A DNA stretch of 64,000 nucleotides, taken from assembly GCA_947628205.1 (NCBI GenBank), contig CANQYX010000002.1:4975-68974 (forward strand). Reading direction: 5' to 3'. The notes below the pieces were generated by a model, which was given only the letters and a program-made list of their open reading frames with translations, had not been told where the DNA came from and ran no database searches. This DNA comes from an uncultured Clostridia bacterium. GTDB lineage: Bacteria; Bacillota; Clostridia; Christensenellales; UBA1242. Made by a program: the position numbers and the translations under genes. Shown in pieces: positions 1 to 64,000 of this stretch (positions are counted from its first letter, which is position 1; each line of letters begins with the position of its first letter).

Positions 1-640
1 GTGCACGCTCAACCGTCATTTTCTTCATTTTGCGTGGAGCTTTAATAAACCCACCCATAATTTGCCCAATGTTGATTTCCGCGCCAATGCCGTCCATCAA
101 ATTCATTTGTTTTGGCTGTTCACGCACATCAATATCTATTGGCTCGCTATCAAACTTGCCTGCCTTGTAGTCAGCATAAAACTGTTGCCTAAAAACTTCC
201 GTGTCCATTTCTTCTGGCTTGTTTGCCTTTTTAATTGGATATAAAATATCGGTTATTTTTTTATCCACCACAACAAGCGCTTTGTCTTTAATTTTAGCGG
301 TTTGCTCGTTGCGGACAATGCGCACAGATGCTTCAACTAAATCGCGAATCATGCTTTCAACGTCTCGGCCAACATAGCCCACTTCGGTGTATTTTGTGGC
401 TTCCACCTTAATGAAAGGTGCGTTAACGAGTTTGGCAAGCCTGCGTGCAATTTCGGTTTTGCCCACGCCAGTTGGACCTTTTAAAATTATGTTTTTAGGG
501 GTAATTTCATCGCTCAACTCTTTTGGCAATTTGCTGCGTCTATATCTATTTCTAAGCGCAATTGCCACCGCGCGTTTGGCTTTGGCTTGGCCGATAATGT
601 AATTATCCAAATTCTTTACAATTTCATTACATGTCATCAT
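1..640 (-). CDS. hslU: ATP-dependent protease ATPase subunit HslU (partial; C-terminus lies beyond the window start)
   Basis: Reverse translation from the ATG at 638-640 gives MMTCNEIVKNLDNYIIGQAKAKRAVAIALRNRY and Walker A GPTGVGKTEIAR. It starts 2 nt after the hslV stop. Confidence 0.9.
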   Translation of the reverse strand, partial: MMTCNEIVKNLDNYIIGQAKAKRAVAIALRNRYRRSKLPKELSDEITPKNIILKGPTGVGKTEIARRLAKLVNAPFIKVEATKYTEVGYVGRDVESMIRDLVEASVRIVRNEQTAKIKDKALVVVDKKITDILYPIKKANKPEEMDTEVFRQQFYADYKAGKFDSEPIDIDVREQPKQMNLMDGIGAEINIGQIMGGFIKAPRKMKKMTVERA

Positions 641-641
641 A

Positions 642-1175
642 CTAAACTTCCTCCACAACATAGTTGGTGTTTGTAAAAACGCAAATGCTTGATGCAATTT
701 CCATAGATTTTATTGCAATTTCGCGTGCTGATAAATCTGTGTTGCGCATAAGTGCTTTTGCCGATGCCAGTGCAAAATTTCCGCCGCTGCCAATTGCGCA
801 AACACCATCATCTGGCTCAATAACATCGCCCATGCAAGTTAAAATTAAAAGTGTGGTTTTATCTGCCACAATCATCATTGCCTCGGCGTTGTTATGCCCC
901 GCGCTGCGAATGGTTTTAGCGTATTCAACCGCGCTGCGCATTAAGCTGCCGCTATATTTATTAAGCATTTTTTCAAACTCTTCGCACATATAAAAAGCAT
1001 CTGCCGTGCCGCCAGCAAAACCAACCACAACTTTGTCATCATACAAGCGGCGAACTTTGTGTGCGTTGCCTTTAAAAATTATGCTTTGCCCCATTGTAAC
1101 CTGACCATCGCCGGCTATAACCGTTTTTCCGTCACGTTTAACTGCCACGATTGTCGTTCCTTTAAATTGATCCAT
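642..1175 (-). CDS. hslV: ATP-dependent protease subunit HslV
   Basis: 177 aa. N-terminal GTTIVAVKRDGK with the Thr nucleophile context, plus GFAGGTADAF and GSGG motifs. Forms an hslV-hslU pair. Confidence 0.92.
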   Translation of the reverse strand: MDQFKGTTIVAVKRDGKTVIAGDGQVTMGQSIIFKGNAHKVRRLYDDKVVVGFAGGTADAFYMCEEFEKMLNKYSGSLMRSAVEYAKTIRSAGHNNAEAMMIVADKTTLLILTCMGDVIEPDDGVCAIGSGGNFALASAKALMRNTDLSAREIAIKSMEIASSICVFTNTNYVVEEV

Positions 1176-1176
1176 T

Positions 1177-2487
1177 TTATTCTCCTTTTATTTCTTTCAA
1201 AGTTTCCCCTATGCTTTTTAACGAGCGCAAACGGAATTTTTTGTATCTTTCCGCCTTATTTTTTTCGTCTATCGGGTTAAGAATGCCAAAATTTGCATTT
1301 ATTGGCTGAAAATTTTGCTCGTTAGCGTGAATTAAATAATTATACAGCCCGCCAATAACTGTGTCCGCGCTAAAACTTATTAGTGGCTTATTTTTTAGCA
1401 TGCGCTCAACATTTATGGCGCAATATAGCCCACTTGCAATGCTTTCCACATAGCCCTCAACGCCGCTTAGTTGACCGGCAATAAATATATTATTGTCAAC
1501 TTTTAAGCGAGAATACACATCCAAACATTTAGGAAAGTTTACAAAATTGTTGGTGTGCATAACACCGTAGCGCAAAAATTCGGCATGCTCTAGCCCCGGA
1601 ATTAAACTAAACACGCGCTTTTGCTCGCCAAAGGTTAGGTTTGTTTGAAAACCAACCATATTATACATTGTAGCATATTTATTTTCTTTTCTCAACTGAA
1701 CAACGGCATAAGGTTTGACATTTTTGTTTGGATTTACAATTCCAACCGGTTTTAGTGGGCCAAAACGAATGGCATCCACCCCACGCTCGGCCAAAATTTC
1801 AATTGGCATGCAACTTTCAAAAATATTTTTCTTTTCAAAATTATGCAATTGAACGCGTTTTGCCGCAATTAGTTCGTTATAAAAGCGCAAATATTCATCC
1901 TTATCCATTGGGCAGTTGATATAATCCGCCTCGCCTTTATTATAGCGCGAACCTAAAAAAGCAACATCCATATTAATACTTTCGGCAGAAATAATTGGCG
2001 AAGCGGCATCGTAAAAATATAAAAAATCCTCGCCAACTTTTTGTTTTAGCGCGTTGCACATTTTGGGTGTGGTAAGCGGCCCGGTTGCAACAATTGTTAT
2101 TGAGTTTGGCTCAAAGTCCGCCACTTCTTCAGTGTGTAAAATTATGTTTTTATTGGCTTTAATTTGGTTTGTTACACTCAGCGAAAATGCATCTCTATCC
2201 ACCGCAAGCGCTTGACCTGCTGGCACGCTATTTTCATAAGCTGTTTTTAACAGCGTACTGCCTAATAGTGTAAGTTCTCGTTTAAATACGCCAGATGCAG
2301 TGTTCTCATCATCGCTTTTAAGCGAATTGCTGCAAACAATTTCGGCGTAATTTTCGCTGTGATGGGCGGGCGTCATTGTCTTTCCCTTTATGTCATAAAG
2401 ATGCACTTTGTGACCTTTGTTTGCCAGATACAAGGCACACTCGCTGCCTGCCAAGCCACCGCCAATAATATTAATCTTTTTTAACAT
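1177..2487 (-). CDS. trmFO: Methylenetetrahydrofolate--tRNA-(U54)-methyltransferase TrmFO (Gid)
   Basis: MLKKINIIGGGLAGSECA FAD-binding N-terminus. The start was moved to the ATG at 2487 (AAGGGTG SD upstream); the track ORF extends to 2559. Follows topA as in B. subtilis. Confidence 0.88.
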   Translation of the reverse strand: MLKKINIIGGGLAGSECALYLANKGHKVHLYDIKGKTMTPAHHSENYAEIVCSNSLKSDDENTASGVFKRELTLLGSTLLKTAYENSVPAGQALAVDRDAFSLSVTNQIKANKNIILHTEEVADFEPNSITIVATGPLTTPKMCNALKQKVGEDFLYFYDAASPIISAESINMDVAFLGSRYNKGEADYINCPMDKDEYLRFYNELIAAKRVQLHNFEKKNIFESCMPIEILAERGVDAIRFGPLKPVGIVNPNKNVKPYAVVQLRKENKYATMYNMVGFQTNLTFGEQKRVFSLIPGLEHAEFLRYGVMHTNNFVNFPKCLDVYSRLKVDNNIFIAGQLSGVEGYVESIASGLYCAINVERMLKNKPLISFSADTVIGGLYNYLIHANEQNFQPINANFGILNPIDEKNKAERYKKFRLRSLKSIGETLKEIKGE

Positions 2488-4543
2488 AGTTGCACCCTTT
2501 GTTAGCGCAATAAATGCGAGTGGATTTTGGCATAAATTTTTTGAATAAATTGTTGCCACAATTTGGGCATTTTTCGCTCAACTCTAAATCCCACGAAACA
2601 TAATCGCATTTTGGATAGTTAGAGCAACCAAAGAACACATTGCCCTTTTTTGAGTGCTTTGCGGTTACAACACCGCCGCATTTTGGGCAAATACCCGTGT
2701 CGGATATTTTATTTTCGTTAAGGTTTTTTGTGTTTCTGCATTTTGGAAAATTCGAGCAAGCCAAAAAGCGCCCGAACTTGCCTTCGCGATAGACCATCAT
2801 TGCACCGCATTTTTCGCAAACAATATCGCTTGGAACTGGCTCGGCTTTTGGCAACTCTACCCCCGATTGCTTGCTGGCAACTTCTAACTGTTTGCTAAAA
2901 TCCTTATAAAACCTATCCACAATATCTTGCCATTTAACCTTGCCAAGTTCCACATCATCTAGTTCTTTTTCCATATCGGCGGTAAATTTAATGTCCATGG
3001 CCTGTTTAAAATATTCTTCCAAATATTCGGTTACCTGCACGCCAAGTTCGGTTGGAACAAGATAATTTTTTTCTGTTTTGATATATTCCCTATTAAACAG
3101 AGTGGTTATTGTTGCGCCGTAGGTTGATGGCCTGCCTATGCCCTGCACTTCCATTTCGTGCGTTAGAGTGCCGGCGGTAAATCTTACTGGTGGTTTTGTA
3201 AATTTTTGTTCAGTTTTAATTTTATTTTTGGTTATCTGTTCATTTTCTAATAAATCTGGAATATTTATTCCGTTTTTATCCTCGTCTTGTGGCTTTAAAA
3301 GTTTTGTGTAGCCATCGAAAATAAGTGCTTTTCCGCTTGAACGGAATTTATAATCGGCCGCCAGCACATCCACAGTTAAGCTATCGTATTGCGCCCAACT
3401 CATTTGGCTGGCAACAAATCGGTTAAAAATAAGTGTATATAATTTTAAAAACTGTTCGTCTATTTTATCTTTTAAATATTCAGGTGTATACTTCAAATTG
3501 ATTGGACGGATTGCTTCGTGTGCATCTTGCGCATTTTGCTTTGTGGCAAACTCGTTAAATTTGCCCGGATGATATTTTTCGCCAAACTCATTTAAAATAT
3601 ATTCCTTTGCCATAAATTGTGCATCTAGGCTAACGCGCGTGCTATCCGTACGGATATATGTTACAAGCGCGGTTTTGCCCTCGCCCTTTATCATAACACC
3701 TTCATATAGTGATTGCGCAGTTTTGGTGTACCCTGCAACAGTCATTTTAAGTTTTGACAGTGCATCTTGTTGCAAACTGCTGGTTATATATGGTGCTGGC
3801 GGTTTTGAATAGGCAACCTGCCGTTTAACCGCGCTAACCTTATATTCTGCCGGCTCGATTATTTTTAAAATTTCATCAACCTCAGCTTTGTTATGCACTT
3901 CAAGTTTTTTATCTTTATATTGCACCAAATCGGCTTTAAATTTTTGATTGTTTTTGCTTAGCTCGGCAGAAATGTTCCAATATTCTTGTGGAACGAAAGA
4001 TTTTATTGCCTTTTCCCTGTCCACAATCAATTTTAATGTTACCGATTGAACCCTGCCTGCGCTCAATTTGCCATGAATTTTTTTTGAAAGAAGTGGGCTT
4101 AATTTATATCCCATAATTCTATCTAACACACGGCGGCCCTGTTGAGCGTTAACTAAATCAAGATTTATTGGTTTTGGGTTTTGAATGCTTGCATTAACTG
4201 CCTTTTTGCTTATTTCGTTAAAGGCGGTGCGCACAAGTGCATCAGGTTTTAAATTTAAAATGTTGGCAAGATGCCAAGCAATTGCTTCTCCCTCTCGGTC
4301 CGGGTCGCTTGCCAGATAAATTGCTTCGGCGTTTTTAGCAAGTTTTTTAAGCTGTTCAACCGTGGCTTTTTTGTTTGGAATAATTTCGTAAGTTGGCTCG
4401 TAATTATTATTCAAATCTATTGCAAAACTGTTTGCGGGCAAATCTCGCACATGGCCTTTTGTGGCAAAAACTGTGTAATCTGCACCTAAATATTTTTTAA
4501 TTGATTCTTGTTTACCGGGACCTTCTATAAATACTAACTTCAT
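2471..4543 (-). CDS. topA: DNA topoisomerase I
   Basis: 690 aa. TOPRIM N-terminus (MKLVFIEGPGK...DPDREGEAIAWH) and C-terminal CxxC zinc-ribbon repeats (CEKCGAMM...CSNFPKC, CPKCGG...CSNYPKC). Confidence 0.95.
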   Translation of the reverse strand: MKLVFIEGPGKQESIKKYLGADYTVFATKGHVRDLPANSFAIDLNNNYEPTYEIIPNKKATVEQLKKLAKNAEAIYLASDPDREGEAIAWHLANILNLKPDALVRTAFNEISKKAVNASIQNPKPINLDLVNAQQGRRVLDRIMGYKLSPLLSKKIHGKLSAGRVQSVTLKLIVDREKAIKSFVPQEYWNISAELSKNNQKFKADLVQYKDKKLEVHNKAEVDEILKIIEPAEYKVSAVKRQVAYSKPPAPYITSSLQQDALSKLKMTVAGYTKTAQSLYEGVMIKGEGKTALVTYIRTDSTRVSLDAQFMAKEYILNEFGEKYHPGKFNEFATKQNAQDAHEAIRPINLKYTPEYLKDKIDEQFLKLYTLIFNRFVASQMSWAQYDSLTVDVLAADYKFRSSGKALIFDGYTKLLKPQDEDKNGINIPDLLENEQITKNKIKTEQKFTKPPVRFTAGTLTHEMEVQGIGRPSTYGATITTLFNREYIKTEKNYLVPTELGVQVTEYLEEYFKQAMDIKFTADMEKELDDVELGKVKWQDIVDRFYKDFSKQLEVASKQSGVELPKAEPVPSDIVCEKCGAMMVYREGKFGRFLACSNFPKCRNTKNLNENKISDTGICPKCGGVVTAKHSKKGNVFFGCSNYPKCDYVSWDLELSEKCPNCGNNLFKKFMPKSTRIYCANKGCNYVKKD

Positions 4544-4551
4544 AACTTTCC

Positions 4552-5634
4552 TTAAGATTTAATATAACTATTGTTGGCGAGTTTGGTTATAAGCCCTTCC
4601 ACTTCGAGGTTTAATAGCGTTGCATTAAGTTCGTTAACTGGCATGCCGGTGTGATCGGCAATCTCTTGAAAGGTCTTTTTCTCCGCCATTATATAATTTA
4701 ATATAATTTGCTCGTTTAAGTCAAGTTGAATCGAAGTTATTTTTGAATTTTCTTGCTTTTTTATGTCTAAGGCCGACAAAATATCGTCCGGCGAAAGCGC
4801 AATTGAGCCCGAATATTCCTTAATTATGTTGTTGCATCCCATCGAATTTGGCGAATTTATTCTGCCCGGGATGGCAAAAATATCTCGGCCATAGTCGATT
4901 GCGTAATTTATTGTGTGAAGCGAGCCGCTCTTTTCGCCTGCCTCGGTTACCAAAACGGCACGGGAAAGGCCCGCTATTATGCGGTTACGAATTGGAAAAT
5001 TGTACGCTTGCGGCGTTATATCTGGGCTGTTTTCGCTTAAAATTAAGTTGTTTTCCGCTATCGTTTTTGAAAGTTGGAAATTGACAGCCGGATAGATATG
5101 GTAAAGCCCACCAGCCAAAACGGCAATGGTTTTGCCGTTGTTTTCGAGGGCGGTTTTATGAGCAAGTGTATCCACCCCAACCGCCATGCCGGAAACAATT
5201 GTTACGTCGTTTTCAACAAGTTCTTTGGCAAATAGCTTGGTGGTTACAATGCCATATTCGCTCGGCTTACGTGTGCCAACAATGGCCACACAAAGCGTGT
5301 TTAAAAGTTGAGTGTTGCCGCGGCAATACAAGCAAAGCGGCGGGTCGGCAATGTTGGCAAGCATGGTTGGATATTCTGGGCTCAAAATGGTTATCATTTT
5401 GATGTTGTTGCGCTCGAACTCGGCAATTTTATCGTTCAAAAACTTATCCTCCAGCACAACGGACATCTTTTTATATTCATTTTCGCTTAAAATTTCTTTA
5501 TACGCCAAGTTGGAAAGAAATTTTTGCTTAATATCCTGCCCCTTTGGAGTTATTTCAAGCAACTTTTTCTTTTTAGAATATGGCAGGTTTGGGAACAAAT
5601 CCAGCCAAATTATGTTTCGTTCGTCAATTGTCAT
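4552..5634 (-). CDS. dprA: DNA processing protein DprA (Smf)
   Basis: 360 aa. VSGMAVGVDTLAHKTAL and AVLAGGLYHIYP motifs typical of DprA. The dprA-topA order matches B. subtilis. Confidence 0.88.
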   Translation of the reverse strand: MTIDERNIIWLDLFPNLPYSKKKKLLEITPKGQDIKQKFLSNLAYKEILSENEYKKMSVVLEDKFLNDKIAEFERNNIKMITILSPEYPTMLANIADPPLCLYCRGNTQLLNTLCVAIVGTRKPSEYGIVTTKLFAKELVENDVTIVSGMAVGVDTLAHKTALENNGKTIAVLAGGLYHIYPAVNFQLSKTIAENNLILSENSPDITPQAYNFPIRNRIIAGLSRAVLVTEAGEKSGSLHTINYAIDYGRDIFAIPGRINSPNSMGCNNIIKEYSGSIALSPDDILSALDIKKQENSKITSIQLDLNEQIILNYIMAEKKTFQEIADHTGMPVNELNATLLNLEVEGLITKLANNSYIKS

Positions 5635-5635
5635 G

Positions 5636-7168
5636 TTACACCGTGTATTTTTTATCTAGCGACCTATATTGAATTGCCTCTAAAATGTGTTGTTTTTCTA
5701 TGTTTTCTTTGCCGTCCAAATCCGCAATTGTGCGCGCAACCTTTAAAATGCGGTTATATGCGCGGGCGGAAAGGTTGAGTTTTTTAAACGCAATTTCCAA
5801 AATATCGGTTGAGGCTTTATCCAGCGCGCAATACTCTTTAAATTCCTTTTCATTCATTTTAGCGTTTGAGTAAATTCCGCTGTTTTTAAAGCGTTGAAGT
5901 TGCACGCCGCGTGCCTTGTTTACGCGCTTTTTAATTTCCGCGCTGCTTTCTTCTAGTTTAAAATGGGTTAGTTCCTCATAATCCACGCTATCCACTTCAA
6001 TATGCAAATCTATGCGGTCAAGTAGTGGACCGCTTATTTTAGACAAATATTTGTGTATGGCTGCCGGCGTGCATTTACACTCGTGCGTTGTGCTGCCGTA
6101 ATATCCGCATGGGCATGGGTTCATGCTGGCAACCAAAATGAAGTTGGCAGGATATTGCACGGTTAGCGCGTTGCGGGCAACCGTTATGTAGCCATCCTCC
6201 ATTGGTTGGCGGAGTGTTTCAATTGTGTTGCGCGCATATTCGGGCAATTCGTCCAAAAACAACACACCGTTATGCGCCAAACTTATTTCGCCCGGCTTGG
6301 CTTTTAGGCCGCCGCCAGTTAGCGCAATTAGGGTTGCCGTGTGGTGTGGGCTTCTAAATGGGCGCTCAACCACAATGCCCTTTTTGGGGTCCAACACGCC
6401 AGCTACGCTGTGAATTTTGGTTACTTCTAGGCTCTCTTCAAAAGTTAAGTCGGGCAAAATGGACGGGAAGCACTTTGCAAGCATAGTTTTGCCTGCCCCC
6501 GGAGGGCCAATAAGCATAATATTATGTCCGCCTGCCGCGGCAATTTCCATGGCGCGTTTTGCGCTGGCTTGACCTTTAACATAGGCAAAATCGTGCTTAA
6601 AATTATGTTCTTTAAGCGCGCTTTCAAACGTTTTATTGTCGTTAGGGGCAATGTCAATTTCACCTTTCAAAAATGCCACAACTTGCTTTAGCGTTTCAAC
6701 CGGATAAACCTCAATTTTATCTATAAACGCCGCTTCCATAGCGTTGGCTTTTGGGATTATAAACTTGTTAAAGCCCATCTGTTTGGCGGAAATTAGCATA
6801 GGCAAAATGCCGTTAAGTTTTCTAACATCGCCATCAAGGCTTAGTTCTCCCAAAACAACATAATCTTTAACCGCTTTGTTTGGGATAATTTCCTGCGCAA
6901 CCAAAATGCCAAGCGCAATAGGAAGGTCGTACAAACTGCCCTCTTTTTTAGTGTCCGCCGGCGCAAGGTTGATTATAATTTTATTTATAGGATAGTTAAA
7001 AGTGCTGTTTTTTATGGCAGCATGCACACGGCTTTTGCTTTCCTTAATGGCAGTGTCCGCCAAGCCGACCACGTCGTAGCCCGGCAAACCCGCGTTAATG
7101 TCCAACTCAATTGTTACAGGATAACCGGTTATTCCGGTTATGCCAAATGATAATATTTTTGATAACAT
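5636..7168 (-). CDS. YifB/ComM family Mg-chelatase-like ATPase
   Basis: 510 aa. N-terminal Lon-like domain, Walker A GPPGAGKTMLAK, FLDELPE Walker B and the CxC...C cluster typical of the ComM/YifB family. Confidence 0.88.
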   Translation of the reverse strand: MLSKILSFGITGITGYPVTIELDINAGLPGYDVVGLADTAIKESKSRVHAAIKNSTFNYPINKIIINLAPADTKKEGSLYDLPIALGILVAQEIIPNKAVKDYVVLGELSLDGDVRKLNGILPMLISAKQMGFNKFIIPKANAMEAAFIDKIEVYPVETLKQVVAFLKGEIDIAPNDNKTFESALKEHNFKHDFAYVKGQASAKRAMEIAAAGGHNIMLIGPPGAGKTMLAKCFPSILPDLTFEESLEVTKIHSVAGVLDPKKGIVVERPFRSPHHTATLIALTGGGLKAKPGEISLAHNGVLFLDELPEYARNTIETLRQPMEDGYITVARNALTVQYPANFILVASMNPCPCGYYGSTTHECKCTPAAIHKYLSKISGPLLDRIDLHIEVDSVDYEELTHFKLEESSAEIKKRVNKARGVQLQRFKNSGIYSNAKMNEKEFKEYCALDKASTDILEIAFKKLNLSARAYNRILKVARTIADLDGKENIEKQHILEAIQYRSLDKKYTV

Positions 7169-7252
7169 AATTAAATTTTACAAAATTTGGCAAAATATGT
7201 CAATTATTTTCAAACATTTGTTCTAATTTTTTTAATAATATCACAAATTAAC

Positions 7253-7303
7253 AAAAAACAACTCATAGCGAGTTGTTGCAAAGAAAAAAGGCATTACTGC
7301 CTT
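7253..7303 (-). terminator. Tandem Rho-independent terminators after rplS
   Basis: On the minus strand, aaggcagtaatgcctt plus a T-run (7284-7303) and caactcgctatgagttg plus a T-run (7253-7276). Confidence 0.7.
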
Positions 7304-7643
7304 ATTTAACTTCTTTAACTTTTGCCGCTTTGCCTGAAAGATTGCGAATGTAATATATTTTAGCGCGACGAACTGCACCCTTTCTAACCACAACAATTTT
7401 TTCAATGCGTGGGCTGTTTAGTGGGAAAGTTCTTTCAACGCCAATGCCAAACGAAATGCGCCTTACTGTGAAGTTTTCTCTAACACCGGCACCTTTTTTG
7501 GCAATTACAACGCCTTCGTAGTTTTGAACACGCTCTTTATCCCCTTCTTTGACTTTGTACGAAACACGCACAGTGTCTCCAATATTAAAAGAAGCGAGGT
7601 CGGTTCTAACTTGTTCCTTTTCAAGTTGGTCGATAATAGTCAT
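7302..7643 (-). CDS. rplS: 50S ribosomal protein L19
   Basis: [11 protein letters not shown]...[26 protein letters not shown]. Start set to the ATG at 7643, preceded by a GAAGGAGGT SD; the track ORF has a spurious 17-aa extension. Confidence 0.93.
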
Positions 7644-7708
7644 TTCTACCTCCTTCATTGACGTTCTTATGATTGGACCACAGCGGACCGCCAATATTCA
7701 ACTTGAAT

Positions 7709-7737
7709 ATATTAGCACAAAATTTTACAATTTGCAA
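7709..7737 (-). promoter_or_regulatory. Putative sigma-A promoter of rplS
   Basis: On the minus strand, TTGCAA (7737-7732), a 17-nt spacer, then TAATAT (7714-7709) with an upstream TG. It leaves a leader of roughly 58 nt containing an ATTGG...CCAAT hairpin. Confidence 0.5.
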
Positions 7738-7806
7738 GTGTTTTTTAAAAATTTTTCATAAATTTGTTGTAAATTTTTCATAAATTGGTTGTGTTTATGT
7801 TGAATT

Positions 7807-9090
7807 TTAAACCTCGTGTTGGTTCTCTAAACGAAATTTTACCTCTTTTATAAGCTCAACTGCATTTATTAGCCGCGTGCCATATTTATTTGGCTTGCTG
7901 GCAGTTTTTTGCGCTATTTTTGCAAATTCATTCATTGTTAAGTTGGCGTCAACTTGTTTTGCTAAGCAAAACAGCCCTAAAACTTGCGGAATACTCCAAC
8001 TTGCACAACCAAAATTATTTTCATATTTATATCCGTCCGTTGTGTATGGCATTGGTGTTAATTTATCTGCATCAATAACAGCAACGGCATTTGGTTTTGG
8101 CACATTAGAAACATAATTGTCTAAATCTTCATTAGGTTTTTGACAGTCCTTTTTATACGCATAAGTGAAATTATTCCAAAATTCATTAGCACTAAAAATA
8201 GCAGTCCCATAGTTTTCAAGTTCTTTTACAAGTTTGTTATATTGTTTTAAAAGTTCGTCTTTCTTTTTCGTGTTTCCATTTGTATATAAATCAATATGAT
8301 AAGTGATTGATGCTGATAAACCAACAGCCACTATTTTTTCGCCTGCTTTTACGCGTTTTAAAATGTCTTTAAGAGCTGCAAATTCATTTTTGAGTTCCGA
8401 ACCAATATAATCAGCAAATTGTCCACCTTCTGTTCCGTCAGTTGCATAATAAACGCAATCTACATCGGGTGCAATTCCAATGTTTTTGCCCATTAGGCGC
8501 GAAAGGACTGAATACCCATGAAAATCTAAATTAGGGTTTTGCTGAATGTTGACAAAGTCAATTTTTCTATCTTTAAATTCCTTGTGAGACAAATCCAATT
8601 TTTTGTCTATATATGCAACCTTAACGCCCTTGCCCGTTATTCCCTGTTTATGCAATTGTTCCACGCCTAAACCTTTATATGTTTTGGCCTTAGCAACAAG
8701 TTTTTCGGGGTCGAAACCTTTTGGCAATTTAAATTTTGGTGGCCATTTTGTTGCAGTGCTAAACGGAATGCGCATCAGTTTTTCTGCTGGAATTTTAGAT
8801 AAATCCATTTTAGAAAAATCTTCCAAACTAAAACCCCAAATAAAATCGCCGGTATAAATTAAATCAATCAACTTATCCCTTTCAGCTTGAAGTTCAACAA
8901 TTTTTTTGCTGTTCTCGTCAGTTTTAGGTTGGCTAAACAAAACTTGAAGTTGTTGTTCAATTTCAATCTTTTCTTGAATTGTTTTTTCTAAGTTAAAATT
9001 TTCGCTTAATAAATTAGAAACCAAATCCTTATTCGCTCTATAACTTAAAATAATATTCTTAAACTCTTCAAAATTTTTGATTGTTTCCAC
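7807..9090 (-). CDS. Subtilase (S8)-like serine peptidase with a coiled-coil N-terminal region and no signal peptide
   Basis: 427 aa. Asp motif GKGVKVAYIDKKLDLSHKEF, His motif FHGYSVLSRLMG...GIAPDVD and Ser motif GCASWSIPQVLGL (compare GTSMAAPHVAG). The N-terminal ~75 aa are E/K/Q-rich. Confidence 0.5.
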   Translation of the reverse strand: METIKNFEEFKNIILSYRANKDLVSNLLSENFNLEKTIQEKIEIEQQLQVLFSQPKTDENSKKIVELQAERDKLIDLIYTGDFIWGFSLEDFSKMDLSKIPAEKLMRIPFSTATKWPPKFKLPKGFDPEKLVAKAKTYKGLGVEQLHKQGITGKGVKVAYIDKKLDLSHKEFKDRKIDFVNIQQNPNLDFHGYSVLSRLMGKNIGIAPDVDCVYYATDGTEGGQFADYIGSELKNEFAALKDILKRVKAGEKIVAVGLSASITYHIDLYTNGNTKKKDELLKQYNKLVKELENYGTAIFSANEFWNNFTYAYKKDCQKPNEDLDNYVSNVPKPNAVAVIDADKLTPMPYTTDGYKYENNFGCASWSIPQVLGLFCLAKQVDANLTMNEFAKIAQKTASKPNKYGTRLINAVELIKEVKFRLENQHEV

Positions 9091-9151
9091 ATTCTGCTCC
9101 TATTTTTATTTTAAAACAAACGAAACAAATTCGCAAGCGGTGTCACGAGAT

Positions 9152-9499
9152 TTAAAACGCGTTTTCTACATGGCGGATGTCGGCATCCGTGTCGCCTAAA
9201 ACGGCGATGGCATCAAAGCGGCAAGGGGTTTCTAGCAAGCCTTTAGATTTTAAATACATTGTGGCAACCATGCGGATTTTGCGCTGCTTTTCATAATTTA
9301 TTGCTTCAAACGGGTCGCCAAACGCGCGGGACATTCTGCCCTTCACCTCAACAAAAACAATTGTGTTGTTAAATCGGGCGATGATGTCTATTTCGCCAAT
9401 TTTGTTTTTATAGTTGTTGGCAATTATTGTGTAACCTTTGCGCTTTAAATAGCTGGTTGCTTTGGCTTCGCACATTTTGCCATAAGTTAAATTATCCAT
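9152..9499 (-). CDS. YraN family (UPF0102) endonuclease-like protein
   Basis: 115 aa. YLKRKGYTIIANNYKNKIGEIDIIA...VFVEVKGR matches the YraN signature. Confidence 0.85.
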   Translation of the reverse strand: MDNLTYGKMCEAKATSYLKRKGYTIIANNYKNKIGEIDIIARFNNTIVFVEVKGRMSRAFGDPFEAINYEKQRKIRMVATMYLKSKGLLETPCRFDAIAVLGDTDADIRHVENAF

Positions 9500-9522
9500 T
9501 TTTTCTCCTTTGTTTTAAGGTT

Positions 9523-9697
9523 GAGATTCTTCACTTCGTTCAGAATGACACCTACCATATTTTTTAACACAAATTGACTAAATGTATATTCAATTTTTAA
9601 AACGACTGAAATAGACCACAGTCATGTTGAGCGTAGTCGAAACATCTCATTTTCTCAAAAAGATTCTTCTCTACGTTCAGAATGACACGAACATCTC
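9523..9697. repeat. Cluster of GAGAT...ATGACA hairpin repeats (yraN-rnhB spacer)
   Basis: 9523-9550 gagattcttcacttcgttcagaatgaca; 9621-9648 gtcatgttgagcgtagtcgaaacatctc (inverted copy); 9661-9687 agattcttctctacgttcagaatgaca; a partial cgaacatctc at 9688-9697. Confidence 0.85.
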
Positions 9698-10316
9698 ATT
9701 TTGCTTGCTTGTCGGCTAGGTTTTTGAGGAATGATAGACGGTGAATTGGTGTTATGCCGAACTTATTTATGGCCTCATAATGCTTTTTTGTGCCGTAACC
9801 AACGTTATTTTCAAAATCATAGTTTGGATAGGTTTTGGCGTATTCTGCCATCAATTTGTCACGATAAACTTTTGCAACAATTGATGCGCAAGCAATGGCG
9901 TAACTTGTGGCATCGCCGTGAATTATTGATTTTTCATTTTCTGCAACATGCAATTTAACAGCGTCAATTAAAAGCAAATCTGGCTTTACAACAAGTTTTT
10001 GATAACTTTCTTTCATTGCCTCGATTGTAGCTTGCAGGATATTAATTTGGTCTATGCACTGATTGTCGCGTTCGGTGATGGAAACTGCCAATGCCTTATT
10101 TAAAATTTGTTTATTTAGTTCCTCTCGCTTTTTTGCGGAAAGTTTTTTGCTATCAAAAACACCATCTATCATTTCGTCATAAGGCATAACCACGCAAGCG
10201 GTTACAACCGGACCAGCAAGCGGGCCGCGCCCAACTTCATCAATGCCGGCAATTGTTTTGATGTTCTTGTTTAATAGATGCTTGTCATATTCAAAAATTT
10301 CTTTTGTGTTTATCAT
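9696..10316 (-). CDS. rnhB: Ribonuclease HII
   Basis: GIDEVGRGPLAGPVV catalytic motif. Start moved to the ATG at 10316 (AAGGA SD); the track ORF extends to 10355. Confidence 0.9.
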   Translation of the reverse strand: MINTKEIFEYDKHLLNKNIKTIAGIDEVGRGPLAGPVVTACVVMPYDEMIDGVFDSKKLSAKKREELNKQILNKALAVSITERDNQCIDQINILQATIEAMKESYQKLVVKPDLLLIDAVKLHVAENEKSIIHGDATSYAIACASIVAKVYRDKLMAEYAKTYPNYDFENNVGYGTKKHYEAINKFGITPIHRLSFLKNLADKQAK

Positions 10317-10357
10317 ATTGTCCTTTTTTATTTTTTTGTTAAGATATCCATGCAATT

Positions 10358-10531
10358 GAGATACACTCCACTCGCTTTATACCCCACCGCGAAGCAAGTT
10401 CTTATGGGGACCCCGAATTTACCCCACTGCGAAGCAAGTTCTTGTGGGGACCCCGAACGCTCGGTTGGTATGACATGACACATTTATTTTATTGCGAGGC
10501 AACTTGACCATCAAGTTGGCGTGGCAATCTC
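10358..10531. repeat. Composite repeat: a GAGATAC-type element carrying two tandem CCCCAC...GTGGGG hairpin modules, followed by an inverted GAGATTGCC-type element
   Basis: gagatacactccactcgct, then two ~40-nt modules (about 10377-10417 and 10418-10457), then cgctcggttggtatgaca (to 10475). 10491-10531 attgcgaggcaacttgaccatcaagttggcgtggcaatctc is the reverse complement of the core of the 12738 copy. Confidence 0.85.
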
Positions 10532-10534
10532 AAA

Positions 10535-11368
10535 TTATTCTAAACAAATTTTGCCGAGTTTACCAGTTCTAAAATCGGTTAGCAAAATTTTTGCCGCGCG
10601 CTCCAAATCAATTTCTCCGCCTTTAACAACGCATCCGCGCTTTTTGCCAATTTGATTTAGTATGTCTATATTTTGAGTATTTTCATTATATACTACACTG
10701 TATTTTGTATTCAAAATGTTTTTATCAATTAAATTTAAGCGATTAATTAGTTCGGTTGCAACCTCTACTAAATTTAGAACTTCGTCTTTAACCGAACCAA
10801 TGATGGCAAGGTTATATGCCTTTTGTTCATCATCAAAATTTGGCAAGAGCACGCCCGGAGTGTCCATAAACTCAATGTTTTCGCTGACCTTAATCCACTG
10901 CTTAGATTTGGTTACGCCGGCGCGGTTACCGGTTACTGCGCGCGCCTTTTTACAAAGATTGTTGACAATTGTGGACTTGCCCGAATTTGGAACGCCAAGT
11001 ACCATTGCGCGCGTTATGAAATTTGCACCTTTAAGTTTGTTTTGCGCTAGCCTAGATTTAAAGATTTTGTTTATTGCATCGATTATAACTTTTGAATTTC
11101 CGCTAACTGTGGCATTAAGGCTAACGCACTGCTGCCCTTGCGAGGTGAAATAATTTTTAAATTTGTCTATGGCAGGTTTGTCAACCAAATCTGCCTTGTT
11201 TAGAACATAAATAATTGGCTTATCTTTAACCACCTTTAAAAATTCTGGGTTAATGCAACTTGTTGGGCAACGTGCATCCAAAACATAAACGAAACAATCG
11301 CAAAGTTTGCTATCGCTTTGCATTTGCTTTAATGTTTTGTTCATGTGCCCCGGAAACCAATTTATCAT
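10535..11368 (-). CDS. rbgA: Ribosome biogenesis GTPase A (RbgA/YlqF)
   Basis: MINWFPGHMNK start, circularly permuted GTPase motifs (LNKADL...GVPNSGKST...DTPG). Confidence 0.9.
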   Translation of the reverse strand: MINWFPGHMNKTLKQMQSDSKLCDCFVYVLDARCPTSCINPEFLKVVKDKPIIYVLNKADLVDKPAIDKFKNYFTSQGQQCVSLNATVSGNSKVIIDAINKIFKSRLAQNKLKGANFITRAMVLGVPNSGKSTIVNNLCKKARAVTGNRAGVTKSKQWIKVSENIEFMDTPGVLLPNFDDEQKAYNLAIIGSVKDEVLNLVEVATELINRLNLIDKNILNTKYSVVYNENTQNIDILNQIGKKRGCVVKGGEIDLERAAKILLTDFRTGKLGKICLE

Positions 11369-11440
11369 AATTTTATATTAGCACAAAATTTTATTTTTTC
11401 AAACTATTTATAAAAAATAAAAAAAACAAAAATTGGCAAC

Positions 11441-11467
11441 AAAAAAACTGCGCTAATTTGCAGTTTT
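11441..11467 (-). terminator. Rho-independent terminator after trmD
   Basis: actgcgctaatttgcagt hairpin flanked by A-run/T-run; on the minus strand it is followed by T7. Confidence 0.6.
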
Positions 11468-11540
11468 AAAAATAATTTAATCATATTTTTAAATTACTTA
11501 GATTTTTGTATTTTTTATTTTATTTTGAATCTGCTTAATT

Positions 11541-12218
11541 TTATTTTTTCAAATTTTTTTTCAATAAATCTGGGCGGTTGCGCTGGGTGATTTCTAGTGA
11601 TTGTTGTTCGCGGAACTCTTTAATTTTTTTATGGTTGCCATTTAAAAGCACTTCTGGCACGGATAAATCTCTAAAAACTGCTGGGCGGGTGTATTGATTA
11701 TATTCAAGCAAACCATTAGAAAAACTTTCTTCTTGCGTGCTTTCCGCCGTTATTGCGTCTGGCAAAAGGCGGATGACCGCATCTGCCACCACCATTGCTG
11801 GCAGTTCGCCACCCGTTAGCACATAATCGCCAATCGAAAGTTCTTGAACTTTAAAATAATCTAAAACGCGCTGGTCTATGCCCTCATAATGCCCACAAAT
11901 TAAGATGATGTGTTTAAATTCTTTCATTTCATTGGCTTTTTCTTGGCAAAAAACGCTGCCGCGTGGGGACATGTAAAAAATTTTGGAACCGCGCTTTTTA
12001 ACGCTTTCAATTGCCTTAAAAAGTGGCTCGCACATCATAACCATGCCGGCGCCACCGCCAAAAGGCTCGTCGTCGCATTTATAGTGTGGCGGAGCGGCAA
12101 AATCACGAATATTGATAATGTTAATTTCGGCAACGCCCTTTTCCACCGCGCGCTTAATTATGCTTTCTTTTAGCGGCGCAAACATTTCTGGGAATAAGGT
12201 TAAAATATCTATTTTCAT
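11541..12218 (-). CDS. trmD: tRNA (guanine37-N1)-methyltransferase TrmD
   Basis: MKIDILTLFPEMF...DDEPFGGGAGMVM...LICGHYEGIDQRV, the classic TrmD motifs. Confidence 0.95.
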   Translation of the reverse strand: MKIDILTLFPEMFAPLKESIIKRAVEKGVAEINIINIRDFAAPPHYKCDDEPFGGGAGMVMMCEPLFKAIESVKKRGSKIFYMSPRGSVFCQEKANEMKEFKHIILICGHYEGIDQRVLDYFKVQELSIGDYVLTGGELPAMVVADAVIRLLPDAITAESTQEESFSNGLLEYNQYTRPAVFRDLSVPEVLLNGNHKKIKEFREQQSLEITQRNRPDLLKKNLKK

Positions 12219-12219
12219 G

Positions 12220-12720
12220 TTACACCCTTACATCTTCAAACCTTTGTTGGTTGATTATAAATGCTTCTAGTTCGGCGTTATATTCAATTATGTCATCAAC
12301 GAAAGGTATTTGATAACTAACCGCACCTGAGCGGATTGTTAGCACTACGCTTGCGCCATAATCGTCAAAATCCACCATCGTGCCGAGTTCTTCGCCGCGC
12401 TCGTTTAAAACCGGCTTGTTGACCAAATCTGACAAATACAATTTGTCTTTAAGTTCGGCATAGTTTGCCCTATCCACAAAAACCGACTGATTTTTGAGTT
12501 TTTCTGCCGCATCGATATTGGGCGCGATGTCCAACCCAATTGAATACGCATCGCCATTAAGTGGCTGGCAATTTGTGATTTTGGCTTTGGTGAGTTTTTC
12601 ACCCACAAAAACATCTTTAAATATAGAAAAATTCACGCCATCAAGGTAACTTAAAATTTTAACTGCACCTTTAATGCCGTGAGTTCGCACAATTTTGCCA
12701 ATTTCTAAAAGATTTTGCAT
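12220..12720 (-). CDS. rimM: 16S rRNA processing protein RimM
   Basis: 166 aa. IGKIVRTHGIKGAVK N-terminus and a PRC-barrel C-terminus. The rimM-trmD pair is conserved. Confidence 0.88.
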   Translation of the reverse strand: MQNLLEIGKIVRTHGIKGAVKILSYLDGVNFSIFKDVFVGEKLTKAKITNCQPLNGDAYSIGLDIAPNIDAAEKLKNQSVFVDRANYAELKDKLYLSDLVNKPVLNERGEELGTMVDFDDYGASVVLTIRSGAVSYQIPFVDDIIEYNAELEAFIINQQRFEDVRV

Positions 12721-12737
12721 TTTTACCTTTTAATGTG

Positions 12738-12930
12738 GAGATTGCCACGCCAACTTGATGGTCAAGTTGCCTCGCAATGACATTGAGATACACTCCACGC
12801 GTTCGCAATGCTCACTTGGTCGGTATGACATACACAATTGTCATGTTGAGCAAAGCGAAACATCTAGATTCTTCGCTTTTACCCCACTGCGCACAAGTGC
12901 TGGTGGGGACCCCGAACGCTCAGAATGACA
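12738..12930. repeat. Array of four GAGAT...ATGACA repeats (rimM-KH spacer), one with a nested hairpin module
   Basis: 12738-12782 GAGATTGCC type; 12785-12830 GAGATAC type; 12840-12865 inverted ATGTT type; 12866-12930 GAGATTCTT type interrupted by tttaccccactgcgcacaagtgctggtggggaccccgaa. Confidence 0.88.
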
Positions 12931-12945
12931 CGGAAGCGCGAAAAT

Positions 12946-13179
12946 TTATTTTTCTTCAAATTTGATAACTAATCGGTCGTGGCTATTGCCGACAGATTTT
13001 ACAACTGTGCGGATGGCGTTGGCGATTGCGCCGCCCTTGCCAATGACATTGCCTAAATCCTTTTTAGCAACTTTAACTTTAAAAACCTTTGTTTTGCCCT
13101 CGTTAGCTTGAATTTCAACCTGCTCGGGCGCGGAAACAAGATTTTTAACAATGTATTCTAACATTTCTTGCATAGACAA
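12946..13179 (-). CDS. KH domain RNA-binding protein (YlqC family)
   Basis: 77 aa. KVKVAKKDLGNVIGKGGAIANAIRTV contains the KH GxxG motif. It sits between rpsP and rimM as in Bacillus. Confidence 0.85.
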   Translation of the reverse strand: MSMQEMLEYIVKNLVSAPEQVEIQANEGKTKVFKVKVAKKDLGNVIGKGGAIANAIRTVVKSVGNSHDRLVIKFEEK

Positions 13180-13182
13180 CTC

Positions 13183-13476
13183 CTACTTCTTCTTTTTCTT
13201 ATTGTTAGTTTTAGGAACGCTGTTGCCTTTAACTTCCAACACGCCGGCTGTTTGAAGCAACGCCTTAGCGGTTTCGGTTGGCTGTGCGCCATTTTTTAAC
13301 CATGTAAGAGCCAAATCTTTATCTATCTTGATTTCTGCTGGGTTTTTAAGCGGATTGTAAGTGCCAAGTTGAGCAATATATTGCCCATCACGAGCAACGC
13401 GCGCATCTGCAACCACAACACGATAGAATGGGGATTTTTTGTCTCCTAAACGGGTTAATCTAATTTTAACTGCCAT
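13183..13476 (-). CDS. rpsP: 30S ribosomal protein S16
   Basis: [31 protein letters not shown]. Start at the ATG at 13476 with an AAAGGAGAA SD; the track ORF has a 10-aa extension. Confidence 0.93.
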
Positions 13477-13638
13477 AAATTCTCCTTTTAAATTAAACTT
13501 TATCATCGCAAACGCTTAAAATTCAACTTAACTGTTGTTTATAGTTAGGCGTTTTGCATGCTGTAAAGTTATTTCGCTTTACATTATAACACAAAAATTT
13601 TTATTTGTAAAGGGTTTTTTAAAAATTTTTTAAATGTC

Positions 13639-13666
13639 TTGACAAATTTTATTTTGATGTTATAAT
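13639..13666 (+). promoter_or_regulatory. Near-consensus sigma-A promoter positioned for a leaderless transcript of the 13673 ORF
   Basis: TTGACA (13639-13644), a 16-nt spacer, then TGtTATAAT (-10 at 13661-13666). Only gaactt separates the -10 from the ATG at 13673, and there is no SD. Confidence 0.55.
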
Positions 13667-13672
13667 GAACTT

Positions 13673-14182
13673 ATGGAAGAAAATAACGAACTTTATGAGC
13701 AGTATTTTGAGCAAGTTGTGCACATGTTGGACAATAATGATGTGTTTGAGGAGTTCGATAGCCCAATCAACAACATAAGCACGGAGTTGGCAGCTCAAAC
13801 AAATGCTTATGTTAAAACTATTTGTAAAGATGCCAAATTTAATAATTATATTTTTGCAATTTCGGCGTTGATTACACTGAACATGATGTGCAAAAGGTCT
13901 AATAAATTTTCTGACAGTGACATAGAATTATATGAATTGCCAATTTTCAACGGCTTTTATATCGACACAATTGATTTTGCAAAATACTTTAGCGATTTAT
14001 CTGGCGTAAACCTTGACGACACCTTGCTATATGGTTTTGCTTATGCAAATTACAGCATGAGTTTGGCGGATGAAGATAAAAAACGTTTGAATTTTTATAA
14101 AAAGGAATTGGTAAAACCTCTTAGCAAATATTTTATAAAAGAATATAAATCTGCACGCAAAGCAAGAAGAATTATATATTAA
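13673..14182 (+). CDS. Hypothetical protein (169 aa), no recognisable motif
   Basis: A long ORF on the strand opposite the flanking ffh and rpsP, with its own strong promoter. No motif recognised. Confidence 0.55.
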   Translation: MEENNELYEQYFEQVVHMLDNNDVFEEFDSPINNISTELAAQTNAYVKTICKDAKFNNYIFAISALITLNMMCKRSNKFSDSDIELYELPIFNGFYIDTIDFAKYFSDLSGVNLDDTLLYGFAYANYSMSLADEDKKRLNFYKKELVKPLSKYFIKEYKSARKARRIIY

Positions 14183-14213
14183 AAAAAGAGTTAATTTCCC
14201 TTTTTTTGTTTAT

Positions 14214-15560
14214 TTAGCCACCCATAAGTTTGCGCATCATTGCCATTTTGCCACCATAGGCTTTTGGGTTTTTAAGCATGCGCATTATTTCTTTGCTTTG
14301 ATTAAACTGCTTTAAAAGTGTGTTCACATCGTTGACAGAAACGCCTGCGCCCTTTGCAATGCGTTGGCGGCGGCTGCCGTTGATTATATCTGGATTTTGG
14401 CGTTCTTTGGCAGTCATTGATTGAATTATTGCCTTGTTTTTTTCTAGCATTTTGTCGTCAATCATATTTTCTAGTTGCTTCATTTTGCCGCTAACGCCCG
14501 GCATCATAGACAGAACGGCTTTCAATCCACCCATTTTTTTGAGCGAATTGACTTGCTCAATATAATCATTAAGGTCAAAACTATTTTCGCGGAATTTGCG
14601 TTCCATTTCTTTGGCGGTTTGCTCGTCTACCGCCTCTTGTGCCTTATCTATAAGCGTTAAAACGTCGCCCATGCCAAGAATGCGCGAAGCCATGCGGTCG
14701 GGATAGAATGGCTCTAAGTCAGTCAACTTTTCGCCCACGCCCACAAATTTTATTGGTTTGCCAATAACCGAACGAATTGAAAGTGCTGCGCCGCCGCGAG
14801 TGTCGCCATCCGTTTTGGTGAGAACAACGCCAGTTACATCAAGTGCGTCATTAAATGCTTTAGAAACTGCCACTGCCTCTTGGCCAATCATGGCATCAAT
14901 TACAAGCAAAATTTCGGTTGGATTGATGGCCTTTTTAATTTCTTTAAGTTCATCCATCAACTTTTCGTCTATCTGCAAGCGGCCGGCAGTATCAATAATA
15001 ACAGTATCTAACGCAAATTTGTTGGCATAATCGATGGCCTCTTTAACCGTTTTAACTGGGTTATTTGTGCCGCGCTCAAAAACTTCAATTTGAATTGATT
15101 TGCCAAGAACTTTAAGTTGGTCTATTGCCGCTGGGCGGTAAATATCACACGCAACTAAAAGCGGTTTTTTGTTTTCCTTTTTAAGTTTAAGGGCAAGTTT
15201 GCCGCACAACGTGGTTTTGCCGCTGCCCTGCAAGCCACACATCATAATTATTGTTGGCGGTTTTGGGCTGACGTTTAGTTTTTGGTTATCGCCGCCCATA
15301 AGCGTGGTTAATTCGTCGCGCACAATCTTTATGACCTGCTGAGTTGGGGTTAGGCTTTTTAAAATTTCCTCCCCCTGTGCCTTTTCGCTGACCTTGTTTA
15401 TAAAATCCTTAGCAACGGTGTAGTTTACATCCGCCTCTAAAAGCGCAACGCGGATTTCGCGCATTGCCTCTTTAATTTCAAGCGCGGTTAGTTTGCCGTG
15501 CTTGGTAAGTTTGCTAAAAATATGGTTTAATCGTTCGCTTAAATTTGAAAAGAAAGCCAT
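14214..15560 (-). CDS. ffh: Signal recognition particle protein Ffh (SRP54)
   Basis: GLQGSGKTT, DTAGR and TKTDGDTRGGAALS GTPase motifs with a Met-rich C-terminal M domain. Confidence 0.95.
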   Translation of the reverse strand: MAFFSNLSERLNHIFSKLTKHGKLTALEIKEAMREIRVALLEADVNYTVAKDFINKVSEKAQGEEILKSLTPTQQVIKIVRDELTTLMGGDNQKLNVSPKPPTIIMMCGLQGSGKTTLCGKLALKLKKENKKPLLVACDIYRPAAIDQLKVLGKSIQIEVFERGTNNPVKTVKEAIDYANKFALDTVIIDTAGRLQIDEKLMDELKEIKKAINPTEILLVIDAMIGQEAVAVSKAFNDALDVTGVVLTKTDGDTRGGAALSIRSVIGKPIKFVGVGEKLTDLEPFYPDRMASRILGMGDVLTLIDKAQEAVDEQTAKEMERKFRENSFDLNDYIEQVNSLKKMGGLKAVLSMMPGVSGKMKQLENMIDDKMLEKNKAIIQSMTAKERQNPDIINGSRRQRIAKGAGVSVNDVNTLLKQFNQSKEIMRMLKNPKAYGGKMAMMRKLMGG

Positions 15561-15907
15561 TAATTGTCCTCCAAAATAGATAAAATTTTCTTTATGTCCG
15601 CCTGAGTGAGTGCGGTTTTATCTATAAGTATTTTCTTTATTTTAGCATCTCGGGCAAAAAAATGCAAGTTATTTTCATAGGTTTGCAGCGTGGTTATGGC
15701 TTTATCTAACCCGTCCTTAACCGCTTGGCGAGTGATATTAAGCTCCTCACCCACTTCGGCCAGCGAAAGATTATTGTCCACATACATTGCAACAATTTGG
15801 CGTTGCTTTTCGGTTAGTAGGCAACCATAATATTTTGTTAAAACTGAAATTTTTACTCTATCGTTTATGTTCATATTGATTTTAAAAACGGAAAGTGGCT
15901 TAGACAC
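15560..15907 (-). CDS. ylxM: YlxM family (UPF0122) helix-turn-helix protein
   Basis: LLTEKQRQIVAMYVDNNLSLAEVGEELNITRQAVKD sigma-70 region-4-like HTH. Sits between ftsY and ffh. The true start could be the internal MNIND (15874). Confidence 0.8.
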   Translation of the reverse strand: MSKPLSVFKINMNINDRVKISVLTKYYGCLLTEKQRQIVAMYVDNNLSLAEVGEELNITRQAVKDGLDKAITTLQTYENNLHFFARDAKIKKILIDKTALTQADIKKILSILEDN

Positions 15908-16771
15908 TTACATTAGGATTTTATCTACGAAGTTGTTGGCATCGAAAAGAGACAAATCGTCCACCCCCTCGCCAAAGCCGGTGAAAATGATTGGCACTTT
16001 AAGGTCGTTAATTATTGGATAAACCACCCCGCCTTTACTTGTGCCGTCAAGTTTTGTTAGCACAATGCCATCTATCTGCACGCTATCTTTAAATGCTTTA
16101 ACTTGCGCAATTGAGTTTTGACCGATTGAAGCATCTAGCACAATTAGGTTTAAAAAGTTAGCGGTTGGATATTCGCGCTTGGCAACGTTGTTGATTTTTT
16201 CAAGCTCTTTCATAAGATTTGTTTTAGTGTGCAATCTGCCGGCAGTATCTACAATAAGCACATCCATATTTTTGGCTTTCATGCTGGTTATGGCGTCAAA
16301 CACAACTGACGCACTATCCGCACCTTCGCCTTGTTTGATTATTTTAACCTTCAATTTTTCCGCCCAAGTGTTAAGTTGCTCGGTTGCTGCTGCGCGGAAA
16401 GTATCCCCCGCCGCTAGCAAAACTGACTTTTTGTTTTTTGTAAAAAATTTGGTCATTTTAGCAATGGTGGTGGTTTTGCCCACACCATTTACACCCACAA
16501 CTGTAATTATTAGCGGATAGGAAAAATTTATGTCTTGAACATTCAATTTGTCAATTAAAATTTGTTTAAGTTCGGCTTGTGCGCGCTCGGTGTCCTTAAT
16601 CAATTTTTGCTTACAAGTGTCGCGCAACTCGTCCATTATGTCCATGGCGGTTTCCACGCCCATATCCGACGAAACAAGTAGCGCTTCTAGTTCATCATAA
16701 AAATCATCATCTAGTTCGGTGTGCTTAAAAGTGTATTTTAACTTTTCAAAAAACTTTTTAAATATTCCCAT
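15908..16771 (-). CDS. ftsY: Signal recognition particle receptor FtsY
   Basis: GVNGVGKTTT, DTAGRLH and TKLDGTSKGG motifs. Start set to the ATG at 16771 (GGAG SD); the track ORF extends to 16798. Confidence 0.92.
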   Translation of the reverse strand: MGIFKKFFEKLKYTFKHTELDDDFYDELEALLVSSDMGVETAMDIMDELRDTCKQKLIKDTERAQAELKQILIDKLNVQDINFSYPLIITVVGVNGVGKTTTIAKMTKFFTKNKKSVLLAAGDTFRAAATEQLNTWAEKLKVKIIKQGEGADSASVVFDAITSMKAKNMDVLIVDTAGRLHTKTNLMKELEKINNVAKREYPTANFLNLIVLDASIGQNSIAQVKAFKDSVQIDGIVLTKLDGTSKGGVVYPIINDLKVPIIFTGFGEGVDDLSLFDANNFVDKILM

Positions 16772-16832
16772 TGTTACTCCATATATTGTGTAAAACACTT
16801 GCTAAATACACAGCATTTAGCAAGTGAAAATT

Positions 16833-19800
16833 TTAAGATGCTTTATTTTGTTTTTCTTGTTCTTCGGCAGTTTCGGCAACTTTAACCGCATCTTTAAGTT
16901 TAACTGAAACGATTTTGCTTACGCCTTTTTCTTCCATTGTAACGCCGTACAAACTGTCTGCCACTTCCATGGTTGCCTTTTTGTGGGTGATTACAATGAA
17001 CTGTGTGTTATTTGCAAAATATTTTAAATATTTAGCAAAGCGCTCAATATTTGTGTCGTCAAGTGCCGCCTCAATTTCGTCCAAGAACACGAACGGCATT
17101 GGCTTTAATTTGATTATTGCAAACAAGATTGCAATGGCGGTGATTGTCTTTTCCCCACCGCTTAATAGGCTGATATGTTCAAGCTTTTTCCCCGGTGGCT
17201 GCGCAATAATTTCAACGCCCGCTTTTAATGGGTCTTCATTTGGCAAAATTTCCAACCTAGCATTGCCGCCGCCAAACAAATCTCGAAATGTGCGGGTGAA
17301 GTTATCTTGAATTTTGGCAAATTCGGTGTTAAATTTTTCTAGCATTTCATTTGAAAGGTCACGAATAATTGAAACTGCATCCTCTTCCGCCTTTTTCAAG
17401 TCGGCAATTTGGGCGCTCATTTCTTCATAGCGCGCGCCCTCGCTTTTATACTCTTCAACCGCATTAATGTTTACATAGCCAAGCGCGGTGATTTGGTTTT
17501 TGGTTTTGCTAATTTCCGCTAGGCAGGTTTTGATGTCAAAAGCGTCATCCGCCGTTTTTAGAGGCACACAATCGCTATATGTTAGGCTATACTCTTCCAT
17601 TATGCGCTCTTGCATATTTTCAATGTCTAAATCCACCTTTTGAAGTTTGTTTTCCTCTTGGAAAATGCGGTTGTTTAGGCGAGAAATATCGTTATTTATG
17701 TTGAGTTTTCTATCGTCAATTTCCTTAACTTCATTCATTAAACTTTGTTTAAATTCGTCAAACTGGCTTAGTTTTGTGTTAAGGTCGGCAAGAGTTGATT
17801 GAATTTCGTTAAGTTCACTATCCTGCTCATTAGATTTATTCAAATTGATGGCTTCGTTATAAACGGCTTGCTGGCTAGCAACCTCTTTTTCTAAACGGGC
17901 AATTGAAGTTTTAAGGTTTTCAATTTCCGCTGTTTGAGTTTCTATATTTTTTGTTAATGAATTGATTTTTTCTTCAGCCGAGGCAATTTCAACGCGAGAT
18001 GCCATCATTTTTTCTTGATAGTCATCACGTTTCAATTTAAGTTGCTCATAGGCATTTTTATTCTCTTTAAGTTCGTTAGATTGTGCCTTAGAATTGCTTA
18101 AATCTAACTCGGTTTGGTCGATTGAATTAATTTTGCTGTTTAAATCGTTAACAATGCCAGATGCAACCTTAATTTGCGCTTGTAGTGAGAAAATATCCTC
18201 TTCCAACTTATCTAAATTGGCTTGCAAATTCTCCAAACGAGAATTTTTGGTGTAATATTCTGTGTTGGTTTTTTGCATGCTAGTGTTTTCGTCCGCCAGC
18301 ATGGTTTTAAGCTTTTCCATTGCGCCTAAATATGTTTTTAATTGCCCCTCATTAGTGCGCAATTCTTGCGTGCGGGCTTGAATGTTTTGTTTTAGATTGT
18401 TAATTTCGTTTTCTTTGCCCAAAAGTGAGCCATCTTTGCTTTTTTTGCTGCCACCCGACATGCTGCCCTGTGGCGAAATAACATCGCCGTCAAGCGTAAC
18501 AAGGCGGAAAGCATAGTGTGATTTTATTGCTAGTGCGGTGGCGTTATCTAGCGTATCCACAACCACGGTTGAGCCAAGCAAACTTTCAATAACCGGCCTA
18601 TATACCGCATCTGTTTTAACAAGTTCACTTGCAACACCTATGCAACCTTTTGAGGTTAAATATTGCCTATCTGCCGCCGACAAACTGCGCGTTTTAACCG
18701 CACTTATTGGCAAGAAAGTGGCACGACCACAATTTTGGCTTTTTAAGTAGTTAATTAAAACTTTTGCATCGTCCTCATTTTTGGTTACAATGTTTTGAAT
18801 GCTGCCGCCAAGCACAATTTCAATGGCGGTTTGATATTTTTCCTCCACCTTAATTATGTTGCCAACCACGCCCATAATGGCAGAATTGAGTTGGCTATTA
18901 CGCTTGTTATCCTGCAACAAGCGTTTAACTGCAAGTTGATATCCCTCAAACTCAGTTTGCAAGCTGGTTAGCAAATTAACGCGGTTGGTGTCGTTAGTTA
19001 TAGAGGATTTTAGCGCAAAAATTTTGTCGTTGCACACAGCAATAGCTTGCTCTAATTCCTTTTGTTTAGTTAAGATTTTGCTTGAATTTTCGGCGGATTT
19101 TGTGCGAACTTTGGCAAGATTTTCCACCTCAATTTTAAGTTTTTCAAATTCGGCTTGCGCGCTTTGTTTGGCTTGCTGAGATTGTTCTAACTTTTCGCTA
19201 TCCTGCTTAATATTTTCGGTTAGTGTATCCCGTTTGGCAATGTATGCAGACAAATTTGCCTTAATGTCGGTCAACTTTGCTAAATTATCTATAATTTGGC
19301 GTTGATTTTCCTCTTTTTCGCCTTCGTTTTTGGTTATTTCGTCCACAAGCGCAAAATATTCATCACTAATTTTTTGTGATTGTTTCCTTAATTCAATTAA
19401 TCTATTTTGCTCTTCTTGCTTAAGTGCGGCAGCGTTAGTTACTAGCGCGGTGCGTTGGTTTAAATCTAAATTTTGAGCGTTTAAGTCAGCTGTTAATCTA
19501 TCCAACTGCTCTTTTAAATATTTTGTTTGTTCGCTAAGAAGGCGGCTATCTCCCTGCTTTTTTTCAAGTTTTACGGTATATTGCAAAACTTGTTCATGCA
19601 GGTCGTTAGATTTTTTATCCAGCTGATTGATTTCGTTAAGGGCTTTATCATATTTAGCTTGCTCGGTTTCCAAACTGTTGGTTAAAACGTTTAAATTATC
19701 CCTAAATCCGTCTAATTTTTCTTGAATTCCCTGCTTAGTTTTGGCGGAGTTATCGTACTGATAAATATACGCATTAATTTCCAAATTCTTTAAACTATCG

Positions 19801-20459
19801 CGAAGTTCTAGGTATTTTTTAGCATCCTCACTTTGTTTTTTTAATGGACCTAAGCGGCGCTCAACTTCGGTCATAATATCATTGGCGCGGCTTAAATTGT
19901 CGCGCACCTTTTCCAATCTGCGCTCGGTTTCTTCCTTCCTAGATTTATATTTAGAAATGCCAACTGCCTCTTCAAAAATGATGCGCCTATCCTCTGGCTT
20001 GGATGAAATGATGCTTTCCACCCTGCCTTGCCCGATTATTGAATAACCATCCAAACCCAAGTTGGCATCTTGCAACATTTCGGTTATATCTTTTTTGCGG
20101 CAAATTTGACGATTAATATAATATTCGCTAAGCCCGTTGCGATATAATTTACGGGTTATAACAACCTCTTCATACTCCAAATTAAACCATTTGTTTGAGT
20201 TATCAAAAACAAGCGAAACCTCGCAATAACTTAGCTTTTTGCGCTTTTCGCTGCCGGCAAAAATTACGTCTTGCATGGATTGCCCACGCAATTCTTTGCT
20301 TGATGTTTCCCCCATAACCCAACGGATGGCGTCACTTACATTACTTTTGCCACAACCGTTAGGGCCAACAATAGCGGTTGCGCTGCCGTCAAAAACAATG
20401 TTTGTTTCGTCCGCAAACGATTTGAACCCCACCATGTTAATTTGTTTTAAATTTATCAT
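16833..20459 (-). CDS. smc: Chromosome partition protein Smc
   Basis: N-terminal FKSF...GPNGCGKSN Walker A, long coiled coils with a central hinge, and C-terminal LSGGEKT signature plus FLDEIEAALD Walker B. Start set to MINLKQI (20459). Confidence 0.95.
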   Translation of the reverse strand: MINLKQINMVGFKSFADETNIVFDGSATAIVGPNGCGKSNVSDAIRWVMGETSSKELRGQSMQDVIFAGSEKRKKLSYCEVSLVFDNSNKWFNLEYEEVVITRKLYRNGLSEYYINRQICRKKDITEMLQDANLGLDGYSIIGQGRVESIISSKPEDRRIIFEEAVGISKYKSRKEETERRLEKVRDNLSRANDIMTEVERRLGPLKKQSEDAKKYLELRDSLKNLEINAYIYQYDNSAKTKQGIQEKLDGFRDNLNVLTNSLETEQAKYDKALNEINQLDKKSNDLHEQVLQYTVKLEKKQGDSRLLSEQTKYLKEQLDRLTADLNAQNLDLNQRTALVTNAAALKQEEQNRLIELRKQSQKISDEYFALVDEITKNEGEKEENQRQIIDNLAKLTDIKANLSAYIAKRDTLTENIKQDSEKLEQSQQAKQSAQAEFEKLKIEVENLAKVRTKSAENSSKILTKQKELEQAIAVCNDKIFALKSSITNDTNRVNLLTSLQTEFEGYQLAVKRLLQDNKRNSQLNSAIMGVVGNIIKVEEKYQTAIEIVLGGSIQNIVTKNEDDAKVLINYLKSQNCGRATFLPISAVKTRSLSAADRQYLTSKGCIGVASELVKTDAVYRPVIESLLGSTVVVDTLDNATALAIKSHYAFRLVTLDGDVISPQGSMSGGSKKSKDGSLLGKENEINNLKQNIQARTQELRTNEGQLKTYLGAMEKLKTMLADENTSMQKTNTEYYTKNSRLENLQANLDKLEEDIFSLQAQIKVASGIVNDLNSKINSIDQTELDLSNSKAQSNELKENKNAYEQLKLKRDDYQEKMMASRVEIASAEEKINSLTKNIETQTAEIENLKTSIARLEKEVASQQAVYNEAINLNKSNEQDSELNEIQSTLADLNTKLSQFDEFKQSLMNEVKEIDDRKLNINNDISRLNNRIFQEENKLQKVDLDIENMQERIMEEYSLTYSDCVPLKTADDAFDIKTCLAEISKTKNQITALGYVNINAVEEYKSEGARYEEMSAQIADLKKAEEDAVSIIRDLSNEMLEKFNTEFAKIQDNFTRTFRDLFGGGNARLEILPNEDPLKAGVEIIAQPPGKKLEHISLLSGGEKTITAIAILFAIIKLKPMPFVFLDEIEAALDDTNIERFAKYLKYFANNTQFIVITHKKATMEVADSLYGVTMEEKGVSKIVSVKLKDAVKVAETAEEQEKQNKAS

Positions 20460-20582
20460 TGCTTTTATCCTTATTTGTACTAGGATATTATAGCAAATTA
20501 GCAAAAAAACGCAAAAGATTTTCATTATCTTTTTTGAAATTAGCAAATTTTGTTAGCCGATGTGTAAAAATTTGGACAAAAT

Positions 20583-20604
20583 AAAAACTCGATTTATTTC
20601 GAGT
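20583..20604 (-). terminator. Rho-independent terminator after the 20605-20955 ORF
   Basis: On the minus strand, aaactcgaaataaatcgagttt followed by T5, immediately after the stop codon. Confidence 0.7.
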
Positions 20605-20955
20605 TTAAACGCCATTTATTAAATTAGCGTGATAATTTAAATAATCTTGTTTATAAGTTGTAAAGTTGTTGTTTAAGGTGCGAATCCAGAATTTATTGAT
20701 ATTTTCTAAATTTGAAACAACGAATGCACGGCTATCCAACCATTTTAATTCGCAATAAAAATCGAACAATTCAAAAATTAGCACCCTAACCTTTTTGCCT
20801 TTTTCGTTATAATCAAAAAGTGAAACGACAATTGATTTATCCGAACTTGTTATAATTTCCGCCGTGCCATTGCCATCGCCAAAAAATTTGGGCAGTTGAT
20901 TTATAAACTCTTCGCGCATGCCTTCTGAAAACCGGCTAATGTAACTTTTTCCCAT
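20605..20955 (-). CDS. Hypothetical protein (116 aa)
   Basis: An ORF with its own terminator and a TTGACA-16-TGtTAATAT promoter (20992-20965) only 9 nt from the ATG, with no SD. No motif recognised. Confidence 0.55.
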   Translation of the reverse strand: MGKSYISRFSEGMREEFINQLPKFFGDGNGTAEIITSSDKSIVVSLFDYNEKGKKVRVLIFELFDFYCELKWLDSRAFVVSNLENINKFWIRTLNNNFTTYKQDYLNYHANLINGV

Positions 20956-21001
20956 AACAATTATATATTAACATAAAATATAAATTTGTCAACAGTTTAT
21001 A

Positions 21002-22972
<1,971 letters not shown>

Positions 22973-25237
22973 TTAATCTTTAAATTCAATAGGTGCATAA
23001 TCTAGGCTGAGCATTTTTTCGCCAACCGTATCAAACTTAATTTTAACTGTGTGGTTGGTTGAACCGGGGGTTATCTCCACAATTTTGCCCTCGCCAAACT
23101 TAGGGTGCGTTACAAGCGCGCCTAGTTTGAGTTTGGAATAATCCACCGTCTTTTTCTCAACAGTGTCCTTTTTAAAAGTATAATTATATGATTGATTGTT
23201 GTTTGAACCGATTGTGTTCATATTATCTCCTTTATTAACATAATTATTTGAATAGCGCGTTCCGCTATATTGATTTGAATATTGGCTAACTCCGCCAAAA
23301 CTATTTCTATTATAACTATTATACTGCAAATTAGGCTCGAATTTGCGCTCTTTTGCCAAATCTAGTTCATATAAAAACCTAGATTTTACGCTATACTCGC
23401 GCTTGCCATACATAAAGCGCGAACTGCTTGAGGTTAAAATTAACTCTTTCTTGGCGCGCGTTACTGCAACATACATTAGGCGGCGCTCTTCTTCCAAATC
23501 CTCGCTATCCTCGCGCGAAATGGGGAAGATTTTTTCCTCGCACCCGACCACGAAAACTGTGTTAAATTCAAGGCCCTTTGCGCCATGCACGGTTGCCAAA
23601 ACCACGCCTTTGCCGTCGTCCTCATCCATGGCAGATGATAGTGTTACATTTTGCAAATAGTCAATTATTGTTGCGCCCTCGTTGTTCTCCTCAAACTCCC
23701 TAACCGAATTGACTAATGAGTTAATGTTCAGCAGGCGTTCATATTCTTGCTCGTTATCCTTATCAAACGAATTTAAAATGTTGGCTTGGTTTATCATATA
23801 GGTGAAAAACTCGTAAACGCCCATGTTGTTGATGTTATCATCCAAATCTTTAAGCAAATCTTTAAGCGGTTTAAGTTTATCTTTAAGCGGGCGCGGCAAA
23901 ATTTCGTTTTCGCTGTTCATAACCACGTCTTTAATCGAGCGTTTGCTTGCAGAGGCAATGTCAACCAATTTATCTACGCTAGTTTCGCCTATGCCGCGCT
24001 TTGGAAAGTTGATAATTCTAAGGAAACTAACATCGTCCGTTGGGTTTACCACCGCGGTGAGATATGAAAGCACGCTTTTGATTTCGGCACGCTCAAAGAA
24101 CTTGAAACCGTTGTACATAATGTGCGGAATATTGTAAGTAAGCAACTTTTCTTCAAACGCGCGGGACAAGGCATTTAAGCGCATCAAAATTGCCATTTCG
24201 TTATACGGCACGCCTTGATTATGTTTTTGAATTATCGAGTGGACAACAAAATCTGCCTCATCTGCTTCGTTCATTGCCGGATAATAGAAAACTTCTGCTC
24301 CGTCATCATTGGTTGTATATAATTTTTTATCCAACCTATTTTTATTGTTTTTTATAATAAGGTTTGCGCGCTCCAGAATTTTTTTAGTAGAGCGATAATT
24401 TTGCTCTAATTTGAACACTTTTGCGTCCTTAAAATCGCGCGTGAACTGAAAAATGTTGTCTATATTCGCGCCGCGCCAACCGTAAATTGATTGGTCCTCA
24501 TCGCCTACAATTAAAATATTTCGCGTTTTGCTAGATAGAAGTTTGATGATGTCATATTGCAATTTGTTTGTATCCTGAAATTCGTCCACACTGAAATATG
24601 AATATTTATTTTGTATGCTGGCAAGCACTTCGGCATTTGTGGAAATTAGGTTATAAAAATTTACAAGCAAATCGTCAAAATCCATGGCATTGTTTTTAAT
24701 TAGTTCGTTTTGATAATTTAAATAAAACTTTTCAAACTCGCGCATCGTAGGGTTGTAACTATAAACCTTCATGAACTCGTCAATTGATAAATTTTCATTT
24801 TTAATTGTTGAAATGTTATGTTTGAAATTGGATTTTAACTCCTCATCCGTTATGTTCATTTGCTTAAAAAGTTCTTTAAAAATTTTGTTTGTGTCCGCGT
24901 CCGTAAAAATTGAAAAATTTTCTTTATAGTTTTTTAAAAAACTTGCGTACGTTCTTAGCATTCGGGCGCAAAAACTGTGAAAGGTGCAAACTGTAACCAT
25001 ATTGCCGTTTGGCACAATTCTTTCAATGCGCTCTTTCATTTCGTTGGCGGCTTTGTTGGTGAAAGTTATTGCCAAAATTTTGTGCGCCGGCACGCCGCAA
25101 TCGCTAATTAAATACGCAATTCTATATGTTAAAAGGCGAGTTTTGCCACTGCCCGCGCCTGCGCTAACTAGCACAGGGCCGTCCGTTGCCAACATCGCCA
25201 CATATTGTTCATCGTTAAGTTCTGCCTTGTAGTCCAT
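22973..25237 (-). CDS. pcrA: ATP-dependent DNA helicase PcrA/UvrD family
   Basis: 754 aa. AGAGSGKTRLLTYRIAYL Walker A, VDEFQDTN, NYRST and VTRAKKEL superfamily-1 helicase motifs. The pcrA-ligA pair matches Bacillus. Confidence 0.93.
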   Translation of the reverse strand: MDYKAELNDEQYVAMLATDGPVLVSAGAGSGKTRLLTYRIAYLISDCGVPAHKILAITFTNKAANEMKERIERIVPNGNMVTVCTFHSFCARMLRTYASFLKNYKENFSIFTDADTNKIFKELFKQMNITDEELKSNFKHNISTIKNENLSIDEFMKVYSYNPTMREFEKFYLNYQNELIKNNAMDFDDLLVNFYNLISTNAEVLASIQNKYSYFSVDEFQDTNKLQYDIIKLLSSKTRNILIVGDEDQSIYGWRGANIDNIFQFTRDFKDAKVFKLEQNYRSTKKILERANLIIKNNKNRLDKKLYTTNDDGAEVFYYPAMNEADEADFVVHSIIQKHNQGVPYNEMAILMRLNALSRAFEEKLLTYNIPHIMYNGFKFFERAEIKSVLSYLTAVVNPTDDVSFLRIINFPKRGIGETSVDKLVDIASASKRSIKDVVMNSENEILPRPLKDKLKPLKDLLKDLDDNINNMGVYEFFTYMINQANILNSFDKDNEQEYERLLNINSLVNSVREFEENNEGATIIDYLQNVTLSSAMDEDDGKGVVLATVHGAKGLEFNTVFVVGCEEKIFPISREDSEDLEEERRLMYVAVTRAKKELILTSSSSRFMYGKREYSVKSRFLYELDLAKERKFEPNLQYNSYNRNSFGGVSQYSNQYSGTRYSNNYVNKGDNMNTIGSNNNQSYNYTFKKDTVEKKTVDYSKLKLGALVTHPKFGEGKIVEITPGSTNHTVKIKFDTVGEKMLSLDYAPIEFKD

Positions 25238-25347
25238 AAATTTATTATACCAAATTCCCCTTTAAGTTGCAAATAAAAAAGAAAATTTTAAAATTTTTCT
25301 TTTTGGTTTAGAAAAGAAATCGCTTTTCTGTATATTTAATTCCTAAT

Positions 25348-25464
25348 TGTCATCCTGAGTAAGCGGAGCGCATCGAAGGATCTTGATAACACTCAATGAG
25401 ATTCTTCGCTATTACCCCACTGCGAAATTAATTCTTGTGGGGACCCCGTACGCTCAGAATGATA
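25348..25464. repeat. Two GAGAT...ATGACA-family repeats (pcrA-rpsU spacer), one with a nested hairpin module
   Basis: 25348-25383 tgtcatcctgagtaagcggagcgcatcgaaggatct (inverted ATCCT type). 25398-25464 gagattcttcgct[attaccccactgcgaaattaattcttgtggggaccccgta]cgctcagaatgata. Confidence 0.85.
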
Positions 25465-25493
25465 TCGGCGTAAAACACCGAAACATCTGTAAA

Positions 25494-25522
25494 TAAAAAA
25501 ATAAGCGTTACACTTATTTTTT
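25494..25522 (-). terminator. Rho-independent terminator after rpsU
   Basis: ataagcgttacacttat hairpin; on the minus strand it is followed by T7. Confidence 0.65.
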
Positions 25523-25528
25523 AACTGA

Positions 25529-25726
25529 TTAATACTTGCTGCGTTTCATAGCGCGTTTTCTAGCGGCTTTTTGTTTTTCCTTTTTCTTAACGCTTGGCTT
25601 TTTGTATTCAGTGTTCTTTTTAAGGTCGCCAATTATGCCGTCTTTTTGGCATTTGCGTTTAAAACGTTTTAAAGCGCTATCAACCGATTCATTTTCGCCA
25701 CATTTAACTGTTGTCAACTTATTCAC
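25529..25726 (-). CDS. rpsU: 30S ribosomal protein S21
   Basis: VKCGENESVDSALKRFKRKCQKDGI...KPSVKKKEKQKAARKR. The exact start is uncertain (GTG at 25726 or a TTG four codons in). Confidence 0.88.
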   Translation of the reverse strand: MNKLTTVKCGENESVDSALKRFKRKCQKDGIIGDLKKNTEYKKPSVKKKEKQKAARKRAMKRSKY

Positions 25727-25887
25727 CCACTTTTATTTTAAAATTTTTCATTAAAAAGGTGGTTTGCCACCACTCTTTTTTAATTATATAACAAAAAAAT
25801 TTAAAAGTCAACTAGTTTTTTGAAAAATTTATTAAAAAGTTGACATATTTTCGCTTATTGTTTAAAATAAAATTGTAGGAGAAAAGT

Positions 25888-26406
25888 ATGGAATTGTGGG
25901 ATTTATATGACGAAAATCGCCAAAAAACGGGCAAAGTTGTTGAGCGTGGCGAAAAATGCCCTGCTGGATTGTGCCATTTGGTTGTGCATGTGTGTATATT
26001 TAACAGAGCTGGCGAAATGTTAATTCAACAACGGGCGGCAAGCAAGAAAAGTTGGCCTAACGCGTGGGATATAACATTGGGTGGATGCGCGGTTAAAGGC
26101 GAAAGTTCAGTGCAAGCAATTCAACGTGAACTTTATGAGGAATTAGGCATTAGGCACGATTTTTCTAACGAAAGAGCGTTTTTCACAATCAATTTTGAAA
26201 ATGGGTTTGATGATTATTATTTGATTGAAAAAGATGTTGATTTGGAAGACATTAAGTTTGTTGATAACGAAGTTCAAAATATAAAATGGGCAAGCAAAGA
26301 TGAAATTTTGCAAAAAATTAAAAACAAAGAATTTATTTGTTATTACCCTTCTTTTATTAACGCACTTTTTGAAATGCGCGCCAAACGCGGCGTGCATGCG
26401 CTGTAA
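25888..26406 (+). CDS. NUDIX hydrolase
   Basis: Nudix box GGCAVKGESSVQAIQRELYEELGI. AGGAGA SD and a TTGACA-17-TAAAAT promoter upstream. Confidence 0.85.
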   Translation: MELWDLYDENRQKTGKVVERGEKCPAGLCHLVVHVCIFNRAGEMLIQQRAASKKSWPNAWDITLGGCAVKGESSVQAIQRELYEELGIRHDFSNERAFFTINFENGFDDYYLIEKDVDLEDIKFVDNEVQNIKWASKDEILQKIKNKEFICYYPSFINALFEMRAKRGVHAL

Positions 26407-26424
26407 AAATTTGCAAAAAAAACG

Positions 26425-26448
26425 AAAACCACACAATGTGGTTTTTTT
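26425..26448. terminator. Bidirectional terminator between the NUDIX and HIT genes
   Basis: aaaaccacacaatgtggtttt hairpin flanked by an A-run and a T-run, placed between convergent stops. Confidence 0.7.
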
Positions 26449-26461
26449 GTTTTTAATTGAC

Positions 26462-26797
26462 TTACAAATCTTTAAGTTTTTCGCCGCCCATAATGTGAAT
26501 GTGGACATGGTTGACTGTTTGGCCGGCGTTATCCCCTTGATTGATAACCAAGCGGTAGCCCTCAGTTATGCCTAACTCCTCTTGCATTTTGGAAATTTTT
26601 AATAAAATTTTACCAAGCAGTGCCGCGCCATCGTCAGTCATCATGTCCAAATAAGGCACATGGTTGGTTGGAATTGCAAGCAAGTGAACTTTGGCTTGCG
26701 GATTGATGTCCTTAATAATCATAAAATCTTTATCTTCATACACTTTGGTGCTAGGGATTTCCCCTTTTCTAATTGCACAAAATACACAATTGTCCAT
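26462..26797 (-). CDS. HIT family (histidine triad) nucleotide-binding protein
   Basis: MDNCVFCAIRKGEIPS...HVHIHIMGG (HxHxHxx). Start at the ATG at 26797 with an AAAGGAGAA SD. The 30-aa extension in the track ORF reads through a repeat element. Confidence 0.88.
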   Translation of the reverse strand: MDNCVFCAIRKGEIPSTKVYEDKDFMIIKDINPQAKVHLLAIPTNHVPYLDMMTDDGAALLGKILLKISKMQEELGITEGYRLVINQGDNAGQTVNHVHIHIMGGEKLKDL

Positions 26798-26818
26798 AAT
26801 ATTCTCCTTTTTTATCTT

Positions 26819-26939
26819 AGATACACTCCACGCGTTCGCGATGCTCACTTGGTCGGTATGACATGTCAGCAAGAGCCAGCATGGCAATCTCTACCTTTAA
26901 AAATGTCATTCTGAGCGAGCAAAGCGAGCTGAAGAACTC
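26819..26939. repeat. Three GAGAT...ATGACA-family repeats (HIT-mtaB spacer)
   Basis: 26819-26863 agatacactccacgcgttcgcgatgctcacttggtcggtatgaca; 26864-26891 tgtcagcaagagccagcatggcaatctc (inverted, degenerate); 26904-26939 tgtcattctgagcgagcaaagcgagctgaagaactc (inverted; overlaps the mtaB stop). Confidence 0.8.
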
Positions 26940-28188
26940 AACCTTTTATTTCGCCTTTCATGCCGTCTAAATATGGCTCGGTTAGGGTTATATCGTAAAT
27001 TTCCCCAAGTTTGAGTTTAGTTGGTATGTAGGTATATATATAATTATCAGTATAGCCCAAACTGAAATTTTGGTCAACTAATTCAACCAAAACTTTGTGA
27101 GTTGTGTTTATATTTTGGCTGAAAAACGCATTTTTAAACTGATTGTTGAGTTCAATAAGCAGTTTTTCGCGCTGTTTTTTTGTGGCTTTATCCACCTTTG
27201 GCGCGTTTAACTTAAGGGCGACTGTGCCGGCGCGTTCGCTATACGGGAATATGTGCATAAAACTGAAATTGATTTTTTTCAAATTTTCAACCGTTGTGTT
27301 GAATTCCTCGTCCGTTTCGCCAACAAAGCCAACAATGATGTCGGTTGAAATTGATGCATTTTTGAAAATTTTGCGGATTTTTTGCGTTGTTTCAATAAAC
27401 TGCTCGATTGTATATCGCCTATTCATGCGTTTGAGGGTCTCGTTGCAAGCGGACTGCAAACTAAGGTGAAAATGTGGGCAGAAATTTTTGCATTGCTTTA
27501 AGGTTTTTAGCATTTCATCGTCCAGCACATTGCACTCTAACGAGGATAAGCGGAAGCGTTTGCCGCACTTATCCACGGCCGCAACAAGCGTTTTTAGCGC
27601 GAGTTTGCCATCAATTTTATAGTCACTCATATTTATGCCAGTTAGCACAATTTCTTGCGCTTTGGTGCTGGCAATTTCGTCAATAATATCTGCCAAATCG
27701 CGGCTGCGGCTGCGGCCACGCACATACGGGATGAGGCAATAAGTGCAAAAATAATCACAACCATCTTGAATTTTTATAAATTGTCGGGTGCGCGTTTCAA
27801 TTGGGCGCGAGGTGTTGGTATATTTATTATGAACAATATCTGGCAAAGTTTTGTTTGGTTTGTTTACAAACGCCATAATATCATTTTTGCCGGCGTTGCC
27901 AAGAACAGCAAAAACATTTTTATTTTTTAAAAATTGAGCCGGGTTATTTTGCGCCGCACAACCGCAAACGATAATTTTTGCGTTTTTATTGAGTTTTAAA
28001 ATTTTGGTGAGTGTTTGCCTAGATTTTTGCTCGGCAGTGTTGGTTACCGCGCAAGTGTTTAGCACATAAACATCTGCTTTAACAAACCCTTCGGCAATTT
28101 CATACCCCGCCGATTTTAGTTGGTTTAAAATGGACTGGCTTTCATATTCATTCACCTTGCAACCTAAGGTTACCACACTAGCAATCAT
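26938..28188 (-). CDS. mtaB: tRNA methylthiotransferase, MiaB-like (MtaB family)
   Basis: N-terminal UPF0004 Cys residues (LGCKVNEYES...NTCAV...CGC) and the radical-SAM motif CDYFCTYC. Next to rsmE, like B. subtilis yqeV-yqeU. Confidence 0.85.
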   Translation of the reverse strand: MIASVVTLGCKVNEYESQSILNQLKSAGYEIAEGFVKADVYVLNTCAVTNTAEQKSRQTLTKILKLNKNAKIIVCGCAAQNNPAQFLKNKNVFAVLGNAGKNDIMAFVNKPNKTLPDIVHNKYTNTSRPIETRTRQFIKIQDGCDYFCTYCLIPYVRGRSRSRDLADIIDEIASTKAQEIVLTGINMSDYKIDGKLALKTLVAAVDKCGKRFRLSSLECNVLDDEMLKTLKQCKNFCPHFHLSLQSACNETLKRMNRRYTIEQFIETTQKIRKIFKNASISTDIIVGFVGETDEEFNTTVENLKKINFSFMHIFPYSERAGTVALKLNAPKVDKATKKQREKLLIELNNQFKNAFFSQNINTTHKVLVELVDQNFSLGYTDNYIYTYIPTKLKLGEIYDITLTEPYLDGMKGEIKG

Positions 28189-28870
28189 GGTTCACCGCCT
28201 TTAAGGTGCTGACCGCACTTACGCACGCTACAGGTGCGCGCATTATGGTTTTACCTAAACTTATTTGTTTTGCAAAACCGCTAAAATACTCCACTTCGGC
28301 TGGCGAAAACCCACCTTCTGGGCCGATTATAATGGCAAAATCTCCGCTGAAAGTTGTGGGTTTTTGTGTGGCGTTTTCGTAAGCAAAAAAAGTCGTGGTT
28401 TTGGCGCAATCCTTTTTAATATCCGCCTTTTTTATAGTTGAAATTTGCATAATATCTGCGCGCTCGCATTGCTTGCTGGCTTGAATTGAAATTGAATTGA
28501 GTTTTTCTAGTTTTTTATCGTCTACATTTGCAATGCTGAAATCTGCTTTAAACAATTTGACATGTTTCACGTTCAATTCTGCCAAATTGTCTATTGCAGT
28601 TAACAACGCATCATTTTTAAGCAATGCGAGATAGACGGTTATGTTCGGCTCTGCACTCGCCAAATTTTTGCGTTTTTCAAGCACGCGTGCGGTTAAATTG
28701 GATTTTGAAATTGCCTCAATTTTAAGTGTATAATCAAAGCCATCGCCGTTAAAACCTTTAATAGTGTCACCCACCTGTTTGCGCCTAACTTTTGCAATAT
28801 GGTTGGTTTCGCTTGCATCAAAAATGGCAAGGTCGTTTTCTAATTTAGAGATATAAAACCTTTCGTCCAT
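28178..28870 (-). CDS. rsmE: 16S rRNA (uracil1498-N3)-methyltransferase RsmE
   Basis: 230 aa. HIAKVRR PUA-like N-terminus and IIIGPEGGFSPAEVE...LGKTIMRA SPOUT C-terminus. Confidence 0.88.
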   Translation of the reverse strand: MDERFYISKLENDLAIFDASETNHIAKVRRKQVGDTIKGFNGDGFDYTLKIEAISKSNLTARVLEKRKNLASAEPNITVYLALLKNDALLTAIDNLAELNVKHVKLFKADFSIANVDDKKLEKLNSISIQASKQCERADIMQISTIKKADIKKDCAKTTTFFAYENATQKPTTFSGDFAIIIGPEGGFSPAEVEYFSGFAKQISLGKTIMRAPVACVSAVSTLKAVNHDC

Positions 28871-29535
28871 TATTCTGCCACCGACTTGCCTTTAAGCGTT
28901 TGAATTGCGCTATATGTGTCGTTCGCGTAAATGTATGCGCCGCTAACCAAAATGTCCGCCCCAGCTTTAACGCAATCTTTGGCGGTTTCCGCGTTTATGC
29001 CGCCGTCCGCCTCAATTAAAATGTCCTTGCTTAAATTGCGGACATATTTAATTTTTTTAATTGCCGCATCTTGAAATTTTTGCCCGCCTTTGCCAACTTT
29101 AACGCATAAAATTAGTGCCATATCTATTAAATTTAAATATTCGTCTATTACCTTAATGTCTGTGTCAATATCTATTGCCAAACCTGCCATAACGCCGCTC
29201 TTTTTAATTTTGATTAAGGTTTTTTTTAAAAGTTCTTTATCTTGAAAAGCCTCATATTCAAGTGAAATTATGTTTGCACCTGCCTTAATGTATTTTGAAA
29301 TGACTTTTTCCGCCTCAACAATCATTAAATGCACATCAAAAAGAAGGGTTGAATGCTCCTTCAACTGCTCTAAATACGCGTAATCTACCGATTTTTGCTT
29401 GGTGAACTTGCCATCCATCACGTCCAGATGATACATATCCACACCATAAGTTCCCACGCGCTCTATATACTCTAATTGGCTGGACATATTGCGCCCAGCT
29501 GGCAAGCTAGATGCCGACACAACAATTTTTTTCAT
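28870..29535 (-). CDS. rpe: Ribulose-phosphate 3-epimerase
   Basis: 221 aa. YHLDVMDGKF, DVHLM and EADGGIN...GADILVSG motifs. Confidence 0.88.
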   Translation of the reverse strand: MKKIVVSASSLPAGRNMSSQLEYIERVGTYGVDMYHLDVMDGKFTKQKSVDYAYLEQLKEHSTLLFDVHLMIVEAEKVISKYIKAGANIISLEYEAFQDKELLKKTLIKIKKSGVMAGLAIDIDTDIKVIDEYLNLIDMALILCVKVGKGGQKFQDAAIKKIKYVRNLSKDILIEADGGINAETAKDCVKAGADILVSGAYIYANDTYSAIQTLKGKSVAE

Positions 29536-29611
29536 GTTACCTTCTTAAGTTATTATATCATAAAAAAATTTATTTTAAAAATAATTTATAAAGGTTTTAC
29601 AATTTACACAA

Positions 29612-29639
29612 GAGATTCTTCGCTCCGCTCAGAATGACA
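29612..29639 (+). repeat. Minimal ('empty') GAGATTCTT-type repeat
   Basis: gagattcttcgctccgctcagaatgaca. This is the same element as at 12866 and 25398, but without the nested hairpin module between the two CGCT motifs. Confidence 0.85.
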
Positions 29640-29667
29640 TAAATAAACTAATTTCATTTTATATTTT

Positions 29668-30690
29668 TTAATTTTGTTTTAAAGTTTTAGCCCTAAGCAT
29701 GCCGCATGCGCCCTCGATGTCACTGCCCTGACTGCGGCGCAAAGTGGCAGAAACGCCAAGGTCGTTAAGCGCTTTAACAAACGCAACTGCCTCGGCGCGC
29801 GTGGTGGCTTTAAGCGGTCCGCCGTTCGGGTTTAGGCAAATTACATTTACATGACATTTAAGGTCTTTTGTCAACTCTTTCAAGCGCAAAATATCTTGTT
29901 TGCTGTTGTTAACATCTTTAATTAGGCAATATTCAAACACCACTCGCCTATTGTTTTCGCCAATATAAAATTTTAGCGCATCCACTATTTCGCTTATTGA
30001 ATAGCGGTTGGCAATTGGCATAATGGTTTTGCGGATTTCGTCCGTCGTGGCATGCAGCGAAACGCAAAGCGTGATGTTGAAATTCAGTTTGGCGAAATCA
30101 TATATTTTATCCACCAAACCGCAAGTTGATAGTGAAATGTTGCGCTCGCTAACATTAAAGCCGGCTTTGTCCGTTATAAGTTGCAACCACTTAACCACAT
30201 TATCATAATTATCAAACGGCTCGCCGCTGCCCATAAGCACAATGTTTGTGAAGTTGCGCTCGTTGCACTTACCATTATCCGCATTTACAACCGCGATAGT
30301 TGAGAGCATTTCGCCCGCCGTTAAATTCCTAACGCACCCATTTAACGTTGACGCGCAAAACTTGCATCCCATTTTGCAGCCCACTTGCGTGGACATACAA
30401 ATTGTGTTACCATAATTTTGCAATAAATATACGCATTCAATGATGTTGTTGTCGCTAAGTTTCAATAGATATTTTTTTGTTCCATCACGGCTTTTTAGCG
30501 TTTTAAAAATTTCGACCGGCTTTAAAATGTAATTTTGTTTTAGCGTTTCAATGTCTTTTTTAGGCAGTTTCAATTCACTAAAATCCTTCGCCTGCAATAT
30601 TGCATCAAAAACTTGCTTGGCACGAAATGCGGGTAAATCTGCCAACTCTTTTTTTAATTCATCTAAACTAAAATCACTTAAAATTTTCAT
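29668..30690 (-). CDS. rlmN: 23S rRNA/tRNA (adenine-C2)-methyltransferase RlmN (radical SAM)
   Basis: 340 aa. FRAKQVF N-terminus, CKMGCKFCAS radical-SAM cluster, and MGSGEP and CGML motifs. Confidence 0.92.
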   Translation of the reverse strand: MKILSDFSLDELKKELADLPAFRAKQVFDAILQAKDFSELKLPKKDIETLKQNYILKPVEIFKTLKSRDGTKKYLLKLSDNNIIECVYLLQNYGNTICMSTQVGCKMGCKFCASTLNGCVRNLTAGEMLSTIAVVNADNGKCNERNFTNIVLMGSGEPFDNYDNVVKWLQLITDKAGFNVSERNISLSTCGLVDKIYDFAKLNFNITLCVSLHATTDEIRKTIMPIANRYSISEIVDALKFYIGENNRRVVFEYCLIKDVNNSKQDILRLKELTKDLKCHVNVICLNPNGGPLKATTRAEAVAFVKALNDLGVSATLRRSQGSDIEGACGMLRAKTLKQN

Positions 30691-30704
30691 TGTATGTTTT
30701 TAAT

Positions 30705-30748
30705 AGATTGCCACGCGATTTTTATGGTAAAAATCTCTCGCAATGACA
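30705..30748 (+). repeat. GAGATTGCC-type repeat with a variable stem and TGG loop
   Basis: agattgccacgc-gattttta-tgg-taaaaatc-tctcgcaatgaca. Confidence 0.85.
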
Positions 30749-30775
30749 TAGGGATATATTGAGCTGCTTATAAAA

Positions 30776-31693
30776 TTATTGTTCAATAAAACTGCCAAGT
30801 ATAAATTTGTTGGCGTTCATGTAGGCTTTTGCCGGCATGGGCTGTTTGCCCTCAGGCTGTATCGTGTCCAGGCTTAGGCTGCCATCTAGTGTGCCAACAA
30901 TAAGGCCAAGTTTTGAATTGCACGCCAAAATTTCGCCCACTTTGCCGCTTACATTTGCAATGCTGGCAGCTTTAACTTTATATCTTTTGCCCTCGTAAAA
31001 AAAATAGCAATCTTCAAGCGCGCGGATGCGGTTAAACAATTCAAGCGAAGTTGCGTTGAAATTCAAATGATAATCTTCGTCCTTAATCATTTTGGCATAA
31101 GTTGAAAGTGCGTCATTTTGCGGTGTGCCGTTCTTAGTTAAATTATCAAAATCGTTTAAAAATTCAATTAAACAAGTTTTTCCAAGTTCAATAAGTTTTT
31201 CGGTTAAACTTTGCAAATTGTCCGATGGCAAAATTTCAACACTTTTTTGCAGATACATTTCGCCCGTATCCAACCCGAGTTCGGTTTTCATAATGGTTAT
31301 GCCGGTTTTGGTTTCGCCGTCCATAATGGCGCGCTGAATTGGCGCAGCGCCCCTTAACTTTGGCAGCAAACTAGCGTGAACGTTATATGTGCCACGCAAT
31401 GGGATATCCAAAATGTTTTGCTTAATAATTTGCCCAAAACTTGCAGTTATAAACACATCTGGCTGATAGGCTTTAAGCACGCTTTCGCCCTCTAAATTAA
31501 GGTTTTTAAATTGATAAAGTGGCAAGCCATTGTCCAGACAAAAATTTTTAATTGGAGAAAAAACAATTTTGTTGTTCCTGCCATTGACCTTATCCGGCTG
31601 CGAAACAACTGCAACCACTTCAAAATGATTTTCAACAAGCGATTTTAAAATTTCTGCACTAAAATGATTTGTTCCAAAAAAAACTATTTTCAT
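30776..31693 (-). CDS. fmt: Methionyl-tRNA formyltransferase
   Basis: MKIVFFGTNHFS...HASLLPKLRGAAPIQ. Start at the ATG at 31693, overlapping the def stop (TAATG). The track ORF has a 33-aa extension. Confidence 0.92.
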   Translation of the reverse strand: MKIVFFGTNHFSAEILKSLVENHFEVVAVVSQPDKVNGRNNKIVFSPIKNFCLDNGLPLYQFKNLNLEGESVLKAYQPDVFITASFGQIIKQNILDIPLRGTYNVHASLLPKLRGAAPIQRAIMDGETKTGITIMKTELGLDTGEMYLQKSVEILPSDNLQSLTEKLIELGKTCLIEFLNDFDNLTKNGTPQNDALSTYAKMIKDEDYHLNFNATSLELFNRIRALEDCYFFYEGKRYKVKAASIANVSGKVGEILACNSKLGLIVGTLDGSLSLDTIQPEGKQPMPAKAYMNANKFILGSFIEQ

Positions 31694-32157
31694 TATTCTT
31701 CCGCCTTGCCTTTTGGTGGGGTGCAAAGTTTGTCGATATACAAAATTCCGTCTAGGTGGTCGGTTTCGTGGCAAACGCAAACGGCAGTCCAATCCTCACA
31801 AGTTAGCGTAAACTTGTTGCCATATCTATCGAACGCGCTAACAGTTATCGTTTGCGGACGTTTAACATAGCCAAATGGCAGCGACACGCTCAAACACCCC
31901 TCTTTTTTATATTGTTCCCCACTTTTTTTAGTTATAACAGGGTTAATAAATTCAATGTTCATATTATTGATGTGAATTATAAAAACGCGCTTTAAAACGC
32001 CCACTTGCACCGCGCTTAAGCCTGCGCCCTCTTTTGAATTAAGTGTTTCGTGCATATCGTCCAAAAGTTCCCATAATTTTTCATCGAAAGAACTAACGGG
32101 CTTGCTTGCCTTTCTAATAAATTTATCTGTGTGCGGCACAATTTCTCTAATTGCCAT
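31693..32157 (-). CDS. def: Peptide deformylase
   Basis: GAGLSAVQVG, EGCLS and HETDHLDG metal-binding motifs. Confidence 0.95.
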   Translation of the reverse strand: MAIREIVPHTDKFIRKASKPVSSFDEKLWELLDDMHETLNSKEGAGLSAVQVGVLKRVFIIHINNMNIEFINPVITKKSGEQYKKEGCLSVSLPFGYVKRPQTITVSAFDRYGNKFTLTCEDWTAVCVCHETDHLDGILYIDKLCTPPKGKAEE

Positions 32158-32250
32158 AAATTCTCCTTAACTTTGCTTAAAATACATTATATTTTAACAC
32201 AAATTGCGCGTATAGTCAATGTTTTTAATAAAAAAAGTGGCGAAAGCCAC

Positions 32251-34428
32251 TTAGCGCAAATTGTTTGGGTTGAGTTCAACAAAAATGGACACATCTTTTT
32301 CTATTATGTCGGCTATTGAATAGAAATCTGCCGTGATGGCGTCATTTGGCGTGTAACGCGTTAAAATTTGATAGCGGAATTTGGTTTGAATGCGTTTAAC
32401 CGGGCTTGCCATCGCTTGCAAAAATATTATTTGATTGCCATATTTTTCTTTTAATTTTTTGGCATTGTCAAAAATCTTTTTGGTGGTTTCAATTGCTCTA
32501 TTTTCGCTTACGCTAGAAACCAAAATGCGCAAAATGTTGCTGTATGGCGGGAAGCCGGTGGTTTGGCGCAAGTTTATTTCTTTATCGTAAAAACCGAGAT
32601 AATCATAGTTCGACGCGAACCTATAAACATAGTGTTTAGGCGCATAAGTCTGCAAAACAACAAAGCCATCGTTGTGCGCGCGGCCGGCTCTGCCCGCAAC
32701 TTGTGTTACAAGTTGGAATGTGCGCTCGTTCGACTTATAGTCGCTGTTATAAAGGCTGACATCCGCATCCAAAATGCCAACAAAAGTAACATCGGGATAG
32801 TCATGCCCCTTAGCAATCATTTGTGTGCCAACCAAAATTGATGGCGTGGTGTGGCTGAACTGCTCCAAAATCTTTTTGTGGCCATCCTTGCCGCGCGTTG
32901 TGTCATTATCCATCCTAAAAATTGCCACATCGGGAAATAGTTTTTTAAGGTCATTTACCACGCGTTCGGTGCCAAGCGCGCCATATTTAATGTTCGTGCT
33001 GTTGCAATGCGGGCAATTTGTAAGCATGCGATATCGCTTGCCGCAAAAATGGCATTTTAGTTCGTTGTCCTCTTTGTGATAGACCAAACTAACTTCACAA
33101 TCGTCGCATTTTGCACGATAACCGCACTCGCGGCAGATGACAAACGAGGCAAAGCCGCGCCTGTTTATAAACAAAATGGCTTGCTTTTTGTTTTTAACGC
33201 ACTTGTCCAGTTCGGCAATAAGTTTTTTGCTATATGGCGAACTGTTACCATCAAGCAGTTCATTAATCATATCCACAATTTCAATTTTTGGCATCTCTAA
33301 GCCGTTAATTCGCTCGGGCAAAGTGATAAGTTTATACTGCCCATCTTTTGCCTTTTTAAAACTTTCTATGCTTGGCGTAGCGCTGCCCAAAACTAGCGGA
33401 CAATTATTGTATCTTGCCCTAAATTCAGCTACATCGTGCGTTACAAAGCGCGGATTGCTTTCGCTTATGTAACTAGTATCATGCTCCTCGTCAATAATGA
33501 TTGCGCCAACATTTTCAACCGGGGCAAAAATGGCACTGCGCGCGCCCAAAACCACGTGCGCTTGGCCGGAAAATATTCTATCCCATTCGTCAAAGCGCTC
33601 GCCTTCGCTTAACCCGCTGTGCAGCACGGCAACATTGTTTGGAAAACGCGAATTAAAGCGGCTCATCATCTGCGGCGTTAGCGAAATTTCTGGCACAAGC
33701 ATAATGGCAGTTTTGCCTTGTTTTAGCGCGTTTTCAATGATTGTCATATAAACTTCGGTTTTACCGCTGCCGGTTACGCCCTGAAGCAAAAATGTTTGGT
33801 TTTGGCCGATTATCGCATCAACCGCGGCCTGTTGGCTTTTGGTTAGTGTCTTTTTGGGCTCTTTAATTTGCTCCACATTTGGCGTGCGCATGCGCCTAAG
33901 CGGTGTTTTTAAAACTATGCCCTTATCCACAAGCGCATTGACAGAAGTTCTGCCAAAAAGCGACACTAAATCACTAAATTTCACCTCTCCTTGCTCGCTT
34001 AAATGTGCCACAACGCCAAGTTGCGCTTTTGCGCGCTTTCCTATGATATTTATGGCATTTTCTAGGTCAAGAGCAAGCGAACAAACATATTCAATTTGCT
34101 CGCGCGCGTTATCTAACCTAACGCAAGAAGGAATTGCAAGTTTAATGCAGTCGCTCATGCGCAAAAAAAACCGCCTAGACATGAAATTGCAAAGCGACAA
34201 AATTTCAGGCTTTAATCTAGGAACAGTTTCTAAATTTTTTTTAATTGTTTTAATTTTTGCTGGGTCAAAATTCGTGGTTTTGCTTAAAGCCAGCACATAT
34301 CCAAGCACATTTCTGCCCGCAAATGGCACTAGAACGCGCATACCTATTTGTGTGGTAGGCAAAGCAAGATAGTCAAAAACTCTATCAACTGCATCGTTTG
34401 ATATGTCCACCACCACTTGCGCGTACAT
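32251..34428 (-). CDS. priA: Primosomal protein N' (PriA helicase)
   Basis: 725 aa. GVTGSGKTEVY Walker A, DEEHD, and a Cys-rich zinc insertion (CRECGYRAKCDDCEVSLVYH...CHFCG...CPHC). Confidence 0.93.
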   Translation of the reverse strand: MYAQVVVDISNDAVDRVFDYLALPTTQIGMRVLVPFAGRNVLGYVLALSKTTNFDPAKIKTIKKNLETVPRLKPEILSLCNFMSRRFFLRMSDCIKLAIPSCVRLDNAREQIEYVCSLALDLENAINIIGKRAKAQLGVVAHLSEQGEVKFSDLVSLFGRTSVNALVDKGIVLKTPLRRMRTPNVEQIKEPKKTLTKSQQAAVDAIIGQNQTFLLQGVTGSGKTEVYMTIIENALKQGKTAIMLVPEISLTPQMMSRFNSRFPNNVAVLHSGLSEGERFDEWDRIFSGQAHVVLGARSAIFAPVENVGAIIIDEEHDTSYISESNPRFVTHDVAEFRARYNNCPLVLGSATPSIESFKKAKDGQYKLITLPERINGLEMPKIEIVDMINELLDGNSSPYSKKLIAELDKCVKNKKQAILFINRRGFASFVICRECGYRAKCDDCEVSLVYHKEDNELKCHFCGKRYRMLTNCPHCNSTNIKYGALGTERVVNDLKKLFPDVAIFRMDNDTTRGKDGHKKILEQFSHTTPSILVGTQMIAKGHDYPDVTFVGILDADVSLYNSDYKSNERTFQLVTQVAGRAGRAHNDGFVVLQTYAPKHYVYRFASNYDYLGFYDKEINLRQTTGFPPYSNILRILVSSVSENRAIETTKKIFDNAKKLKEKYGNQIIFLQAMASPVKRIQTKFRYQILTRYTPNDAITADFYSIADIIEKDVSIFVELNPNNLR

Positions 34429-34430
34429 AA

Positions 34431-34628
34431 CTATTTTGTTTTAACCCCAACAACTTCGCCACGCAAAACTTCGTTGGCAGCGTAATCAATTGCCAAGTTA
34501 GAACTTCCGTTTAAAAGCGCCGGGATTTTGTTTGCCAAATCCTTGGCACGTGCGCCAACAACAACTGCCACTGCGTAGCGGCAACCCAACATTTTAACTA
34601 GGGCATCAATAGGTGGTTCAAATAACAT
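34431..34628 (-). CDS. rpoZ: DNA-directed RNA polymerase subunit omega
   Basis: 65 aa. MLFEPPIDALVKMLGCRYAVAVVVGARAKDL is typical of Firmicute omega. Sits upstream of priA. Confidence 0.8.
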   Translation of the reverse strand: MLFEPPIDALVKMLGCRYAVAVVVGARAKDLANKIPALLNGSSNLAIDYAANEVLRGEVVGVKTK

Positions 34629-34685
34629 AATTTCTCCTTATTTTTTAATATTATATACCAAAAAATTTATTTGTCAAGCAAAAAT

Positions 34686-35237
34686 TTAATTTTCTTTTTT
34701 GTTGGTGTCAATTATTGCTTTAACATCTTTATATACTTCGTATGGGTTTTCAATGTATGCAAAAGCAAATTTTGCCACACCTTGATTTGTTAGCGGGCTG
34801 GACATGCTGCCAAACGCGATAAGACCGGTGTTTTTGTGGAGCAATTTATCCACCCAAGTTACGTTAACAGTTATTGCGCCAAGCATTGAGAAATCCAAAC
34901 TTTTATAGTCCACCCCAATGCGCCCGGTGCGGATTAAAACACGCTTGTTTGTTATTGCATAAACCGTTTTTTTGCACCACATTGCGGTTAAAATTAACGA
35001 AAGAGCCGCTAACACAACAAAAATTGAAGCAATAACAATAACGCCGGAAACGCTGCCACTTTCTTTGTCTATCAACATGCCTGCACAGCAGATGCCAATT
35101 AGAACTAACAGCAACAGCCATGTTATAATTTGCGTGAAAAACGCGCGAAATTTGCGCGGACGATAAGTTTTTAAAACTTCTTCGCCGTCGCCCAAAACCA
35201 TACTAAACAATTCTTTATCTTCCATTTTTTCCTCCAC
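34686..35237 (-). CDS. Membrane protein with a bacterial PH (bPH_2/YdbS-like) domain
   Basis: 183 aa. Two hydrophobic helices, followed by VYAITNKRVLIRTGRIGVDYKSLDFSMLGAITV. Confidence 0.6.
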   Translation of the reverse strand: MEEKMEDKELFSMVLGDGEEVLKTYRPRKFRAFFTQIITWLLLLVLIGICCAGMLIDKESGSVSGVIVIASIFVVLAALSLILTAMWCKKTVYAITNKRVLIRTGRIGVDYKSLDFSMLGAITVNVTWVDKLLHKNTGLIAFGSMSSPLTNQGVAKFAFAYIENPYEVYKDVKAIIDTNKKEN

Positions 35238-35273
35238 AGAATTATATTATCACTTTTGCAAATTTTTGTCAAA

Positions 35274-35927
35274 TTATTTTTTTAATTTTTGTAGTGCAAG
35301 GTGAGCGGCGTTTTGTTCGGCTTCGCGCTTGGTTGAGCCATTGCCGAAAGCTAAAAATTGCCCGTCTATAAAACAATTTGCCCTAAAATTTTCTTGCCCA
35401 TTTTCTAGCAAATATTTTTCAACTTTATATTCAAGTTTAAATTTGTTTGCTTGGGCATACTCTTGCAAGTCGGTTTTATAATCAATTGGCTTAATGCCGT
35501 TTTTTAGTTTGCTTTTAATCTGCAAAGCATCCAACACGGCGGTTGAAATTGATGGCAAACCAAACGAGAGATACATTGCGCCAATCATGCTTTCAATTGT
35601 ATCCGCCAAAATGGCATCGCTAATTGAACTGCCCTTAAAACTTTTGCCAAACTTGATGTGCGGCAAAATGTCAATTTGCTTTGCAAGTTCTGCCAAACTT
35701 TCTGTGCAAACAAAATTGGCGCGCACTTTGCTCATTTTGCCTTCGTCTTTTTTTAGGTGGCGATATAGATAGTCGCTAACAATTGTTTCAAGCACGCTAT
35801 CGCCCAAAAATTCAATGCGCTCGTTGCTTTCGGTTTTGTGTTCGTGCGCAAAAGATGAGTGAGTTAGCGCAAGCGTTTTTAACTCTTCACTGCATTTTTC
35901 AAATAATTCTAAAAAGTTGTTTTTCAT
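35274..35927 (-). CDS. rnc: Ribonuclease III
   Basis: ERIEFLGDSVL signature and a C-terminal dsRBD (GNGSTKREAEQNAAHLAL). Confidence 0.93.
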   Translation of the reverse strand: MKNNFLELFEKCSEELKTLALTHSSFAHEHKTESNERIEFLGDSVLETIVSDYLYRHLKKDEGKMSKVRANFVCTESLAELAKQIDILPHIKFGKSFKGSSISDAILADTIESMIGAMYLSFGLPSISTAVLDALQIKSKLKNGIKPIDYKTDLQEYAQANKFKLEYKVEKYLLENGQENFRANCFIDGQFLAFGNGSTKREAEQNAAHLALQKLKK

Positions 35928-36059
35928 ATTTTTTTAATATTTCCGCAAAAACTTTTTGCGTTTTTCTACAAAAATTTTTAAAATTTTGCGTTTTTTGCAT
36001 TAAATTTTAAGTTTTTTTGTGTTTTTAGTGTTATTTTTAAATTTTTTAAAATTTTTTAT

Positions 36060-37052
36060 TTATTTAGCAACCGCTTCGGTTACCTTTTGAATTAATTTAT
36101 TTTTGCCAAGTTGATATGCTTGTTCAATTGTTTTAGCAATGCTATCTGCCTTGCTGTTTCCGTGACATTTCAGCACAATTTTGCTAACGCCTAAAAGCGG
36201 AGCACCGCCAAGTTTTTGATAGTCATATTTATTTTTTATTTCCTTTAAACTCTTTTTTAAAAGCAATCCACCGAGTTTAGCTTTAAACGAAGATTTAACA
36301 GTATCTTTAAGTTCGCCAAACAAAATTTCTGCAACGCCCTCAATAGTTTTAAGTGCAATGTTGCCGGCAAAACCTTCACTTACAACCACATCGCAATTGC
36401 CGCGCATAATGTCGCGCGCTTCAATGTTGCCAACAAAATTCAAATCTGAATGTTTCAAAAGTTGGTGTGCCTCTTTAATCATCTCGCTGCCCTTTTCTTC
36501 TTCCGTGCCAATGTTTAAAAGGGCGATGCGCGGATTTTTAACGCCAAGCGCTTTCATATATTCGTTGCCCATAATGCCAAAGTGCAACAAATTTTCTGCC
36601 TTGCAATCTGCGTTGGCGCCGCAATCAAGCAACATTACGCCGCGGTCATTAACCGTTGGCAATATTGGTGCTAGCGCAGGGCGAGAAATGTTTGGTATTC
36701 TACCCAATTTCAGCACCGCACCAGTGAGTGTTGCGCCCGTGCTGCCCGCGCTAACCAGTGCGACCGCATCGTCATTGTTTTTTAGATAATCATAAGCCAC
36801 AACAATGCTAGAAGTTTTTTTGGTGCGAATAGCAGTTGTAGGCACATCATCATTTGTAACAACATCCGGTGCGTGCACAATTTCTAGCCTATCGCTTACA
36901 AAAACAAGTTCTTGAAGCAGTTCGGTTATTTTGTCTTTATCGCCAACCAAAACAACTTCTAATTTTTCGTTTGCTAGTAACGCTTTAACTGCGCCAGCAA
37001 CCACTTCATGCGGAGCAAAATCTCCACCAAAAGCATCTACAACAATTTTCAT
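36060..37052 (-). CDS. plsX: Phosphate acyltransferase PlsX
   Basis: MKIVVDAFGGDFAP...SAGSTGA...KCHGNS motifs. Confidence 0.93.
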   Translation of the reverse strand: MKIVVDAFGGDFAPHEVVAGAVKALLANEKLEVVLVGDKDKITELLQELVFVSDRLEIVHAPDVVTNDDVPTTAIRTKKTSSIVVAYDYLKNNDDAVALVSAGSTGATLTGAVLKLGRIPNISRPALAPILPTVNDRGVMLLDCGANADCKAENLLHFGIMGNEYMKALGVKNPRIALLNIGTEEEKGSEMIKEAHQLLKHSDLNFVGNIEARDIMRGNCDVVVSEGFAGNIALKTIEGVAEILFGELKDTVKSSFKAKLGGLLLKKSLKEIKNKYDYQKLGGAPLLGVSKIVLKCHGNSKADSIAKTIEQAYQLGKNKLIQKVTEAVAK

Positions 37053-37105
37053 ATTTAACTCCTTTAAAATTCAAATTTAATCAAAAGATTATTTATATTA
37101 TAAAT

Positions 37106-37141
37106 AAAAAAAGAACAAAAGTAAAATGATTTTTTGTTCTT
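37106..37141 (-). terminator. Rho-independent terminator downstream of the split methyltransferase gene
   Basis: 10-bp stem aagaacaaaa/ttttgttctt (37111-37120 / 37132-37141); on the minus strand it is followed by a T-run. Confidence 0.65.
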
Positions 37142-37312
37142 ATATTTTAATATAAATTTTTTTGCATTTTAATCTTTGTCTTATTTTAAATAATTAAATT
37201 TTTTTATAGTTTTTTTTAATTTGCTTTTCTGTTTCTCTTTTTGCCCAAAAAGATAAACAAATAAAATAAAAAATAAAAATTAAAATTTTATTTAAAATTT
37301 TGCAAAAAAAAT

Positions 37313-38454
37313 TTAAAAATTTTTTGTTAAATCGTATAATTTTTGCGAAAAATTGTAATTTTTGATGTAATTTTGCAACTTTTCAAAAATTTTTGTGTTA
37401 AACTTTGATATTGTCTGTTTTGCACGTATCATAATATTTTTTGGCGAGTGGGCAAAATCTACAAACTCAATCATATCCACCGAATAGCCAAACGCACGCA
37501 AAATTTGGGCGCGGAATTCATCCGTTAAAAGTGCGCAAAATCTTTCTTTGATGATGCCGTCTTTCAGCATAATGTCTAACTCGCCGCCCTTGTTGATTGA
37601 CAAATTAATTTCGTGCTGGCAACATGGAACGGAAAAGATATATTTCGCTTTGTTTTGAATGGCAAAATTTAGCGCGTAATCGGTGGCCGTGTCGCACGCA
37701 TGTAGTGTGATAACCATATCAATTTTGCCAGAAAACAATTTGTCCTTTTTAACATCGCTCAAAACAAATTCTAGCCCAGTGTAGTTATATTTTTTGCCAA
37801 TTTGTTGCAAGTTTCAACCACGTCTTTTTTAATGTCGTAGCCAATAATGTGTGCCTTAATTTTTTTAATATTTACAAAATAGTGATAAATTAAAAATGTT
37901 AAATAACTTTTGCCGCAGCCAAAATCTAAAATCGTGATTTCTTTTAAATTAGAGTTTTTAAATTCGTCATCTATAATTTCAATAAACCTATTAATTTGTT
38001 TAAATTTATCGTACATGGCGGCGACAATTTTATTTTCTTTTGTGAAAATGCCAAGTTCTTGCATAATGGGAACATTGTCACCCTCGTTTAGCAGATAATT
38101 TTTTGTTTTGTTGTGCGCGGTTGAAATTTTTGCTTGCGTTATGGTGTTAGCTTGCTCTTTCTTTTTAAAGCCACCTTTTGAAAATGAAAATGAAATAGTT
38201 TTACCCTCTGCCTCAACCAAAATTTGCTTAAAATTTTTAAAATCTACACTTTCAACCGCATTTTCATAAGCCAAATTAGCATGAAAAACTTGTGTGCCTT
38301 TATAACTTTCAACTTGATATACGCGCTGCCCTTTAATTTCTACTGGGCGCAACATAATTTTTGAAAAATCTCCGTTTAGCCTATCACTAAACACAATTTT
38401 TTTAATAGGCAAATTTAAATTTAGCAAATAATCTTTAACTTCATCAATTTTCAT
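37313..38454 (-). pseudogene. Class I SAM-dependent methyltransferase split by a frameshift at an A6 run
   Basis: ORFs 37771-38454 (ends ...ILDFGCGKSYLTF...ETCNKLAKNITTLG*) and 37313-37810 (QQIGKKYNYTGLEF...LHACDTATDYAL...VPCCQHE) overlap. Adding one A to the run at 37790-37795 (T6 on the plus strand) gives a continuous ...CNKLAKKYNYTGLEF... ORF. Confidence 0.75.
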
Positions 38455-38587
38455 AATAATATTTTAAAACAAAAACATAAATCTGTCAACTAAATAAAAA
38501 ATGTATTATTTTAATAATAAAATTAAAAGAAAAAAATATAAATAACAATAAAAGACAAAAAACAATAGAATAAAATTAATAACAAAT

Positions 38588-38612
38588 AAAAAAATAGAGC
38601 ATTTTGCTCTAT
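38588..38612 (-). terminator. Rho-independent terminator after rpmF
   Basis: atagagcattttgctctat hairpin flanked by an A-run and a T-run, 5 nt after the stop. Confidence 0.7.
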
Positions 38613-38616
38613 TTTA

Positions 38617-38808
38617 TTATTTTGTCTTTTTCTTTTCAAGGTCAACGATTTGCTCGCCATCATAATATCCGCAATTTTTGCACACTTGGTGTGCCACTTT
38701 CTTTTCGTGGCAGTGTGGGCATTCTACTAATGTAGGAACAGCGGCTTTCCAGTTGGCGCGGCGCTTATCTCTTCTTGCCTTGGAAACTTTTCCCTTTGGA
38801 ACAGCCAT
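38617..38808 (-). CDS. rpmF: 50S ribosomal protein L32
   Basis: MAVPKGKVSKARRDKRRA...CPHCHEKKVAHQVCKNCGYY zinc-ribbon form. AGGAGGT SD. Confidence 0.93.
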   Translation of the reverse strand: MAVPKGKVSKARRDKRRANWKAAVPTLVECPHCHEKKVAHQVCKNCGYYDGEQIVDLEKKKTK

Positions 38809-38938
38809 TTTTACCTCCTATATATATTGTGTTCCGCGCAAGTTGGCACTATATATTGATTTTATCCCCTAAAAATTTAATAAAACTAATATTAATAATT
38901 CAATGCCAAAATGTTAAAACACTGACAAAATCGAATTG

Positions 38939-38967
38939 ATTATACCACACCTAAAAGCAAATGTCAA
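38939..38967 (-). promoter_or_regulatory. Consensus sigma-A promoter far upstream of rpmF
   Basis: On the minus strand, TTGACA (38967-38962), a 17-nt spacer, then TATAAT (38944-38939). This implies a leader of roughly 120 nt before rpmF. Confidence 0.55.
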
Positions 38968-39002
38968 CTGCTTTTTTGAAATTTTTTGAATTAAATAATA
39001 AT

Positions 39003-39022
39003 AAAAAAGAACCAAAAGGTTC
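39003..39022 (-). terminator. Rho-independent terminator after ackA
   Basis: gaaccaaaaggttc hairpin; on the minus strand it is followed by T6. Confidence 0.6.
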
Positions 39023-39035
39023 AATTTTATTTAAT

Positions 39036-40220
39036 CTATTTAACTAAGCTGGCGGTGTCCAGCGCAATCATGTATTCTTCATCGGTTGGGATGCGGTAAA
39101 CTTTTACGCGGCTGGTTTTTTTAGAAAACTCTTGAATTGTACCGCGCGGTGCGGACTTGTTAATTTTGCTATCGAACTCAACGCCCAAATATTCCATATC
39201 CTTGCAAACGGCCTCGCGCACAAGTTCGTCATTTTCACCAACGCCGGCGGTGAAAATGATATAATCCACGCCGTTCATGGCGGCGGCATATGCACCGATA
39301 TATTTTTTAATTGAATAAACAAGCATATCAAACGCAAGTTTAACGCGTGGCTCGTCTAGGTGCGCATCGATATCGCGCAAATCGCTGTAAGTGCCCGTGA
39401 TGCCAACCAAACCGCTTTGTTTGTTCAACAAGTCAACCGCTTGGTCAACGGTTAAATTTTTTGCTTCCATAATGGCTTTAACAACAGATGCGTCAATGTC
39501 GCCCGAACGCGTGCCCATAACCACGCCTGCAAGCGGAGTGTAGCCCATTGATGTGTCTATGCACTTGCCATCTTTAATGGCGCAAATGCTGCTGCCGCTG
39601 CCAAGGTGGCAAGAGATGATTTTTTTGCCTTTAAGGTTGCCAAACAACTCTTTGCACTTTAAGGCAATGTAGCGGTGGCTGGTGCCGTGAGCGCCATAGC
39701 GGCGAATTTTGTTTTTGGAATATAATTCGTAAGGGATTGCATACATATATGCTTTTTCTGGCATGGTGGAATGGAAGGCAGTGTCGAACACGGCAACATT
39801 TTTAACTTTTGGCATTAATTCCATGCAAACTTTGATGCCGAGCAAGGCGGCAGGGTTGTGAAGTGGCGCAAAATGAATTTGCTTTTCCAAATCTTTAAGC
39901 ACAGTTTTATCCACGACAACCGATTGATTATATTTTTCGCCAAAATTGACCATCCTATGCCCTATGGCTTTAATTTCGTCTAGCGATTTAATAACACCTA
40001 AATCTTTGCTTGTTAGCGTGTTCAAAAACAGTTGAAAAGCCTCTTTGTGCGTTGGCATTGGCGCGTTTATAACATGTTTTTCGCTTGTTTTGTAATCCAT
40101 AAAAGGTTTATCCAACCCAATGCGTTGGCAATATGCCTTTGCAAGCACTTTGCCATTTGATGTTTCCATAAGTTGTGCTTTTAAACTGCTGCTGCCCGAA
40201 TTTACAACTAAAACTTTCAT
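39036..40220 (-). CDS. ackA: Acetate kinase
   Basis: MKVLVVNSGSSSLK N-terminus, plus RRYGAHGTSH and HLGSGSS motifs. Confidence 0.95.
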   Translation of the reverse strand: MKVLVVNSGSSSLKAQLMETSNGKVLAKAYCQRIGLDKPFMDYKTSEKHVINAPMPTHKEAFQLFLNTLTSKDLGVIKSLDEIKAIGHRMVNFGEKYNQSVVVDKTVLKDLEKQIHFAPLHNPAALLGIKVCMELMPKVKNVAVFDTAFHSTMPEKAYMYAIPYELYSKNKIRRYGAHGTSHRYIALKCKELFGNLKGKKIISCHLGSGSSICAIKDGKCIDTSMGYTPLAGVVMGTRSGDIDASVVKAIMEAKNLTVDQAVDLLNKQSGLVGITGTYSDLRDIDAHLDEPRVKLAFDMLVYSIKKYIGAYAAAMNGVDYIIFTAGVGENDELVREAVCKDMEYLGVEFDSKINKSAPRGTIQEFSKKTSRVKVYRIPTDEEYMIALDTASLVK

Positions 40221-40330
40221 AAAAAAATCTCCTTATATCAATAAGGAAATTTTAGCACAATAAAAATTTAAAACAAAATATTTTTAACAAATTTTAAAAA
40301 CAAAATTTTTTAAAAAATTTTTATCAAATT

Positions 40331-40945
40331 TTAAAATTCACTATCTTTTTCGGATTCTTTTAATTCGGAAAATTTCCACATAAAACCTTTTTCTGTTAAT
40401 AATTTTATTTGCTCATCGTTAAGTTTTATTACTTTAGATCTAATTCTCAATTGAAGGCGGCCCAACGGATAGCCGTCGTCTGCAATGAATAATGATTTTA
40501 CATTCCCATATTCAAGAAAGTATGACAAAAAAACGTCAAAATTAAAACGCTCTTTACTCTTCCAAGCAAAGCCAATATCTGTTAACATCTTTTTTTGTTT
40601 TGTCGTAAGGATAATAATGCCTTTTTTAATTTTATAAGTTTGAAAACCCAACGGATATCCTTGTGGCGTTACAAAAGAAAATCCAACTTCGCCATACTGC
40701 TGAAAGTTTTTATAAAAATTTTCAAAATTAAATTGATTGTTAACCAAACGAAACCCAAGTGCATGCAATTGCTGTTTTTCTTCTGGGCTTAAAACATATC
40801 CGCTCCTTATATTCCTTAGATTTTTGCCAAGAGGATAGCCATTTGGTGTTATAAAGTTTTCATCAACTTCACCATATTCGTTATAATATTGAATAAATTC
40901 TTCAAACTTTATCCTTTGAGAGGCTTTAAAAACTAAATTTTTCAT
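40331..40945 (-). CDS. Stand-alone protein made of three tandem helicase-associated (HA)-like repeats
   Basis: 204 aa = 3 x ~65 aa. Each repeat reads F(E/N)xF...YGEV....(I/V)TPxGYPLG......I(R/K)......L...(Q/E)...L...GF.W. Confidence 0.45.
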   Translation of the reverse strand: MKNLVFKASQRIKFEEFIQYYNEYGEVDENFITPNGYPLGKNLRNIRSGYVLSPEEKQQLHALGFRLVNNQFNFENFYKNFQQYGEVGFSFVTPQGYPLGFQTYKIKKGIIILTTKQKKMLTDIGFAWKSKERFNFDVFLSYFLEYGNVKSLFIADDGYPLGRLQLRIRSKVIKLNDEQIKLLTEKGFMWKFSELKESEKDSEF

Positions 40946-40986
40946 ATTAATGTTTATGATAAAATATCAAAAATAATCACAAAAAT

Positions 40987-41952
40987 TTAAAATAAAGTTA
41001 GCAATTTTGTTATAACCACTGTGTCCACAATTTCATCTGCCGTGCAGCCGCGGCTTAAATCGTTAACCGGCTTGTTGAAATTGAGCATTATTGGCCCGAT
41101 GGCAGTGTAGCCACCCAAACGTGCCACAAGTTTATATGATATGTTGCCCGCGTTTAAATCTGGGAAAATAAACACATTTGCATTGCCACCCACATCGCTC
41201 TTTATGCCTTTTTTTGTGGCAACCGCTTTGTTTAGCGCGCTATCCACCTGCATTTCGCCATCAATATGGAAGGTGGATTTTGACTGCGCAAGTTTTGTGG
41301 CAAGCGCAACTTTATCAACCATTTCACTTTTTGCACTGCCCTTTGTGGAATAAGAGAGCATGGCAACTTTTGGTGTTTTGCGCGTTAGAGTTTTATAAAA
41401 TTCAGCGGCCGAAATTGCAATATCTGCCAAATTTTCGCTTGTTGGGTTTTCAACCAGCGAAACATCGGCAAAAACAAGCGGTTTTTTGCCATATTTTAGC
41501 ATCAGCATTGCACCTGTTACAAGCGATTTATTTGGTTTTGTTTTAATAATTTGGAGCGCCGGCCTAAGTGTGTCCGCAGTTGAATAATACGCGCCCGCCA
41601 CCACGCCATCTGCCATATTATTTTTTAAAAGCATCATGGCAAAATATCCGGGCTCAAGAACAAGTTTTTGGGCTTCTGATAACGTTAGGCCTTTATTTTT
41701 TCTTAGTTCAAAAAGTTGGTTAGCAAATTCATCTAATCTTTTAAATTTGCTAATATCTATAATTTGGCAATTGTTTGATTTAAACTCTTCGCCAAAATCT
41801 TTTGGCTTGCCAAACACTATAATTTTTGCCAAATTCTTTTTCAAAATTTTTTGGCATGCTAAATACACCCGTTTATCTAAATTTGCTTCGGGCAACACAA
41901 TTGTTGCATTAATTGTTTTGGATCTTTTTCTTAGTTCGTTTAACAGTTCCAT
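40987..41952 (-). CDS. pta: Phosphate acetyltransferase
   Basis: 321 aa. IVLPEA...VVAGAYYSTADTLRPALQIIKT...GPIMLNFNKPVNDLSRGC motifs. Its 5' end overlaps the patatin gene's 3' end by 44 nt. Confidence 0.92.
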   Translation of the reverse strand: MELLNELRKRSKTINATIVLPEANLDKRVYLACQKILKKNLAKIIVFGKPKDFGEEFKSNNCQIIDISKFKRLDEFANQLFELRKNKGLTLSEAQKLVLEPGYFAMMLLKNNMADGVVAGAYYSTADTLRPALQIIKTKPNKSLVTGAMLMLKYGKKPLVFADVSLVENPTSENLADIAISAAEFYKTLTRKTPKVAMLSYSTKGSAKSEMVDKVALATKLAQSKSTFHIDGEMQVDSALNKAVATKKGIKSDVGGNANVFIFPDLNAGNISYKLVARLGGYTAIGPIMLNFNKPVNDLSRGCTADEIVDTVVITKLLTLF

Positions 41953-42742
41953 TTTTAACTCCTAATAAACTTAAAATTTCTGTAAGATGTTTTTGGATTA
42001 TTAACTCGCCTTTTCTAATCGATTTTTTGGCAGTTTTGTTTGAGAAATCTGCCTGACTTATTGTTGGTTGGCTTATAACAAGGCGCAAATCTGCTTTTTG
42101 GGGTTTATTTTTAACAACATTGCTAGTCATAAGCGTGGTTGCGTTTAAAAGCGTGTCCATCATTTTCATGTGCCCTTTTTCATATTGCTTTGCATAATCT
42201 CCAATAACGTCAACCGAAAGAATAAAGGCATCCGGCATAAGTTCGCGCGCAACATCTTCTGGCAAATTGTTTAGTGTGCCACCATCGCAATAAGTGTTTT
42301 CGCCAATTGTGATGCTAGGAAAAACTCCCGGTATGGATATGCTAGCCATAACACTATCATACACTAGGCCGGCATCAAAATGTTTTTCCGTGCCTGTGTT
42401 CAATTCGGTGGAAACGGATACAAATTTAATTTTACAATCTTCGTGAGTGGTTTCACCCAAGTTGGATTTTAAAATTTTTCTTACTTTATTTACATTTAAC
42501 AGGTTGCCTTTAAATAGAGTTGAAAACAGGCTAAAATATCCTATTCCATTTATTTTAAGTGCCAAATTTTCCAATTCTTCAACCGTTTTGCCTGCGGCAT
42601 ACAGCCCACCAATTAGCGCGCCCATAGATGTGCCAACAATAAGGTCGGGCTTTAAACCATTCTTTTCTAAAATTTTTAAAACGCCAATATGGGCATATCC
42701 TTTTGCTGCACCACCACCTAAAACGAGTGCAAATTTCTTCAT
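41909..42742 (-). CDS. Patatin-like phospholipase
   Basis: GGGAAKGYAHIGVL oxyanion motif, GTSMGA lipase serine and DGG catalytic Asp motif. Confidence 0.88.
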   Translation of the reverse strand: MKKFALVLGGGAAKGYAHIGVLKILEKNGLKPDLIVGTSMGALIGGLYAAGKTVEELENLALKINGIGYFSLFSTLFKGNLLNVNKVRKILKSNLGETTHEDCKIKFVSVSTELNTGTEKHFDAGLVYDSVMASISIPGVFPSITIGENTYCDGGTLNNLPEDVARELMPDAFILSVDVIGDYAKQYEKGHMKMMDTLLNATTLMTSNVVKNKPQKADLRLVISQPTISQADFSNKTAKKSIRKGELIIQKHLTEILSLLGVKNGTVKRTKKKIQNN

Positions 42743-42793
42743 TTTTACCCCTAATTTGTAATTAATTTGAATGCTTATTTAATATCATTATAT

Positions 42794-43756
42794 ATGAAAA
42801 TTAAGCTAAAATCAAACAAAATAATACTCTTGCTATTAATTTTAGTTTGTTTTATTTTTGTGTTATCTCCAAAAGTTTATGCAAATTGTTGTTTAAATGC
42901 ACTATCCGTTTGGGCAATTAATGTTTTGCCCACCCTTTTGCCCTTCTTTATTTTAACGCGGTTGATTGTTAATCTTTCTGGCACAAAGCCAAATAAACTG
43001 GACAAGTATTTTAAAAATATATACCACACCAACAACAGCTCTATGGTGTATTTTTTATCTATTTTATCCGGCTACCCAATGGGTGCCAAACTGATTTGCA
43101 ATATGTATGAATTGGGAAGAATTGACCAAACCGATGCAAAAAAAATGTTATCGTTTTGTTCGGTTAGTGGGCCGATGTTTATTGTTGGAACGGTGGGGGT
43201 TGGCTTCCTATTTTCTTTTAAAGCGGGAATTATAATATTAATTTCCAACATCGTTGCAAGTTTGATAAACGGGCTAATTTACAGAGGCAAAAAAGGCAAG
43301 GATTTGTCCTTTGATTATCTCCCTCAAAAAAGAAATTCTAATTTGCTATATGATTGTGTTTATGACGCAATGATTTCTGTGCTTATGGTTGGGGCTTTTA
43401 TTGTGTTAAGTTTTTTGATTATAGAAATTTTAATAAATTTAAAAGTTTTAACCCATCTTTCAATTCTAATTTCAAAAATTTTTAATGTGGATTTTAATGT
43501 TGTTCTTTCTGTTTTAAAAGGCACAATTGAAATTACGCGAGGCACATTAGATTTAGGCAAAACGTGCATTAGCTTAAATGCAAAACTTGTTATTGCTAGT
43601 GGTTTGGTTGGCTTTGGCGGAATAAGCGTGATGTTGCAATCTATGGGGTTTTTATCCAAACTTAAAATTCGTTTAACAACCATGCTATTGCAAAAATTAA
43701 CTCAAGCGATGTTGTGCATAATAATTTCGCTTGCCCTTGTTAAAATGTTTTTTTAA
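42794..43756 (+). CDS. ylbJ: Polytopic membrane protein resembling sporulation protein YlbJ
   Basis: N-terminal ...CLNALSVWAINVLPTLLPFFILTRL... resembles the YlbJ signature, with multiple TM helices. The ATG at 42794 is preferred over the TTG at 42767. Confidence 0.5.
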   Translation: MKIKLKSNKIILLLLILVCFIFVLSPKVYANCCLNALSVWAINVLPTLLPFFILTRLIVNLSGTKPNKLDKYFKNIYHTNNSSMVYFLSILSGYPMGAKLICNMYELGRIDQTDAKKMLSFCSVSGPMFIVGTVGVGFLFSFKAGIIILISNIVASLINGLIYRGKKGKDLSFDYLPQKRNSNLLYDCVYDAMISVLMVGAFIVLSFLIIEILINLKVLTHLSILISKIFNVDFNVVLSVLKGTIEITRGTLDLGKTCISLNAKLVIASGLVGFGGISVMLQSMGFLSKLKIRLTTMLLQKLTQAMLCIIISLALVKMFF

Positions 43757-43783
43757 AAGATTTTATAAGGTGTTTAAAATTAA

Positions 43784-43812
43784 TTGACTTAAAAATTTTT
43801 AAATTATAAAAT
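43784..43812 (+). promoter_or_regulatory. Promoter positioned for a leaderless transcript of the 43819 ORF
   Basis: TTGACT (43784-43789), a 17-nt spacer, then TAAAAT (43807-43812), followed by aatagt and the ATG at 43819. No SD. Confidence 0.5.
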
Positions 43813-43818
43813 AATAGT

Positions 43819-44364
43819 ATGAAAAATGAACGTTTTGAATATCAAAATAGAGATATTCCTATGCTTAAAAAAGATATTTTTTTCCGTTTTCTTTTTATGC
43901 TTTTGTTTATTGGGATATTTGCTTGGCAATTATTTTTGCTAATTTCAAATTATTTACATGGCACGCTTTCCCCAATTAAAACTATTGTTTCCGTTGCCCT
44001 GTTAATATCTTCTTTGATGTTTTCCTTAGTTTCGTTTACTTACGCTTTTAGAAGTTTAAACATTATGCAAAAAGTTATTTTGCATGGAACAGCAGTTAAA
44101 ACAATTTCTGTTATTTCTAACGCTAAAAAGAACAGCTTTTTAAGGATATATTCTTTTGTAACTCAGCTTATTTCGCTTGTTATGCTTGTTGTTTTGTGTT
44201 GCGCAGTAACTTACAATGTTTTAGAATATGTTTACTTTACAACTATTTCATATTATTTGCCTGTTCTGTTGTTCGTTAGTGCGGCAGGGTTCAATAGCGT
44301 ATATCATATTAAACACGAAATAAAAACAATTCAAAATGTGCGTGAATTTAACAGCATTTTTTAA
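43819..44364 (+). CDS. Hypothetical membrane protein (about 4 TM helices)
   Basis: 181 aa with four long hydrophobic segments. No motif recognised. Confidence 0.55.
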   Translation: MKNERFEYQNRDIPMLKKDIFFRFLFMLLFIGIFAWQLFLLISNYLHGTLSPIKTIVSVALLISSLMFSLVSFTYAFRSLNIMQKVILHGTAVKTISVISNAKKNSFLRIYSFVTQLISLVMLVVLCCAVTYNVLEYVYFTTISYYLPVLLFVSAAGFNSVYHIKHEIKTIQNVREFNSIF

Positions 44365-44388
44365 AAAAGGGGCTTATGCCCTTTTTTA
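44363..44388. terminator. Bidirectional terminator
   Basis: aaaaaaggggcttatgccctttttt lies between convergent genes. Confidence 0.65.
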
Positions 44389-44922
44389 ATTTTCTATAAC
44401 CTTACTGTAAATATATTGATAAACGCTTGGTGCAATGTCCTTCCATTTTTTGCAACTCATCATTGCGCTGTGGCGAGAATCCGCTTTAATTGATAAAGCA
44501 AATACATTTTGTGCGATGTTTGGTTCTAATATTCTAAGCTCAACTGTGTAGCTGCCGTCCTCATTCTTGAAATATTTTGAAACATATTCTTGGCTGCGTT
44601 TGAAATTTAATTTATTATCCACAACAAATTGGTCGATGTTATCTCGTAAACTTTTAGGAATGCGTGAATAAAATTGGGATACGCACTCCCTACCCTTAAC
44701 CGTTATGTTGTATCTATCCTCTTCGTTATCCGTGCTGGGTTTATAAATAAATTCTGCCTTAATTAGTTGCGCCAAAATATCCTTGCACTCCATCCAATTA
44801 ATCCAATCATTTTGGGTTGAACAAATTTCCAAAATGGAATTTTCTGTTAAAGGAATTTCCATTTTGTCTAACATATACAGCAAAATGAGTTTATAAGTTG
44901 TGCTATCTGGTTTAAATTCCAT
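44386..44922 (-). CDS. DUF4364-like putative winged-helix regulator
   Basis: MEFKPDSTTYKLILLYMLDKMEIPLTENSILEI... resembles the clostridial DUF4364 family. The ATG at 44922 (GGAGA SD) is preferred over the TTG at 44934. Confidence 0.4.
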   Translation of the reverse strand: MEFKPDSTTYKLILLYMLDKMEIPLTENSILEICSTQNDWINWMECKDILAQLIKAEFIYKPSTDNEEDRYNITVKGRECVSQFYSRIPKSLRDNIDQFVVDNKLNFKRSQEYVSKYFKNEDGSYTVELRILEPNIAQNVFALSIKADSRHSAMMSCKKWKDIAPSVYQYIYSKVIEN

Positions 44923-45018
44923 AAATTTCTCCAATAAAAAACTTTTGTAAAAACTTTTTACTTTAATATTTTATAACAAAATAAGATAAAACACAAATAT
45001 TTTTGCCATTATTTTTGC

Positions 45019-45047
45019 TTGCTTACAAAATTTTAAGATGTTATAAT
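45019..45047 (+). promoter_or_regulatory. Sigma-A promoter of the 45064 ORF
   Basis: TTGCTT, a 17-nt spacer, then TGtTATAAT (45042-45047), followed by an AAAGGAGA SD. Confidence 0.55.
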
Positions 45048-45063
45048 ATTAAAAGGAGATTTT

Positions 45064-45729
45064 ATGGAAGAAGAATTAATTCCTTTTAACACCGCCTGTG
45101 AAGAATTTGCAAACGGAAAATTTATTTTCCCAGAAAATAAAATTGCATCTATTTTAAACGCTCTTGAAAACAACGAAAAACTTAAAGCGATTGTTTCTAA
45201 TGCTCTGTCCAATTACAATTTCAACGAAATTTATGCTAATATGGTTGAAAATGGCAGTATTGACCTGCCAGACACTAACAACGAACTAATTGCGTTCGTT
45301 TATAGTTTGCTTTTCAATTTTCAAAACAAATTTTTGCATTTTAATGATTTTGTGGCAAAAATTAAAACGGAAACTGCCGGCGAGGAATTTAAAGAATTTT
45401 GTTCTTCCATCCTTTTCCCGTTTAGAGAGGCAATTAATACCGCATTTTATAGCCAAAGCATGTCAACTTCTGCGCCAGAAGTTAAAAAAACATATTTTGT
45501 TAAGTTGAAGACCGCTATTGAGCAAATTTTTAAAAATATAGATAATTTTAAGCTTAAAATGACCGAAAAAGAAGAGTTTTCAATGCTTTTAAACTCGCTT
45601 TATCTTGCTTGCGAAAAATGCGATAAAAAGCTTGTCTATTCACTTATGGTTGGGCTAGATTATTTTACAAAAGCATATAAGAAAACACGCAATGCATATT
45701 ATTCGCTCGAAGAGTGTTTTGCTAATTAA
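45064..45729 (+). CDS. Hypothetical protein (221 aa)
   Basis: Good promoter and SD. No motif recognised. Confidence 0.6.
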   Translation: MEEELIPFNTACEEFANGKFIFPENKIASILNALENNEKLKAIVSNALSNYNFNEIYANMVENGSIDLPDTNNELIAFVYSLLFNFQNKFLHFNDFVAKIKTETAGEEFKEFCSSILFPFREAINTAFYSQSMSTSAPEVKKTYFVKLKTAIEQIFKNIDNFKLKMTEKEEFSMLLNSLYLACEKCDKKLVYSLMVGLDYFTKAYKKTRNAYYSLEECFAN

Positions 45730-45868
45730 TTTTATTATTATTTGTTAAATTTTCTTTGCATTTTTGTCCTATTATTAAAGTTCCGCCCAAAAAAATAAAG
45801 ATTTTAAAAAAATTTTTAAAAAAATGTTGCTTTTTTTTGATTTATCATATATAATAATAAAGTTATTT

Positions 45869-45891
45869 GCCGGTGTGGCGAAATGGCAGAC
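45869..45891 (+). repeat. 23-nt duplicate of the 5' end of tRNA-Leu
   Basis: gccggtgtggcgaaatggcagac is identical to 46031-46053. The sequence downstream diverges and cannot fold as a tRNA. Confidence 0.9.
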
Positions 45892-46030
45892 ACTCGTCAC
45901 AACCCCGCCCTTTTACTTATTTGCTATTCGCAAATTGCGCCTTTTGGGCGAGTTGTTCCTCTTTCCCAAAAAACTTGCGTTTTTATGGGAACCCTTATTG
46001 TCCTGTGCGTCTCCACAAATCTTAATATAT

Positions 46031-46118
46031 GCCGGTGTGGCGAAATGGCAGACGCACAGGACTTAAAATCCTGGGTCCGTAACAGGACGTGTCGGTTCGA
46101 CCCCGACCACCGGCACCA
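46031..46118 (+). tRNA. tRNA-Leu (anticodon UAA), CCA encoded
   Basis: Manual fold: acceptor GCCGGTG/CACCGGC, anticodon arm CAGGA-CTTAAAA-TCCTG, a long variable arm, and T arm GTCGG-TTCGACC-CCGAC. Confidence 0.92.
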
Positions 46119-46347
46119 AAACCCAACCCCAAAAAAATCGCGCGAAAAGGTTTACCCTTTGAGTGCGAAAAAGGAGCAAACGAGTTTAGGCTTACAATTG
46201 CGAGTTTACGAGCAATTTAGCAAAAACAAACAAAAAAACTTTTAAAGAGTTAACGAAGTGCTCTTTAAAAGTAAAGGAGCAACCGAGCAAAGGCCTACAT
46301 TTGCGGAATGCAATGAAGCAAATTGGCTATGGCGAGAGTTGCGACGT

Positions 46348-46421
46348 GGCACCATCGCCAAGAGGTAAGGCCAGGGTCTGCAAAACCCTCATCACCAGTT
46401 CGATTCTGGTTGGTGCCTCCA
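46348..46421 (+). tRNA. tRNA-Cys (anticodon GCA), CCA encoded
   Basis: Acceptor GGCACCA/TGGTGCC, anticodon arm AGGGT-CTGCAAA-ACCCT, T arm ACCAG-TTCGATT-CTGGT. Confidence 0.92.
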
Positions 46422-46485
46422 TCAATTTGTGTGTAAACACAAATTTTTTTATTCTAGAATAGAAATTAAATGTTTAATTTTGATA

Positions 46486-46514
46486 TTGACAAAATTTAAA
46501 CTTTGTAATATAAT
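46486..46514 (+). promoter_or_regulatory. Consensus promoter positioned for a leaderless transcript of the 46521 ORF
   Basis: TTGACA (46486-46491), a 17-nt spacer, then TATAAT (46509-46514), followed by ataatt and the ATG at 46521. No SD. Confidence 0.55.
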
Positions 46515-46520
46515 ATAATT

Positions 46521-47189
46521 ATGACCGATAGAGTTTTAGACATCTGGGCAATTCAAAACTACCCTAACGAAATTTACACCGCGCTAAAAAACATTATTAA
46601 TGATGTTGTTATTTTTAAGCACCTTATTTGCAAGTTTAAAATTGGCAATAAACTTGTGCAAACCTGCCTTTATGATAGCGTAATTTACAGCGAAGGCAGC
46701 GACACACTTATTATGCTAAAACGCGATGGAAAAGCCGAAATTCAGCAAGCAGAAAAATATTTTGATGAGCATGAAATTGACTATCAAGTTGTGGATTTTA
46801 TGCCCACCGAACAAACTCAAATCGAGGGTGAAAACAAAGAATTTTGGTTTGCTAGAGATATTTATGTTGTGGAAGATGCGGTTGAAGATTCTATCGAAAA
46901 AGGCAACACCTCTTGCAAATATGACCCATCTGTTAAAAGCAGTATAATTTTTAAATATCCTGTTCACAAAAAGCTGGAAGATAGCCAAGTTTTAAATGCA
47001 AGGTTTTTGGATAATGAATTTTTGTTTAAAATAAGTTTTCGCGGTTTGGTTGAATTTGAGGATAAATATATTTTGTCAACAATTTCCAAAGTGCAAAACA
47101 ATATCCATTATAGCGATATAATGGACATTTTAGAAAGACATAAAATAAATGTTCAAATTGACGAAAATTTAGAAAACTATTCATTCTAA
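46521..47189 (+). CDS. Hypothetical protein (222 aa)
   Basis: An ORF bracketed by tRNA pairs, with a consensus promoter and a downstream terminator. No motif recognised. Confidence 0.6.
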   Translation: MTDRVLDIWAIQNYPNEIYTALKNIINDVVIFKHLICKFKIGNKLVQTCLYDSVIYSEGSDTLIMLKRDGKAEIQQAEKYFDEHEIDYQVVDFMPTEQTQIEGENKEFWFARDIYVVEDAVEDSIEKGNTSCKYDPSVKSSIIFKYPVHKKLEDSQVLNARFLDNEFLFKISFRGLVEFEDKYILSTISKVQNNIHYSDIMDILERHKINVQIDENLENYSF

Positions 47190-47193
47190 AACA

Positions 47194-47222
47194 AAAAAAT
47201 GCCTTATTTAAGGCATTTTTTT
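47194..47222. terminator. Bidirectional terminator
   Basis: aaaaaaatgccttatttaaggcattttttt lies between the 46521 ORF and tRNA-Gly. Confidence 0.75.
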
Positions 47223-47223
47223 A

Positions 47224-47298
47224 TGGAGCGGAAGACGGGGATCGAACCCGCGACCTTTGCCTTGGCAAGGCAACGCTATACCACTAAGCCACTCCCGC
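47224..47298 (-). tRNA. tRNA-Gly (anticodon GCC), CCA encoded
   Basis: The reverse complement is GCGGGAGTGGCTTAGTGGTATAGCGTTGCCTTGCCAAGGCAAAGGTCGCGGGTTCGATCCCCGTCTTCCGCTCCA, which folds as a cloverleaf. Confidence 0.92.
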
Positions 47299-47396
47299 GT
47301 GGTGCAAACTGCATTTATGTTAGTTTAATGGCTGTTATCCTTATATTTTATTAATAACTTAATCTTTTTGTAACTTGTTAATTAAAAAAATAAAGG

Positions 47397-47472
47397 TGGT
47401 GGGAGATACAGGACTCGAACCTGTGACCCTCTGCTTGTAAGGCAGGTACTCTACCAACTGCGCTAATCTCCC
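47397..47472 (-). tRNA. tRNA-Val (anticodon UAC), CCA encoded
   Basis: The reverse complement is GGGAGATTAGCGCAGTTGGTAGAGTACCTGCCTTACAAGCAGAGGGTCACAGGTTCGAGTCCTGTATCTCCCACCA. The D stem has a G12-A23 mismatch and the anticodon stem a C27-A43 mismatch. Confidence 0.85.
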
Positions 47473-47590
47473 ATAAATATTAAGTTGTTTTCCGCTAATC
47501 TCCCAATTAGATTGCGTAATTAATATAGCATAAGTTTAAACTATTGTCAAGAAAATTTTATAAAATTTTTAAAAATTTTTAATTTTCATT

Positions 47591-47620
47591 AAAAAATCTC
47601 AACCGAAGTTGAGATTTTTT
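47591..47620. terminator. Bidirectional terminator after the Cys-rich ORF
   Basis: aaaaaatctcaaccgaagttgagatttttt. Confidence 0.75.
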
Positions 47621-47622
47621 AA

Positions 47623-47916
47623 TTATTTAGCGCATTTGCAGTTGTTAGAAATTTTTGTGCTAGATTTGCCGCTGCACGCTTTGGCAGACGAACTTAATTT
47701 GCCACTGCATGCCTTTGCGGATGAAGTCATTTTGCCGCTACAAGATTTTGTGGTTTTGCCGCCGCACTTGCCACAAGATGCCTTGGCAGAATTGCTGTTT
47801 GAAACTGCCTTTACCGTTTTAGCGGTAGATTTTGCGCCGCAATTTTTAGCATCCATTGAAGAACTTTCATTTTGCGGGGTTGTGCTTACTGCCTTTTCTT
47901 TTTTTCTAAAAAACAT
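47623..47916 (-). CDS. Small Cys/Ser/Lys-rich repeat protein (97 aa)
   Basis: AAAAGGAGAG SD 4 nt upstream of the ATG, and its own terminator. The C-terminal half has SCGKCGGK...SCSGK...SSAKACSGK x2...NNCKCAK repeats. The antisense ORF 47609-47935 lacks an SD. Confidence 0.6.
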   Translation of the reverse strand: MFFRKKEKAVSTTPQNESSSMDAKNCGAKSTAKTVKAVSNSNSAKASCGKCGGKTTKSCSGKMTSSAKACSGKLSSSAKACSGKSSTKISNNCKCAK

Positions 47917-47978
47917 AAACTCTCCTTTTATGTAGTTATCCTACGCCCTTATTATGCGCAAAATCGGCAAAATAATAC

Positions 47979-48006
47979 AAAAAAAGCCCTAAATTAGGGC
48001 ATTTTT
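47979..48006. terminator. Terminator after yloV
   Basis: aaaaaaagccctaaattagggcattttt. Confidence 0.7.
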
Positions 48007-48007
48007 C

Positions 48008-49639
48008 CTATTCCACTGAAACAATGTAATAATAAACAGGTTGGCCGCCAAAAACCATTGAAACGTCCACATCTGGGAAGCACCCTTCCAACCTCTCTTG
48101 AAGGATATTTGCATCCTCTTCGGTTACGCCTTCGCCATAGAATAAAGTTAGGTTGCTAGAATCTGGTGAAATGAGCTTTTTAACCAATTCTATTGTGGTT
48201 TCGCCCACTTCTTTGCCGGTTGTTAGCACTGCGTGGCCGTCCAACCCCATAATATCGCCAACTTTGACATTTACACCATCCACATTAGTTGTTCTAACTG
48301 CATATGTAACTTCGCCAGAACGAACGTTTGCGATTGCGTCCATCATGTTAGATTTATTTTCTTCCACACTTGCGCTAGAATCCAACGCCAAAACGGCGCT
48401 TATGCCTTCTGGAATGCTGGTTGTTGGGATAACAATTAGATTTTTATCCGTAATATCCTTTGCCTGTTCAGCCGACATAATAATGTTTTTGTTATTAGGG
48501 AAAACAAAGATATTTTTTGCGTTAACGTTTTCTGCCGCGGTTGCAATGTCGTTTGCGCTCGGGTTCATGGTTTGGCCGCCACTTATAACATAGTCAACAT
48601 CAATATCTTTAAACACGCTGTTTAACCCATCGCCCGCCGCAACAACAATCATTCCATACTCTTTTGCCGGAGTTTTTTCTTGCTGTTTGCGAAGTTGTCG
48701 ATTTTGTTCTAGCATATTTTCAATTTTAACGCCGTTTAATTCGCCCAATTGAAGCGCGTAACCTAACGCTTTATTTGGCTCGTTGGTATGAACGTGAACT
48801 TTGATAAGTTGCAAATCACCTATGCAAAGCACGCAATCGCCAATTTCCATTAAACGAGAGCGAAGCTTGTTAATATCTGCATCGGTGGTTTTTTCGTAGA
48901 TATTTATAACGAAAAACTCGGTGCAATAGGCATATTTAATGTCCGCAAGCGATTGGAAACTAACATGGAATTCTTCACTAGTGACATCCTTTTCCACATT
49001 ATTTACAAAATTGACCTCAGTTAATTCGCCCGTAAGTGCCTTATAAAAGCCACTGAATATGTAAACAAGGCCGCGCCCACCTGCATCAACCACACCCGCT
49101 TTTTTAAGCACTGGAAGCATGTCCGGCGTCATTTGCAAGGTGTTTTCGCCATGAAGGATAAGTTCATTGAAAAACTCTTCAAAAGTTTTACAAGATTTGG
49201 CAGCTTGCTTTGACTTTTCTGCCATAGCTTTAATTATGGTTAAAATTGTGCCTTCTTTTGGCACGGTAACCGCCCTATAAGCCATTTCTGCGCCCGTTTG
49301 AATGGCTTTAGCAAAATCCTTAATTAAAATGGACTCTTTTGCCATCAGCCCAGAGCAAATGCCTTTTATAATTTGCGAAGTTATAACGCCGCTGTTGCCG
49401 CGCGCGCCCTTAAGCGCACCGCGATTGAACGCAACACAAATTGATTCTATTGAATTAGAATCGCACGCGTTCATTTCCGCCACTGCGCTTTTAAGCGTTA
49501 AACTCATGTTTGTGCCCGTGTCGCCGTCCGGCACTGGAAAGACATTGAGCGCGTCAATATCCTTCTTGTTCTCTTCCACTAAAGAATATGCATTTGAAAA
49601 CATCTTTCTCAGCGTAGAGCCATCGATTGTTTTTCCCAT
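48008..49639 (-). CDS. yloV: DAK2 domain fusion protein (YloV family)
   Basis: 543 aa. N-terminal DhaL-like DGDTGTNM and GARGNSG motifs, with a DegV-like C-terminal half. Follows the Asp23 gene as in B. subtilis yloU-yloV. Confidence 0.88.
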   Translation of the reverse strand: MGKTIDGSTLRKMFSNAYSLVEENKKDIDALNVFPVPDGDTGTNMSLTLKSAVAEMNACDSNSIESICVAFNRGALKGARGNSGVITSQIIKGICSGLMAKESILIKDFAKAIQTGAEMAYRAVTVPKEGTILTIIKAMAEKSKQAAKSCKTFEEFFNELILHGENTLQMTPDMLPVLKKAGVVDAGGRGLVYIFSGFYKALTGELTEVNFVNNVEKDVTSEEFHVSFQSLADIKYAYCTEFFVINIYEKTTDADINKLRSRLMEIGDCVLCIGDLQLIKVHVHTNEPNKALGYALQLGELNGVKIENMLEQNRQLRKQQEKTPAKEYGMIVVAAGDGLNSVFKDIDVDYVISGGQTMNPSANDIATAAENVNAKNIFVFPNNKNIIMSAEQAKDITDKNLIVIPTTSIPEGISAVLALDSSASVEENKSNMMDAIANVRSGEVTYAVRTTNVDGVNVKVGDIMGLDGHAVLTTGKEVGETTIELVKKLISPDSSNLTLFYGEGVTEEDANILQERLEGCFPDVDVSMVFGGQPVYYYIVSVE

Positions 49640-49653
49640 AAAATTTTAAACTC

Positions 49654-50001
49654 CTATACTCTAACATCTACGATATGAACGGATACGGTTTTAACCATCA
49701 TGCCAGAAAAGCGTTCAACCGAATATTTAACGCTTTGCCTAACTGACTCCGAAACCGCAGAGGCGCTAACACCACAATGTTTCATGATAATGTAGACATC
49801 AATTTTCATATTATCGTTGCCGAGAGTTGTAACAACCACGCCCTTGTGGTTTGTGGTTAACACGTTCCCCTTAAAGAAGCTGCGCTGTGAAACCAAACCC
49901 ACCACGCCAACGCACTCCATAACAGAAACAGCGGCAACTTTACTAATTGCCTTTTTGCTAATTGAAATTTTACCAAAAGAATTAAAAGTGGTTAATTTCA
50001 T
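49654..50001 (-). CDS. Asp23/Gls24 family (YloU-like) protein
   Basis: MKLTTFNSFGKISISKKAISKVAAVSVMECVGVVGL. Start at the ATG at 50001 (GGAGA SD); the track ORF extends to 50061. Confidence 0.85.
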   Translation of the reverse strand: MKLTTFNSFGKISISKKAISKVAAVSVMECVGVVGLVSQRSFFKGNVLTTNHKGVVVTTLGNDNMKIDVYIIMKHCGVSASAVSESVRQSVKYSVERFSGMMVKTVSVHIVDVRV

Positions 50002-50145
50002 TACAATCTCCGTGCCTATTATACAACATATTTTGGAAATAATCAAACATTTTTGCCACAATTTTTCAAAAATACTTGATTTTTGGCTTTTGTTGTGTTA
50101 TTATATGCAAGTATTATTATAAATAAACTAATTAGGAGGATATGT

Positions 50146-50331
50146 ATGAAGGTTTGTGAAGTATGTGGAAAGGGTCGCACTTCTGGCAACAATGTTAGCC
50201 ACAGCATGCGCCACACAAAAAGAACTTTTGGTGCAAATATACAAAAAGTTGATGTTGAATTAGATGGCAAAAAAGGCAAAAAGAACATCTGCGCCAACTG
50301 CTTAAAAACGATGAAAAAAGAGGCTAAATAG
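50146..50331 (+). CDS. rpmB: 50S ribosomal protein L28
   Basis: MKVCEVCGKGRTSGNNVSHSMRHTKRTFGANIQKV. AGGAGGA SD. Divergent from the asp23-yloV genes as in Bacillus. Confidence 0.92.
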   Translation: MKVCEVCGKGRTSGNNVSHSMRHTKRTFGANIQKVDVELDGKKGKKNICANCLKTMKKEAK

Positions 50332-50398
50332 CCTCTTTTTTTCTGGCAAAATTTTAATTTTGACAGTAAATAATTAAGCAAGTAATTTGCTTTCTTTT

Positions 50399-50956
50399 TT
50401 ATTTAATGACTTTCCACTCGCTGCTAAGTATGCCAAAATTTATGCTGTCTAAATATTTTCCGTTTTTCCTTCTTGCTTCACGGTCTACCCCTTCTTGTTT
50501 AAAGCCTAAGCGCAACGCTAAATTTTGGCTTGCCTCGTTGCCTTGCCAAACATTAATTTCAATGCGGTGCAAGTTGTATGTGTTAAACATATAATTAATA
50601 ATTGCACTCACGCCTTCGGTGGCGTAACCTTTATGCCAAAATTTGCTATTTAATGCCCAGCTGAGCCTGCCTAAATTATTAGGCCAGTTAACCGCCACCC
50701 CGACATAGCCAATAACTTTTTGCGTGCTTTTTAAAAAAATTGCATAACGTTGCATGCCTATTTTTGTGCGTTTTCTATATTCCGCCAACACTTTTGGAAA
50801 TTCGTTGATATAATCCTTTTTCGTTTTATTGTTATCGGGCTGAAATTCCCACATGCGTTTATCGCTCATAAATTCGGCGTAATCGTTTGCGTCTGCCTCG
50901 TTGAACTTCCTTAATATTAGGCGTTCAGTTTCAATATCCACAATTTTAACTTTCAT
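50399..50956 (-). CDS. GNAT family N-acetyltransferase (RimJ/RimL-like)
   Basis: 185 aa. LILRKFNEADANDY...WHKGYATEG...HRIEINVWQGNEASQNLALRLGFKQEG. Confidence 0.8.
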   Translation of the reverse strand: MKVKIVDIETERLILRKFNEADANDYAEFMSDKRMWEFQPDNNKTKKDYINEFPKVLAEYRKRTKIGMQRYAIFLKSTQKVIGYVGVAVNWPNNLGRLSWALNSKFWHKGYATEGVSAIINYMFNTYNLHRIEINVWQGNEASQNLALRLGFKQEGVDREARRKNGKYLDSINFGILSSEWKVIK

Positions 50957-51197
50957 ATTTATATTTTAACATATTTTGGGCTGTTATTCAAGCAATTTTA
51001 ACCAAAACGGGCGCGATTTCATATATTGTGTTATGAAAATTTATTGCTGGAAAGCCCCAAAAATTTTAAAGCCAATTTTTAAACTGCTGTTTGGCAAAAA
51101 AATTTACTATATAGGAAAATAAAACACTATTGTCAATAAAATTTAGCGTTAAATTATATTTAATGCTTTTATTTTGTTTTCATTGCCTTTTTACAAC

Positions 51198-51222
51198 AAA
51201 AAAGTGCCGAGAAGAGGCACTT
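51198..51222 (-). terminator. Rho-independent terminator after dnaJ
   Basis: aagtgcctcttctcggcactt plus T6 on the minus strand; overlaps the stop codon. Confidence 0.7.
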
Positions 51223-52345
51223 AATCTAATTTTTTAGTATAATTGTTCGTTTTAGGGTATGCTTTTTCGTTTATTGTGGTTTGCAATTCTTTAACAAGTT
51301 TTATGGCGTTTTTATCTAGGTCTTTTGGCATTTCGCCTTTTAAGGTTACAATAATATCCCCACTGCCAATGCCCTTTAAATACTTAATTCCTTTGCCTTT
51401 AAGCGTGAATTTGGTGTTAGATTGAGTTAGCGGCGCAACATCTATCGTTTGCGTGCCTTTTAGGGTTGGAACTTCCACCTTTCCGCCCAAAATTAAGGTG
51501 GTTATTGGCGCGTAGGCATCCACATACAAATCGAACCCTTTGCGCACAAGCAGTGGGTGCGGCTGAACGGTTATTGCAATGCGCAAATCGCCCGGGATGC
51601 CGTTGGTTGAGGCTGTTTGATGCCCCTCGCCATTTAGGCGGATGACTTGGTCGTTATCTATGCCGGCAGGGATTTTAACCTTAATTTTTGTGGTTGTGGT
51701 TTTAAGCCCAGTTCCGCGGCAAGAGGCGCATTTGTTTTTAACCACCTTACCCTTGCCGTTACAGTTGCGGCAGATGCCGACAGTTTGAGTTATGCCAAAC
51801 ATGGTGCGTTGGGTTAGAGTTACACGCCCGGTGCCGTTACATTCGCCGCAAGTTACATAGTCACTGTTAGATTTTGCGCCCGTGCCATTGCAATCTTTGC
51901 AACGCTCTTTGCGAGTTATGCTAATTTCTTTTTCACAACCAAACGCTGCCTCGGCAAATGAAATGGTAAGGTTGGTGTTAATATCTTCGCCTTCTTCTCT
52001 TCTTTGTGCTTGCGCTCCGCGACCGCCAAAGCCAAACATATTGAAAAGGTCTTCAAAACCGCCAAACCCTTCTGCGCCAGAAAAACCGCCTGAAAAACCA
52101 CCAGCGCCGCCGCCAAACCCTTGCGGACCGTCTGCCGAGCCGAATTGGTCGTAATTAGCGCGCTTTTCTTTATCGCTTAAAACGGAATAAGCTTCGTTAA
52201 TTTCTTTAAACTTTTCCGCTGCTTCAGGCGTTTTGTTGAGATCGGGGTGATATTTCTTTGCTAAATTTCTAAACGCTGACTTAATTTCATCGTCGCTCGC
52301 GTTTTTATTCACGCCTAAAGTTTCATAATAATCTTTATTAGCCAT
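51221..52345 (-). CDS. dnaJ: Molecular chaperone DnaJ
   Basis: J domain (DYYETLGV...KYHPD), a G/F-rich linker and four CxxCxGxG zinc motifs. Confidence 0.95.
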
Positions 52346-52467
52346 TTGTTTCCTTTTATAAGGTTATTTGCATTTCTTTTTTATTTGCTCTTTTTTAGAA
52401 AAGAGGAATAAAAAATAGTTGTTCTTTTGGTGGCTTTTCTATCAAGAAAAAGCCAATAAAATAGGTT

Positions 52468-52512
52468 GAGATTGCCACGGCAAAATCATGGTGATTTTGC
52501 CTCGCAATGACA
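52468..52512 (+). repeat. GAGATTGCC-type repeat in the dnaK-dnaJ spacer
   Basis: gagattgccacg-gcaaaatca-tgg-tgattttgc-ctcgcaatgaca. Confidence 0.88.
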
Positions 52513-52517
52513 TAATT

Positions 52518-54350
52518 TTATTCAACTACTACTTCAGGGTCGCCGTCATCCTTTGGTTTGTCGCCATTTGGGTTGCCGTTAGGGTTGCCATTGTCGCCTT
52601 GTGGTTGCTGACTAGCCATGTTTTGATACATCTTGCTGAACACGGTGTTTGAAACATTTGTTAGGTCGTCTGTTGCCTTTTTAATTTCGTCCATGCTTTC
52701 GCTTTGTAAGTGCTTTTTAGCTTCTTCCACCGAGTCAGTTAAAGCTTTTTTATCTTCCTCGCTTAGTTTGTCGCCATTTTCCTTCATAACCTTTTCGATG
52801 TTCATAGTCATGCCGTCAAGATTATTGCGTGCGTCGATAAGTTCGCGTTTCTTTTTATCCTCTTCTGCAAATTGTTCTGCCTCTTTAACTGCCTTATTGA
52901 TTTCGTCTTCGCTTAGGTTGGTTGAAGCGGTGATGGTTATTTTTTGCTCTTTATTTGTGCCGAGGTCCTTTGCCGAAACGTTGACAATGCCGTTCGCATC
53001 GATATCAAAAGTAACTTCAATTTGTGGAACGCCGCGTGGTGCTGGCGGAATGCCGGTCAATTGGAAGCGTCCTAACGATTTATTTTGAGCGGCAAATTCG
53101 CGTTCGCCTTGAAGGACGTTAATTTCAACGCCCGGTTGATTATCTTGTGCTGTAGAGAAAATTTGGCTTTTTTTGGTTGGGATTGTGGTGTTGCGCGGAA
53201 TAAGCTTTGTGCACACGCCGCCCAAAGTTTCAATGCCCAAAGAAAGTGGAGTTACATCAAGCAACAAAACGTCTTTAACATCGCCACCAAGCACGCCCGC
53301 TTGAATTGCTGCACCTACTGCTACGCACTCGTCTGGGTTTATGCCCTTGAATGGGGTTACAGGAATTTCTTTTGCAAGCGCATCAACCACGCAAGGAACA
53401 CGGGTTGAGCCACCAACAAGCACAACGTTTTGAATGTCGTTTTTGGTTAGTCCCGCATCTTTAAGTGCATTGCGCACGCAAACAAGTGTGCTATCAACAA
53501 GGTCGCTAATCATGCTCTCAAATTTAGCGCGTGTAAGCGTATATTCCAAGTGTTTAGGGCCGGTTGCATCAGCTGTGATAAATGGCAAACTGATTGTGGT
53601 TTGTGTGAGTGTAGAAAGTTCAATTTTTGCCTTTTCTGCTGCCTCTTTCAAGCGTTGTTTTGCTAGTTTGTCGGTTGAAAGGTCTATGCCATTTTCCTTT
53701 TTAAATTCGCTAATTAACAAGTCCATAATGCGGTTATCAAAGTCATCACCGCCAAGGCGAGTGTTGCCGTTGGTTGAAAGCACTTCAAACACGCCATCGC
53801 CAATTTCTAGGATGGAAACATCAAATGTGCCGCCACCCAAATCGTAAATCAAAATCTTTTGATTTTTTCTATCGCTCTTATCTAGTCCGTAAGCAAGTGC
53901 GGCTGCGGTTGGCTCGTTAATGATGCGCAAAACCTCAAGGCCGGCAATTTTACCCGCATTTTTTGTCGCTTGACGTTGGCTATCGTTAAAATATGCTGGT
54001 ACAGTAATAACTGCTTGGGTTACTGGTCCGCCCAAATATGCTTCTGCATCTTGCTTTAACTTGCTTAAAATCATTGCGCTGATTTCTTCTGGGCTGTATT
54101 GTTTGCCTCCGATAGATACTTTATAATCCGTACCCATTTCGCGCTTAATTGAAATGACAGTGTTGTCTGGGTTGGCAACTGCTTGACGCTTTGCCACTTG
54201 ACCTACTAACCTATCATTATCTTTAAAACCTACCACGCTAGGGGTTGTTCTGCTGCCCTCGCTGTTAGGGATTACGGTTGGCTGTCCGCCTTCCATAACT
54301 GCGACACAACTATTTGTTGTGCCAAGGTCTATGCCTATTATCTTACTCAT
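52518..54350 (-). CDS. dnaK: Molecular chaperone DnaK
   Basis: [22 protein letters not shown] and VLVGGSTR Hsp70 signatures. Confidence 0.97.
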
Positions 54351-54401
54351 ATATTTAAATCTCCTTTAATTTTTATTTTAATTTTTATTAACCCTATTTT
54401 G

Positions 54402-54490
54402 CTTACTTTTTTAAAGTAAGTTGTTTGCAGGGGTCTGGGGAGAATCGAAACTCCCCAGGTCTTTTGTAACTTTTCTAGCATAGAAAAGTT
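54402..54490. other. Three consecutive perfect hairpins in the grpE-dnaK spacer
   Basis: 54402-54420 cttacttt-ttt-aaagtaag; 54435-54458 ctggggag-aatcgaaa-ctccccag; 54468-54490 aacttttcta-gca-tagaaaagtt (touches the grpE stop). None is followed by a clear T-run on the minus strand. Confidence 0.6.
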
Positions 54491-55053
54491 TATTGCTTAA
54501 CGATAACTTGCGAATATCTTATAACTTTGCCTTTATATGTGAAACCTTTGTATGCCTCTTTAACTATATATCCGCTTTCGACGTCGGCGGTGCTGTCCGT
54601 GTCTATGGCTTGATGCAAATTAGGGTCGAACTTGCCGGTTGCGTCAATCACTTCCACGCCCATTTTAGAAAGTGTATCCAAAATGCCCTTTTCAATGAAC
54701 TTTATGCCCATAAGGGTGTTTTTGTCCGTTATCATATCCGCCGCCATTTTAAAACTATCCAACGCGGGCAAGAACTGGGTTATTGCGTCCATAAAGCCGT
54801 CTTGACGCGCATCTCCTAATGCGGTTACCATGCGTTTGCGGTAGTTATCGAACTCGGCTTGAACGCGCAATAGGTCGTTTAAATAGTTGGTTTCTACCTT
54901 TTCTTCTGGTGGTGGAATTGGCTGTTCTTCCACTGTTTGATTTGTTTCTGTGTTATCATCGGTTGTTTCGGTTGTTTCTTCTATATTTTCATTTTGCTCG
55001 AATTGTTCATTTTGCTCGGTTAAATTGTCTTTTTCTTCCGTTTCGTCGTTCAC
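54490..55053 (-). CDS. grpE: Nucleotide exchange factor GrpE
   Basis: 187 aa. Acidic N-terminus, then LRVQAEFDNYRKR and a C-terminal beta domain. Its start overlaps the hrcA stop. Confidence 0.92.
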   Translation of the reverse strand: MNDETEEKDNLTEQNEQFEQNENIEETTETTDDNTETNQTVEEQPIPPPEEKVETNYLNDLLRVQAEFDNYRKRMVTALGDARQDGFMDAITQFLPALDSFKMAADMITDKNTLMGIKFIEKGILDTLSKMGVEVIDATGKFDPNLHQAIDTDSTADVESGYIVKEAYKGFTYKGKVIRYSQVIVKQ

Positions 55054-56069
55054 TTTTTGCCTCCTTTTAAGTCAATCTGCCCGACAATGAATTTAAGTGC
55101 AGCGGCAATGTTGGCGTAGTCCACCCGTTTTGGGCCGACAAGCGCAAGGCTGGCGATTGGCACTCCGTTGATGACGATTGGCGCGCTTAGCATCATGCCG
55201 CCTTTTAGCGAACTTTCCTCGCCACCCACTTGATAGTTGACATTTGAAGTGTTGTCCTTAACCGCATCAATAATTTTGTCCGCATCTTGCAAAAACTCAA
55301 ACACATCCTTCGTTTCATCAATTTCACTGGCGGTTTGGCCGGACAACAATTTGGCAGGGTTGCCGCTAGAAATGTCACATTTCGTTTTAATAACTGCCAT
55401 AAGCACATTGGCAACGCTATCTATAAGCTCTTTAAACTCGGCAATCTGCGCGCCCGCTTTTAGGCAAGTTGAATTGATGTTATCCACCAAAAATTCAATT
55501 GTTTTGCCTTTAAACTGGCTTGTTAGATATTTGCCTGCCTCGGCGCAACTTGCGCGGTCTATTGATGGGTCTAGGCTCATATTATCGTCTATAATGCCTG
55601 CATTGGTTTCAACCAACAACAGCGCATCTTTGTTGATAAGCGGAATAATTTGAATGTTTTCAATCACTAAATTTTGAAGCCCGTGCTGCACTAACACTGC
55701 TGGGCAGTTTGTTGCGCGGCTGAGGCGCTTTGCAAGGCTAGATAGCGTGCTTATTAAACTGACCGAGCGATTTTCGTAGTCCGTAACCACATTTTTCACA
55801 TTGGCGTAGTTCAATTTGTTATTATCCAAAATGTTTGCTACATACTCTTTATATGCAAGCGCAGTCGGCACTCGCCCGCCCGAAGTGTGCAGTTGCTTAA
55901 AATAGCCCATGCTTTCTAGCGCGTTAAGCTCATTGCGGAGCGTTGCCGAACTTATGTCCTGAAAATGCGCGTTAAGCGAGCCACTTGTTATTGGCTGCGC
56001 GGACTTAATGTAATCGTCCACCGCCACCAAAACAATATCGTGTTTGCGTTTGTTTTTATCGTTTATCAC
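55050..56069 (-). CDS. hrcA: Heat-inducible transcription repressor HrcA
   Basis: 339 aa. N-terminal winged helix (PITSGSLNAHF...SSATLRNELNALESMGY). GTG start at 56069. CIRCE element upstream. Confidence 0.9.
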   Translation of the reverse strand: MINDKNKRKHDIVLVAVDDYIKSAQPITSGSLNAHFQDISSATLRNELNALESMGYFKQLHTSGGRVPTALAYKEYVANILDNNKLNYANVKNVVTDYENRSVSLISTLSSLAKRLSRATNCPAVLVQHGLQNLVIENIQIIPLINKDALLLVETNAGIIDDNMSLDPSIDRASCAEAGKYLTSQFKGKTIEFLVDNINSTCLKAGAQIAEFKELIDSVANVLMAVIKTKCDISSGNPAKLLSGQTASEIDETKDVFEFLQDADKIIDAVKDNTSNVNYQVGGEESSLKGGMMLSAPIVINGVPIASLALVGPKRVDYANIAAALKFIVGQIDLKGGKK

Positions 56070-56120
56070 TAATCAATCCTAATTAATTTAAAGATACTCG
56101 ACTATATCTTAGCAATTTTA

Positions 56121-56153
56121 TAACCCACGAGAACTTGCTTCGAGTGGGTAAGC
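56121..56153 (-). repeat. Inverted copy of the CCCCAC...GTGGGG hairpin module inside the hrcA leader
   Basis: The plus strand reads taacccacgagaacttgcttcgagtgggtaagcg. Its reverse complement cgcttacccactcgaagcaagttctcgtgggtta matches the modules at 10418 and 12877. Confidence 0.7.
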
Positions 56154-56222
56154 GCAGCAACCGCTTAAGGACTTACAATTTTTTGTGTCCACAAAAAATT
56201 TAGTTTAAAAGCGTGTTGCGAG

Positions 56223-56249
56223 CTAGCACTCTTATTATATGATTGCTAA
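56223..56249. promoter_or_regulatory. CIRCE operator (HrcA binding site)
   Basis: CTAGCACTC-ttattatat-GATTGCTAA against the consensus TTAGCACTC-N9-GAGTGCTAA (16/18), directly downstream of the hrcA promoter. Confidence 0.85.
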
Positions 56250-56253
56250 CTCT

Positions 56254-56282
56254 ATTTTATACACATTGCTAACGCTTGTCAA
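56254..56282 (-). promoter_or_regulatory. Sigma-A promoter of the hrcA-grpE-dnaK-dnaJ operon
   Basis: On the minus strand, TTGACA (56282-56277), a 17-nt spacer, then TAAAAT (56259-56254), 4 nt before CIRCE. Confidence 0.65.
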
Positions 56283-56468
56283 GCAAAATTGTCAAAATTT
56301 TTAAAATTTTTTTTATTTTTTTTCGCGCTTAATTAAATATTTTTTAAAGATATATATTATTATTTGCTACTACCATAGTTAAACGATGATTTTAATAAGC
56401 ATTAAATAATGGGGAAAAAAACAAAAACGACAGGCGGGCTGGCGTTTTGGCGCGTTTATTCAAATTGA

Positions 56469-56915
56469 TTATTTTTTTGTTGGAACTTGTGAATTGTTTT
56501 TTGATGTGGGGATTATTGCAGTAATTTCATCCTGCTTAGTTTGATTGTCCAACAAAAAGTTTATGTCACGTTTAATTTGTGGCAGTAAGGCAAATTTGCA
56601 GCGCTTTAAAAATTTGTTAAGTTCCAATTCAGGCAAAATATCACGATAAATATAAAAATTGACCTGATAAATTTCGTTAATTAAAGCTTGCTTTTTTGCT
56701 AACAATTTCAATAAAAAATCCTTATTTTGAATGTATGAATGAGGCAAGCAATTTAAAGGCACATCTTTGGAAAGCACAAGATATTCAAAAAAGGCATCTA
56801 GCGTTTCAAAACTGCCGATGTGAGATATTAAATCCTCATTTTGATGTTTCCATTCATGAGAGTTTATGCATTTTAAAATAACATTTTTTGCGATAATTTT
56901 TTGTGAAAAATTCAT
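56469..56915 (-). CDS. Hypothetical protein (148 aa)
   Basis: TTGACA-16-TGtTATAAT promoter and an AAAGGAA SD upstream. Inserted between hemW and hrcA. No motif recognised. Confidence 0.55.
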   Translation of the reverse strand: MNFSQKIIAKNVILKCINSHEWKHQNEDLISHIGSFETLDAFFEYLVLSKDVPLNCLPHSYIQNKDFLLKLLAKKQALINEIYQVNFYIYRDILPELELNKFLKRCKFALLPQIKRDINFLLDNQTKQDEITAIIPTSKNNSQVPTKK

Positions 56916-57021
56916 AAATTTCCTTTTAATTGAGTTTTAATTATAACATAATATTTGTTTTTGTCAAATGATTTCGACAATTTGCAAAAATATTTTAATT
57001 TGTTTTAATTTCAACGATTTT

Positions 57022-58149
57022 TTAAATTAATTCTAGAATAACGGCGTTTGAAACATAAAAATCCACAACCTTTAAAAACCCTTTTTCTATTTTTATTTTG
57101 TTTAATTTTATTAGATTTTCAATTGCGTGTTTTTTGGAAACTAGCAAATTTTCGCCAAATTCCTTTTGAAAAGCGCGCAAATTAAGCCCTTTTGATGTGC
57201 GCAGCGCAAGCATAATGCGTTCTTCTCTTTTTTGATTGATTGTTAAATTTTCGCGTTCGCTAATTGGCAGTTGGCGTTTAGACAACAGATTAATATATTC
57301 GCCAAAGTTAGAAGTGTTGCTAAATCTTACATCGTTTATGAAACTACTTGCCGCCACCCCTAGCCCTATATAATTTGTTCCGTTCCAATAAGAATAATTA
57401 TGCTTGCACTCGAAGCCAGATTTTGCAAAATTTGAAATTTCATATTGCTTAAAGCCCGAGCGCGCCAAGTTTTTGGCAGTTTTATGGAAAATTTCTGCCA
57501 CTTCATCATCTGGCAGGGCGGCAACTTTCCCCGATTTTATGTTGTTATATAGCGGTGTACCTTCTTCTATTTGCAAGCCATAAACCGAAATGTGCTGAAC
57601 GCGCGGTTTTAAATAGTTTATTGTTTTTAAAACCGAGCTATATGTTTGGTTTGGAAGCCCCACAATAACATCCGCATTTATGTTTTTAACCGCATATTTT
57701 TTAAGTAATTTAAAAGCGGCGTAAACATCTTGCGGAGTTTGCTCGCGGTGAATTGTATTTAAAACAACCTCATCCAAACTTTGCACGCCCAAACTTATGC
57801 GATTTACCCCACAGGACAGATATTCTTTAAGTTTTTCTTCGGTTAGCGAGCGCGGATTTGCCTCGATTGTAAACTCGCAATCTTTGGCAAATTTAAAACT
57901 AGAAAACAATTTTTGGCACAATTCGCGCACAAAACCGCCATAAACAATGCTGGGTGTGCCGCCACCTATAAATATGGTTGAAATGGTTTTATCTTTGTAT
58001 TTATCTTTAACAAGGTCAATTTCGCTTAACAGTGCCTGCAAATATTGCTTTTGCACGCTTTCATTTAGCGAAAAAGACACAAAGTTGCAATAATCGCACT
58101 TTTTTGAACAAAATGGGATGTGAATATATAATCCAAAATTTTTAGTCAT
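57022..58149 (-). CDS. hemW: Radical SAM family heme chaperone HemW (HemN-like)
   Basis: [17 protein letters not shown] radical-SAM cluster and GGGTPS. The lepA-hemW order matches Bacillus. Confidence 0.9.
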
Positions 58150-59941
58150 CTAACTTTAAAATTGTAACAAACGCTTCGCTTGGCAGGTCCACACTGCCTA
58201 AACGCCTCATGCGTTTTTTGCCCTCTTTTTGCTTTTCCAATAGTTTGCGTTTACGCGTTACATCGCCGCCGTAGCATTTGGCAAGCACGTCCTTACGCAT
58301 GGCAGAAATTGTCTCTCTAGCAATAACCTTGCCGCCAATAACCGCCTGAATAGGAATTTCAAACAGATGGCGTGGAATAACAGTTTTAAGTTTTTCGCAC
58401 AGCGCACGCCCACGCGCATACGCTTTATCTTTATGCACAATAAGCGACAGCGCATCGCAAATTTCACCGTTTAACAAAATGTCTAACTTAACTAAATCGC
58501 TTTGCTGATAGCCGTTCAGTTCGTAATCCATACTGGCATATCCCTTGCTTAGCGATTTAATTTTATCAAAAAAGTCATAAACAATTTCATTTAGCGGCAT
58601 GGTGTAAATTAAGCGCGTGCGGTTAGCGTCGATATACTGCATGTCGTGGTAAATTCCGCGCCTATCTGCGCACAAATCCATAATTCCGCCCAGATATTCT
58701 TTTGGCGTGATAATTTCCATTTTAACAATTGGCTCTTCCATTTTAGAAATGCTTGCCATGGGCGGCATTTCGCTTGGGTTGGTTACGTCGAATTCTTTGT
58801 TTTTGTTGTCATATATTTTATACTCGACGCTTGGCGCGGTGGTTATAATTTCAAGGTCAAATTCGCGCTCTAGGCGTTCGGTTATAATTTCCATGTGCAA
58901 TAAGCCCAAAAAGCCACACCTAAACCCGTGCCCAAGCGCAAGCGATGTTTCTTTTGTAAAGTGCAGGCTGGCATCGTTTAATTTTAGTTTTTCTAGCGCA
59001 TCGTTAAGTTCTTGATATTTATCCCCATCAAGCGGATAAATGCCGCAAAACACCACGCTTGTGGCCTCTTTGTAGCCATCAAGTGGCTTTTCAAGTGGAT
59101 TATTTTTTAGGGTTATTGTGTCCCCCACCTTAGTGTCCGACACATTTTTTATTGATGCGGCAATGTAGCCCACCTCTCCTGCCATCAAACACTCGGTTGG
59201 GCTGGACTGCGGAGTGTAAACGCCCACTTCGGTTACCATGAAGGTTTTGTTGGTTTGCATAAACAAAATTTCATCGCCAACTTTAACGCTGCCATCGAAA
59301 ATGCGCACCATGCTGACTGCGCCCTTATAACTATCGTAATAACTATCAAAAATAAGGGCTTTTAGCGGTTTGTTTTCGTCTCCCTTAGGGCTTGGCACGG
59401 TTTTTACAATTGCATCTAGCACGCTAGTTATATTTAAGCCAGTTTTGGCACTAATTTCACACGCTTCATCGCACGGGATGCCTATAACATCCTCAATTTC
59501 CTTTTTTGTGCCAGCAACATCCGCACTAGGAAGGTCAATTTTGTTTATAACAGGGATAATTTCCAAATTAGCATCTAACGCCAAATAGACATTGGCAAGC
59601 GTTTGAGCTTGCACGCCTTGGCTGGCATCAACCACCAAAATTGCGCCCTCGCACGCGGCTAACGAACGGCTAACTTCGTAAGAAAAATCCACATGGCCAG
59701 GGGTGTCAATTAAATTTAGCGTATATTCCTCGCCATTATATGTGTATTTCATTGTTGCGGGGGTTAGTTTTATGGTTATGCCGCGCTCGCGCTCGATATC
59801 CATACTATCTAGCATCTGCTCTTCCATATCACGCTTGGCAACCGTGTTTGTAGCTTCCATCAACCTATCTGCCAAAGTGGATTTGCCGTGGTCAATATGC
59901 GCAACAATGCAAAAATTGCGGATTTTTTCTTGTCTTGTCAT
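58142..59941 (-). CDS. lepA: Translation elongation factor 4 (LepA)
   Basis: [29 protein letters not shown] and NKIDL GTPase motifs, with the LepA C-terminal domain. Confidence 0.96.
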
Positions 59942-59982
59942 GAAAATAGTATATCAAAACAAAATTGAAATGTCAATCTATA

Positions 59983-60060
59983 GGGGCTTTTGCGCAAAAG
60001 AATTTTGCGCACGCTTGGCAGTTTTGCCAAGCGAATGTGCCAAAGGCACATTAAAGCCCC
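59983..60060. other. Cloverleaf (four-way junction) element, copy A
   Basis: P1 GGGGCTTT/AAAGCCCC encloses TGCGCAAAA-gaa-TTTTGCGCA, c, GCTTGGCA-gttt-TGCCAAGC, g, AATGTGCC-aaa-GGCACATT. All 33 base pairs are Watson-Crick. Confidence 0.8.
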
Positions 60061-60075
60061 ACCTTCAACCCATGA

Positions 60076-60104
60076 TTGTCAAAATTTTTAAGATAATTCA
60101 TATA
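60076..60104 (+). promoter_or_regulatory. Putative promoter of the first sigma gene (leaderless geometry)
   Basis: TTGTCA (60076-60081), a 17-nt spacer, then CATATA (60099-60104), followed by aataatt and the ATG at 60112. No SD. Confidence 0.35.
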
Positions 60105-60111
60105 AATAATT

Positions 60112-60786
60112 ATGAAAATTGAACCAGAACACCAATCCACATTTCCTCTTCCGCTAACAGCGGAAAAAGAAAAATATTATCTTGAAAAAATGCAACAAGG
60201 CAACAAACAAGCAAAAGAAAAACTCATTTTGCACAACATGCGTTTAGTTGTACACATTGCAAAAAAATATTTTGTAAAAAATGAAAATGAAGATTTAATT
60301 TCCATTGGATATTTTGGTCTTGTTAAAGGTTTAGAAAGTTTTCAATTGGATAAAGATATAAAACTTTCAACCTATCTTGGCAGGTGCATTGACAATGAAA
60401 TCAAAATGTATTTAAGAAAGGTTAAAACTCGCCAAAACTACGTAAGCATTGAATCGTCAACATATAAATTTAAAAATGGCAACGAACTGACATTAAACGA
60501 TATATTAAAGGACGAAAACAGCGAAACTCTACTTAACTTAATTAATGAGATTTTGGATAAAGATCAGCTAGAAAATCTTTTGCGCTGTTTAAGCGAACTT
60601 GAAGTTAAAATTATAACCATGCGCTACGGGCTATGCGATGGCATTGAGCACACGCAAAACGAAATTGCGCAATTGTTGGGCGTTAGCAGAAGTTACATTT
60701 CCCACCTTGAAAAAATCGCCATAAACAAGATGAAAGACGAACTAAAATTTAACGAAAAATTTAGAGAAAACAATAATAATTTTTAA
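60112..60786 (+). CDS. Sporulation-type sigma-70 family factor, SigE-like, lacking a pro-sequence
   Basis: 224 aa. ...FPLPLTAEKEKYYLEKMQQGNKQAKEKLILHNMRLVVHIAKKY...KLSTYLGRCIDNEIKMYLRK...SRSYISHLEK aligns with mature SigE/SigK. Confidence 0.75.
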   Translation: MKIEPEHQSTFPLPLTAEKEKYYLEKMQQGNKQAKEKLILHNMRLVVHIAKKYFVKNENEDLISIGYFGLVKGLESFQLDKDIKLSTYLGRCIDNEIKMYLRKVKTRQNYVSIESSTYKFKNGNELTLNDILKDENSETLLNLINEILDKDQLENLLRCLSELEVKIITMRYGLCDGIEHTQNEIAQLLGVSRSYISHLEKIAINKMKDELKFNEKFRENNNNF

Positions 60787-60836
60787 GTACAAGCAAAATT
60801 CGACCTTTTTCGCCATACAAATAAAAGAGGTGAAAA

Positions 60837-61532
60837 ATGGTTTTTGAAAGTTTAGGTCAATTTTTATCAAAACTTATGCTGTTTCATGGCTATGTTAACG
60901 AATATAATGGCTACCCCAAAGCACTAACAAAGGAAGAGGAAGAAAAATTGGTGGAACTTATGGCTGAGGGAGATAAATCCGCCCGTGAAAAGCTTATAAA
61001 CCACAATATGCGCCTTGTGGCACATGTTGCAAAAAAATATAACGGCGCGGCTGAGGCAGACGAGTTAATTTCGGTTGGCTCTATTGGGCTAATTAAGGCA
61101 ATTGATAGTTTTCGCGCAGAAAAGGGTTCGCAACTTTCAACTTATGCAAGCAGATGCATTGAAAATGAAATGTTGATGCTTTTGCGTGCCAACAAAAAAC
61201 ATAAAGTTTGCGAAAGCATTGAAAAGGCAATTGGCGTGGATAAAGAAGGCACCGAATTAACACTTAGAGATATAATTCCGCAAGAGGAAGAGGATGACCC
61301 CGACCACATTGTTGAAATTCGTGTTTTAATGGAAGAAGTTAAGGCGGAAATGAAAAAATTGCTAAGCGCACGCGAATATCAAATTATATCCCTCCGCTTT
61401 GGCGTTGAGGATGGCATAGAACGCACCCAACAAGAAGTGTCCGAAATGATGAACATAAGCCGAAGTTATGTTTCTCGCATTGAAAATAAGGCATTTGAGA
61501 TTATCCAACAACAATTTAAAATAAAAAATTAG
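60837..61532 (+). CDS. Sporulation-type sigma-70 family factor, pro-SigK-like
   Basis: 231 aa. MVFESLGQFLSKLMLFHGYVNEYNGYPKALTKEEEEKLVELMAEGDKSAREKLINHNMRLVAHVAKKY parallels B. subtilis pro-SigK (...[38 protein letters not shown]...). AGAGGTGA SD. Confidence 0.78.
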   Translation: MVFESLGQFLSKLMLFHGYVNEYNGYPKALTKEEEEKLVELMAEGDKSAREKLINHNMRLVAHVAKKYNGAAEADELISVGSIGLIKAIDSFRAEKGSQLSTYASRCIENEMLMLLRANKKHKVCESIEKAIGVDKEGTELTLRDIIPQEEEDDPDHIVEIRVLMEEVKAEMKKLLSAREYQIISLRFGVEDGIERTQQEVSEMMNISRSYVSRIENKAFEIIQQQFKIKN

Positions 61533-61556
61533 GGGCATTTTGCCCCTTATTTTTTT
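61527..61556. terminator. Bidirectional terminator between the sigma gene and the LRR gene
   Basis: aaaaaattaggggcattttgccccttattttttt. Confidence 0.75.
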
Positions 61557-63211
61557 GTGTAAATTGTATAACTTCCACTTGTGGATTTAGTAAAATATGA
61601 TGTATTGTTTAAATAAGTGTTGTTATATCCACCAATGCAAGATGTTAAAACTTTTAAAGTCCCACCTGTCTGCAACGCATTAATTAAGCGGCCGCAAGAT
61701 AAAGTATATGATGTTATTTCCCTATAAATATAGCTACTATTTAATGTAATTGTGTCAAATTTGCAATATGAGAAAAAATTTCCACTAATTCCCCTTAAGT
61801 TTGCGGGGATTGTTATAGTTTTGAATTTAAAATAAAAAGAACCATCACTAAGAATAAATTTGCATTGTTCGGGAATTGTTATAGAATTTAAATTACTGCT
61901 GCTAGTATATTTAAACATGATCATATATGGATTGTTAGAATTGCCCAAATACGCAAATCCACTATCTGTTGCACTATAATTTAAATTAACATTATGCCCT
62001 AAACCATCAAATGCATCATATCCTATATACTCCACGCTATCTGGAATAACAACATCACCTGAAACATATACGCAACCATCAAAAGCGGAATCCTCAATCC
62101 TTTGCAATGTTGATGGGAATTTTATACTTGTTAAAGAAGTACAAGAGTAAAACGCGTATCCTCCAATAGTTGTAATATTTAAATTTGACATATCTCCGCC
62201 ATTGCTTGAACCTAGCAATAATGTTTTTGAGGTTTTGTCAACTAACACATTGCATTCTTTGGTTTCCGTTTTATCTCTGCTAGTAAAAGTTGAGTTCCCT
62301 TTGTCCACATAAATTTTACTAAGACAATTATCTACGATTCCAAATGTTGTATTCCCAAAGGATTTTATCGAACTCCCAACATTAAGTTGAGATATATTAC
62401 TTCTATATAACATTTCATAAAGCTTGAAATTTTGCACATTGTTACCTATATTAAAAACAGCTCCGTCAGAATATAAGTCGCCGAAAACTCCAGCTCCACC
62501 GGAAGATGGGTCGGCGTCTGTTTCGCAATTTTTCGCATTATAATTGACAGTGGTTAGCGAAACACAATGTGCAAATGCACAGTGTCCTAAAAATGTTACA
62601 TTGTCATGAATGGTAACGCTTGTAAAATCGTTACTGTAAAACGCACTATTCCCAATAGACGTTACTTGATTAGGCACGACAAAATTCCCTGAAAATTGGC
62701 AAGAGTAAAAAGCATGATCAGAAATAGAAGTTATCCCTGTTGGTATATTTAATGTGCCGCTAAGTTTACGACAATTACAAAAAGCGTATGGGCCAATAGA
62801 TGTTAGACCATCTGGCAGTTTTAATGTTCCTTCTATCGTGTTACATTCATAAAAGGCCCTCTCTCCAATTGTTTTAACATTTTTGCCTATTTTTAGTGAT
62901 GTGAATTTTTTGGATTGATAAAATGCTCTTTCGCCTATTTCAGTAACGGGCAAATTGTTTCCGTTTTCATCAGCACGAGTGTCGGGTATTTCCAACACTG
63001 TTGTAGGATAACCATCATTATATCCCACCACCTTATATTCCGTGCCTGCCGCATTTTTTTCATATTTTAACAACTCTTTCGGAGCGGTGTATTGAATATT
63101 TACACTGCCATCTAGTTGTTGGCGGTCCAAACAAAAAACAAATGTTCCACATGCCAACAAAAATGAAAGGCATGCCATTATTGTTAAAAATTTTGTTCGA
63201 GATTTAAACAT
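61547..63211 (-). CDS. BspA-like leucine-rich-repeat surface protein with an N-terminal signal/anchor and a possible lipobox
   Basis: 554 aa. MFKSRTKFLTIMACLSFLLACG hydrophobic leader, then repeated ...IP..VTSIG..AFY.C... LRR_5-type units. GGAGGAAAG SD. Confidence 0.75.
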   Translation of the reverse strand: MFKSRTKFLTIMACLSFLLACGTFVFCLDRQQLDGSVNIQYTAPKELLKYEKNAAGTEYKVVGYNDGYPTTVLEIPDTRADENGNNLPVTEIGERAFYQSKKFTSLKIGKNVKTIGERAFYECNTIEGTLKLPDGLTSIGPYAFCNCRKLSGTLNIPTGITSISDHAFYSCQFSGNFVVPNQVTSIGNSAFYSNDFTSVTIHDNVTFLGHCAFAHCVSLTTVNYNAKNCETDADPSSGGAGVFGDLYSDGAVFNIGNNVQNFKLYEMLYRSNISQLNVGSSIKSFGNTTFGIVDNCLSKIYVDKGNSTFTSRDKTETKECNVLVDKTSKTLLLGSSNGGDMSNLNITTIGGYAFYSCTSLTSIKFPSTLQRIEDSAFDGCVYVSGDVVIPDSVEYIGYDAFDGLGHNVNLNYSATDSGFAYLGNSNNPYMIMFKYTSSSNLNSITIPEQCKFILSDGSFYFKFKTITIPANLRGISGNFFSYCKFDTITLNSSYIYREITSYTLSCGRLINALQTGGTLKVLTSCIGGYNNTYLNNTSYFTKSTSGSYTIYTKK

Positions 63212-63277
63212 CTTTCCTCCAACTAGTGCTTGTTTTATGCGGTTATTTATTTTTCCACATTTTTGCCCTATATATTC

Positions 63278-63307
63278 ATGTTAGCACATTGCCCCCCCCC
63301 CTGTCAA
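63278..63307 (-). promoter_or_regulatory. Putative promoter of the LRR gene with a G10 tract in the spacer
   Basis: On the minus strand, TTGACA (63307-63302), then GGGGGGGGGGcaatgtgc (18 nt), then TAACAT (63283-63278) with an upstream TG. The homopolymer is at 63292-63301. Confidence 0.5.
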
Positions 63308-63420
63308 GCGATTTTATGCTATTTTTTAAAATTTTTTTAAAAAAATTTTAAAAAACGGGCAATTTGTACCCGTTTTTAATAAAAATATCGTTTTTTACAG
63401 CAATTTTGCTATATAAGGTT

Positions 63421-63599
63421 GAGATTGCCACATCACTTCGTTCCTCGCAATGACATTTTTAGTGAGATTCTTCGACTTCACTTCGTTCCGCTCAGAATGA
63501 CAAGTGAGTGGTTGAGATTGCACAGCGGTTTGATGGTCTAACTGCTTCGCGATGACTTAAGAGATTCTTCGACTTCACTTCGTTCCGCACAGAATGACA
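63421..63599 (+). repeat. Array of four GAGAT...ATGACA repeats
   Basis: 63421-63455 gagattgccacatcacttcgttcctcgcaatgaca; 63464-63502 gagattcttcgacttcacttcgttccgctcagaatgaca; 63514-63557 gagattgcacagcggtttgatggtctaactgcttcgcgatgact; 63561-63599 gagattcttcgacttcacttcgttccgcacagaatgaca. Confidence 0.88.
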
Positions 63600-63602
63600 A
63601 AA

Positions 63603-63674
63603 GGGCTTTGCGCGCGCGTCAGCGCGTTGGCGGTATCGACCGCCAACTTTGCCTCGTGGCAAAGTGCAAAGCCC
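63603..63674. other. Cloverleaf (four-way junction) element, copy B
   Basis: P1 GGGCTTTGC/GCAAAGCCC encloses GCGCGC-gtca-GCGCGT, TGGCGG-tatcga-CCGCCA and CTTTGCC-tcgt-GGCAAAG. It shares its termini with copy A. Confidence 0.75.
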
Positions 63675-63698
63675 CCATTAATAAAAACCTTAATTAAT

Positions 63699-63730
63699 AA
63701 AAAAAATGGAGAACGTTTGCACATTCTCCA
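63699..63730 (-). terminator. Rho-independent terminator after rnpB
   Basis: On the minus strand, tggagaatgtgcaaacgttctcca followed by T8. Confidence 0.75.
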
Positions 63731-63749
63731 CCATCCAAAAGGATGAAAG

Positions 63750-64000
63750 CATTTAGGTGGCAGTTTGGTCTATAAGCCGAGTTCTGTGTTAGATGGTCAT
63801 CTATCTAATCCATAAATTGCTTTATGGCTTTAGCGGTGTACGTATTCTAGCGAGCAACGTTAAAACGAATACATTTACCTTGCTTCGGATGGGGTTTGCA
63901 TGGACCAAGTTTGTCGCCAAACTCGCGGTGAGCTCTTACCTCGCCTTTTCATCCTTACTAACCACTCAGGGGTATAGCGGTTATTTTCTGTTGCACTTTC
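63750..64000 (-). ncRNA. rnpB: RNase P RNA, type-A-like (partial; 5' part beyond the window end)
   Basis: The reverse complement contains GAAAGTGCAACAGAAAATAACCGC, GGATGAAAAGGCGAGGTAAGAGCTCACCGCGAG, AAACCCCATCCGAAGCAAGG and ACAGAACTCGGCTTATAGACCAAACTGCCACC. These parallel the E. coli M1 RNA blocks GTGCAACAGAGAGCAAACCGCC, GGTAAGAGCGCACCGCG, AAACTCCACCCGGAGCAAGG and ACAGAACCCGGCTTATCGGTCAGTTTCACC. The 3' end is approximate. Confidence 0.85.

Follow-up and report, generated by a model that had tools for sequence, protein, structure and literature searches.

Gene content of the window and location of the two elements

The window, that is the whole stretch of 64,000 nucleotides that was analysed, comes from a housekeeping region of a Clostridia chromosome and has a GC content of 38%. 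It carries hslV, topA, dprA, rplS, trmD, ffh, ftsY, smc, ligA, pcrA, priA, rnc, plsX, ackA and pta, together with an hrcA-grpE-dnaK-dnaJ cluster with lepA. Gut metagenomes contain abundant relatives of its LepA protein (88-93% identical), among them one named Candidatus Onthoplasma (Christensenellales). When 50 ORFs of the 64-kb window were compared with Pfam, no Y1 transposase, other transposase, recombinase or integrase was found among them. Two overlapping minus-strand ORFs (37313-37810 and 37771-38454) matched positions 1-76 and 72-141 of the Methyltransf_32 profile, one having the N-terminal and the other the C-terminal half of a single domain, which suggests a frameshifted or split methyltransferase gene. 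Just upstream of tRNA-Val, at 47476-47538, a contig of the same species (L081, 99.6% identical) showed a strain-level cluster of indels (deletions of 21, 4, 3 and 2 nt, with substitutions); the remainder of the 14 kb compared was near-identical.

A GC-rich stretch of 72 nt, hereafter copy B, lies near the RNase P RNA gene (rnpB), and a sister copy, copy A, is found 3.6 kb away. Both are intergenic and occupy promoter- or terminator-proximal spacers. The coordinates of the two copies, of their helices and of the surrounding features are collected in Table 1.

Copy A sits in a spacer of 170 nt between lepA and a divergently oriented sigma-factor gene, next to the lepA promoter-like site. As the lepA ATG is found at 59941, only 6 nt after the -10 box, the lepA mRNA is probably leaderless. 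The same arrangement was seen in a sister species (L087, about 9955-10003), with TTGACT-17-TAAAAT-6 nt-ATG in place of the site at 59941-59976 on the minus strand of the window. As both the lepA -35 box and the likely promoter of the sigma-factor gene have copy A on their upstream side, the element is probably untranscribed and no part of the lepA transcript.

Read on the minus strand, the surroundings of copy B consist of rnpB, its terminator, 30 nt, copy B, 3 nt, four repeats of a GAGAT-stem...stem'-ATGACA frame, a second terminator-like hairpin, a promoter-like site and a leucine-rich repeat (LRR) gene of the BspA type. The initial annotation had already placed copy B 3 nt from the repeat array, as we found (the last repeat ends at 63599). 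Its distance of about 25 nt to the rnpB terminator had to be corrected, the terminator stem starting at 63705. The spacer between the -35 and -10 boxes of the LRR promoter-like site holds a run of ten G on the minus strand (C10 on the plus strand, 63292-63301), and a tract of eight G (about 8093-8100) is present at the same place in the promoter of a non-orthologous LRR cassette of another species (L466). A homopolymeric G tract placed in this way, in the promoter spacer of a surface-protein gene, is classically associated with phase variation through slipped-strand mispairing.

Table 1. Position of the cloverleaf copies, their helices and the neighbouring features in the window
Feature	Position	Strand	Remarks
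Copy B, whole element	63603..63674	none	closing stem and three hairpins; 0-1 unpaired junction bases
Copy B, closing stem, 5' arm (GGGCTTTGC)	63603..63611		pairs with 63666-63674 in the MFE and centroid structures
Copy B, hairpin 1 (GCGCGC gtca GCGCGT)	63612..63627		5 Watson-Crick bp and 1 terminal G-T
Copy B, hairpin 2 (TGGCGGT atcg ACCGCCA)	63628..63645		extendable to 9 bp (63626-63647), overlapping hairpin 3 by 2 nt
Copy B, hairpin 3 (ACTTTGCC tcgt GGCAAAGT)	63646..63665		6/8 bp same as in copy A hairpin 3
Copy B, closing stem, 3' arm (GCAAAGCCC)	63666..63674
Copy A, whole element (78 nt)	59983..60060	none	cloverleaf; all 34 bp perfect; no unpaired junction base
lepA promoter-like site (TTGACA-17-TATACT)	59948..59976	-	11/12 matches, TG-extended; -35 box 6 nt from copy A
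rnpB	63757-64000	-
rnpB intrinsic terminator	63705..63732	-	30 nt from copy B
GAGAT-stem...stem'-ATGACA array, 4 repeats	63421..63599	+	63421-63455, 63464-63502, 63514-63557, 63561-63599
Second terminator-like hairpin	63351..63377	-	closes the block of copy B and four frames, ahead of the LRR promoter
BspA-type LRR gene and promoter-like site	61547..63307	-	gene 61547-63211; promoter-like site 63278-63307
Frame repeats, part 1	9522-9551, 9621-9647, 9661-9688, 10356-10476, 10494-10533, 12738-12783, 12786-12831, 12840-12865, 12866-12930
Frame repeats, part 2	25349-25383, 25398-25464, 26819-26864, 26904-26940, 29613-29640, 30704-30749, 52468-52513, 63421-63599

Fold of the two copies and their kinship

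In order to establish the structure of copy B, its sequence was folded with RNAfold. The plus-strand RNA formed a closing stem of 9 bp around hairpins of 6, 7 and 8 bp with loops of 4 nt, which is the closing stem with exactly three hairpins described in the initial annotation. Its folding energy was -50.2 kcal/mol, against -27.2 +/- 3.0 for dinucleotide shuffles (z -7.57), and 0 of 200 shuffles folded as well. The minus strand adopted the same fold at -46.2 kcal/mol (z -6.8), and with DNA parameters the same cloverleaf was obtained on both strands (z -8.1 to -8.3). Furthermore, the fold was retained in the MFE and centroid structures when the minus strand was folded within a context of 416 nt.

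Copy A reads GGGGCTTT / TGCGCAAAA gaa TTTTGCGCA / CGCTTGGCA gttt TGCCAAGCG / AATGTGCC aaa GGCACATT / AAAGCCCC, and is more regular than copy B, with 8+9+9+8 perfect Watson-Crick base pairs and loops of 3, 4 and 3 nt. Four independent assemblies of the species (L083-L086; three from ENA and one from Logan) carry it without a single base difference, so that it is no assembly artefact. Copy B is known from one assembly, the contigs of the other same-species assemblies ending short of it. Searches with the LRR protein or with the 231-aa sigma factor yielded no second assembly with copy B, and TatD homologues led to other species.

The helices of copies A and B were compared by hand, because MAFFT misaligns the stems. 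This helix-by-helix comparison revealed that a closing stem of 7 bp, GGGCTTT/AAAGCCC, is common to both copies. The end quoted for copy B in the initial annotation, AAAGCCCC, goes beyond the paired closing stem by 1 nt, to 63675. In hairpin 3, six of the eight base pairs are identical and the other two are altered on both sides. Hairpins 1 and 2 have 0-1 bp in common in register, and share only a shifted TTGGC and a GCGC word. Within one copy, the three hairpins are not copies of each other. The relatedness and common architecture that had been proposed for the two copies were thus borne out, and they are homologous in the frame and, clearly so, in hairpin 3. Hairpins 1 and 2 look replaced, in a modular manner, rather than gradually diverged.

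When its hairpins are removed, copy A is reduced to the perfect palindrome GGGGCTTT|AAAGCCCC and copy B to GGGCTTTGC|GCAAAGCCC. The hairpins are therefore placed exactly at the dyad centre of a palindromic frame.

The differences between the copies had also been read as compensated base changes, and hence as a sign of structural selection. We could not uphold this reading: in register, hairpins 1 and 2 have no more than 0-1 bp in common, and the two strands fold equally well. As perfect palindromes always look compensated when they are compared, the differences between copies A and B are no evidence of selection for RNA structure. In genome scans, such compensatory differences between perfect palindromes must not be taken for RNA covariation.

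In the MAFFT alignment, the left flank and start of copy B (63597-63616, CAAAAGGGCTTTGCGCGCGC) was set against the 3' half of copy A hairpin 1 (59995-60014, CAAAAGAATTTTGCGCACGC) with 16/20 identical positions. In GC-rich sequence of low complexity this match may be fortuitous, or it may reflect the way in which the modules originated.

Rarity of the structure

To assess how unusual the cloverleaf is, a descriptor was written for three adjacent perfect hairpins inside a closing stem, every stem having at least 5 bp and neighbouring helices being separated by no more than 2 nt. Two matches were obtained in the 64-kb window, copies A and B, and no other 90-nt fold of the window is as stable as these two. 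A further 4.6 Mb of DNA, made up of 80 lepA loci of Clostridia, about 250 viral and 120 metagenome loci, and the loci of the sister species, yielded only three weak, AT-rich matches with short stems (mostly 5-6 bp). The Clostridia part of this negative control amounted to 1.4 Mb of lepA loci, in which the best LepA was 70% identical among the matches listed. The perfect-stem descriptor found no cloverleaf in about 90 kb of sister-species loci, and none was present in 0.74 Mb of metagenome loci among the frame-repeat matches listed.

A relaxed descriptor, with G-U pairs allowed and stems of at least 4 bp, was run on the window and the sister species. Copies A and B were again the only true four-way junctions (-50 and -48 kcal/mol), and the next candidate reached -31 kcal/mol and had no junction. 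Pattern scans of viral contigs (closing stem; stem and GCGC; hairpin 3 and stem) returned chance matches only, none of which folds as a cloverleaf, and blastn against plasmids and phages returned chance fragments only. The initial observation is thus confirmed as real and non-random.

The third most stable local fold of the window is located in the grpE-dnaK spacer (54399-54469), where strong hairpins with stems of 9 and 17 bp, including GGTCTGGGGAG..CTCCCCAGGTC, were observed.

Orthologous spacers in sister species

A comparison of orthologous spacers, which had been put forward as the way to distinguish mobility from vertical conservation, was carried out on loci of four to five sister species (L087; L088-L091; L464, L465 and L469; L466). 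LepA is 90-93% identical and rnpB 86-97% identical between these species and the window. Copy A was absent from all the sister lepA-sigma spacers (58-205 nt, AT-rich; four to five species), and copy B from all the spacers downstream of rnpB in the same range of species. Since both copies are missing at the orthologous sites, they would be recent, lineage-specific gains and not vertically conserved elements. Mobility was deduced here from the comparison between species only; no strain of the same species devoid of a copy was found.

In the sister species, the 3' end of a convergent sigma-factor gene is reached 0-130 nt after the rnpB terminator. The species of the window carries at this place, between the second sigma-factor gene and rnpB, an additional block of about 2.2 kb that comprises the LRR gene, its promoter, the terminator, the four frame repeats and copy B, the latter at the rnpB-side edge. 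The genes between copies A and B are syntenic core genes in the relatives. In L466, the lepA-sigma spacer, which houses copy A in the window, is taken up by another LRR cassette that has frames, a terminator and a poly-G promoter of its own. The LRR proteins of the two species are non-orthologous (25-39% identity), and no cloverleaf was detected at the edges of the L466 cassette.

Neighbouring frame repeats and nested hairpins

The array next to copy B belongs to a family of intergenic repeats of the form (G)AGAT-NNN...N'N'N'-ATGACA, about 14 copies of which were found in the window. From copy to copy, the 3-nt stems show covariation (TGC/GCA, TCT/AGA, GTT/AAC, CCT/AGG). Some interiors are short, and others accommodate one or two additional GC-rich hairpin modules, for instance at 10356-10476 and 12866-12930. 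As short and long forms of the same frame coexist, very small hairpin units appear to have been inserted in the frames in a nested fashion. A second module, TTACCCCAC..GTGGGGACCCCGAAC, was noticed inside frames, once or twice in tandem, at 10379-10462, 12878-12921 and 25412-25455.

No frame repeat was seen in three of the sister loci (L087, L088 and L091), and four were counted in L466. Downstream of dnaK, a frame is found at corresponding positions in the window (52468-52513) and in L466 (17903-17945); its inner stems differ (GCAAAATCA/TGATTTTGC versus CAAACTTGA/TCAAGTTTG) and the loop ATGGT is identical.

A subtype of the frame, GATTGCCACG-N16-30-TCGCAATGAC, was present in at least 120 metagenome loci, from hosts of 30-69% GC, with at least 121 distinct inner sequences on metagenome contigs. 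A perfect hairpin of at least 5 bp was found in 60% of the inner sequences listed, versus 5% of shuffles. The frame repeat had no match in Rfam, and literature searches by sequence and by peptide words found no published name for it. Its translations look like motifs that are often seen in spurious ORFs, such as DCFVPRNDG and EILRFAQNDK.

A conserved outer stem with an exchangeable, perfectly paired interior is thus a common principle in the genome of the window and beyond, of which the cloverleaf is the most elaborate local case.

Origin and possible roles of the cloverleaf

Several explanations were weighed against these observations. That copies A and B are unrelated chance palindromes, or the product of faulty assembly, is scarcely credible and has already been largely refuted. 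Hairpins 1 and 2 do share almost nothing between the copies, and copy B comes from one assembly only; however, nothing comparable was found in the 4.6 Mb of comparison DNA, the two copies have the same closing stem and agree to 75% in hairpin 3, and copy A was recovered unchanged from four independent assemblies. Furthermore, both copies are contig-internal and contain three different hairpins each, unlike fold-back chimeras, which are found at contig ends. A structured RNA, either a small RNA or a cis-acting element whose four-way junction would serve for example as a protein scaffold or as a block to 3' exonucleases, deserves more attention. The very stable fold (z -7.6), kept in the 416-nt minus-strand context, the location of copy B and the four frames between the rnpB terminator and a second terminator-like hairpin of the same strand, and the UUUUGU that follows the closing stem of copy B on that strand would all suit such an RNA. 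We nevertheless regard it as unlikely, as both strands fold equally well, the loop and junction nucleotides are unconserved between A and B, no promoter-like site lies beside copy B on either strand, copy A occupies a divergent spacer on the upstream side of the lepA -35 box, both copies are missing in sister species, and neither Rfam (E up to 10) nor ARAGORN recognised the element. Only one G-U/G-T pair is present, at a helix end, and the six loops of A and B include neither a GNRA nor a UNCG tetraloop. No feature specifically indicates an RNA under selection.

Two explanations at the level of DNA were also considered. Negative supercoiling accumulates between divergent genes. The element might act through extrusion of a cruciform, or four-way junction, as a supercoil sink, an insulator or a site for a junction-binding nucleoid protein. 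Perfect palindromes with centres of 3-4 nt and no junction bases are suited to extrusion, copy A is found between divergent genes at 6 nt from the lepA -35 box, and copy B between a terminator and the next transcription unit. The arms of 5-9 bp are short, however, so that extrusion from duplex DNA would be energetically unlikely, and the sister species manage without the element at the same promoters; such a site is in our opinion improbable. Still less probable is a folded recombination site, or its scar, belonging to a mobile LRR-gene cassette and defined by structure like an integron attC site. The position of copy B, exactly at the rnpB-side edge of the lineage-specific LRR block, the different LRR cassette that L466 holds in the spacer of copy A, and termini that are conserved around a variable yet always paired centre are what such a site would be expected to show. 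Each of these situations is represented by a single example, however, the LRR proteins are non-orthologous, the edges of the L466 cassette bear no cloverleaf, the window encodes no integrase or recombinase, and the termini are unlike the attC R''/R' consensus and leave no extrahelical bases.

The explanation that we prefer, to which we give a probability of about 45%, is that copies A and B form a small, species-specific family of nested-palindrome repeats at the DNA level, recently gained through a hairpin-dependent process on single-stranded DNA. The unit would be a short perfect palindromic frame, GGGCTTT|AAAGCCC, in which three short perfect palindromes stand head to tail at the dyad centre. 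As palindromes nested in a palindromic frame, they allow each of the two strands to fold into a fully stacked four-way junction, whether as single-stranded DNA or, in the event of transcription, as RNA. The data show the fold, the relatedness of A and B, their absence from the sister species and the kind of spacer that they occupy, whereas the mechanism of gain and any function are inferred. The elements may have been mobilised in trans by a structure-recognising enzyme, as REP/REPIN elements would be by RAYT transposases. They could also have arisen by fold-back or template-switch synthesis, which yields perfect palindromes by construction and without selection. The same process might populate this genome with the GAGAT..ATGACA frames that hold variable hairpins. 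Effects on the cell, such as a barrier to exonucleases or to read-through if the element is transcribed, or cruciform extrusion between divergent promoters, would then be secondary.

Against the preferred DNA-repeat reading stand the small number of copies known (two), the lack of a transposase or recombinase in the 64-kb window, the lack of a target-site duplication, and flanks in which no motif common to copies A and B was found. The location of copy B and the four frames between two minus-strand terminators also fits a transcribed unit.

If further copies confirm the family, its repeat unit would be a perfect four-way junction whose arms can be exchanged, a form of palindromic repeat of which we know of no description for REP, BIME, REPIN or MITE elements. 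Together with the widespread nested hairpin repeats, the cloverleaf could show how tiny structured repeats arise and nest in each other. In the boldest version, which we hold to be rather improbable, no mobile or recombinogenic element before the cloverleaf would have been defined by structure instead of sequence: it would be a fully stacked four-way junction of single-stranded DNA with replaceable arms, acted on by a junction- or hairpin-specific enzyme according to an attC-like logic, and marking the edges of movable LRR cassettes in uncultured, Christensenellales-like Clostridia of the gut. If there are only two copies, it would be a local curiosity of little import. At present, it is a lead and not a discovery.

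Comparison with known families

The closest parallels are offered by the REP, BIME and REPIN elements. REPINs are hairpin-forming mobile DNA elements associated with RAYT and able to adopt an alternative 'clover' fold (PMC3116915). This clover fold has been proposed as the transposase substrate, and REPINs are thought to be moved by RAYT transposases (PMC3116915). Like the cloverleaf, REP, BIME and REPIN elements are short, GC-rich extragenic palindromes that form hairpins in single-stranded DNA or RNA, cluster near other repeats, have a lineage-specific distribution and are not expected to leave a target-site duplication. However, REP families consist of inverted doublets of one unit with a conserved sequence of about 16-20 nt, in tens to hundreds of copies. 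In the cloverleaf, the three hairpins are mutually different, and what the two copies have in common is limited to the 7-bp closing stem and hairpin 3. Two copies were found in 64 kb of the host genome and none in about 90 kb of sister loci, and no RAYT gene was recognised by Pfam among 50 ORFs of the window. Membership in the REP/REPIN family was rejected on the conserved sequence and inverted-doublet arrangement, the extragenic and palindromic character being shared.

A MITE was considered as well, as the closing stem could act as terminal inverted repeats. The body of 72-78 nt consists of hairpins throughout, and no direct repeat is present in the flanks (tctata / accttc for copy A, gacaaaa / ccattaa for copy B), so that this candidate was discarded.

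Integron attC sites resemble the cloverleaf in their complementary conserved termini, in a variable but paired centre and in a folded, sometimes branched, single strand; in addition, one copy (B) of the cloverleaf lies at the edge of a gene-sized insertion. The attC core RYYYAAC/GTTRRRY differs from the termini GGGCTTT/AAAGCCC, and whereas attC sites have extrahelical bases and an unpaired central spacer, the stems of the cloverleaf are all perfect, with 0-1 unpaired junction bases. With core sites that do not match, no integrase in the window and no cassette array, identification as an attC site was rejected.

With a tRNA, the element has in common a length of about 72-78 nt and the topology of a four-helix cloverleaf. 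Its loops are of 3-4 nt instead of 7-8, its arms reach 8-9 bp, and it contains no junction nucleotides and none of the conserved tRNA positions. ARAGORN and the Rfam model RF00005 detected four real tRNAs elsewhere in the window and none at the cloverleaf copies. A tRNA-like CCA tail was also considered and dismissed, being inconsistent between copies A and B. In Rfam, no match over copy A or B was obtained at the gathering score for the whole window or at E values up to 10 around the copies. A scan for intrinsic terminators called the rnpB terminator and the second site and not the cloverleaf; TTTTGT follows the stem only on the minus strand of copy B, and nothing comparable exists at copy A. 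A sigma-54 promoter in hairpin 2 of copy A was dismissed on account of its wrong spacing.

Nearest in the window itself are the frame repeats, which, like the cloverleaf, are GC-rich and intergenic, combine a conserved outer stem with variable, perfectly paired inner hairpins, sometimes two in tandem, and are missing from several sister loci; the array of four frames directly abuts copy B. The cloverleaf differs from them in its outer stem, in having no conserved single-stranded GAG/GACA flanks, and in its three inner hairpins, against none to two in the frames. The frame repeats are widespread in metagenomes, in hosts of 30-69% GC, whereas the cloverleaf was found nowhere else in the DNA scanned.

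As only two copies are known, the classification of the cloverleaf is provisional: it is REP/REPIN-like in kind and stands outside those families, as a fresh variety of small extragenic palindromic repeat.
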